From Eledone cirrhosa (Eukaryota): a stretch of 64,000 nt of DNA. The stretch is from assembly GCA_964016885.1 (NCBI GenBank), contig OZ024742.1, positions 237,646,001 through 237,710,000 of the forward strand, in the 5' to 3' direction. The notes beneath the pieces were generated by a model. It made no database searches. It saw only the letters and a program-made list of their open reading frames with translations, and was not told where the DNA came from. This document shows positions 1-64,000 of the stretch, in pieces. Every line of letters begins with the position of its first letter. Position 1 is the first letter of the stretch. The translations under genes were made by a program, and so were the position numbers.

Positions 1-953
1 TAACGATGGTCAACCCTATCGAAAGCCTTAGACTGATTCAAGTTGATCAGGGCCCCACCGAAGCCGGGTTTACACCCTACCCTCTCTATGATGTATCGCA
101 TGAGGTGGAGGCTGTCGTGTATGGACCTGGTCGGGATTGCGCATGTCTGCGCTTCTCCCACCAGGTTCTCAATGACAAGTGCCAGCCTCTTTGCCAACAC
201 CTTGGCCAAAATCTGTAACTCTGTGTTTAGCAGAGTTATGGGCCGGAAGTTGCCTATGTCATCCCCCTTCTTCTCGTCCTTCCTGATTAGTGTGACCACG
301 CCCTCGTTTACAGAACTGGGAATTCTCCCCTTCTGTTGCCAGTTGCAGTAGACCGCTTCCAGGAGACCGGAGAATAAGTCCGGCCTTGCTACGTATAATT
401 CGTAGGGTAGACCGTCGAGACCTGGAGATTTGCGTTTGCCGCATTGGCTCAGCGCGTCCCCTATCTCAGCGGCTGAAATCGGCTTTTCGCAGAACTTTGC
501 CTCGCTGTCCAAGAGTCGCGGTAGGCCGTCGAGGTATGGACCGAAATCCATAGCCTCTCCCGGCACGCCGCCCCTCCCGAAAAGTTGAGCAAAGTGCCGC
601 TGGAAAGCCGCACACATCTGCTTCGGCTCACGTATCACGCGTCCGTTTTGGTCCTTCAAAGACCGAATAGTGAACTTGTTGCCACTTTTTGCCTGGGTCA
701 CTCGGGCCCAGCTAACAGCTTTGGCTCCCTCGTTTCCCAGAGCACGTATTTTGCTTCTGACAACGCAGCCCTCGTGCTTTGCGTCGAAGAACTGGTCCAA
801 GACCGTTCTCGTTGCTAGCACGCTGGCTACGTTGCCACTTCTAATTGCCTCTTCTACTTTATCTACCAGTTCCTTCTCGGTTCTATTTCTATCTAACACT
901 AATTCTTTACTAAAAACTAACGAGTCTAATCTAACTGCCCTCTTGAGAGAGTA

Positions 954-1859
954 TCACCATCTGTTGTTGACAATGGCCCCTGTCAAGTGCTGTTTAACTA
1001 AAGTGCTAATCCGTCTACTGTAGGCTTTGCTTGTCGGTAACGACAAGTTCAGCTTCCAGTAGCCGGGTCCTTGTCTATGGGTTCTATCAAGGTTGGCCAT
1101 GCAGGTCACTAGTTTGTGATCTGAATAGGCAACCATGTACATTTGTGGACAGCTTAATATGTCCTTATCCTTATTTCTAACTAGAACCCTATCTAGGTAC
1201 GATCTAGATGTTCCGCTACGATAAGTCCACATCCACAGTGTCACAGTCGGAAAATCTAGTCGATATCTATCGGCCAGGTCAAATCGGTCGATTAACTGTT
1301 TGAGGCTGTTACACCCCCCTTTATCGGGACATGCTCCCACATAGTCCCAACGTGCATCTAGGATTCCATTCCAGTCCCCCACTAAAAGCAAGGAGCGGGA
1401 CGTTCCCAGAAAAGTCTCTAGACGTTTGAAGAAATCTGGCCGTGGTGTCCCGGATGGGGCATATGCAGCCACCAGCCTAAAGGCTCCACCTTCACTACCG
1501 TCAACGTTTAGGACCTCCAGTCGACCCTCCGGGTCCAGATGTACCGTCTGTGTTACGAGGCCCAGGTGTTTCCACAGCAAAACGGCAACTCCGCCCCCAC
1601 CCCCCGGTTGACAGAGAGATGCGTAGATCTCAAAGTCATCGAAGATGGGGGCCAGCTGTCGCTCGCTGTGGATCCTGGACTCGAAAATGGCTACCACATC
1701 CATACTGTGCGACCTGAGGTCGTTTAAGAGTTTTCCCCGTTTCCAGGGCATCCCCGGGCCGCGTACGTTCACACATCCATCTCTTATTTTGGGCCTAGTT
1801 GGTGCTGAAAAGTTAAAAGAGGAAAAGAGATCACTCACCCTTCGTCTCCTGGGGACCAT
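954..1859 (-). pseudogene. LINE ORF2 apurinic-type endonuclease domain
   Basis: Motifs CVNVRG, AIFES, GGGVAVLL, AAYAP, LVGDWN, SYLDRVLV, YSDHK, GPGYWKLN. Confidence 0.92.
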
Positions 1860-2639
1860 GCTGCACGATTTCCATGGGGGTGTTGGAGGGGTTGTCTGGG
1901 TGGGTGGTGGTTTCCGGCGGGGTGGGGACGGAGATGTTTGGTGGGATGGGGTCTGGTGGGATGGGGGTGTCTTGGGTGGGGAGACATTTGAGAAGGACGC
2001 GGTTAAGTGGTTTCACGCAGGAATTCCCCACATCCTTTTCAAATGTTTCTTTTAGGGACCTATAAGTTTGTATAGGGACCCTAATCAGTTTTAGGTTCAG
2101 TCTTTTGTTATTTTTAGTAGAGTGGGCGAAAGTTTTCCCTTCGGTTTTCACCGAAGGGTCGTTCGTGATGGTCTCCATTAGTGTTTTGTTTTCAGTGTTT
2201 ATGTAAGTGTAAGTGTAATTTTGTTGTGTTGTGTTTGTTTTTGTCTGTAGTTCTTGCGTGTGCTTTCGTTTTGTTGTAGGTATTGTTTTCAAGAGGTGGG
2301 GGTTTTGTTTGTGATGTTTTTGTTGTTTGTGTTGGTGGTTGTATGTTTGTGGTAGTGTTTGCTGGTTTTTTGCTTTTCTGATGTCTTCTTTCTTTTCGAG
2401 CGATGGGGTTCTCCCTCGTCTTCACTGGGTGATGGCGAGATAGCCTCATCCGTGGTATCGTCTGTGTGATTGTGGAGGGGTATGTCTTGGGGAGCTGTTG
2501 TCTCTGTATGTGATTTTGCAGTGGTTTTAAGTGGAGTGGGTTTGGGTGGGACTGTGTTTGTTGTGGTTATTTTTGTGTGTTGGTGTTGTTGTTGTGGTAG
2601 TGTTGGTGGTTGTCGGCAGAAGAGCCTTTTTTTGACTCA

Positions 2640-3907
2640 TTAATTCAGGACAGGAAGCCCTCAAGTGACCCCTGCTAAAGCAATGGTAACATGAGGGCCG
2701 CCTACCCTCAACCGAAAAGTTTATTTAGATGAGTCCGTCCAGGAGTACACGTTGTGGGATCATAGCTATTCGCTCTGGGCTCATTTGCACCAGAACTTCA
2801 ACGCTAGTCCCATTGAATACATCTCTGGGGGACTTTCCTACTGACAGTATTCTGTCTTCATCAAAATTGATGAAGCCGCACAGTATCCACCATATGTTCA
2901 CCTTTGGTGTGACACTCGTGATTTTAATCTTTTGTGTCCTTTTTCCCCATGTATGTAGGGAAAAATGTATACAGGTTGGATACAATTGGTGATACAGAGT
3001 AATTTTGGGCCGTCAATTGATCCTTCATGAGTACCGAAATACTCCCAAAGAGTTTGCTTCTTTGAATGAATGCAATATCATTCATTGAATTTTTGAAAAC
3101 CAGTTTAATTTCTTTCTGTGACAATTGGACTGGTTTTCGGGTAGAATTGGAAACTGTCCTAAAAACTATCGTTTTGAGAGCAGTTTCCTTGCGAATTTCT
3201 ACCGGAAAATTGATGCTGAAAGCACTATTTTTTTCAAAAGTGACATATCTCCTAGCGTCCTTTAAAAGTTGTTCGGCATTTGTTATGTCGAGATATATCA
3301 ATTCCTCCTTTTTTTGAACTTTCTGTGCAAAGGAGACTTTTGGTTTCTTTGTGGAATTATCCGTGTTGGTGGTGTTGTCATTATTGTTGTTATTGTTGTT
3401 GTTATTCTTGTTGATATTATTCTTGTTGACATTTTTCGTATTTTCCTTGGTGTTGGTATTGTTGTTGTCTTTGATGCTGATGTTATTGGTGTTGTCTTTA
3501 TTTTTTTCTTTGTTGTTGTTGTCATTGTTGTTTTTATCATCATTATTGGTGTTGTTATTTTTGTTGTCATTGAACTGTTTGGTGTCATTTGTGTTGTTTG
3601 GATATGAATTTGTTTTTACATTTTCATTTCGTCTTTCCATCTCCATAGTATCTAGGGAAGAAGACGATGTTGACTGCGAGCTATGTAGTCTTACCGACTC
3701 TCCACCACCATTATCGTTGAATGCAGCGTTCATAACGTAATCAAACTTCTTACGATATTTTTTCCAAAATTCGATGGAGAAAAATTTTTCAAACGAATAT
3801 TTCGCCCCTGTAGGGGCGAAAATGAGTTGACCCTCCACCTGAAGGTCCAGACGAGGGGGGTGGGGGGTCAAGTTGCACAATAATATAAAATTTAACTGAA
3901 AACTCAC
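2640..3907 (-). pseudogene. LINE ORF1 (Asn-rich region plus gag-like zinc knuckle), split by frameshifts
   Basis: ORFs 2924-3907 and 2725-2985 lead into GRRPSCYHCFSRGHLRASC; homologous to 46188-46870. Confidence 0.8.
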
Positions 3908-3962
3908 GTTTTTTTCTTACATAAAATAACGGAAACTTCTCCGCGAAGTTACACACGTCTGG

Positions 3963-4025
<63 letters not shown>
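3963..4025. repeat. (GATA)n microsatellite
   Basis: Direct reading. Confidence 0.98.
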
Positions 4026-4026
<1 letters not shown>

Positions 4027-4316
4027 GGTTGTTTGGGGTTTATGAATAAGGTGAATATATGAATGAAAGAGCCGAGAATGTTGTGTTTTTGGCGTGTCGG
4101 CATCTCAGCAATAATAATAACATATATATATATGTGTGTGTGTGTGTCTGTGTCTGTGTCTGTGTGTGTGTATGTGTGTGTGTGTGTATATATATATATA
4201 CATATTTCATATTATAGATTATATATATATATATATATATAGATTATATATATATATATATACATATTTGATAATATAGATTATGTATGTATGTATATAT
4301 ATATATATATATACAT

Positions 4317-5837
<1,521 letters not shown>

Positions 5838-6075
5838 GACGGTCTCTAACATCTGTATATTTAGAATGCACTGTTAGCTCAAATCTAAAGATAAATTTTA
5901 TTGTATAGTATATAGCATTGAAACAAAACATTATTAATGTTATTTTTCTTAATATTTAAAATTAAGTCTGACAAACCATATTGATGCAGTTAGTATTTTT
6001 TCACCCTAGCAAACTCGGTCTTTACGATTCGAACACATGTTTGTTTATATTAGTGTTCATCTCTCTTGTTTATTC

Positions 6076-6119
<44 letters not shown>

Positions 6120-6124
<5 letters not shown>

Positions 6125-6305
6125 AACCAGTAAGACCCCGACAGCTGAGCTCAAGCCGTTTCGACGGCTAATTCGAATTAGCCGTCGAAACGGCTTGAGC
6201 TCAGCTGTCGGGGTCTTACTGGTTCCTATTATCCACTCTACTACCTCAAGTATTGAGTACTTTGGTGCGTTATGGTCCACCTGGTTCCTTACCACATTTC
6301 CTTCG

Positions 6306-6307
<2 letters not shown>
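6120..6307 (+). mobile_element. Hairpin-plus-tail miniature element, copy A (perfect 110-bp palindrome 6120-6229 plus 78-bp tail) in (TA)n
   Basis: Palindrome centred on TTCGAA 6172-6177; homologues at 25451-25607 and 41410-41610. Confidence 0.85.
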
Positions 6308-6341
<34 letters not shown>

Positions 6342-6625
6342 GTAGATAGATAGAGAGAGAGGGTAGTCATGAGAAATACATAATGTTTCCAAATAAATTC
6401 CTTTTATTGAATTTTAACGACATGAGAAGTAGACGATAAAACGAAAACAAATTACCTGTGATATCCCCAAAGTACGAGAATCATTTGAAGCCGATATTAC
6501 AGTTGTATTGCTCATATGTACATATTTCTACCGTGGGCGCAGCTTCATAAATTCCCGGGTTCGATCCTAATGCGTGGCATTTGGGAAAGTGTCTTTTATT
6601 ACAAGCCTTGGGTCGAAGCAAGGCT

Positions 6626-6847
6626 TGTAGGTGAAACTTGGTAGATAGAAATTGGATGGAAGTTTGTCAGATGGATTATACCTCTAATTTAAAGCGTCAG
6701 TTAAGTCCACGTGGCTGAGTATTCCATTATCATACTTGTCTGTGAAATTCAGCGTGACAGTGTACGATAATGCTGACGCTTTAAATTAGAAGTATAATCC
6801 ATCTGACAAGCTTCCATCCAATTTCTGTCTATCAAGTTTCACCTACA
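6626..6847. repeat. 75-bp inverted duplication inside an old SINE-like repeat (6626-6700 / 6773-6847)
   Basis: TGTAGGTGAAACTTG...AAAGCGTCAG versus CTGACGCTTT...CAAGTTTCACCTACA. Confidence 0.85.
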
Positions 6848-7279
6848 CGTTAAGTCCACGAGCAAGCTATTCAGCTGTGCTGACTGGAACATTCACAACA
6901 CTCAAATATATTGGTGCTGTTGTTATTGTTGCTGCTACAATCGCCCACAAAGGCATCCTAGATCAGAACTTTCCAAATTTTCCGCATTGGTGATACACTT
7001 TTTTTAAAATATAATTTTTCGTGATACATTGATGGATTCTCCATCGATTTCTATGATGAGCATTCAGTTGTTCAATTAACTGAATGTCTAACACGTGATT
7101 AACATGTAAGTGGTTGAGTATTCCACAGGCACTTTGTAGCCAAACGTAAATTACTCTGAAGTGCAGGTGCAAGCTGTCCGAAGGTTGGACTTCCATACAG
7201 TTACTATCTTTTTAATTTTTCGAACAAGGTTGAGTTGATATTTGAATTTATATATTAATAGCATTAATACGAATATAAA

Positions 7280-7640
7280 CCTCACCATCACGGGCACGCA
7301 GCTGGACGGCGATTGCTTGTACATCGATGTTTCCCTGAGGTTCGGCCTCCGTATCTGTGAGGCTCATAAATGCCAATGCGGTATCATTGTGGATCTTTCG
7401 GTCTCTACCCACTGTCATGCAGTTCCAGTGTTGGCCACCTCTCTCATCATACTGCACTCAACGAGCTCATAAAGCATAGCCTGGAAGTGGCAGGTTTCCC
7501 TTCCCAACTCAAACCAGCCGGGTTGAACCGACGGGACGACAATCTTCCCGTTCCATGGGGGTTGGCCCCTCATCTGGGATACTACATGCTCTGACACCTT
7601 TTCTTGTGGTAACCTGATAGGTTTGCAGTAGAGCCTGTAG
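7280..7640 (+). pseudogene. Relic C-terminus (zinc finger plus restriction-like endonuclease) of a CRE-like RLE LINE
   Basis: LRFGLRICEAHKCQCG...LSCSSSVGHLSHHTALNELIKHSLEVAGFPSQLKPAGLNR resembles the LGLPIC..H.C.CG..HGLSC...RH.ALN..IKR.L..AG.P..LEP.GL.R.DG pattern. Confidence 0.75.
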
Positions 7641-8061
7641 CAGTAGAGATTAAGTTAGTTGGTGTTGGAGGATATTCGTTCGGACGTCACACATATACAC
7701 ACGTACACAAAATAGATAAAAAGAGAAAGCAATTGTGTCAACAAGATACCAAAGTTTGCATGCTTATTTCTCATGTCAATAGCACCAATGATGAACAAAG
7801 ATGTGTTCACTATTGATAATGTCATCATCAAGGACAAACGCCAGCGATCAAAAACCTTAGTAACGCAGGTGATGACGTCATCACTAGCGATAATATTATG
7901 ATTCACCGCAGATACTAGTGAAACATTTAGAGAAGGCGCCACTGGCGCCAGCAACTCACCACTTGTACCGATTTTGTTTTATTATATATAAAAAGTACCA
8001 GTAATCTACTGGGTATTTGTTGGCTTTGTGCCAAAAGTAGAAACAATTATATATTTGGGAC

Positions 8062-8252
8062 GGTGGTGGATTGGCAGTATCGGCAGAGAGTCTGACGCCA
8101 TGCTTTGCAGCAAAGAGTTACGGCCCTTTATGGTCTGAGTGCAATCCCACCGAGGTTAACTTTGCCTTTCATCCTTACGGGGTCGATAAAATAAAGTACC
8201 AGTAATACACTGGGATAATTTCTGGCCTTGTGCCAAAAGTAGAAACAATTAT
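8062..8252 (+). mobile_element. tRNA-derived SINE (family 1, Deu/Nin-like core)
   Basis: A-box-like TGGCAGTATCGG, degenerate B-box, core TTTGCCTTTCATCCTTACGGGGTCGATAAAATAAAGTACCAG, tail GTAGAAACAATTAT. Confidence 0.85.
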
Positions 8253-9046
8253 ATATTTGGTACAAATCACTGACGAAGGGAGTCTATTCCTTCTCCCCTC
8301 ACCATAGGCGCCATTGGTGTTAGGTAAGGAGGGATAGACTAACGGACAGTTGATTATGGTCATTTCTGGTGAAGATGGTGTCGGTTCCTCTGATGTAAAG
8401 GGGACATTGTTTATAAATATCCTGTTGGCCACTGTGTATATTCCTCATGATTATATACCCAAATCGTTTGTTCTACGTAGTTGTTGACGGTTGAAATTGC
8501 ATGAAGGTTTTTTTTATCATTGCAATGTCTTTTTGTTTTTTGGATCGAATTTTTATTTATGAGTATTGAATTTAATAAGAAAGGGGGTGGGGAACCCCAC
8601 AATGTCAACACTAAACCCGGAGAAAGTTGTACCAACGGTAAGTGGAGAAGGAATAGCATTTCATCCATGGAAATCCGTTGGTGAAATTTATAATATAATA
8701 TAATAGGCGCAAGTGGTGATACGCTGACGTCAATGTGCTTTCTTTAATTTTTCCATTTGTATCTGTGGTTATTTTTCAAATGATCATTTGTACTAACGTT
8801 ATCACCGCGCTTCTAACTTTCTTGATCGCTGACGTAGGTCCGCTCGTTATGATGTAATCAATAGCGCTGATGATCATTACGCTGTCGATAAAATAAAGTA
8901 CCAGTCAAGCACTAAATCAGCCTAAATCAGAAACCAACTTTGCCTTTCATCCTTATGGGGTCGATAAAATAAAGTTCCAGTAATATACTGAGTAATTGCT
9001 GGCCTTGTGCCAAAAGTAGAAACAATTATTGCTATTATTATGAATA

Positions 9047-9675
9047 TCTATATACTACTAAACCTCTGTGGCTGCTTACTTGCTTCCTTGTCTGTAATGT
9101 AATAGAGCCAAAAGGGCGCATAATGGAAAAATACTTGAAAGGAATTTGACCCCGAAATGGGAATACAAATGGAATAAAACAAGTTTCGCATAAATCGGAT
9201 CACCGGTTCCCGAGATATGGGGCTTTCTGTGTACCTTCATAAACAGAGAGAGAGAGAGAGAGAGAGATAGTGGTTGTGAAAGAGTAGATTGAAAGAGAGA
9301 CATAGAGAGAGAGAGAGAGAGGAGACAGAGAAGGAGAATGGAAGAGACAGAGACAGCTAGTGGTGTTGTGTATATATATGTGAGTGTGTGTGTATATATA
9401 TATATGTGTGTGTATATGTGTGTGCGAGTCTATGACCAGTGTATATAGATCACAGACACCCACATATACACACACACATACATATATATGTATACACACG
9501 CACATATTTATATATATATACATACACACACGTATATATGGGCCTTCTAGTTTCATTTCACATTATATACATGTCTGTGTATATTTTGATTATTTAAAAA
9601 TTATTTTTAAGTGAACATGATTTTAAAAAAAACATTTTGAAATGAACGTGACCCAATGGGTCACGGGTGGTCTAG
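9047..9675 (+). mobile_element. Non-autonomous Helitron
   Basis: 5' TC (TCTATATACTA) preceded by A; subterminal hairpin CGTGACCCAATGGGTCACG 9647-9665; 3' CTAG 9672-9675 followed by T. Confidence 0.85.
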
Positions 9676-9719
9676 TATAGATATAAATATCAAAATATTA
9701 GAAATAGAGAAAAGAAGAT

Positions 9720-12030
9720 GTCATTGATGACGTAATGACCGGTGAGCTAGCGCCAGCGGTTGCAAAAGTTATGAACACTGACATATAAAGGGCGGTAATT
9801 TATGTTTAAGTTTTGTTACTTTATTTAAAAACGTAGCCACGTTGTTATTTCTTCGTTGTCTTCTTGATTTTAAAATTATTGATGGTGACAATAGCTCGTC
9901 CTGCATGACTAGCAGACTTTTTGATTTTGTCTGATACACTGTGGAGTGTATTCATTAGGTATATATTTGTCGGTGTATGGCTTCGAAATCGTTAGCCACA
10001 TTAATGTGTTTAGTTCAATTATTCCCCATGCCTTTAGTTTGGGAATTGATTTCCTGGTCTCTTTTTAGTAGACCCTGTTTAATATTGCCTTGCATTCATT
10101 CATTATTGTGTTCCATGGCTCTACATTGCATTTGGATAAACATGGAGTCCTCTTCAAAATTCTCTTTGCTTGGTGTTTTATATTTGTATATGTTAGTGTT
10201 CCCTCTAATATACACATTGTCTCTTCTAAATTGTTTTTGGCAAAGCCCATTTCATCAGTATATGAAAAAGAATTCTCTATACACGAGTCTGGCATCTCAT
10301 TCTACCGCAGTTCAAGCCGTTATTTACGATTTTAACTGGTAAGAATTTTGTCAGTGTTGCTGACTGCAGGTATGTGGGACTCGTTAATTCTTGGGTTAAT
10401 CTTGTGGTATATATCAAAAGTATCCTTCGAAGATTTGTTCATATTAAAGTTGTGGCACGTTATCCAATCGCAGAAAATATTCAACGAAGTTAATGGAAAA
10501 ATATTCTTTATGTTTGTTGAATTTGTTCTGATATTGGTATGACTTTTGTTTCGATTTGTATCTCTGTCTCTGCACTGTGCATATATATTTCTTGATGGAT
10601 CTATACATGCTGTCTCGTGTTTCTTCATATTTTAGTTTTGAGGTATTTTTCATGATGTGGATTGTCTCCCCCATATCTGTGGAGCTGTATTTTTCATTAA
10701 TGATTTAATGAAATCATATCTTTGGTCTATCAGTGTCGTTTGTTTTTGCTATTACATAGTCGTCATACTCTTCGCTTGTTTAAATCTTGTTTTATACATG
10801 TGTTGCTGAAGCACCAGCATCTGTGAGTCTGAACTCGAAACGTTTGCGCATGTTGCCAATATTTTAGGTGGATCCTACTTCAGGTATTCTGTGAAGCCGT
10901 ATGTGTTATATACTTTTTGTCGTGTCTTTTCGTATGGTTTTTTATTTTCGTTCGTTTATGAGTAACTTCTTCGGCATGGCAAAACTCTACAAATTGGAAG
11001 GATGTTTCTTATACATGGAAAGGATTTGGAAGTGCAGCACATCATTAAAGTGTTTAATCTCCGTGTAGGCTTTTTTGTGGAACACCATAATCGAGGGGTT
11101 GTTTGTGACGAGTTGTAGTAAACAGTTTTTTTTCTCATTTGGTTTGAATCGTAGATTGTGTTTTGGGATGCTGGTGTGATTTTCTTCCCAAATGAATTCA
11201 TCAGCTTCTTCAAACCCGTACACCCTTGTGTAACCTTTTTAAATAGTTTTGTTTGTTGGGGTTGTTAAATATCTTTTCGTTGAAAGTTATTTTGGTACCT
11301 TGCTTGGTGCTGTCCATGGCTGATGTGATATGAAATGAGGGGGTTGTGGCTGTTTATATAGTGTAACGTGTGTATCTTGATGTCTCACCACCGTGTCAGC
11401 GTTTTGTTACTTTTTAATATATCTGCCGCTATGATATGTGAGCTTTTTAATCCCCCTGCTGAGATAAATGGTTCTCGGATTACATAGCCCGTTAACATCT
11501 GTTCCTTGCAGCTGGATGCTGTTACTGCATATCTGGTGTAGCGAAATTGTCATCGGTAGCAACTGTTGTTGCATCCTGATAAACGATGGAGATTGTGTAT
11601 GGGTGTAATCAATCTTCATACCGCGCCTCTATTTCTACGAAGTATGTAATTTCGCAAGTGAAAATGTAGACGCTGTGATGCTGGCTTTTACAACAAATGA
11701 GTAGTTGATTAAGATAGTCTCTGAAGGATCCTTTGATCTATAGAGGGCGTTATTTATACATGTCCTGCTGGCTACTGCGTATATTTCTCATGATCGTGTA
11801 CCAAAATCTGGTTCCTCGTTCGTTTTACGTAGTTGTTTTCGGTTGCAATTACGTGAGGCTATTTCAGTTTTGAGATGTTTTCTTTGTCGCATTGAATTCC
11901 TATTCTACTGGTATTTGCGGTTAAATTTCCCATTGAGTTCCCATTTCTACTGGTACCTGTGGTTAATTTTCAAATCATAACTTTCTTGATCGTTGGTACT
12001 GGTCAGCTGGTGATGACATCATCGCCAGTG
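9720..12030 (-). mobile_element. Old unclassified coding-like repeat, possibly PLE-related; partial paralogue at about 8400-8870
   Basis: Broken minus-strand ORFs with LQLVTNNPS and SMYKKHPSNL resembling PLE thumb-region motifs; 11750-12030 is homologous to 8400-8870. Confidence 0.35.
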
Positions 12031-12559
12031 AAACCATGGTGATGTATATATTGACAGGAATGCTATTTATAACAATATATGAATACAAATATCGACCCAA
12101 TACTTATAAGGAAATTGAGAAGATGTCCCGATGACGCCCCTACAACTCCACCAATTTATTTATTAGCGGTAACATGATTTCAGTGTGGAACCACATTTCC
12201 CAGTCCGGGGTCATAAAGGTAGTTCTAGGTTTATGTGAATTAAGTCCAAAATTCCATGCCCATCCAACAGCCAGTAGATTGGTGCATTCTTTCCAAAGTT
12301 CCAACGACTTTTGAACTATTACAATCCATAAGTAGCTCATATGATGGACTGAAGATTGAAAATGCCTGTCATTGTGAACTGTAATTAGTTCCATGAAACT
12401 ACAGATTTTCTCACTGGAGGATATTTTTATATCAAGTTTTCTTTGAATTCTACGAAAAACAGAGAATCGATGTCACCGCCAACATATATTTCATTCCACA
12501 CAAAAGTTCTTGAAAATAAAGCTGCCTGTGGCGAGATTACAACACTGTTAATTGTTTTC

Positions 12560-12595
<36 letters not shown>

Positions 12596-14200
12596 CGATT
12601 ATCTTTCAACTGTTAGTTGACATTACTATGGGAACTACTTGTTCACAAAAGATGCCTACATTTAGAATGGATCTCCATCACTTTAGACGAAGAGTATTCT
12701 AGCTGTTTAACTGACGGACCTGTTTGCTTGTGAAATTACGTGCATGAGTCTGAGAATTTCTCATATCACGTCTACATTTAGTTTAATTTTTCAGGTCATT
12801 CAGCGTAACACAGTATTCCACATGGCCATCCAAGTTTCCGTCTACCCAATTTCACTCATTAGGCATTCGTCGAACCGAGGCTATGATAGATGACACTTGT
12901 CCAAGATGCTAGATAATGGGATCGAACTCGGGGCTTTACGATTGCAAAGCAAACTTTAAATCATTTGGTCATGCTGCATCCATAGCACACGTGATATCAA
13001 TAGTTGACCCGTCTACATGGTGGAAGCTTTTATGCACTTTGTTGTAGTCACTTCTTAAAATTTGATTGGCCGATGGATTCACCGAATAGTAAGCAAACTT
13101 CTTAACCATTTGACCATGCTGCGTCCAATAGGCCTTGCTATACATTCATTAAATCTAACGCTTAGGTCGATGTATTGGCAGAATTGGTAGAGCGTTGGAC
13201 AAAATACTTTGCGGTATTTAATTACGAATTTCTACTTTCCGATTTAAAATACCGCTGAGGACAACTTTGTTTTTCATACTACCGAGTAATACAGTAACAG
13301 TTAAGTACTGGAGTCGATGTAATCGATGTTCCCCTTTCCCCAAGTTGCTGACCCAGTGTCGATGCTAGAAAAAAATCTCTACATGCTTGACGTATCTATT
13401 TGTTCTGTCTCTCTGTGTTCTGAGTTCAAATCCTGTCGAGGCTTACATGGGTGAGAACATTTAATCAGTTTCCCGATTAAACACCACCTCGTGAACTGTG
13501 AGCAGAGTGTTCTGATGCAAGCATTCGTTTCCGGTTTCAAATTTGAGAGTAACTTCCTTTCCCTCTCTCCCTTCAGCGGTGGATAAAATAAAATGCCAGC
13601 TCATGGTAGTAGATTGGCAAACTTGTTAGAACGTAGGTCGATATGCCTTGCGGTATTCGTACCGGCTCCTTGCGTTGTGAGTTCAAATCTTGCTGAAGCC
13701 TACCTCGCTGGTAGTGTTAATCTATCGCGTGATTTAAAACCACCACCCGACCTTTGTGTGTCTCCGATTTGAGGGTAGCTTCCTTCCTTCCTCTCACAAA
13801 TCTCAAAGGCTCTGAGGAAGAATCATGGGCAGGGTTCTTCTCCCCTTGACAAAACAATAAAGATAATCATAAATGTTAGTATATAATTGACAATGCAGTA
13901 AATAATTAGCTTAGTTAACATTTTGTCACAACCCATTACGTTCTACGTTCGAATCCCTCCGTAGTTAACTTTGCTTTCATCTTTCCATGCTCGGTAGAAT
14001 AACATAATCAAGTACCATTGAAGTATTGAGTCAATCTAATATTCCTATAACGCAGCGTAAGTCTGAATGTAGTTGGTATGGAACTCCGTCAGATGTTCGA
14101 CCTAGTGAATAGCCTGCTTCTGTAATTAACGTGTAAATGGCCGTGAATTACACAGGCACGCGTGTATTTAATGTAATTTTCATGAAGATTAAATGTGATA

Positions 14201-14538
14201 CACATTACTTCCAGTGGTTTAGTAGCCAAAATGCCACGCAGTGCGACTTAATGATGTGGCATTGCCAAATCATTAAGTCCCACTGCAAAAATATTAACTG
14301 TTTATAAAGAGAGTTGGTACAAATTCATTTGTTCATTTTATTTACAAATCTATTTCTTAAGTGTATTTCTAGTACATAGATGAAATATGTACTAGACTAT
14401 AGACAGAATGATCGATAAGAAGAAAAGTTGTTTAATTAAATTATATAATGCTTCAATCTTTATACTTATTATGTGTTTGTAGTGTTCATATAAGAAAGAA
14501 GTATGTTTTCTGACTACTAAACCACTGGAAGTAATGTG
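14201..14538. mobile_element. MITE with 25-bp terminal inverted repeats
   Basis: CACATTACTTCCAGTGGTTTAGTAG (14201-14225) / CTACTAAACCACTGGAAGTAATGTG (14514-14538); AT-rich interior with an internal hairpin at about 14238-14286. Confidence 0.75.
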
Positions 14539-17099
14539 TGTGTGTTAGATGCTGTACTAAAGAACAATCAGACCTGACAATCAAATAATGAAGCCGTTTA
14601 TTTGAATCGTAAATGTTTATTTGGCATTATTTAGTATGAAAAAACTAAGAATTAAAACTATGTATAAAACGATGTAAACACTATTTTAAGATGTTTTTTG
14701 CTCCTAAATATATCTTTTGTTTTGTTCGAATTAGATGGAAGGGTGGTAGTAGGTGGTATCAGTAATACAATTTTAAACGTGGTGAATTGTCAGAATCGTT
14801 AAAGCGTCGGATATAATTTCGAGCAAATCTGTATTTGTTCAGACTCTTCATGCTTTGAGTTCAAATCCCGCCAAGGTCGATTTTGCTTTTCATACTTCTG
14901 TACTAGTCAAGTACTAGGACCGATTACCTCTCCATTAAAAATTGCTGGCATTGTGCCTAAAGTAGAAACCAGTATTACAATTTAAAACAACTCGCGCAAA
15001 ATTACAAGAAAAATGACGCAAAACAAAAACTACATATTTGCGACAAAAATAATTGTTTCATATTTAGGCACAAGACCAGTCATTTGGAGAAAGACGCAAG
15101 TCGATTATATCGAGCTCTGTACTTGACTTATTCTTTATTTTATTGACCTCGGTAGGATGAAATTCTAAGTCAATTTCGTTGAGAGCTGAACTCAGGGCAT
15201 AGAGAGCCACAAAATGCCACAAAATATTATAGCCGACGCTCAAACGACTCTGCCATTTCTCTGACTTAAAAAAAAGTAACAGCAATGACAACAAAAACAA
15301 TATCAAAACATAACTCCGACAAAATTAATGGTTTCTAATTTAGACACAAGTCGACTGATACTTTATTTCATCGACCCTGGAAGGATGAAATGCAAAGTTG
15401 ACCTCGGCAGGATTTGAACTCAAAACGATTCCATCAATCCATTACACTTATAATAGTTTGAACTCAAATCCTGGCAAGGTCAACAAACATTTTCTTTCAT
15501 TCTTAATTTTTAGTATACCAATTTATATGTTAAAAAAGAAAAAAAGATCTATCAGCATCAATACCATTCTTGTATTTTGATCGATTATTAGCAAATCTGA
15601 CAACAAATTTCTGGAAAAAAGAAGTATATTTCAGCTTGTATCAAAACAGATTGCTAATCTCCGAAATTAGAATTTAATTTTCCATAATGATTATCAAAAT
15701 TGCTTAAAGCTTTAAAACAAAACAAAAATAGAAACGAGAATCAAAAACCTTATTGTTATTTTTCCCTTTTGTTTTTGATAGAATAAAGGATGATTAGTTG
15801 AAGAATAAAGGCTGATTAGATGAAGTTGTAGTTTCCTTTTTCAATCTATTGAAGAATTATTTCAAATAATTTTATATTTGAAATATCCATTTCCTGCTAA
15901 TTAATCAAAAGATCTAACCAAAATATCCTCGTCATGAACAATTTTGGCCAGACGAAAATGAAAACCGGAAATTTGTCAGTAGCCACGTGCCATCTTTTTA
16001 TTATTATTATTTTTTTTTTTTTTAAATACTACCCGAGACAGCATAAAAGAAAGAAAAAGGGTGTACTTACAAATACAAACTTTAATTTCCGTGTTGTATC
16101 GTAGCAAAAGATTTGTATATTTTATATATTTATATATGTATATGTTTATATTTTTCACTTGATATCGAAAACAGTCCCAGTTACAGAAACACAACTTTAG
16201 AATTCGAAGTAAACTTTTCTTTTATATCTTATTTTGAGCCCGATGAGGAAATGTTCTCGTTGTTCTAGCTTACGTCAAGGTCAGTCTGGATCGAGAAAAA
16301 CATCGATCAAAGACTTTCTAGTTGCAAACATCACGTCTGTCGTTAGATACAATATATCTTTCTTTCTTTTTCACGTTAAGTGTGTGGTAGTGAAATGATT
16401 ATTGGGGGCCACTTTATATAGCTTATTTTGAGGGAGAGTGAGAGAGCTGGAGATATTAACCAATCGCAATGCTTCAATGGTTCTTTACTTATTGACCGTG
16501 GACGGATGAAAGGCAAAGTTTACTGTGACGTGATTTGAATGTGGAGCGCGGAGAGTCGGAATAAATACCACAAAACATGATAGTCAATGCCCTAAGGATT
16601 CTTTCAATTCGCCGCCTGATATTACATATAGAACAACATGATACAATGTATTTTTTTTACTTTATATATTGATAAACATTCTGTGGCTTCAAGCTATAAC
16701 AGAAATACCAGTTTATGTAAAAACATATCTTATAAGTGCAGGCATAGTTGCCTTGGAACTTACTCTCACCGCAGTCGAAGTCAACAGGCTGTCATTTTGA
16801 CGGGAAATCGGTTGTGTTAAGAGTCTTTCTGATGGTCGTGCATGGCGACAAGAAAGCGGATGTAGTTTGTCCTCCATCTCATCCCATTGATTTCGGCGCT
16901 GAGCATTCAGTTTTTAAAGTGCCTACATTTATCTAAAAACCATCTATATAATAATCTTTAAGTTAGGTTCTTCCAAACACCAGCGTAATAATAAGAAAGT
17001 TGCCTTAAGTGTGCTCAAATATCGCTAACGCCAATGATACAACCCGGACAGCGTGGGAGAGCGCTCTTTGGCGTAAAGGAAAACATGTGCAGGCTGCTT

Positions 17100-17320
17100 C
17101 CTTGTCCCAGCGGTTAGAATGGAGAAAGCTTTGCCTCGGAGGATGCGAGAGACACACATTGGAATAGCCATTCCAATTCACAGGCTCACTCCTCTGGGTC
17201 ACCAATTCCACCCCAATATCACGAGTAGGGAGATGGTCAGGGGACCAAGAACGCCGGAAATCTCTACGGCTACAGGTTCAGCGAAAAACCTATCGCAGAG
17301 CGACCGATACTTCACCAAAT
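17100..17320 (-). pseudogene. Relic extreme C-terminus of a CRE-like RLE LINE
   Basis: KYRSLCDRFFAEPVAVEISGVLGPLTISLL...ILRGKAFSIL resembles KY..L....F.P..VET.G..GP...QRGNA.SIL. Confidence 0.65.
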
Positions 17321-18233
17321 GCACGGAGTTGTCGTTCAGCTCTTGAATTATTGTGTAGATGGTTGAATACCCCACAGATATGTGAACCCTTAACATAATT
17401 TCCAAACCGAATCAGTGTGACACAATATGTGACAAGGCTCGACCTTTGAGAAGAGAAGGAATTATAGGATAATGTAGTCCTAGAAACACATAAGAAGTTG
17501 GATGGTCATGGCTAGAAGACCTTGATCATAAGTCTGCTTGATGAGGGCTGACTATAACAGCGAAATCGCTCTCAAATCACACACCACTGTCTTGAAAAAT
17601 GAAGGATAAATTGGATAGTGTAATCCTGGATATCTCTAACAAGATGGGATGATCACGGCTTGAACGCCTTTGTTGATATATCTGCCCATTCTCGATTGAT
17701 CTGCAACGACTCATAATAGAGTATGACTCAGTAGTATGTAGCGTGTTTTTGCTAACGTTATTAAGTGCCTATGCAGACACAGAAACACTCATGATTTCAG
17801 TTCAACTAGAGATGCTAATCGATATCATTAGGACTCACAGAAATAATTATCTTATTGACACAAATATTGACACTCTCCTGGCATGTGCTGAAATTGATGA
17901 CATTTTCTGAGTATTTATTTTCTTTTAAAAATAATTAATTAATTAAAAAGAAAAACAAATAAATAAAGAATAATAAATAAATCATTATATGACAATATCG
18001 ATAAAGCATCCGATAAAAAGCGGTACGGTGTTTTCTTTACTATTCATTCTTCTTGGGTAAATAAGAATAGAGTAACAGTTAAATACTGGGATCGATATAA
18101 TCAACTCACATTTTTCCGAAAATTGCTGAACTTGAACCGAAGTTAGAAACAATTATGTTTTGTGTCGGCCTGGGTCGGTCCCAGTGTTGAGTGTTTCAGT
18201 TATTCGAACTACGGAACAGCCTACTCGTGAAAT

Positions 18234-18453
18234 TAATTTGTAAGTGGTTAACCATTTCCCATGTATACACTTAACGTAGTTTAGCGTGACGCATGGTAGA
18301 AATAGGGATCCGTAAGTTAAGTTCATCATTTTCTAGTATTTAATAATTTGTAAGTGGTTAACCATTTCCCATGTATACACTTAACGTAGTTTAGCGTGAC
18401 GCATGGTAGAAATAGGGATCCGTAAGTTAAGTTCATCATTTTCTAGTATTTAA
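18234..18453. repeat. Exact 110-bp tandem duplication
   Basis: TAATTTGTAAGTGGTTAACC...TCTAGTATTTAA at 18234-18343 and 18344-18453. Confidence 0.92.
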
Positions 18454-19000
18454 TAAAAGATTTAATATATTGTTTCCTATCCAGAAGTCAATAGGCAGTC
18501 GTCGATCAACAGGCTCAATTACGTGACCCAAGGTTGTTAAGAGTAAAGAGCCTTACAACGGTCGACATATTTACCGTTTAGTCATGACTCTTTTATGGGC
18601 CTCCGAAATTGTTAGGTTTGAGGGAGCAAGTGAGGGAGGACGGTACGTTCAAATTGATGACCTAATCCATGTGCTTGCAATAAAGTGAACAATGCCAAAG
18701 GAAGTGGCAGATGGTGGAGTTAAACCGATCGATGTGGAGTGAAACCATCCGAGTATTATAACTTCCGAAGGATCAGAGCTTCTTTCTACATTTGAGAAAC
18801 TCAGTCCCATCTGAACATGTATACACCCACACAGTACATGTACACACCCACACAGTATGGCATCTTGCTCAGACCACCTACACACTATCACATGTTACAC
18901 CTCCGCACACCACGACATTGCTCACACGTAATTTCCTATCATAAATATCTAACTTTCACGGCATGTGTTAAGTACTGTTTTCTTCCGTTTCTAAACTGAT

Positions 19001-19056
<56 letters not shown>

Positions 19057-19294
19057 TTCTTTCTCCTTCTCCCTCTTACCCTTTCTCTCTCTCACACATA
19101 CATACACACGCACGAAGTAAGATTATGCTGATGTTATTTATTATAGTTAAGCTCAACACAGTAACTTAATGAACCAATTGTAAATTATATAGTGCTACAG
19201 ATGCTTTGAGCGAATATATGTTCATATGTTCATAACCATATCTCCAGTGGTATCTATCTAACTACATTATGTATATGTATATCTATCTACACTG

Positions 19295-19365
<71 letters not shown>

Positions 19366-19877
19366 CATACATATATTTATACATCTATATGCACACACAC
19401 ATGTATATATATATATATGGGGTGGTGTATGTATATGTATATGTATAATAATCCATAGCACACGTGAATAAATATATACTATATCAGAATATACTTTTAG
19501 CCATCTTGGTATCCTTTGCTCACCCAGAGAACATAGAGATCTACAAACGGAGTGTCTCGATTAAATCTAATTGGGTCTCATTCAACTAAAGTGTAGTCAT
19601 AAACACACACAAGTTCTCGGTTAGCTGTTTTCTACATAATTGAATAATCGTAATACTAACCTAGTTTCTGGTGTCGTTTTGATAATAATTAGCGTTGGAG
19701 GGAGAAATAAGTAACACACGCATACACAAAATACACACACATACTGACACGTGAATTGATTATATGATTAAATGTATACGGTAAACAGACTGGTTGTGTG
19801 CCTAAGATGATCACTTTACAACCATATGGATTCATGTTCGATTTCTGGATGCAGCATATTGGGTAGGATGACCAACA

Positions 19878-19903
19878 TTCTTCTTCTTCTTCTTCTTCTT
19901 CTT

Positions 19904-19934
<31 letters not shown>

Positions 19935-19957
19935 TTCTTATTCTTCTTCTTCTTCTT
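19878..19957. repeat. (TTC)n microsatellite
   Basis: Direct reading. Confidence 0.97.
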
Positions 19958-20675
19958 GTGAGGGTCGTGGGAGCAGAGTCTTCTGCACATTAGCAGACTG
20001 CCTGATCAGGCAGTCTGCTAATATGCAAATCCGGCCGAACAGTCACAGTATGTTCCAGAAAACATCATATATTTACATTTCTTGTATTCAACCATGTAAA
20101 GCGATAAAACTATTTGTTACTTATTTGACTATGGCAAAGCCGGCCATTAATCGCTCGTATACATAAAACTGACGGGCCTATCTGCTAATATGCAAATCTA
20201 GTTGATCATGGCTGATCAGGCTGATCAGGCAGTCTGCTAATATGCAAATCGGGCCGATCAGTCACTGTATGTTCCAGAAGATATATTTTCACTAGCTCTG
20301 ACAGTTGGCAAGTAAACAGTATACGGTAGTGATGAAGAGTAATAACCCAGAAACATTAGTGTTTGCCGTTCTGTTTATATGCCAACACAAGAGCAAGAAA
20401 GACGGGTCCATTCTACTGACATGTCTTAAAGAGGGTCGATAAAATAAAGTACCAGTAATACACTGGGTAATTGCTGGCCTTGTGCCAAAAGTAGAAACAA
20501 TTATTAATATTCCAAAAATTCAAATTTACATTTGCTATATATATATATATATATATATATGTCTTTGCCGAAAATAGGTAAGTCACATAGTCACTACTTT
20601 AAAACTGATAGCGAATGGTCTTCTAAATGTTTTTAATTAAACGTACGGTATATTGCCAAAGATACTATACATACA

Positions 20676-20730
<55 letters not shown>

Positions 20731-20731
<1 letters not shown>

Positions 20732-21835
20732 AATAAAATTAGTCCTTCATCAGTGATCTTCCAACCTTCATTGGTATTTCTTCGCTTTAAAGATCATATA
20801 CGTCTGGTTGGTGCGAGCAATAACTAAAGAAAGTTATTAGGACACGTAAAATAAGGTGAAGCGAGCGAGGCATGTAAACAAACATAGATGGTAATGCAAC
20901 GGAAAGAGAGGAAGAGAAGAGACAAGTCCGTGATATCTATGAACTTAAGTTCTGTGAAATCATAGACGAGAGATAATGACCATCCGACCTGGGTGAGATG
21001 TGAGCGAGAAAAGGATTTCACGCAGGTCAAACGGGAGGAAGTGAGAGGAGGGGGAGTAGCAGAGAGTGAATGAGTGAAAGTGTGAGGAAGAGGCCAGCTG
21101 AGAGAGAGCGACTGGCTATACCTCTGGTTGGTGCGAGCAATAACTAAAAAAAAGTTATTGGGACACGTAAATTAGGGTGAAGCGAGCGAGACATGTCCCA
21201 ATAACTTTCTTTAGTTATTGCTCGCACCAACCAGAGGTATATGACCTTTAAAGCGAAGAAATACCAATGAAGGTTGGAAGATCACTGATGAAGGACTAAT
21301 TTTATTCATATGTAACGCCATTTTTCATATATTTATATTTTTTCCTCCGGTGTGACCTGTCTGTTTCTTTCTTACTGCTTCCCCTTTCTCTGTATCTCTC
21401 ACCCTCTTTTTACCCCCTCTGCCAGTCTCTCTCTCAACTGGCCTCTTCCTCACACTTTCACTCACTCACTCTCTGCTACTCCCCCTCTCTCACTTCCTCC
21501 CGTGAAATCCTTTTCTCGCTCACATTTCACACAGGTCGGATGGTCTTTATCTCTCGTCTATGATTTCACAGAACTTAAGTTCATAGATATCACGGACTTG
21601 TCTCTTCTCTTCCTCTCTTTCCGTTGCATTACCATCTATGTTTGTTTACATGTCTCGCTCGCTTCACCCAATTTTACGTGTCCCAATAACTTTCTTTAGT
21701 TATTGCTCGCACCAACCAGAGGTATATGATCATTAAAGCGAAGAAATACCAATGAAGGTTGGAAGATCACTGATGAAGGACTAATTTTATTCATATGTAA
21801 CACATTTTCAACCACGAACCACGCCATTTTTCCTA
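20731..21835. mobile_element. Non-coding element of about 500-bp unit length in inverted plus partial tandem arrangement, flanked by (TA)n; same family as 53869-54440 and 63431-63800
   Basis: Minus copy 20731-21116, short minus repeat 21117-21195, then plus-strand partial tandem 21194-21835 ending GGAAGATCACTGATGAAGGACTAATTTTATTCATATGTAAC...(TA)n. Confidence 0.8.
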
Positions 21836-22424
21836 TATATATATATATATATATAATCTGTTCTTTTATACGTGTGGGTCAAGAAAAATGTTTGACTGTC
21901 GCACTGTTGAACATATGTAATATATTTGTTGCATAAATTTTAATAACAGGGTGGTTGTTATTGAGCGAATGAAACAGACATTAGAGACAAGACCACTAGG
22001 ACTTAACAAGTAATGTTACGTAAATTTATATTACTTCATCGATACATCATTACAGCACCTGACTACCTATTATGAGTGTTGTCTATCGATTTGCAACAAA
22101 ACAAAATCACTTTAGTTGATGCAAGGTTTTAGCGTGTATCTATGTGGTTAAAGAGGTCGCTTCGCACAAAACCAATCCCGGATTCGATGCCACTGCTGAA
22201 CTTTTGGGGGCAATTCCTTTAGGTTGACCCAAACCCTTCCTATCATTTTCTAACGAATATCTAGCTGTAAAAGCAATATAGATGACACAAGCATGGCTGA
22301 ATAGCATTCGTTTCACAATGATAAAATCCTGTGTTCGATCCCACTGTTTTATTTTATCTTGTGTCCACTACTAAAACTTGGTGTTGAGCGAAGCCTTGTG
22401 TAACGATTTTTAATGAATTTACTG

Positions 22425-22745
22425 TTGGTGTGGTTGAATGGTTCTGACATTTGCAATGTAATGAGATACCGGGTTCGATCCTACTGCGTGACATCTTCTG
22501 CAATTGCCTTTTTCTATAGCTTTGGACTGACCAATGCTTTGTGAATGAATTTAGGTAGACGAAAACTTCGTGAAATTCCGTCGGATGGATTGTACTATAT
22601 TTGTAATTTAAAGCCCCAGCCTTGTTATATATCTTGTCGCGCTGATTCCGCTTGTGGAATTACGTGAAGGGAACAAGCGGGTATGCATGGAATATCCGTA
22701 TATAAGTTAACTTAACGAATCAGATGGTAAATTAATCGAACAACT
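22425..22745 (+). mobile_element. Older tRNA-derived SINE (family 2); further decayed copies near 6540-6700, 12830-12990, 22140-22400, 23740-24330, 32030-32150 and 47310-47480
   Basis: B-box GGGTTCGATCCTACTGCGTGACATC followed by GGACTGACCAATGCTTTGTGAATGAATTTAGGTAGACGAAAAC, shared among dispersed copies. Confidence 0.7.
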
Positions 22746-23050
22746 TCGACTGAAGGAGCCAACATATATGTACCGCTTTCGTCGATGTATATCGGTGAGA
22801 AAATCGAGAAAAAATGGTGCTCAAAACCCATGGGATACAAATATTTACTGACACTGCTCTGTCACTCTCACCGCCAGAATTGCAGTGGACCAGTTATTAG
22901 AAGGAAAATAGATGGTCCCTTCGGTCATCACTGATCATAGGTTATGTACCCACGACTGAGCATGTAATTTAGTAATATTATGTTTCATTATTAACTCTTT
23001 CCTCCCTAACCCTTGTGGTTAATAAAGAAATCATTATTAACTCTTTCCTT

Positions 23051-23232
23051 GGTGAATTGGCAGTATCGGTAGAGGGTCGGACATGCTTTCCAGCATAGTT
23101 ACGTCCCCTTACGATCTGAGTTCAAATCCTGCCGAGGTTAACTTTGCCTTTCATCCTTACGGGGTCGATAAAATAAAGTACCAGTAATGTACTGGGTAAT
23201 TGCTGGCCTTGTGCCAAATGTAGAAACAATTA
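23051..23232 (+). mobile_element. SINE family 1
   Basis: TGGCAGTATCGG A-box, GAGTTCAAATCC B-box, conserved core and tail. Confidence 0.9.
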
Positions 23233-24454
23233 TAGTACCAAAAGTTAGAAACAATTATTAACTCTTTCCTTGCCATATTTCGAATGAAAGTCACCACCAA
23301 TAATTTTTAAAATAATTAAGAATCTGGAGGAATTTAGTAATGTAAGTTTTTTTTTTTTCATTAACAAACGAGTCGTGATGTGGATAACTGGTAACCTCTC
23401 CTCTCTACGTCAACAATGTTATCCAAGGGAAAGGCAAAGGCCGATACAGCTTCGAACCAGTGTTGTAGTAATTCGTATATTCAATTTATATATACAACAC
23501 ATACTCTATCAGATGTTGCTCGGGAGAAAGGCAATGTCTTATACAGCTAAGTAATTGTGTTGCCGTAAGTCATTTTTCCAGTTGAGTGGACTGAAAAAAC
23601 GTGAAATAAAGTGTCATGCACAATACGTCGTCCAGTCTGGAAATCGAACTCGTGAACTTAGCATCGCACGCCCAGTACTATATCCACTGTGTCACGCACT
23701 TTCACAAATATTTGGTCAGAAGTGAGACCAACAAATTGCGGTATATTAACAAGTGTTTAGTGGGCACGTGTCTTTTACCATAGCCTCGAATCAACCCATG
23801 GCTTGCGAGTGAAATTGAGGAGACGGGAAGCGCACAAAGCCGTCGGTTGAGCTGTACTCCGCATGAAATTCAAAGGTCCAGTCATGTCATACATTGTGTG
23901 AGGCTAAATTGGCTTGGGAAATAGGTTAAGGGTACACGTTTCTGTGAAATACTCAACCACTTCAAAGGCCAGTTCTTTTACACACTGCATCACGCTGAAT
24001 CTCCCTGAAAATGACGTTACGGGTAAGGGATAGACCTCTGTCAGTTTAGACGATGAGAGTTCCAGTTGTTCAATCAACGGAATTAGACTGTAAGTGGCTG
24101 AGGATTCCACAAACATTTGTACCCTTAATGCAATTCTCAGGAGGATTCAGCATGAGACAGTGTGTGACAAGACTGTTTCTTTGAATTATAGGTACAATCC
24201 ATCCAATTACATTCAAATGTGTGGGTCAACCCGAGGCTGTCGTAAATGACACTCGCCCAGGATGGCACATCGTGGGATCAAATCTTGGACCTAATGATTG
24301 TGAAGCGAACTTTTTAACTATTCTGCCATGCTACGGTTACAACGTTACGGGTTCAAGTGATTGTGGAATGTTCAGCCTCTTGCACGAACAACTGAATATC
24401 AACGAAGTTGATGAAGGTCCATCATTATTATCCTCATCAGATGACTATATAAAA

Positions 24455-24775
24455 TAATTGTTTCTACTTTTGGCACAAGGCCAGCAAATAACCAGTGTAT
24501 TACTGGTACTTTATTTTATCGACCCCGTAAGGATGAAAGGCAAAGTTAAGCTCGGCGGGATTTGAACTCAGAATGGCAAGGGCCGTAACTCTATGCGTCT
24601 AAGCATGGCGTCCGACCTACCGATACTGCCAATCCAAAATAATTGTTTCTACGTTAGGCACAAGGCCAGCAATTACCCAGTGTATTACTGGTACTTTATT
24701 TTATCGACCCCGTAAGGATGAAAGGCAAAGTTAACCTTGGCGGGATTTGATCTCAGAATGGCACTGCCAATCCAA
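24455..24775 (-). mobile_element. Two tandem SINE family 1 copies (second internally deleted)
   Basis: Reverse complement of the family consensus at 24455-24635 and 24639-24775. Confidence 0.88.
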
Positions 24776-25363
24776 AATAATGAAATTGGAATATCTCTGT
24801 GATTGTTTCTTTCTGAATAACAGAGAAATTAAGTATAGTAAGGCATATGTGTTTGTGTTATGTTATCCCAATGGTCAATTCAGTAATTAGATATATCGGC
24901 TGATGGTGGTTGCATGGTATTTTTTTCTATAATTATGTTAACGCTACAACAGTTGTCACGTAGCAAACATTTCCTTCTGCAAATGGAATTTTATGTCCGT
25001 CTGAGACTGGAGATTCTTCCGCAAGTGTATAATTTCCTGACTACATTTGTGATAAGAAATTTTTTATACCACATTTCTAAGGAAAAATACTGCCTAGTAT
25101 TTTCAAATCATTTTGAAAATAATCAAGTTTGTGGGGATATAGTAACGACTTCGTTATTAACCCTTTTCCGACCGTATTTGTTATGGAAAAATTTCTTATG
25201 ATTTTCAAATAAGTTTAAAAACTAATCCAGAATTTAGAGGGATTTAGTAATATAACTAACCACTACATTATTAAAATTGTCTGGAAAATAACAGCGAATT
25301 GGCAGAATAAATACTTCAGTTTTGTTTCGGTTGATCACGCCCTGTCAATTATCCTAATGTTCT

Positions 25364-25423
<60 letters not shown>

Positions 25424-25450
25424 TGTGTGTATACATATATATATATATAT

Positions 25451-25607
25451 GAAAAGATCGGGACCCCGACGGCTAAGCTACGGCTGTTGGAACGGCCGAA
25501 GCTCACCCAAGGGGTTCCAGAATTTTTCATATTACCCACTCTACTACCCCAAGAATCGAGTACTCTGGTAAGTAATGGTCTAACTGGTTTTTTCCGCCTC
25601 CATTCTG
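25451..25607 (+). mobile_element. Hairpin-plus-tail miniature element, copy C (diverged) in (TA)n
   Basis: GAAAAGATCGGGACCCCGACGGCTAAGC...GGGGTTCCAGAATTTTTC hairpin plus tail ATTACCCACTCTACTACC...GAGTACTCTGGT matching copies A and B. Confidence 0.75.
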
Positions 25608-27086
25608 ATATATATATATATTGTTACTCTAGCAATATCCCTCCGTGTATGCGGAATCATAGATGTAGTTTTAAGGACATAATGGTTTCTGATTAAGGCG
25701 CAAGGCCAACAATTTTTGAGCGAGGGCAATTTCTATTAAATCGACACCAGTGCGTTACTGGTACTTTATTTTATTGATTCTGTAAGGATGAAAGACAAAG
25801 CTAACCTAGTATATATATATGTGTGTGTGTGAGAGAAAAAAATCAACAAGGATAAAACTAGAGAACAGTAAAATATAATGATGATACGTATTAATTTATC
25901 GCTTAATATAGTAGGAAAAAAGTCTTAACGTTTTTGACGTTAGTCTTTCATCGGAAGGCACAATAAGTGTAAGAAAATAAAAGAAAATTGAGAAAAACTC
26001 GTGTGGAGTTAGTCACCTATTTTTGATAAGTATGTATGTATATGTGCCTGTGTATCTGTCTGTGTCTATGTTTACATCTATGTATTTTTTGTGTGTACCT
26101 AACTAAGCTTTTCGACAAAAAAGAAATTGAGAATATAAACAACAGTCTTGAGATAATATGTACGGAGTTCGATATGTTTAAGTAAAATCCCGTCAACATG
26201 GTGCTCCGGCATGGTCGCAGTTTATTAACTGAAACCAGTAAAATATTAAAAGAACCTCCTTATGCCACACACTATTTTTATCAAATTTGAACTTTCTAAA
26301 CACTGGTAAAGCATGTACGATTTGCTGGCTATTGACTGTGTCAACATTTGATTATGAAAACTAACAAATAGAATGTTTTTTTATTCATTTTCCCATGGAA
26401 TAGTCTTCTTGTGATAGTGACCCTTAAATCTAGATGGATTCATGAGGGCACCGTCATGATAGCCGTCAAACCTCCAATTTTTCATTCATCCATTCATAGA
26501 CACTAAATACTTATTGGAGTTAGAAGGGTACTTAAACCTGGCAGAGAACATTCCTCGGCTGGTTTAAACGCAACCGATTTCTCCCAGAGAATCTAAGGAA
26601 GAGAGAGAGGTGGAATGGGTGGAAAATTGACCTCAGTACTGGTACGAAAAGCAAAGGGTACTTAACATTTGATGGAGCCGTAGGGGCGCCTTAGTAATAT
26701 AGTCACATTATAGCCATGGAATAACCTAAAATCAGTCATTCATTCATTCATTCAGGGGCTCTGGATACCTGATGGAGTCCTAGGGGCACCTTCATGAAAT
26801 ACATCGTGTCTTGGGCATTTAAACATAGGGAAGTCTCCCAGTGAGTACACGGCCGATTTCTTCCAAAGATACTGAAAAAAAAGCGCAATAAAGAGAAGGA
26901 GAAAGAGATATGGAGAAAGAATCGATTTTAGTACTGGAAGGAAAAGGAAAGGACGTTTATCTTCTGCTGGAGTCGTAGGGGCGCCTCTTGACACACGGCG
27001 TGTTTTATGCATTTAGTGCATCCCGCAGCAGACTGGAATAGAGCCGGTCTTCTAGCGTAGGTGTGTGTGTGTGAGAGAGAGAAAGC

Positions 27087-27144
<58 letters not shown>

Positions 27145-27150
<6 letters not shown>

Positions 27151-27361
27151 CGAGGATGTAAGGACAAAACGAGAGAGAGAGAGAGAAGCGGGGATGTAAG
27201 GACAAAGGGAGAAAGAGAGAGAGAGAGAAGCGGGGGATGTAAGGACAAAGGGAGTGAGAGAGAGAGAGAAGCGGGATGTAAGGACAAAGGGAGAGAGAGA
27301 GAAGCGGGGGTGTAAGGACAAAAGGAGAGAGAGAGAGAGAAGCGGGGGTGTAAGGACAAAG
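27145..27361. repeat. Minisatellite: six AAGCGGG(GG)(A/G)TGTAAGGACAAA units separated by variable (GA)n
   Basis: Direct reading inside a (GA)n tract. Confidence 0.9.
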
Positions 27362-28054
27362 AGAGAGAGAGAGAGAGAGAGAGTGAGAGAGAGAGAGAGA
27401 GAGATGGAAAATTGACACTAATATTTTATATCACGACATCGAAAGGATGAAACGGAATGTTATAGCTGGGAATATTGAGAGTAGGAAAAAATATCACATC
27501 CAATAGACATTGGATGTTCTAACGGATATTTATTGGCCTCCTTTATACTAGGGAAATAGTCTTCTGTGTATGCACGTGTGTGTGTGTATGTATGTGTTCA
27601 ACGGAACAGCTGGCTCGCGAAATTTACGTGCAAGTGGCTGAATATTCCATAGATACGTGTGACAAGGCTAGACATTATATATTACTGGGATCGTCCATTT
27701 TTTTTTCTAGTAGATCGGAGTGGAAATACAGAGTCGTTCACGAAGGCACAACGCGCCGCCGAGAAGCGAACCCACGAACTTGTCATCGTAAGCGGAACAC
27801 CCTAACCGTTAAGCCACAAACTTAAAATGTAAAGAAGTAATCTGAAAGTTATCTCCAGATATATTCAACTAGAAATGTGAAACAAAGCAATTGAAATATA
27901 TTGAGAAAGCAAACAGAATATAAGAATATAACAGAGTAGAAGAGAATATATAAGAAAAAAATATGTAATTTATCATAAGATTAATATTTGACAAGCTGTC
28001 AATTTTACAAATCTTTCTTTTTTATACGTCATATATATGCACATATCATAATGC

Positions 28055-28268
<214 letters not shown>

Positions 28269-28531
28269 AATGAAATCGCATATATATATATATATGCCAT
28301 TTCATTATATATAAGATTAATTTCATAACTAATTCCTGGTTCCAGCCAGAGAGTCTATACTATGTTATAGACTCTATAGCATGCTGAAGAATCGCTATCA
28401 AGAAAGCTTTTCCAGAAACAAAATTCAAAACCATGCTCAAATTTGTGGACCAGAATCTACCTATGTAAATTAAAGCAGGCGGTTTTGCCTTGTAAAATGT
28501 CTATCACCCTGGAAGGGGATGGTATGAGTGT

Positions 28532-28577
<46 letters not shown>

Positions 28578-28630
28578 AGCAGCAGCAATAGTGATGCTGC
28601 CAATTTTTTAACTTGCGTTGTATCAAATAA

Positions 28631-29700
28631 CTAGCTGAGGTACTCGGCTTCGCCCGGGAGACCAGTTAAGAGAAGACGGATGAAAGAGAAAACGACTGTA
28701 TTGGATGTGTTGTTTGGTTAAAGTATGAGGTGAAGTCGTAATGTATGTGTGTTTGTGTGTGTGTTAAAGAGGAAGAGGGAGAAAGAGAGAGAGAGAGAGA
28801 GAAAAAAAAACAATTATAAACTTCCTTATTAGGCTGGGGAGGTGGGGGGGGGGGGGGGGGGGGAAGTAAACTGCCGATTAAATGGTAGCATTTGCCTTGG
28901 TTTTTAAATGTGAAATAACAATAGTCAGTATGATCTTTTTCAGCTCCAAAGGACGTCATCTGAATAGCAGCAATATACGGTATAACATTGCTTCTGAAGT
29001 GTTTAGCTTCGTTAGTGCGGTCTGTAAGCAGTATATGGATATAACCTAGAAGGTCTTCTATCAGTGAAAGTCTGACCTTTCCTCCTAAGCAACACATGAC
29101 AAGTGTAATATCCATGCTACCAATCGCGACTTTAGGATCATTTCTATAATTCTTCGATGGATCATATGAAAACGCAGCTCTTAGCCAGTGTATTCTGCTT
29201 TGGAGAGTCCTTTGTGATCCTCGAGTTTGCATCTCAACTGTCATTACCTCTTGGCGATTTTCACATTAAACCTGTTTGTTGCGATAGTCTTTCTTCTTGT
29301 CTTAATCTTTGTTTCCTATCTCAGGCTCTGTACACTTTCCAAAAAGCTAAATTAATATACACCGTAGATTAATTTGAAATAGTATTAATTGTTTCTGTGT
29401 TCTGTAAAATCAAAAACTGGTGTAAAACGACTCTATAAAATCTAACGTAATATTGTTAAACATTCAAGTGTACTTTGATCTGTAGTTTAAGCCGATTCTA
29501 GACTTCTGTGTGACGTCACCCTCTCTCTCTCAATATCTAACACTTTAATTGTATCTCTCTCTCTCTCTATAACGGCCTATCTCTCTGTGTCTCTCTCTCT
29601 TTAGAAGTGTGTGTATGTGTGTGTGTGTGTAGTTTTTGTGTAGTTTTCGTGTGATTAAACCAACCATCCAACCAATAAAGATCACTCTTTTATATTATAT
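28631..29700 (-). mobile_element. Helitron deletion derivative carrying an N-terminal RepHel relic (28860-29240)
   Basis: AAFSYDP...MCCLGGKV...AAIQMTSFGA...TFKNQGKCYHLIGSLLP is the Helitron Rep N-terminal signature; minus-strand 3' end CCCGGGCGAAGCCGAGTACCTCAGCTAG-T at 28631; 5' boundary approximate. Confidence 0.85.
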
Positions 29701-30110
29701 ATATATAAATTATGGAAAGGGAATAATAAGAGTGTGTATGTGTGTGAGTGTGTGTGTGTGTGTAAAACGTATAAATAAAACATTTAAAATCGTATCAATA
29801 TACGATCTTTATATATGATCTTTAATACTTGGTGGTTGTTTCTAATTAAACCGTGGACTTACCACACAATCAGTTTCTATATTCTGGTTAAGTACATAGC
29901 GACTCTGGCGCCACGGATCGTTTGGACGTCATTACGACTCAAATAAAACAATTTAATATTGATTTTTCATGCTATTTTTGGCTGAATTCTAATTTTGAAA
30001 TAATAAATGTTTTAACCATCTAGGATGAAAAAGAATAGTATTTCATTCCAATGAAGACATATTTTATTGAGTCTTCTACCAGTAGTGACGTAGATCAAAT
30101 TAAATGTTAT

Positions 30111-30186
<76 letters not shown>

Positions 30187-30332
30187 GTATGTATATATAT
30201 GTATGTATATATAGATATAGATATATATATGTATATATATGTGTATATATATATGTATGTATATATGTATATATATATACATACATATATATATGTATAT
30301 ATATGTATGTATATATATATATATATATATAA

Positions 30333-30733
30333 TGTAGGAGGTGAGTTTTATTGTAGTACAATAAAGCAATGCAGATATCGGATAAGAAGCACTCTACAGT
30401 TTGTGGGACTGGAGTATGCATAATATAAGATCAAAAGATGGTTAAAGGAGTTCAATATATTTTATTATGCGCATTTCAAAAACAAACATCATCAAACAAT
30501 AACATTTGTGTTTTCATCAGATAAAACAGGAGAACATGATATGAAGGCTAAAAAAACACTTGTTGATAGTGCATGTTGATTTAAAACTGCACTATCAACA
30601 AGTGTTTTTTTAGCCTTCATATCATGTTCTCCTGTTTTATCTGATGAAAACACAAATGTTATTGTTTGATGATGTTTGTTTTTGAAATGCGCATAATAAA
30701 ATATATTGAACTCCTTTAACCATCTTTTGATCT

Positions 30734-30740
<7 letters not shown>
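30333..30740. mobile_element. Fold-back element: perfect 153-bp inverted arms (30421-30573 / 30588-30740) plus 88-bp unpaired tail, between (TA)n tracts
   Basis: Arms are exact reverse complements by eye; 14-bp spacer; a hammerhead motif in each arm. Confidence 0.88.
30635..30701 (+). ncRNA. Minimal type-I hammerhead ribozyme motif (mirror copy at 30460-30526, minus)
   Basis: TTTTAT-CTGATGA-[16-bp stem II with G:U pairs and one mismatch]-GAAA-TGCGCA-TA-ATAAAA: 6-bp stem I, intact core, palindromic stem III, AUA cleavage triplet. Confidence 0.8.
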
Positions 30741-31343
<603 letters not shown>

Positions 31344-32710
31344 CACACATACATAAATGCATACAAATAGATACACTGGTATCTAACACTTGTATTATAT
31401 ATGTATATATATATTTGTATACATACATATGTGTATATATAGGAGATATGAGTATATGTGCATATGTGTATATACGCATCTATGTATATATATGTGTGTG
31501 TGCGTTTGTGTGTGTTCGTGTGTGTGTGTGCATGGGTTTGTGTGTAACATATATTGATTTCATTTGTTGAATGTTTTTTGTATGTGTTTCTCGATTATTC
31601 CTTTTTGTTTTTCTCCTCACCGCTCGCGCCAGAAAGATACTAAATGCTGGTGAAATTACTAGGGGAAAAATCAATTGGCAGATAGATAACAATTTTAGTT
31701 CGGATGACAAGCATATCATTCGCTCAATAACAGCCCTAATAGTTGCTCAACATTTAAACAATAAATTGTTTTGTAAGTCTCAGTTTAATAGATCCGATCA
31801 CGGAAATATTTTAGTGTCCATGGTAACTAACAAAAATAAAAATGTTTCCTGGTATATAGTCTAGCTAATCAAGCTTTGGTCAAAATTGCAGTCGTTCTGA
31901 TTAATTTGATTAAAAGGGACAAAATAAAAAAAGAATCACCCACAGTAGACATGCTCGCAATCTAATGATTAAAACCAGTAAAATAGTATTATAAAGCAAT
32001 ATTTTGTCAATAACAGTAGATGAATCATGTTCGAATGGTTAAGAAGTTCCCTTCAGAATCATTAAGCCCTGAGTTTAATCCCACTGCGTAGCTTTTTGGG
32101 CAAGTGTCTTTTATCATAGCCTCGGTTCGACACTTACTTTGTGAATAAAATCGATAAAACTCCATTCCATTGGTCAATGACAAACACTATCTATTTTTTA
32201 CCCCAAATGATATATGAGATATTTGTTGGTTTGAAACAAAATATAAAATCTGTAATTGTAATTGTTATATGAACAGTATTATGTGTGCATGTTGATAGAT
32301 TTTAGATATTTTATAACTACACACAAAACACACTGTGTATGACAATTTCAGGTACAGTCCATCTAACGAGCTATCGAATCTTCCTCACAAGGTATGGGTT
32401 GACCCGAAAAAAACTTCCTGTAAATTGCGTTAAGAGTACTCCTGTTTGTTGAATGTTCAACCACATGCATATTAATTTCAGTCGAGGTTGTTTTGTCATA
32501 AACGCCCTAATATTTTTGCCAATCCACTGCCCTTAAAATGTGTTAATGATGAAAACCACCTTCTTGATAGACGTGATCCCCAGTCTGAAACCAAGAAGAA
32601 ACATCTTCGTCCAAGTGCAGCTTTTTACATCTAGAGAAGAACAAACTGCAGCATTAGTGGGCGAGGATCTTTAAGAATGTCTCTGTCTGTCTGTCTCTCT
32701 CTCTCTCACT

Positions 32711-32775
<65 letters not shown>

Positions 32776-32989
32776 CCAACTGACATTGAAACCTTCCTTT
32801 CTGAAGACCTGCTGTATCAATGAAAGCTTCTCAACCATTTGAGGAGGAGAATGTGGTTTGTGAAAAGCTGTTTTAGTCAGATGGCGGCTACAGGACTGGC
32901 TCAGCCACTAATGTGGATAATTAAACCTGGCTTTGGAACACTGTTTTGTCTGTTCCCGGCTACCCAACACACATAGATTTTAATGGAAA

Positions 32990-33380
32990 GAGCAGCAGCA
33001 GCAGCAGCAGAAGAAGAAGAAGAAGAAGAAGAAGAAGAAGAAGAAGAAGAAGAAGAAGAAGAAGAAGAAGAAGAAGAAGAAGAAGAAGAAGAAGAAGAAG
33101 AAGAAGAAGAAGAAGATAAATGACAATGACAATGATGACGATGCTACTACAGCTACTCTTGTTGCTGCAGTTGATGATGATGATGATGATGATGCTGGTG
33201 ATGATAATAATAATGACGACGATAAAAAAGTTGGTAGTGATGAGAATGATGACTATGGCAACTAAAGCGACAGCGACGTCGACGCCATTAATGATGATGA
33301 TGATGATGGTGATGATAATAATGACGACGATAACAAAAATGATAATGAAGACAATGATGCTGATGACAAGTACGATGACA
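32990..33380. repeat. (CAG)n-(GAA)n-(GAT)n compound trinucleotide repeat
   Basis: Direct reading. Confidence 0.93.
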
Positions 33381-33732
33381 TGCCTTACGAGAATATTTAT
33401 TCAGTGCTACAGTTTCAAGTTATATCTATCATAAGAAAATGGCTTTGGATCTTGCAAGGAAATTATCTTCATTTGGATTCCATAGAGACTCTGTAGTGAA
33501 TCCCAAATGAATTTACAGGTATTCCATCTCCCGATTACCAGGTGTTTGCCTAGGGTGATTTTGACATAATTGATTCTGTCATGTTTTGTCAATCACTATA
33601 GTGGGATTCTACGCTAGTTCATTAAAGTTGTAACAACAACGGATCCAATTGTATTTTTGTGTGTGCATGTGTGCGTGTTTGTGTAGATCTATCTGTCTAT
33701 CTATCTGTCTATGTAACTTTATGTATATGCCT

Positions 33733-33850
<118 letters not shown>

Positions 33851-34176
33851 TACACATATACATTCGTGTATATACATAAATATGTGTATCTCATTATAAT
33901 ATATAACCAGCAATTTCTATGTCTGTCTGTCCGACAGTGGAAACACGTACGTGCGTGGTTGCTATCTCTCTCTCTCTCTCCAGCTATCCCTCTCTTTTAG
34001 TCTGTCTGTTTCTCTCACCCTCACTCTTTCTCTTTGTAACACACTAACATTCCTCCCCTCTGTTGCTGTGACGAATGGGGAGATGGAGGAGGAGGAGGAG
34101 GAGAGAGTCACTTCGTCACTTCACCTCTGCCTTTCTTTCTCTCCCCTCTCACTCCCTCATTACGTACAGACATTAG

Positions 34177-34368
34177 GGCGGTGGATTGGCAGAATCTGTA
34201 GAGAGACAGACACCATGCTTCATAGCATGGAGTTACGTCCCTTTACGGTCTGAGTTCAAATACCGCCGAGGTTAACTTTGCCTTTCATCCTCACGGGGTC
34301 GATAAAATAAAGTACCAGTAATGTACTGGGTAATTACTGGCCTTGTGCCAAAAGTAGAAACAATTATT
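34177..34368 (+). mobile_element. SINE family 1
   Basis: Full head-core-tail match to the other copies. Confidence 0.88.
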
Positions 34369-35048
34369 AGAAACATTGCTTCATTTTTACATATCTAAGC
34401 ATTAGTAAAATAACTAATAATTTCAAAAGTAATTTTTCAATTCCAATTGTTATGAACAGCAAAACATTAATAATAATTTTGTTCTAAGAAATATATATAC
34501 ATTTCTGTGTGTGTAATATATATATATATATATACACACACACAGAAATATATGGGCATTTCTCTGTTTGTCTGTCTGTCCTTCCCTAAAACTCAAATGT
34601 AGGTGCTACAGAAATATTACCTTCCCCTTCCTTTCTCCACTTTGGTACTACCAAGAGAAACACTATCGCTATAGAAACATTACCTTCCCCTCTCCACTGA
34701 CTTTGGTCACTGAGGCCGAGGAAATCGCTGGTTGCTATAGAGACACCTTGCACAAGCCAGAAGTAACCAGTTCGAGGCGGTTCTGACTTGACACCATGCC
34801 AAGGACCATTTGAAGATATATTTCCATCGTTATATCATAACGTTTATGTATCATAACGTTTATATTTCCGTCACTAATCTCTTTTTCTCCTTTTTCGTTT
34901 TAACATATATTTATTTCAAAGATTTCACCGTATAGATAACATATATATTTATACATGCATAAAAGACACACCGAGAGACGGTGAACATGTGGTGCCGAAA
35001 ACATTTCTCATCCAAATCTCAACAATATCAGTATATACACTAGATTTG

Positions 35049-35340
35049 CTAGCAGAAAACCGCCCACCGGGTGGTTTTCTGCTAGTCTATATATATAAAA
35101 CTGATGTTGTCTGTGTGTCCTCATTTTTGCAAAGTCTATACAAATCCACATTTCTGCTCCGATTGACTTCAAACTTGCATTTATATATTCCTTGCGGTCT
35201 AAAGATATTAACTGCCGCTTTTTTTTTCAATTTTCTGTTGTTAAAGGGGTGTTAGGCGCCGGTTAGCCATCTCCGTCGTGCTCTTATAATATCTGTCTGT
35301 ATGCCTGGCTGTCTGCATAACGTCATTGCTGACGTATAAT
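35049..35340 (+). mobile_element. Helitron junction: 3' hairpin-CTAG (35049-35085) directly followed by a TCTATATATATAAAA 5' end (35086); related 5' segment at 48097-48380
   Basis: CTAGCAGAAAACCGCCCACCGGGTGGTTTTCTGCTAG|TCTATATATATAAAACTGATGTTGTCTGTGTGTCC. Confidence 0.65.
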
Positions 35341-35361
35341 CTTCGCTACATTCACACACAG

Positions 35362-35446
<85 letters not shown>

Positions 35447-35675
35447 TATATATATACACACACATATATACACATATACACACACATATATATATATACA
35501 TATACAAACACATATACACATTTATAGATATACACATATACATATATATAAATATACACATAAAAATATATGTATATATACACACGCACACATATATATT
35601 TATATATATATACATACATGCGCACACACACATATATATATGCATACACACACACAAACAAACACATATATATAT

Positions 35676-36328
35676 ATTAGAAAGTGAGGTTTTTTTACAA
35701 AATGAAAAATAACCGAGGAGTCCTACACGAGTGAAAGTATAAAGAAAAAAAAGATGAAATCGAAAATGCAACTGGAGTCTTATTTAAAATAAAATATATA
35801 TATTTATTTGGTTCCTTTATCGGTTTCGCAGTTCTTCTGCTTTTCAAAAGTAGATTTGAGATGGAGGGTTGTGGTTTTTCTCACATCTGGTTCGTCTTCG
35901 AATGTTACTTGTTTTATATGGAAAAAAGTGGCTCGAAACGCCAGGTTTTTAGAGAAGTAATTTGATTGGTTGGTCAATAAGTATAATAAATTAGGCGCCA
36001 GTTCGCGTTACAAAGTTCTTCAAACAGGGGGTGGGGGGCTCAGGTTGTTTTCTCATATATGAGTGAAGTTTGAACTAGCGTGAAATTTATTATACTTATT
36101 GACCAACCAATCAAATTACTTCTCTAAAAACCTGGCGTTTCGAGCCACTTTTTTCCATAAAAAACAAGTAACATTCTAAGACCAACCAGATGTGAGGAAA
36201 ACCACAGACCCTCCATCTCAACTCTACTTTTGAAAAGCAGAAGAACTGCGAAACCGGTAAAGGAACCAAATAAATATATATATATTTTTTTTAAATAAGA
36301 TTCCAGTTGCATTTTCGATTTCATCTTT
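35676..36328. mobile_element. Fold-back element: about 243-bp inverted arms (35750-35992 / 36084-36328) plus about 75-bp tail, between microsatellites
   Basis: Arms are near-complementary with scattered mismatches; degenerate hammerhead-like motif at 36227-36262. Confidence 0.82.
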
Positions 36329-36348
36329 CTCTCTCTCTCTCTCTCTCC

Positions 36349-36552
<204 letters not shown>

Positions 36553-36567
36553 ATATATATATATATA

Positions 36568-36792
36568 GCGTCCAACCCTCTACCGATACTGCCAATCCAC
36601 CATAGGGCGGTGGATTGGCAGTATCGGTAGAGGGTCGGACGCCATACTTTGGCGCATTGAGTTACGGCCCTTGCCATTCTGAGTTCAAATCCCGCCGAGG
36701 TTAACTTTGCCTTTCATCCTTACGGGGTCGATAAAATAAAGTACCAGTAATACACTGGGTAATTGCTGGCCTTGTGCCTAAAGTAGAAACAG

Positions 36793-36795
<3 letters not shown>
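36568..36795 (+). mobile_element. SINE family 1 (36606-36795) with its 5' head duplicated in inverted orientation (36568-36601)
   Basis: GCGTCCAACCCTCTACCGATACTGCCAATCCACC-ATAGGGC-GGTGGATTGGCAGTATCGGTAGAGGGTCGGACGC. Confidence 0.88.
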
Positions 36796-36826
<31 letters not shown>

Positions 36827-36984
36827 TTCAGGTTATCAATAATGTAGTGATAATATATCGTTACGTTAGAGATGAACAGCGTACGTGTAGGTTTGCACAA
36901 CGAGTATAAATTATATTCCGGAGAAAATGTAGAAAAGATGAATATAAAATGAAAGTGCTTTTATAAAGGAATTTATTAGGTATT

Positions 36985-37093
36985 GACATATGTTTCTGTA
37001 ACAGACGGAATACCTATGTATCGCTGCTTGCGTAATCATATAATGTTAGCAAGTATTCGATAGCAAATGTATAATCAGTTGTCACTTCTTCAG
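36985..37093 (-). ncRNA. Hammerhead-like motif with about 90-nt extended stem II; stem I not evident
   Basis: Minus strand CTGAAGA-A-GTGACA...TGTTAC-A-GAAA-CATATG-TC; the insert pairs TATCG/CGATA and CTTGC/GCAAG. Confidence 0.55.
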
Positions 37094-37529
37094 AGATATT
37101 GGATAAATTGGAAAAAATCAGAAAAATTGAAGTATTTATATTAGTTGTAAGAAAGGAAGAAGAGAGGGGATAGTATATGACAGATGGCAATTCTATTTAC
37201 TGGTAAACAAATATATAAAAGTTATCTAATGAGAATACAATGAGTATATGGTTTATTTTATCTAAATAAGCATTTTTGGGAGTTCCTATTTTAATCTATA
37301 CTTGACCAATGAACAATGGACAGGGCTGGTCGTTTGGTGTAGTGTATGTGTGTGTGTGTGTATCTGTGTATATATATATATACATATATATATACACACA
37401 CACAGATACATTGTAGGTCGCTTTAACTCGTCTTTTATTATTCAAAAAACATCTTGCCAATAAACATTAACCCTTTGTGCGTCATTCATCTAACTGTAGA
37501 CCAACAAATACCATATATAACACACACAT

Positions 37530-37618
<89 letters not shown>

Positions 37619-37782
37619 GTGTGTGTTTGTTTGTTATAAGAACAGATTAAAGTTTAAGCAAAGAATCGCTGCTTTCAACATTAACGGGATCTTCTGAAAC
37701 TAACGAATTTAATCTGTGAAGTAAATATTTCGAGAAACGTTGCAACTGAAGGAAAACATGAAGACGATATTTTGGTTCGTGA

Positions 37783-37927
37783 AGACGTTCCCTGATAATT
37801 GTTTCTACTTTAGGCACAAGGCCAGCAATTACCCAGTGCATTACTGGTACTTTATTTTATCGACCCCGTAAGGATGAAAGGCAAAGTCAACCTCGGCGGG
37901 ATTTGAACTCAGACGTTCCCTGATAAT
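37783..37927 (-). mobile_element. 5'-truncated SINE family 1 with 17-bp target-site duplication
   Basis: AGACGTTCCCTGATAAT at 37783-37799 and 37911-37927. Confidence 0.88.
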
Positions 37928-38021
37928 GAACGGAAAAAAGCGAGGATAATACATTGTTATGTGGATCGGAAAAACAATTTCATGCAAAGATAGGACCAAG
38001 TTTATGGTATAAATGGAGTCG

Positions 38022-38694
38022 TTATACTAATATTCTATTTAAAATAACAGAATGAATTCCAGCCCGGTGTTTAAGAATGATGTAAATAAAATTTAAAACG
38101 AAAATGACAGAGGTTATTAAAATAGTAAAAGTAAATAGTGAAGATTTAGGCCAGTACATACGTATGCCCCGACGGACATACACATACCTACGCACACACA
38201 AATACATACACACCCACAAACACACATACACACACACACACACACGCACGCCCGCGCGCGCGTATGTATATACCTTATGCATTTCTACAGTATTTTCACC
38301 AAACTTAAGACATAGGTTACTTATGTACTCCGGATGGTCATGGGAAAATTTCATTTTCCAGATAACCCCTTTCAACCGGCAGATAACCCCTTTCAACCGC
38401 TTCCTTGGAGTCGACTGAAGAACTGCAGTGCAATGCAACAAAACGTCATAACTTCTGGAGTTCGCAACCGATTTTCACAAAACTTGACACATGAGCTACG
38501 TTTGTCCTACAGATGAATGTGAACTTTAAGAATTGGCTGATATTGAGTAGGGGACCCCTGGGGGCAGGAACCCCCTTTTGGAAAAAGCCGATGATTTTGT
38601 AAAAGTATAGGTTTCGAAGCAGCACTGAAGTATTGACATAAATGGTATACACAACTGCTATTTAATACCCGAGCAACGCCGGGTACCTCTGCTA
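38022..38694 (+). mobile_element. Non-autonomous Helitron
   Basis: 5' TATACTAATATT; 3' hairpin TACCCGAGCAACGCCGGGTA then CCTCTGCTAG-T. Confidence 0.75.
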
Positions 38695-38811
38695 GTATAT
38701 ATATATGTGTGTGCATCATCATCCTTTTTACGTCAGCTTATCAATGCTCGCTTGGGTTGCCTATATATATATATATATACACATACACACACACGCACGC
38801 ACTCACACACG

Positions 38812-38889
<78 letters not shown>

Positions 38890-39344
38890 TATATATATAT
38901 ATATATAATTGGTGTGGGATGCTTAAAGCGTCCGTATGCGTTAGGCCGTTTGAGCACTCGATGGTAATAAATTTTAATTCGTCGCACCACTGATTTTCCG
39001 TTTCTTATGTGATTTATATATAATTATGACAGCGACATATACATGTACTTAAGTTTCGTTGGGTTATTTACCTGTTATATAAAAGGAGATAGATACTCCC
39101 ACGGTTGATTGTAGTTTTTTAGAAAAAAATACGAGAGCTCTTCAAAGGTAGATAATTTCGAAATTAGCTATAAATAAGTAACAATATTAATAGGTTAAAA
39201 GGAAGTAAGTATCCAAAAAATATTATAAAGCAATATATCAAATGCAGGGAACGCATGCTAAGTTAGTAATTCAAAGAAATCAAATTCCTTGAAATTCAAA
39301 TTTGTTAGTAATTCAAAGAAAATATATTCCTTGAAATTCAAATT

Positions 39345-41160
39345 ATTTAGTCTGGTCTATACCATTTTCTCAGAATGAATTTCGATTCGTGTGGACAACG
39401 ACCGATGCTGTCAAAGCAGTGTTTCTCTGTAGCCAGTTGTGAGAGTATATTCCACTTTTCCGCGTTAAATAGCTGGCAAAATTTCGTCCCATTAACATAG
39501 GGGTAGATTTTTCTAATATTAGTTATTGGAAGATGTGCCGTTATTTTTAAGGGTCCATACATGGTTTGCGAGCTGGATGACATATTTTTTTGTCAGTATG
39601 TCTGAAAACTGTTTCATGGTTCAGATACTGGCTTTTGAATCGGCTCTCGGACATTCCGACATTAGTTCAAGCTTCTGTTTGGTGGTTCTGGTTGGTGGAG
39701 GTCACTTCTGTCTGATATATATTACTATTGGAATGTTGCACTGTCAGCATTTTCTTTTAGATGTAGGGCGGTGATCTGGAGAGTAAGCGACTCTTTCAGA
39801 GAAGCCGCTGTTGCTTCGTGCTGGGTTGTAAAAGAAGGCTTTGCTAGAAGAATGGTTGGATACCCTCTTACTAATGTTATTGATAGGATTTTTTAGAACT
39901 CTAGGGGGTGGCTAGAGTCCTTATGAATGTACCTAAGCTTCTCACTGGTTTTGTGGAATGGTCTGTGTGTGCGTGTCCGTAGATCTCGATTAACGTCTAG
40001 GAAGTTAACACTGGTTAGGTTGGTGGATATAGTAAATTTTAAGCCTAGACTTAAAAAATTGTGATCAGGTTTTTTCTAAATGTGTCGAGTTGATGGCCTC
40101 TTTTCTGGCTCGATGGAGTCAGACCATCATCACGATACAGGTTCGTATGGAATTCAGGGAATATATTACATAGTGTGTCTAAGATAAAAAAAAGCCCACC
40201 AAATCGCATATATCGGCGCTGTCAAATGATCCCATCGGCACATCGAATGGATCGTTGTTAGTGGATTTCTTTATCCATGGTTACTATTATTAAAGAGTAT
40301 TTTTTTTTTTCTGCAGTGGGATATGGCTAATCGGTCAAACTTGTCTATATTAGTGAAATTGCTAGCGAAATCAGGGGCCTTATCAAGTAAGTTCCTCAAT
40401 ATCGAGGGGTTAAAATGAATGATATCAAATTGAGTGAACCTAGCTTCTAAGTGTGTTTGAGGACATTAAACCAATCTATGACTACTTGACTATTATTCCA
40501 CTGATTAAGAGTGGACTGTTGTCTAATGACTATATTAATTTTTCTAAGTATGTCTTTACTATCAATTCCTAACTCAGTTTTAGCAGGGCTTATGAGCCAG
40601 CAAGATGGTTTATTGACAAAGTCATCCTTAACGTCATTAAATGTAATATAGGCCCCTCTCCTAGCCAAGCACTTGTTATCTACTTTGAGGGTGGCCGCTA
40701 TATGCTTCGCCAAAATTATTGATGGCTTTGTAGCAGGGTCAGCTTTTTATATTCAGACTGTATGGTTTAGTCCAGAAGTTGGTTGTAGGTAGAATGATCT
40801 AGTTCATAAAGATTGTTAGTTTTATCAGATAGGACGAAAGTTCTATCAGCGAATCTGAAGTTTTCTATGTTTCTACTTATTTCATTCTAAAAAGAATTGG
40901 AGTGTTTGCGAAGAGATATGTTAGCAGCGAGATTAAGAATTATCAGCCTCAAAGCTAGAAAGTTCCTTTATCTTAGGTGGGTAGTTTCTAGACATCAGGT
41001 TGAATATATTGGCTGAATTTGATAGTTTACCGTCAAAGGCCAGTATCCTCTATCTCAATCACTTCATGGGGTGGAGTTTAGAGTACATCCTGCCTGAAGG
41101 GGTCTGTATATTCTTCAGAGAGTAGTCAATTAACTCGTTCTATGGACTAAGTGCTCTTAC
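39345..41160 (-). mobile_element. Degenerate Penelope-like element (Naiad-like) RT and GIY-YIG relic
   Basis: AYITFNDVKDDFVNKPSCWLISPAKTELG, WNNSQVVIDWF and LYRDDGL parallel the 49944-51963 element. Confidence 0.8.
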
Positions 41161-41222
41161 CCTTGGATATTTCTACCAAACTTATATTACAATATATATA
41201 TATATATATACATAGTCATGTG

Positions 41223-41353
<131 letters not shown>

Positions 41354-41355
41354 AT

Positions 41356-41409
<54 letters not shown>

Positions 41410-41411
<2 letters not shown>

Positions 41412-41610
41412 CAAAGAAGGTGTGGTAAGATACCAGGTGGACAATAGCGCACCAGAGTGTTCGATACTTAGAGTAGTAGAGTGGGTAATAGGAAAAGAGT
41501 CAGGACCCCAACGGCTGAGCTCCGACCATTTCGACAGCTAGATCCGAACGCTCGGATCTAGCTGTTGAAATGGTCGGAACTCAGCCGTCGGGGTCCTGAC
41601 TCTTTTCATA
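41410..41610 (-). mobile_element. Hairpin-plus-tail miniature element, copy B (hairpin 41492-41607) in (TA)n
   Basis: Tail homologous to the reverse complement of 6230-6307; hairpin homologous to 6120-6229 with compensatory changes. Confidence 0.85.
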
Positions 41611-41641
41611 TATATATATATAATAATATATACAAATATAT

Positions 41642-41681
<40 letters not shown>

Positions 41682-41779
41682 ATGTGCGTGCGCTCGTTTG
41701 TGTATGTGTGTGTGTGTGTGTGTGCACATATATACACATATACACACACACATGTATATATATAGAGAGAGATAGATAT

Positions 41780-44700
41780 GTTTCTTTATTAGCCACAGGG
41801 GCACAAAAGAAGGGGACAGATACAAAGGGGGAAGTTTACATACAATAAAAACGTGTAAAATATTATCACAAATGCAATTTAAAAATTAATCGATTTTCCC
41901 CAATAGGGGGAGACATTACATATGGGTAACACATACCCCCGAAAAAAAATGTGCAACCCTCATCTCCAGGAGTACGAAGAGTTTATACCTCTTTCCTCTC
42001 CTCCTCTTTTTCCTCAACCTATAGGCTGATATAGAGAGAAGGCCCATTCACTCGGGCCATTCTCGCCACTTTCACCCACCTTTCATAAAACTTGCTGGGG
42101 TACAGCACTTCTCTCTCCATCCTGATTCTTCTTCCAAAGTGGTATTTGAAAAAATGAAACAGTTGTTGGCCGGAGAGAAAGGTGTCTGACCTCAGCCATT
42201 TCAACCTTGTCCACCATACAACCTCTTTCGCCATAGCTATCAAACAAAGGAAAACCGCCTCTCCTTCGTTTTTGAAGGAGGGTGGCGGTTTCATCACGAC
42301 AATGGGCTCGGTGGTCAACTGGACTGGTCCCACCCGCGACACTAGTCGTTCCACATAGTCCCACAGAACGGTGACGCCCGGGCAGTGTATGAATGCGTGC
42401 GCGACGGTTTCTTCGTCTCGCACCTCGGAGAGATCTTTTTTGCAGGGTCCCTGCCCGGGCGCCCATGTCTGTAGAGCTTGTCTCGAACTGGTAGAGCTCC
42501 TCGGTAGCACTGCCAGGCCAGGGACTTTTGGAAGTTGTCCATCGGTTCCGGGCGGAAGGTCCTACCGAACAGACTGGCCAGTTCGTCTTCCTCTACGCTT
42601 AGAGTTTCACCGAGCACGTCGTCGCACTTGCTGCGGATCAACCCTCTATAGAATGACGAAGTGGAGTCTCCACTGATCGCCGGGTCCGCCTGCCAGAGGG
42701 CTGTGAGCGCCTGAGCACATTCGATGTGCCAGTCGCCCATTTTCGGTCTTTGCTTAACCCAGGACTGCAGCTCGGTCAGCTAGACGAGTCGTGGGAAGGC
42801 TCGCCTCACGAACGGGGCCCACACCGGTTGTCCAGTGAGGAATACGTAAAGATGCCGCAGCCTGAGCGCGTGTTTGCGCATCGTCAGCCACGGCATCCCC
42901 AGCCCTCCCTGGAAGGGCGTTGGCAGCAGATGGATCTTCTCACCAAAGGAGCCCGCTTCTTCCAAAGGAATTGGAAGAGCGCGCGCTCCATTTTGGGGAG
43001 CGTTTTGGCTGGACAAGGCACGACGGTCAAGCGGTAGTAGATGGCGGACGCTATAAAAGTGTTCACCACCTCCGCTCGACCTTTCAAGGATAGTTTGCAC
43101 TCGGCCCACTTCTAGGTGAGTGCAAACACCTTAGCCGACACTTCGTTCCAGTTCTTCTCCACCTGGAGGTCCGGACCAAACCAGACCCCGAGCAGCTTTA
43201 CTGGTCCTTCCGTCCAGCGTCCGAGGACGCCATTGGAAGGCATCGGTTTGCTTCTCCACGATCAGAGTTGCAAACCGATGGACTTGTCCCGGTTCAGCTT
43301 CGCTCCTGTGAACCTTTCGTATTCCTTCAGTAAGGTGCCGACTTCCTCGATTTGCGAGGCGCTCGACACCATTACTGTCACGTCGTCGGCGTAGGCCGAC
43401 GCCGCATTCCGCAGTCCCGGTTCCAGAGTGATGACCTGCAATAGCTCCAACTTCCGCAGTAGTGGCTCGAGAGTCAACACGTACAGAAGGGAGGAGAGAG
43501 GGTATCCCTATCGAATGGATCGCGTGATATGGAACGGCTCCGAGAGGTAGCCGTTCACCTTAACCCTTGAGCAGATGTTGCTGTTATGCATTGCAGCAAT
43601 CCAGCCCCTGAACACGGGTCCGAAGCCTGCCGCCTCGAGCACCGCATCCAGGTAACGATGGTCAACCCTATCGAAAGCCTTAGACTGAACCAAGTTGATC
43701 AGGGCCCTACCTAAACCGGGTTTACACCCTACTCTCTCTATGATGTATCGCACGAGGTGGAGGTTGTCGTGTGTTGACCTGGTTGGGATTGCGCATGTCT
43801 GCGCTTCTCCCACCAGGTTCTCGACGACAAGCGCCAGCCTCTTTGCCAACACCTTGGCCAAAATCTGTAACTCTGTGTTTAGCAGAGTTATGGGCCGGAA
43901 GTTGCCTATGTCATCCCCCTTCTTCTCGTCCTTCCTGACTAGTGTGACTACGCCCCCGGTCACAGAACTGGGAATTCTCCCGTTCTGTTGCCAGTTGCAG
44001 TAGACCGCTTCCAGGAGACCGGAGAATAAGTCCGGCATTGCTACGTAAAATTCGTAGGGTAGACCGTCGAGACCTGGAGATTTGCGTTTGCCGCATTGGC
44101 TCAACGCGTCCGCTACCTCAGCGGCTGAAATCGGCTTTTCGCAGAACTTCACCTCGCTGTCTGAGAGTCGCAGTAGGCCGTCGAGGTATGGACCGAAATC
44201 CATAGCCCCTCCCGGCGCGCCGCCCTGCCCGAACAGCTGAGCAAAGTGCCGCTGAAAGGCCGCACACATCTGCTTCGGCTCACGTATCACGCGTCCGTTT
44301 TGGTCCTTCAAAGACCGAATCGTGGACTTGTTGCCACTTTTTGCCTCCGTCACTCGGCCCAGCTAACAGCTTTGGCACCCTTGTTTTCCAGAGCACGTAT
44401 TTTGCTTCTGACAACGCAGCCCTCATGCTTTGCGTCGAAGAACTGATCCAAGGCCGTTCTCGTTGCTAGCACGCTGGCTACGTTGCCACTTCTAATTGCC
44501 TCTTCTACTTTATCTACCAGTTCTTTCTCGGTTCTATTTCTATCTAACGCTAATTCTTTACTAAAAACTAACGAGTCTAATCTAACTGCCCTCTTGAGAG
44601 AGTACCACCATCTGTTGTTGACAATGGCCCCTGTCAAGTGCTGTTTAACTAAAGTGCTAATCCGTCTACTGTAGGCTTTGCATGTCGGTAACGACAAGTT

Positions 44701-46870
44701 CAGCTTCCAGTAGCCGTGTCCTTGTCTATGGGTTCTATCAAGGTTGACCATGCAGGTCACTAGTTTGTGATCTGAATAGGCAACCATGAACATTTGTGAA
44801 CAGCTTAACATGTCCCTCTCCTTATTTCTAACTAGAACCCTATCTAGGTACGATCTAGATGTTCCGCTAAGATTAGTCCACGTCCACAGTGGCACAGTCG
44901 GAAAATCTAGTCGATATCTATCGGCCAGGTCAAATCGGCCGATTAACTGTTTGAGGATGTTACACCCCTTTATCGGGACATTCTCCCACATAGTCCCAAC
45001 GTGCATCTAGGATTCCATTCCAGTCCCCCACTAAAAGCAAGGAGCGGGACGTTCCCAGAAAAGTCTCTAGACGTTTGAAGAAGTCTGGCCGCGGTGTCCC
45101 GGTTGGGACATATGTGGCCACCAGCCTGAAGGCTCCACCTTCTCTACCGTCAACGTCTAGGACCACCAGTCGACCCTTTGGGTCCAGATGTACCGTCTGT
45201 GTTACGAGGCCCAGGTGTTTCCGCAGCAAAACGTCAAACCCGCCCCCACCCCCCCGGCTGACAGAGAGATGCGTAGACCTCAAAGTTATCGAAGATGGGG
45301 GCCAGCTGTGGCTCGCTGCGGATCCTGGACACGCAAATGGCTACTACATCCATACTGTGCTACCTGAGGTCGTTTAAGAGTTTGCCCTGTTTCCAGGGCA
45401 TCCCCAGGCCGCGTACATTCGCACACCCAACTCTTATATTGGCCATGTTGATTCTGAAAGTTAAAAGAGGAGAAGAAAACACTCACCTTTTCGTCTCCCG
45501 GGGATCAGGCCGCACGGTTTCCATGGGGGTGTTAGAGGAGTTGTCTGGGTGGGTGGTGGTTTCCGACGGGGTGGGGACGGAGATGTTGATGGGGTTGAGG
45601 TGTCTGGGGTGGGTGTGTCTGGGGTGAGGGTGGGGAAACTTTTTAAAAGGACGCGGTTAATGGGTTTAACACAAGAATTACCCACGTCCTTAGGAAAGTT
45701 TTCCTTTAAAGACTTATACGTGTCCGTAGGGACCCTAATTATCTTTAAATTAGGTTTGTCTACACAGTTCGAAAAAGTTTTCCCTTCGGTTTTCACCGAA
45801 GGGTCGTTGGAGATGACCTCCATTAAAGTTTCGTTTTTACTGTTTATGTATGTGTAATGTTCTTGTTGTGTTGCGGTGGTTTTTGTCTGTTTTCTTTTGG
45901 GAGCTTTCGTTTTGTTGTAGGTGTTTGTGTTTGGAGTGATGTCGTGGTTTTGTTTTCGCGACAGGGGGGTTTTGTTTGTAATGTTTGTGTTGGTGGTTGT
46001 ATGTTTGTAGTGATGTTTGTTGTTTTTTTGTTCTTGTGGTCTCTTTTCTTCTTTCTTTTCGAACGGAGAGGCTCTCCTCATCATCACTTGGTGATGTGTG
46101 GGGGCCTCGTCCGTTGTGGTTTCTGTGTTATTTGGAAGGGGTATGTTTTGGGGAGCTGTTGTGTTTGTGGGTGTTTTTGCAGTGGTTTTAGGTGGAGTGG
46201 GGTTGGGTGGGACTGTGCTTGCAGGTTGGTTTGTTGTTCTTTTTTTGGTTGTGTTTGCGTGTTGTTGTTGTTGTTGGTGGTGTGGTGGTGGTGGTGGTGG
46301 TTGTGTTGTTGTTTTGGGTGTTGGCAGTAGTACCTCTTTTTTTTTTTTTAGTTAACTGATGACAGTAAGCCTTCAGGTGACCACTGCTCAAACAGTGGTA
46401 GCATGAAGGCCGCCTACCCTCAACAGAAATGTTTATGTGTGAAATTCCACCCAGAGGCACATGTTGGGGGTATTTTAGCTATCCGTTCTGGCCTCATTTG
46501 GACCAGAACTTCCATGCTTGTACCATTGAATGTGCCTCTGGAGGATTTCCCACCGAAATGATGGTGTCTTCGTCGAAATCGATGAAGCCAGTTAGAATCC
46601 ACCAGACGTTTACATTTGGTGCAATGTTCACAATTTTTATTTTTTTAGTTCTTTTTCCCATATATGTGGGGGAAAAAAGTGTAAAGGGGGGACACAATCG
46701 GCGATACAGAATATGCTGTCAATTGGTCTTTCAACAACACCGAAATGCTTCCAAAAAGTTTCCCTTTTTGGATGAAGGCAATATATATAGATAGATAGTT
46801 TTTACAATAGCAATTTGAGAATGATGTAGTTTTCTTAGGTGAATTTCGGATGAGTGTTTGGAAGATTGTT
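41780..46870 (-). mobile_element. Tx1/L1-clade non-LTR retrotransposon, copy 2 (5'-truncated ORF1; ORF2 spans APE, RT and CCHC but is frameshifted)
   Basis: Knuckle CYHCLSSGHLKAYC; APE ORFs 44960-45283 and 44350-45006; RT 43508-44353 and SAYADDVTV (43262-43480); C-terminal EETVAHAFIHCP; 3' AATAAA at about 41785-41790. Confidence 0.93.
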
Positions 46871-47801
46871 TTGAGAGAAGGAGTGGGGGGCGGGGGTAGG
46901 AACTAATACTACTTGATTAAAATGACTGAAAAACTGAAGGAAAGAAAGGAAGAAATAATGAATGAATGAAAAAGAATAAACGAAAAAGAAAAAGAAGGAA
47001 AGAATGAAAAAGAGAGAATGGATGAAATAAAGAATAAAAAGAATGTAAGAAAGGGGAAAAAAGCAAGCAAGAAAGAAAGAGAAATAGAAAGAACCCCCCC
47101 CCCCCCCCAAAAAAAATGTGAAAAAGTAAGAGAGTGAGAGAGAAAGAAAGAAAGCTAGTGACTTAGATATGGTTACATAGAAAATAGGGCCATTAATCAA
47201 ATGATTAAAGAAAAAAGAGAAAAATAACATTACTTTGATGATAAAGGATAAAAAGAAGAGAGGAAAATTGCGAAGAAACAAATGACTAGCGGTTATAGGT
47301 TTTGTAAACACAGGCACATGTATGGCTGTGTGGCTTCAGCATTTTCCTCACAACCTCTTGGTTTCCGCTCCAGTCAAACTGCATGGCACCTTGGCCAAGT
47401 AGCCTCGTGTACTGTAGTCCCGGGTTGAACAATATCTTGTGAATGAGATACAATTGGCTTACGGAAAGCTGTCTGGAACACATCCAGGTCCTGGATATCT
47501 TTCTTGTATTTAGTACATACAGACACACACAAACACACACACACGCGCGCGCGCACAAACACGCACATACAGATACAAACAAACACGCTTATACACACAC
47601 ACACATACACACTGGTAACACCCATATATATTATATATATATATTATATATATATATTTATAAATTTAAGAGAGTTAATTCAGCGAAAACATCCTGCCAT
47701 TATATTCATCAAAGGGCATCTATTGAAATAAAACTAGCAGGAGGGGATTTTTTACAACCAATTTCTTAAACACCTTTATCTTGTTGTCAACCTTCACCGT
47801 T

Positions 47802-47856
<55 letters not shown>

Positions 47857-48655
47857 TTAATTCCTTTAAATCTTCATCAACACTCCTTCACTCCCAGACT
47901 CATTAATACCACACCCCACACCCCAGACGCATCCAAATATCTTTTATATATAGAGTCACACATCACAACACAACATGATCTCAGTTTGACTATCACCACC
48001 GATGAATGCGAGAAAGTTCTCCAAGAAAGTTAACCAGGAATCTTTAAAATTCTTCCCACCGAAGTTAACAAAGAACTTACTAGATCTACCAACTCATCTA
48101 TATATCTAAAACAGAGAATGTCTGTCTGCTGTCTGCCTGACTCCCTAAAACTCGAGAACCACCAAACCGATTTTTTTCAAACTTTACACATGTAATACTT
48201 ATGGTCGTCTGAGTGGTTTGAGCAAAACATATTTCAAATTTTGAATGCCCTAGGGACTGCATTAGGCGCCGGTAACGATCTCACTCTGTCTTTCTTAGTC
48301 TGTCTTTTTAGATAGATATAACGCTGCGCCCTTATAATATCTGTCTGTATGTCTAGCTGTCTGCATTACGACATTATGACACTATCTGTGTGTGGGTGTA
48401 TATATGTATATAGTGTGTATATATATATAGTGTGTGTAACGTTTTTCAAAATATTTACTTCTGCGTTCACAGATTGATTTTTTTAGTTTCAGAAGATCCC
48501 GTTAAGGGTAAAAGCAGCGATTCTTCGCTTAAACTTTAATCTGTTATTTTAATATATATAATTATATATATATATATATATATATAAAGGACGTAAAATA
48601 AGAAAATATTTTTTTTTTTAAATTAAAAAAAAATTTTTTACTTACTTAAATTTTT

Positions 48656-48737
48656 ACTCCAACTAATTAGTTTCTGCAATGGGATAAAGACAGTTACGTA
48701 ATCCAACTGTCGAGAATTCATTGCGTCATCAGGGAGT
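48656..48737 (-). ncRNA. Minimal type-I hammerhead ribozyme motif with extended stem II
   Basis: Minus strand ACTCC-CTGATGA-C-GCAATG..GACAGTT..AACTGTC..CATTGC-A-GAAA-CTAATTAG-TT-GGAGT: perfect 5-bp stem I, palindromic stem III, GUU triplet. Confidence 0.82.
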
Positions 48738-49004
48738 CTATTCTCAGTTAAGTCTCCAGGCAATGCGCGGACACTGGCGGCTCATATAAAAATAATAATA
48801 ATTCGGTAGATCGAACAGCTTGCGAGGACTGGATTCTATGTACCGAAATTCTCACTGCTTCAAGTCAAATGGCCGATTCTAAAGAATCAATCACGTGACA
48901 CAGAGGCTAGTTAGAAGGAATGGGATGGTAAGATGACTGACGCCTACTAACACCCCAAAAAAAATTTTTTTAGAAGTGGTTTTGGCAAGTTTGCTCGACA
49001 AATC

Positions 49005-49074
<70 letters not shown>

Positions 49075-49248
49075 TTCAAGAGTAACCAATCTTAAAGAGA
49101 GAGATGGAGATAGGAGAGGAGATATGAGAGGAGAGATTGGTGAATTAGTTAGAAGCCAAAGCGTAAAGGCATGTGCTCAATGTGTAATATGCAGTAGAAA
49201 TCAGCTAGGTGGCTGGGTTCATGCAGAAGTTAAGTGCGCAGAGCTGGA

Positions 49249-49720
49249 AATATTCATTAGTTAAGCAAGACAAGACCACAAATTTCACAAGGAAGACATT
49301 ATTAAAAGATTGCCAACATATTTTAGTTTGATGTAAGGAATGTAGAGAATAATATTAATAATAATATTAATAATAATATTAATAATAATAATAATAATTG
49401 TTTCTACTTTAGGCACAAGGCCAGCAATAACCCAGTGCATTACTGGTACTTTATTTTATCGACCCCGTAAGGATGAAAGGCAAAGTCAACTCGGCGGGAT
49501 TTGAACTCAGATCGTAAAGGGACGTAACTATGCTGGAAAGCATGGCGTCCGACCCTCTACCGATACTGCCAATCCACAATAATAATAATGTCCGTTATTA
49601 TTATTAATATTAATATTATTATTATTCTCTACATTCTTTACATCAAACTAAAATATGTTGACAATCTTTTAATAATGTCTTCCTTATGAAATCTGTGGTC
49701 TTGTTTTGCTTAACTAATGA

Positions 49721-49724
<4 letters not shown>
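49249..49724. repeat. About 125-bp inverted duplication with a minus-strand SINE family 1 copy (49395-49577) in the (AAT)n loop
   Basis: ATATTCATTAGTTAAGCAAG...GTAGAGAATAAT versus ATTATTCTCTAC...GCTTAACTAATGAATAT. Confidence 0.85.
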
Positions 49725-49799
<75 letters not shown>

Positions 49800-49807
<8 letters not shown>

Positions 49808-52800
49808 TATATTCGTGTACAGATATTTTTGCATACACAATAACAAAATATAAACAAACGTATTTATTTCACGAGGCTCGACAGCAGCAAAGACAACAAC
49901 AAAAAAGAGAGGGAACGCAATTACATGCTATTGAAAAATCTTAATGGAAAATTATTTGCCTATTCACCCAAGGCGACTTCACTTTTTATTCGATAATCCG
50001 CGAAAAGCAGACAACAAACAGGATAAATTTGGGTTTAAAACCTATAATAACCCTCCGTGTAACCCAGCATTGCTACCCTTCGAAAATGATGTCTTGGAAC
50101 TCGTACGGAGTATCAAATTTCGGAATAGGAGCATTTCCTTCCAGCAGGACCTGAAGAATAGAATTCGTTCTATTAAGGATTCTAATGCCGTGCACGTCCA
50201 TTCCGACAAAACTGGCAACCTATATCAAGTGGAGCGCAGTACTTACCATCAACTACTACATAATGCTGTAACTAAGGATTACCGTAAAACTAATCGGTGC
50301 GTCATCAATGAAATCAACGATGCTGGGTTTAAAATCACCTCTGATCTCAACATCCTGGACCGGACCGAACCTCTGGACCCTATTTCTCCCCACTTTACCG
50401 TGAAGGATCACAAATCCAATTTTCCGAACAACCCCTCTATTCGGCTTATTAACCCTACGAAGTCCGATTTAAGTAGACTTAGTAAAAGGATTCTTGATAG
50501 AATTATACCTGAAATTAGAAGTTTGGCCCCTCTTGCACTGTGGAACAATTCTTTCGCGGTGATTGATTGGTTCAACGGCATATGCAACAAGGAACATTGC
50601 CGTTTTATTCAATTCGACATCAATAATTACTACTCCTCCATCACTTTACCACTTCTCCTTAGAGCTATCAATTTCGCTAAAACACTCACAGTGGTTAAGG
50701 ATTTCGAAGTTGATGTCATCCTCAATGCCCGTAAGTCGGTGATTAATTTCGACGACTCTATTTGGATAAAAAATCCAATAGTACCCTATTCGACATGAGT
50801 ATGGGCGCCAGCGAATCTGCGGAGGTTACTGATCTTATCGGCCTTTTCCTTCTTTTCTCTATCAAGGACCAATTCCCCTACGCGGGCGGTGGTTTGTACC
50901 ATGATGATGGTCTTTTTACTATGACTAAGTGCGGCCCTCGTGCTTGCGACAGGTTCAGAAAAGAACTCACAGCCTTCTTTAAAGACTTCAACCTCTCTAT
51001 ACAGGTTGATGCCAACCTCTCGGTCGTTAATTACCTCGACGTTACCCTAAATTTATCGAACGGCTTGTATTACCCGTATAGAAAGCCGAATGATACGCTT
51101 AATTACATAAGTAAGAATTCCAACCATCCCGCCAGCATAACCAAGAACCTGGTAAGAAACGTTTCGTTGAGGCTTTCCCGTCTATCTACTAACGAGCATA
51201 TTTTCAACGACCATTCCACTTATTACAATGAAGCTCTTGCTCGGAGTGGATTTGTCGATAAGGTAGCATATACAGAGTACGAGAATAGACCTAGAAGAAA
51301 TAGATCCCGTCGCATTATATGGTATAACCCACCATATAATATGGAGGTGGCCACACCATTAGCTAAGATCTTTCTATCCCTTATTACGAAGCATTTTCCC
51401 CTACACATAAATATAGTAACATTTTTAATAGAAATACTATTAAAATTTCTTACTCTACGACTCCTAACCTTGCACATAACATCACAGCTTCAAATTTAGC
51501 TAAACTACCTAGCCGTAGGAACACCTGCAACCCTGTAGTTAGTACTAACTGTAATTGTAGGAATCGGGTTGATTGCCCCCTATCCGGGAAATGCCTCTCT
51601 AGTAACATTGTCTACAAATGTAAGGTTTAAACACTCACGTCCCGCAAGGCCTACACAGGGTTAACCGCCAATAGATTCAAGCAGCGTCTTTACATGCATA
51701 CCCATTCTTTTCGTTACCCTCTAAGAAGGAATATGACGTCACTTTCAGCTTATATCTGGAGTCTAAAAGACAACCACACCCAATATAAGTTACACTGGGA
51801 GATCCTAGCTAGGGCTAGATCGTATAACGGAAATAAAAGACCATGTGACCTCTACGCCACAGACCACATCTTAAACAAAAAATCTGAGGCAATTTCGACT
51901 TGTAAACATAAATTGCACAAAACTTTCCTGTATTACAGCCCCACATTATACCCTAACGGATAGTACGATCTATACGTGGATATTTTACGTCTTGATGTGG
52001 TAGCTAAGTATATGTTATGTTTATACCATTACTTATTTGCATAGGTGAGTATATATAACTTGTATGTTTTGTGAAGGTACGTATACTTTCTCGTACGTAT
52101 ATTTGATTGTATATGTTATGGCGCATATTTTTATATATTCTGGTACATATGCTTTTGGTTATGTGTATGCGTCTGTGTGAGTATGCGGGTTCGTACGTAT
52201 GGTGGGTGTGTGTATATGTGTACTTCATGTTTTGGTTGACGTAGTCTCCGAACATTTGTGTATTTACATGTAGGTATGTGTGTGTGCGCTTGTTATATAC
52301 GTATTTATTTATTTATATACGTTTATTTAATTATTTATTTATTTGTATACACACACACACACATATTTATATGTGCGTGGTTTGTATACCTATGGCGAGT
52401 GTTTTCGCGTATGCTTGTGTATGTACGTATTTGGACGCGTGTATCTATTTATTTCATTTCAATTACCTCTGTATTGTATTTTATTTACTTAATTCTTAAC
52501 TCTGAAGCGGAGAATCATTCGGTTTCCTAGTTAGAATTTTAGTCTACGACTTCAGCTATACCATTTACGTGGTTTTGTCTTTGCGTGCAATTGTTCTCCA
52601 CGCACCACATATGACGTATTATCTTCGTTTTTTTCGTTCATTGCCAGAGAACGTCTCTATGAACCACCTAAGAGAACAATAGTCTACGACTTCTTTTATA
52701 CCATAAACGTGGTCCTGTCTTTGCGTGTAATTGTTTTTCACCGCTCCTATTAATGACGTATTATATTCGTATTATATTCGTTTTTTCCCGTTCTTTGCCA

Positions 52801-52961
52801 GGGAACGTTTCCACGAACCAAAGTATCGTCTTCCTGTCTTCCTCCGGTTGCAACGTTTTTTTTTAATATCCACTTCTGCGTTTACAGATTGACTTTGTTA
52901 GTTTCAGAAGATCCCGTTAAGGGTGAAAGCAGCGATTCTTTGCTTAAACTTTAATCTGTTA

Positions 52962-52968
<7 letters not shown>
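49800..52968 (+). mobile_element. Penelope-like retroelement (Naiad-like), near full length, frameshifted, flanked by (TA)n on both sides
   Basis: ORFs 49944-50798, 50762-51499 and 51694-51963: FGFKT, SDKTGNLY, KDHK..F...PSIRLINP, FIQFDI..YY.SI, MGA, LYHDDGL, NYLDVTL, CNCR..DCPLSGKC linker, IVYKC...AYTG GIY-YIG. Confidence 0.92.
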
Positions 52969-53034
<66 letters not shown>

Positions 53035-53130
53035 CTGTTTATATGCCAACACAAGAGCAAGAATGAAGGGTTCATTCTACTGACATGGCTTTTAAAATGA
53101 GGCGTGTTTGCATAATTGCAAACGAATCGG

Positions 53131-53317
53131 AGTGGATTGGCAGTATCGGTAGAGGGTCGGACACCATGCTTTGAGGCATAGAATTATGGCCCTTGCCTTT
53201 CTGAGTTCAAATCCCGCCGTGGTTAACTTTGCCTTTCATCCTTACGGGGTCGATAAAAAAGTACCAGTAATGCACTGGTTAATTGCTGGCCTTGTGCCAA
53301 AAGTAGACACAATTATT
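53131..53317 (+). mobile_element. SINE family 1 inside a composite repeat (53032-53350)
   Basis: Full head-core-tail; both flanks shared with 20368-20540. Confidence 0.87.
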
Positions 53318-53343
53318 AATATTAGAAAAACTCAGATTACATT

Positions 53344-53433
<90 letters not shown>

Positions 53434-53467
53434 ATAAATGTAATCTGAGTTTTTCGAATATTAATAA

Positions 53468-54778
<1,311 letters not shown>

Positions 54779-55313
54779 ACCGCCGTCTAATGACGGATAC
54801 CAATATGGTAAAATATAAATTTTGAATTAATTTAAAAGCTAAATCTTCTAAACGATTTTCAAATGTAAGTGATGATACATAAATGTACGAGATTTAAACA
54901 CGACTGAAGCGATTAAATATAAAATAATGACATAAAATCACAACTTACTTTCTATCTAATGGATCTGTATGATTTTATTCGTGTTACGCGTGAACACAGC
55001 ACACAACAAGGCAAACTATTTCCATTCATTATACAGGTAATCGATAATTTCAAATCGGTTGTTGGAATAAATTTAAGAATTTCTCTTGTCTGCAATATTT
55101 ACTTTTTCTATATTTTTTCCCCCTGCCACTTGGTTTTGGGTTCTCCTTTATATGTGTCTTCTATAAGAAGCCCAGGCTGACATATGCCTTATATGTGGAT
55201 TTTGGTTGATAGAAACCGCAGAATGACACACACACTCTCACATAAATACACACATATAAGTATATTATATATATACATACAACTATATATATATATATAT
55301 ATACATACAACTA

Positions 55314-55427
<114 letters not shown>

Positions 55428-55864
55428 CACGTGCATTTATATATATATATATATATATAAACATATATACATATATATGATGACTGCCCTCTCGTTATCG
55501 AGTATGGCCATTGCACGTTATAACATTATTAATAATTATCAGTTAATGCTATCGTGTAATGTCTGTGCGTGAAGATATTTTAAAATTGAGTAAAGACTGT
55601 GCACTGAGCCAATCCCACTCTCTGAGCGACAGTAGCTATAACCCGAAAAGAAGAAAATATCAACATCATCAGTAACTACTGAGCCGCAGGTCTTATGTCG
55701 GAGTTATCCCAGTTACCTGAATTGCCTTCTCCTAGAAGAATGCCCTGACAAAGGCTAGGGACCCTTCACTCCCAGTGGTTTAACCACACGATCCAGTATC
55801 CAGCCCGAATATTTCTATGTCCCCGCGCATATACATACACATGCATACGTTTATATACATATAT

Positions 55865-55905
<41 letters not shown>

Positions 55906-56130
55906 CACATGCATAAATGTATATACATATTCACACATTTTTGGATGGCCGTTGACTCTTATGAGTTCTTCCGCCTTTTGTCAGGTTTTGTTTTTTGTCC
56001 TGCAGGGTATCCAAAATCAACCTTCTCACCAAGTATACTTGGTGGGATTGCTGGTTTAGTCGCCGACGGCTCGACGATGCGACAGGTTGTACTGGGTTAC
56101 ATGTTACCAGTAGCACTCAAGAGTGACCCG

Positions 56131-59892
<3,762 letters not shown>

Positions 59893-59902
59893 ATATATAT
59901 AT

Positions 59903-61090
59903 GAGCAGGTGGAATGGAAAGTAAAAAAGCGATTAGTTTAGTAAACTGGAGGGTAGGTGATAGATATGTGGCCAGTGAAGCAAAGAAGTGAGGTAGGGAC
60001 TCCGCTGCTGGTCGAAGCGTCTAAAAATAGATAATTGAAGAGTAATAAATTTTCCTACAAGGCTGACCCTTAAGAAAAAGTCAAAATGGGGAATCTAGTA
60101 ATATGTAGTCTGGCGCCGATAAGGTCCTGGCAGTTGGAGGTAGGGTAGGAGCTATAAGTAGAGTGGAAAGAGAGAAGTAGGATCGAACCTCATGCTAGTC
60201 ATAGAGGAAACTAGTGCTTCAATTAAGCAGTTAAAGGGGCTTAGAGGAAATATATTATAGGGTTAGGTTATCTAGATAAGAGAAGAGGTCTTATACTAAT
60301 CAGGGTGGTACTTAGCGAAGGTACGTAAAGCCTTGTGTTGGCAATTAAACATTCTATCATGGCGAGAGTTTAACAGATCCGAGCCAGTCATAATCTCCAT
60401 TACCTCCATCACACAAAGGTCGCAAGAGCACCTTTCACTTTGGTATGGGCGTGCGAACCTTAACACTGACCAGGAGAGTGTATACTCCGTATCCCAGATA
60501 TTTTTGGCGAGGGTGGTTCATTTACTCAGCCCAGAATTCTTGAATGAATGTGCGTGCACATACCAACTCTTCATAAAAAGTTAAAAGTTGCACCCACATA
60601 CTTATATACCTCCGAATTACTTTTGACCACACACTGGTAAATCATGTTCCTACACATGCACTTTTAATTTAAGGGGAAGTTATTGGGTTGTCTACAGTTA
60701 CAGTGTGCCCGTGCATAATGTCTGGGGTCATTGCTTATACCTGTATTTGGGGTGATATCTGAACTATGGTGAGGTTGTATTAGGTTTGAATGCACATTAG
60801 GTTCATCCGAGAGGGTTAGACATATCCCTGTTCAATGTAGAGGGTTGGCAAACCGTTCACGTGGTTGTTCTGATAGTAGAAGTAGAGATTAGGTTTTGGT
60901 TAGGTTGTATGTTTCTATCAAAATCCTGGGGGTGTTTACTGTTCAATCCAGTTATAAAACTGTTACGGTTAACTGTGGTAGAGTAGGACAGCCAAACCGT
61001 TTTTCTATTCAGGATTTGATGATACCTGTGTGCTGGAGGAAAGCCTTTGTCTAGTATTCTAAAGAAATGTGTGACTAATTCAGTTACCAC
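59903..61090 (-). mobile_element. 3' fragment of another Naiad-like PLE (linker, GIY-YIG relic and 3' UTR)
   Basis: FFRILDKGFPPAHRYHQILNRKTVWLSYS, CNCRQ, YVG, MHTHSFKN...TTLAKNIW; 5' break at (GAA)n 61093-61190. Confidence 0.78.
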
Positions 61091-61769
61091 TAAAGAAGAA
61101 GAAGAAGAAGAAGAAGAAGAAGAAGAAGAAGAAGAAGAAGAAGAAGAAGAAGAAGAAGAAGAAGAAGAAGAAGAAGAAGAAGAAGAAGAATGATTATTTC
61201 ATCTCTTTCTCTTCTCCTCTACTTCAAAGAAATATATAAACACTGAAGATTAATCAACTTTCCTGATCATTACATGCGAATAAAACAGTTCTAGTCCTGT
61301 AGAAGTTATTCTATTTTCATTGTTCAATACACTCATACGATCTGAACAATGTAAATAAACACAGACAATGCGTAATGTCTGGGTTTCCATGTCATTTCAT
61401 TTTTTTAAATATATTATGACAATGTTTACAAAACTGCCTCGAAACTTAATTCACACTTGTATATGTATTTTTATATATTCATTATACAAGTAATCGATAA
61501 ATTTCAAATTGTTCGAATAAATCTAAGACTTCCACTTTTTATAATTTATTGTTCACATATTTTTCCTCCAGAGAAATATTTAACACTTTCTCACAATACT
61601 TTAAAAAATATTGCTGTTCATAATTTTGAAATGCAATAGTTTAATTCCGAGATAAGGTAGTGTCTACCCAGAGAACGATTTAACATTTCTCTCATAACTT
61701 TAAAATAGGAGACGGCAGTTATCTGATTTCACAGAGTATAAAAAAAGAGACCAGTTTCATATATGTGTA

Positions 61770-63435
61770 TTATTATTATTATTATTATTATTCTTTGAGT
61801 CTCAGTCATTGATGTTAGTTAACTGGAAAGTTTGTTGAAATGAATATCAAGCCACTACCTGCAGTCTCAGATATTCGGAGGGTTCTTGCTGTTCCCAGCA
61901 AGCATATCTTTTGAAGCGTTCCAAAAAGCGTGAAGGGCCAATTTTCTTTAACCATCCCTGGAAACATTTTGAGATAGTCCCTAGTGCGCCTATGACAATC
62001 GGGATCACTTTGACTTCATGGCAGTTCCAAATCCTTTTTACCTCCCACTTTAAGTCCTGGTATCGGTTAATTTTCTCCCTCTCCTTCTCTTGCACTCTCG
62101 TGTCGAATGGGCAGGCCACATCCACAATCAGGCACGATCTTTTTTCTTTGTCCAAAACCACCAGGTCAGGCCTATTGTGTTCCAGTTTCTTGTCCGTCTG
62201 TATCCTAAAATCCCACAGCACCTTCACCTGATCGTTTTCTATCACCGACTCTGGCTTATGCTCATACCACTTCTCAGAATGTAGTAAATTGTTTACTTTG
62301 CATAGGTGCCAGTGGATCACCCTGCCCATCACATCATGTTTCCAGCCCTTATAGTGAGTCTGGGCTAGGTGTTTACACTCGGATACAATGTGAGCCACAG
62401 TCTCCTCTCTCTCTCCACAGATCCTGCACAGTGGGATAGCCTCCTCCTTGTAAAAGTGGTGTTTCAACCACTTCGTTTTGAGGGCCTGCTCCTGCACAGC
62501 CAATAACATTCCTTCTGTAGCCTTTTTAAGGTCTCCTCTTTTCAACCAGTTCCATGTCTGTGGATCTCTAAATTCAGTTTTCTCAAAGAAGGTACTATGA
62601 AGGGATTTTTCCTGAAGGCTGCTCTTTCTCCTTGATGTTATTTCCTCCTTGGACATCGCCTGGCCTATTGTCCCCTCCTTCAGTACAGTTCTGAGCATTG
62701 ACTCCTTACTATCAGTCACGTATTTGTGTAGGTTGTATTTCTCCATCTGAACACAGTCCTCTATGCTGATAAGACCTCTTCCACCTTCAGATCTCCTTAA
62801 GTAGAGTCTATCGACATCACTCCTCTTGTGGAACATATTGTAGATAGTCAATAGCTTCCTAGTCTTCCTATCCATTTCTTTTTGTTCAGCAACATTCCAT
62901 CTCAGAATTCCCGCACTGGACCTAATAATAGACACAGCTCGGGAATTTACTGCACTTATGGCATTCCTACTGTTCAGATGTGACTTTAATACGCTCCTTA
63001 CTCTCCGAAGGTATTCAGTTCTTATCAATTCCTTCACTTTTTTGTTCTTGATGTCATCAGCCTCCAGAACGCCCAAATACTTGTATCCTTCCTCAGAGTC
63101 AATTTCCTTTATCATCTCACCTGTTGGTATCTGGATTCCGTTACTTCTGCTCAACTTACTCCTCCTCATCACAATGACTCCACACTTACTAATACCAAAT
63201 TGCATACATATATCATTGCTGAAAATACGGACAGTGTCAACAAGCACATCCAACTCCTTCTCACTCTTCCCGAAGAGCTTAAGATCGTCCATGAAGAGGA
63301 GGTGATTGATGGTAAGCCCTCACTTTCCCAACTTGTATCCTGCTCTCACTTTTCGCAGTACACTGGTCAGGGGCATCAGGGCAAGGACAAACAACAGAGG
63401 GGACAAACTATCTCCCTGGAAGATACCTCTCTTAA
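61770..63435 (-). mobile_element. R4/Dong-clade RLE non-LTR retrotransposon, 5'-truncated, ending in (TAA)n
   Basis: RGIFQGDSLSPLLF, MDDLKL, YKYLGV, RLYLRRSEGGRGL, CRICGEREETVAHIVSEC, NRPDLVV..IVDVACP..EKINRY; (TAA)n at 61769-61792. Confidence 0.92.
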
Positions 63436-63507
63436 AGAAAGTCGTTGGGACATGTAAATAAAGGGAACAGCGAGAGTGTAAACAAACAAAGATGGTGAAG
63501 ATATATG

Positions 63508-63582
<75 letters not shown>

Positions 63583-63794
63583 GTGTGTATACATATATCT
63601 TCACCATCTTTGTTTGTTTACACTCTCGCTGTTCCCTTTATTTACATGTCCCAACGACTTTTTTAGCCGTTGCTCGCACCAACCGGAGGTATATGGTCTT
63701 TAAAGCGAAGAAATACCGATGATGGTTGGAAGATCACTGATGAAGGACCACTTTATTCATATGTAACCCATTTGCAACTCCGCAGCACGTTTAT

Positions 63795-63800
<6 letters not shown>
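63431..63800. mobile_element. Fold-back copy of the 20731/53869 family: inverted arms about 63431-63515 / 63583-63665 around (CA)n(TA)n, then tail to (TA)n
   Basis: AAAGAAAGTCGTTGGGACATGTAAATAAAG...GATGGTGAAGATATATG versus CATATATCTTCACCATC...CATGTCCCAACGACTTTTTT. Confidence 0.82.
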
Positions 63801-63884
<84 letters not shown>

Positions 63885-64000
63885 TAAATCTTATATAACA
63901 ATCGTAGTGATCCAATCCCGAGTATATTCCACCATTAGCAATAGTAAATTATTCATTGTGATACGACTTCTTAGTAAAACCACAGAACCAGAAAAGAAGA

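What the first reader, a model, noticed from the sequence alone, without database searches (positions are those of the whole stretch)
48455..49005. Two different PLE-type termini tail-to-tail in one (TA)n, one with a textbook hammerhead motif
48455-48551 (+) is a solo copy of the 3' end of the Naiad-like element (52870-52968). Across (TA)n at 48552-48586 lies a roughly 420-bp ORF-less minus-strand element with the intact motif 48656-48737 (stem I ACTCC/GGAGT, two-helix stem II, palindromic CTAATTAG, GUU), bounded by (TA)n again at 49006. It is the best standalone mini-element candidate.
Basis: partly seen in the sequence, partly recalled or inferred. Interest (0 to 1): 0.7.

Follow-up and report, generated by a model that had tools for sequence, protein, structure and literature searches.

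The report
Truncated hammerhead retrozyme, Penelope-style insertion
This is a cut-short copy of an abundant 557-base non-coding repeat carrying a hammerhead (self-cutting RNA) motif, likely pasted into TA repeats by Penelope-type transposon enzymes from a predicted circular RNA; its tail-to-tail neighbour is most likely an older insertion in the same TA target.

Summary
The motif is real, but the 420-bp piece is not a standalone mini-element. It is bases 1-420 of a 557-bp unit found in head-to-tail arrays genome-wide. The lineage has at least 8,432 hammerhead cores, with compensatory changes in stems I and II. A C·A mismatch at the base of stem II is conserved, so it is not fully textbook. Copies end in (TA)n at two fixed sites 118 nt apart (A, B). 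All 68 back-to-back insertions with both ends classed have one A and one B end, the Penelope 'tail' footprint. Units and arms of one insertion share a haplotype, consistent with a monomeric, likely circular, template. The neighbour is a Hydra-clade, not Naiad, element. Tail-to-tail pairing with it recurs at 9 of 226 ends versus 15 of 941 background, best read as shared targeting. Cleavage and circles are untested; no RNA holder was listed. Verdict: a new non-LTR retrozyme. The scan reported the same footprint for other families on other DNA.

The parts
48435..48551 (+). Solo 3' terminus (end A) of a Hydra-clade Penelope-like element; hammerhead-like motif with GAAA->AAAA at 48510
   Evidence: 90% to 52849-52970; clade; motif
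48552..48586 (.). (TA)n shared by the two termini; likely the solo's tail into which the retrozyme inserted
   Evidence: relative age
48587..49006 (-). Bases 1-420 of the 557-bp retrozyme unit, 5'-truncated, ending at family end A (48587)
   Evidence: 97-99% to 39 other scored places; 2 differences from L005:1501-1920
48656..48737 (-). Type I hammerhead motif, two-helix stem II with conserved C·A at its base, palindromic stem III; predicted cut 48661/48660
48907..48922 (-). Segment predicted to pair with the stem III/I 3' strand and block the ribozyme in the folded circular monomer
49007..49069 (.). (TA)n at the 5' truncation junction
49813..52968 (+). 5'-truncated, frameshifted copy of the Hydra-clade PLE (RT, then GIY-YIG-like domain, 3' UTR, hammerhead-like motif 52905-52945); a neighbour, not part of the retrozyme insertion

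Best explanation
48587-49006 is a 5'-truncated copy of a 557-bp protein-free hammerhead repeat (an animal non-LTR retrozyme) whose arrays are likely transcribed, predicted to self-cut into monomers that likely circularise, and likely copied into (TA)n by a Penelope-type endonuclease/reverse transcriptase priming at two fixed internal sites. Shown: tandem unit, covarying hammerhead, two fixed 3' ends, one A and one B end on back-to-back arms, one haplotype per insertion, arms running through the cut site up to 7 times. Inferred: both target strands are nicked, one cDNA starts at A and one at B on the same RNA (or identical RNAs), and rolling round a circle gives multi-unit arms; here only an A arm survived, stopping after 420 nt. 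Predicted, untested: cleavage (probably as a dimer through the palindromic stem III), ligation, and blocking of the ribozyme in the circle. The facing Hydra terminus is likely an older insertion whose (TA)n tail served as target; which PLE family supplies the enzyme is not determined.
For: Arrays with 557-bp period. 3,387 + 5,045 exact cores from two disjoint patterns, reversed controls 0. Covariation: 94.6% of 448 cells paired, 54 with changes on both sides versus 16.9 shuffled (0/500), slid controls 35-49%. 261 exact A-(TA)n and 558 exact B-(TA)n junctions. 68 of 68 two-arm insertions with both ends classed are A-B; in 10 of 68 neither arm contains the other, so both were primed from RNA. 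Two adjacent RT start sites define the PLE tail (PMC11167929), present on one of the inverted pLTRs (PMC3846280); the Hydra family here shows the same geometry. Within-insertion divergence 0.39% versus 4.0% between; 52 of 4,557 diagnostic cells mixed versus 1,656 expected, across 50 haplotypes; opposite arms 1,353 concordant, 7 discordant, 334 expected. Cut-site junction unchanged in 350 of 357 units. Circular fold z = -3.8 against 30 shuffles.
Against: No RNA data, so cleavage and circles are unshown. C·A at the base of stem II, a 3-bp stem III (P about 0.1) and a GUU triplet predict weak monomer activity. Only 1 of 9 Xenopus retrozyme dimers cleaved in vitro (bioRxiv 10.64898/2026.07.22.740005). 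In the anole PLE the hammerhead was dispensable and uncut RNA was the main template. 5' ends do not pile up at the cut site: 5 of 247 arms at 347-348, 2 of 128 long arms in 340-350. Homogeneous source arrays read as linear RNA would also give one haplotype per insertion. L085 and L206 mix haplotypes. The shuffle control ignores relatedness, and the count of further pair types was not above shuffles (349/500). No homology to an autonomous PLE terminus was found in the loci held.
Confidence: 0.72

Rival explanations
1. Same PLE-driven insertion, but the template is an uncut linear multimer transcribed from homogeneous arrays; the hammerhead cuts rarely or serves another step, and no circle is needed.
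For: No peak of 5' ends at the cut site and a seamless junction. Uncut RNA is the main template for the anole PLE in vitro. 10 of 68 arm pairs share a 5' end within 10 nt, about 2.6 expected, as for a linear template.
Against: New variants are fixed in every unit of arrays across 50 haplotypes and subfamilies 70-84% identical to the young unit, which points to a repeated one-unit bottleneck. Linear copying alone cannot lengthen arrays, yet arms reach 3.7 kb. Core and stems are conserved with covariation.
Confidence: 0.17
2. The element is the terminal repeat (pLTR) of an autonomous PLE, seen here as a truncated 3' end, as the 'PLE-type terminus' wording suggests.
For: PLE pLTRs carry type I hammerheads (PMC4209133) and give the same insertion geometry.
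Against: Upstream of the unit lies another unit or unrelated flank. Among 61 single-arm insertions only 4 pairs share junction-proximal flank. A profile of the unit found only older subfamilies and weak hits in other repeats, not a PLE UTR.
Confidence: 0.04
3. The tail-to-tail pair is one event or a specific partnership: this Hydra family is the driver and co-inserts with the retrozyme.
For: 9 of 226 retrozyme ends face this family's end versus 15 of 941 background tract sides, Fisher p = 0.034. The family has intact 713-codon frames, the same two-end geometry and a weak resemblance just after end A. In L013 its end is joined to the retrozyme without TA.
Against: The solo is about 10% diverged from its family copy while the retrozyme copy differs at 2 of 420. 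A co-insertion would join 5' ends, not 3' ends across a TA tract. Many other repeat families face the ends. Many other diverged Hydra-like fragments, mostly 28-50% identical, lie in the loci held. The background includes old tracts that are poorer targets.
Confidence: 0.05
4. A satellite spread at the DNA level (unequal crossover, DNA rolling circle), the motif being a relic.
For: Tandem arrays; Li et al. propose local expansion by crossover.
Against: Dispersed short arrays with fixed 3' ends, variable 5' ends, the strict A-B rule and RNA-structure covariation.
Confidence: 0.02

Closest known systems
Animal non-LTR retrozymes (Cervera and de la Pena 2020, PMC7229834, parts 2-4 of 6 read; Li, Clavereau and Pollet 2026, bioRxiv 10.64898/2026.07.22.740005, parts 1-3 of 5 read)
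   Same: Non-coding tandem unit with one type I hammerhead per unit, low GC, self-paired fold, thousands of motifs, co-existence with PLEs; a mismatch at the base of stem II is also reported for axolotl HHR_Amex2.
   Different: Unit 521-557 nt (170-400 nt in the 2020 paper; within the 51-972 of the 2026 one). Long two-helix stem II with conserved C·A. Ribozyme predicted to be blocked by self-pairing in the circle in 7 of 9 distinct units, which the 2020 paper says is unusual for metazoans. The parts read give no two-start-site footprint. No parent pLTR found here.
Insertions of endonuclease-bearing Penelope-like elements with inverted pLTR and one-sided tail (PMC3846280, passages; PMC11167929, parts 1-2 of 4; PMC8557442, sections 6, 11 and passages)
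   Same: 5' truncation, inverted 5' arm, two RT start sites with the tail on one arm, (TA)n preference.
   Different: No ORF; tail 118 nt rather than 30-40; arms of up to about 6.6 units.
Hydra-clade PLEs (PMC8557442 section 11), for the neighbour
   Same: C-terminal GIY-YIG-like domain, RWR at the RWK position, DKT, CxCX5C linker, (TA)n target, single ORF of about 710 aa.
   Different: Hammerhead-like core reads CAGAAGA in 100 of 100 listed of 17,003 matches instead of a canonical core; tail about 90 nt.

Membership tests
Animal non-LTR retrozyme | Head-to-tail tandem units, each with a type I hammerhead | tested here: met
   (family level; the window copy itself is a sub-monomer)
Animal non-LTR retrozyme | No coding capacity | tested here: met
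   longest ATG frame 27 codons in the multimer, both strands
Animal non-LTR retrozyme | Conserved hammerhead core and stems | tested here: met
   pair 10.1-11.1 is C·A; no Rfam hit
Animal non-LTR retrozyme | Self-cleavage in vitro | not testable with these tools
   bench test needed; 5 of 247 5' ends at the cut site is a weak hint only
Animal non-LTR retrozyme | Expression as circular monomer | tested here: inconclusive
   no RNA data obtained; indirect support from haplotype homogeneity and fold
PLE-mobilised element | Two fixed 3' ends, tail on one of two inverted arms | tested here: met
   68 of 68 A-B
PLE-mobilised element | Homology to the pLTR of an autonomous PLE | tested here: inconclusive
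   none significant with the one family compared or in loci held; other families' pLTRs not collected
Naiad (neighbour) | N-terminal GIY-YIG and DKA motif | tested here: not met
   endonuclease is C-terminal, motif is DKT
Hydra clade (neighbour) | RWK-like, DKT, CxCX5C linker, C-terminal EN, (TA)n target | tested here: met
   (by motifs; no tree built)
Hydra clade (neighbour) | Canonical hammerhead in the pLTR | tested here: not met
   core has A at position 4 in 100 of 100 listed copies; only the 3' 650 nt were examined closely

The most novel reading that the evidence does not exclude
A long-lived retrozyme lineage replicates as a viroid-like circle with a covarying internal lock on its ribozyme, and a single circle is copied at once by two PLE reverse transcriptases starting at two fixed sites, one per target strand. 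The 68/68 end rule and arm-to-arm haplotype identity would be a genomic read-out of the unsolved second-strand step of Penelope transposition and direct evidence for retrozyme rolling-circle reverse transcription.
Probability: 0.4. Interest if true: 0.7.

Novelty: new member of a known kind. Interest (0 to 1): 0.45.

Why it matters
That PLEs mobilise animal retrozymes through circular RNA has been a proposal resting on co-occurrence and pLTR similarity (PMC7229834; bioRxiv 10.64898/2026.07.22.740005). This family supplies a mechanistic footprint and defined reagents: a 557-nt RNA, two mapped start sites, a (TA)n target, and intact candidate PLE ORFs in the same genome, which fit an existing in vitro assay (PMC11167929). 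The window locus itself is an ordinary dead copy.

Tried and rejected
Rfam scan: only microsatellite-driven hits in the window's best 150 rows and no hammerhead in the region. Pfam did not recognise the Hydra ORF pieces. Sequencing runs: no RNA holder listed; contigs of 4 runs of unknown kind show the 2057->1501 joint in 2 runs, which only repeats the DNA tandem; shallow partial holders in organisms B-D were not interpreted. Classical twin priming (one arm stopping at the other's start site): 3 of 68, about 6 by chance, rejected. Fold-back as the general origin of the second arm: excluded in 10 of 68 where neither arm contains the other, not excluded in the other 58. L013 as a template-switch chimera: better read as the retrozyme joined to a small A-B Hydra insertion. 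Three colinear short motifs shared between the retrozyme tail and the Hydra 3' UTR: not significant. The unconstrained fold of the Hydra terminus does not give the hammerhead shape. Literature: five searches listed no paper on this family or on a two-end rule in retrozymes; supplements were not read and the bioRxiv supplements are closed, so a listing there cannot be excluded.

Full report
Observation. The sequence is as described in outline. On the minus strand 48737-48656 reads as a type I hammerhead: stem I ACUCC/GGAGU, CUGAUGA, stem II of two helices, GAAA, a palindromic stem III and GUU, with the cut predicted between 48661 and 48660. Locally stems I and II have pairing probabilities of 0.95 or more and stem III about 0.1, while two copies of the palindrome form a -9 kcal/mol duplex, the pattern described for dimer-acting animal hammerheads (PMC4209133, passages). 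The first pair of stem II is C·A and Rfam does not detect the motif. The + strand piece begins near 48435.

The element. A genome search gave 1,990 candidates; the 40 scored were 97-100% identical over all 420 bases and many lay 557 bp apart. The loci show head-to-tail arrays of a 557-bp unit of which the window holds bases 1-420, with 2 differences from the reference unit. The unit is non-coding. Two disjoint patterns count 3,387 and 5,045 hammerhead cores, controls 0. Older subfamilies have units of 521-542 bp, 70-84% identical. In 22 aligned hammerheads core, stem III and the C·A pair are invariant, while stems I and II covary: 94.6% of 448 cells paired, 54 cells changed on both sides against 16.9 in shuffles, one pair in four forms. 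The shuffles ignore relatedness, the outer helix is imperfectly aligned (86%), and further pair types were not above shuffles. The circular unit folds at z = -3.8 against 30 shuffles. In 7 of 9 distinct units stem I has P <= 0.05 in the circle because its 3' strand pairs with a segment about 250 nt away; in the subfamily with an extra base in stem I that segment has a matching extra base (L221, L250; 4 of 10 units were recovered by the pattern used). L227 (P 0.81) and L241 (0.17) do not follow.

Ends. Copies run into (TA)n at unit position 420 (A; 261 exact junctions) or 538 (B; 558). From 170 loci chosen by similarity or by these patterns, 163 insertions remained after removing duplicates: 72 single-arm and 91 with two back-to-back arms. 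Of the 91, 68 had both ends at A or B and all 68 were A-B; 15 had an end outside the fetched DNA and 8 had one end elsewhere. Most loci were selected on one end, so the test is the opposite end. 5' ends are scattered, arms are 30-3,677 bp and cross the cut site up to 7 times. One arm does not stop at the other's start (3 of 68), and in 10 of 68 neither arm contains the other. This is the PLE signature: a tail on one of two inverted pLTRs (PMC3846280, passages) that corresponds to two internal RT start sites in vitro (PMC11167929, parts 1-2 of 4).

Template. Units within an insertion differ by 0.39%, between insertions by 4.0%. At diagnostic sites 52 of 4,557 cells are mixed against 1,656 expected, over 50 haplotypes in 116 multi-unit insertions. 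Opposite arms agree at 1,353 of 1,360 site comparisons in 42 insertions, and at 22 of 22 for a site that segregates in the youngest clade. The cut-site junction is unchanged in 350 of 357 units. Repeated fixation of new variants in all units is most simply a one-unit bottleneck, that is a circle (inference). Against: homogeneous source arrays would mimic it; 10 of 68 pairs share a 5' end; L085 and L206 are mixed; only 5 of 247 arms start at the cut site, though in L093 both do; 8 of 9 frog retrozymes did not cleave in vitro; the anole PLE uses uncut RNA.

The neighbour. 49813-52968 encodes RT followed by a GIY-YIG-like domain with DKT and CxCX5C; full-length copies have open 713-codon frames. 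These are the Hydra-clade marks, whereas Naiads have an N-terminal endonuclease and DKA (PMC8557442 sections 6 and 11). The family has its own A and B ends about 90 nt apart, at least 17,003 termini, and a hammerhead-like motif with A at core position 4 in all 100 listed. Its ends face retrozyme ends at 9 of 226 versus 15 of 941 background tract sides (p = 0.034), but many other families do so too and many other Hydra-like families exist. The solo is the older partner, so nested insertion into its TA tail is the simplest account. The driver is not identified.

Comparison and verdict. The family meets the sequence criteria of animal non-LTR retrozymes (PMC7229834 parts 2-4 of 6; bioRxiv 10.64898/2026.07.22.740005 parts 1-3 of 5); cleavage and circularity are untested. 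Five searches listed no paper on this family or on the two-end rule in retrozymes (listings and abstracts only for papers not named above; PMC6431247 passages added nothing). The host looks like a cephalopod, which is my recalled impression from a short repeat and comes from no call. Earlier notes of this scan describe the same footprint in other families here and in other genomes, seen after my own analysis; none covers this sequence or place. New member of a known kind, interest 0.45.

Noticed in passing
window 52905-52945 (+) and genome-wide: The very abundant Hydra-clade family (at least 17,003 termini, intact ORFs) carries a hammerhead-like motif with a fixed A at core position 4 (CAGAAGA); activity unknown.
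   Followed up: partly
L072:1560-2100: Another tandem repeat of about 515 bp with its own type I hammerhead (long stem II, palindromic stem III), lying across the (TA)n from a retrozyme end; a weak profile hit (E 0.15) to this unit's tail.
   Followed up: no
L093:1342(-), L112:1049(+), L203:3090(+), L029:550(+), L056:552(+): Several further hammerhead-bearing, TA-adjacent repeat families with short stem II.
   Followed up: no
window 53873, 54372, 21285, 21770, 63737 (+), 20753 (-): Repeated terminus beginning with a CUGAUGA half-core, near a broken PLE-like RT/GIY-YIG element at about 55759-59330 with a long asparagine-rich stretch.
   Followed up: no
window 49340-49730 and 53040-53450: A SINE-like repeat occurs in opposite orientations on the two sides of the Hydra copy, with short inverted flanking segments.
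   Followed up: no
window 37634-37744 (-), 39780-40940 (-), 60293-61090 (-): A third, older terminus of the same Hydra family and decayed fragments of other Hydra-like families.
   Followed up: no
L085, L206: Single insertions whose units belong to different haplotypes, suggesting template switching or recombination between subfamilies.
   Followed up: partly
window 30466-30695: Inverted pair of a sequence with a hammerhead-like core and AT-rich stems.
   Followed up: no
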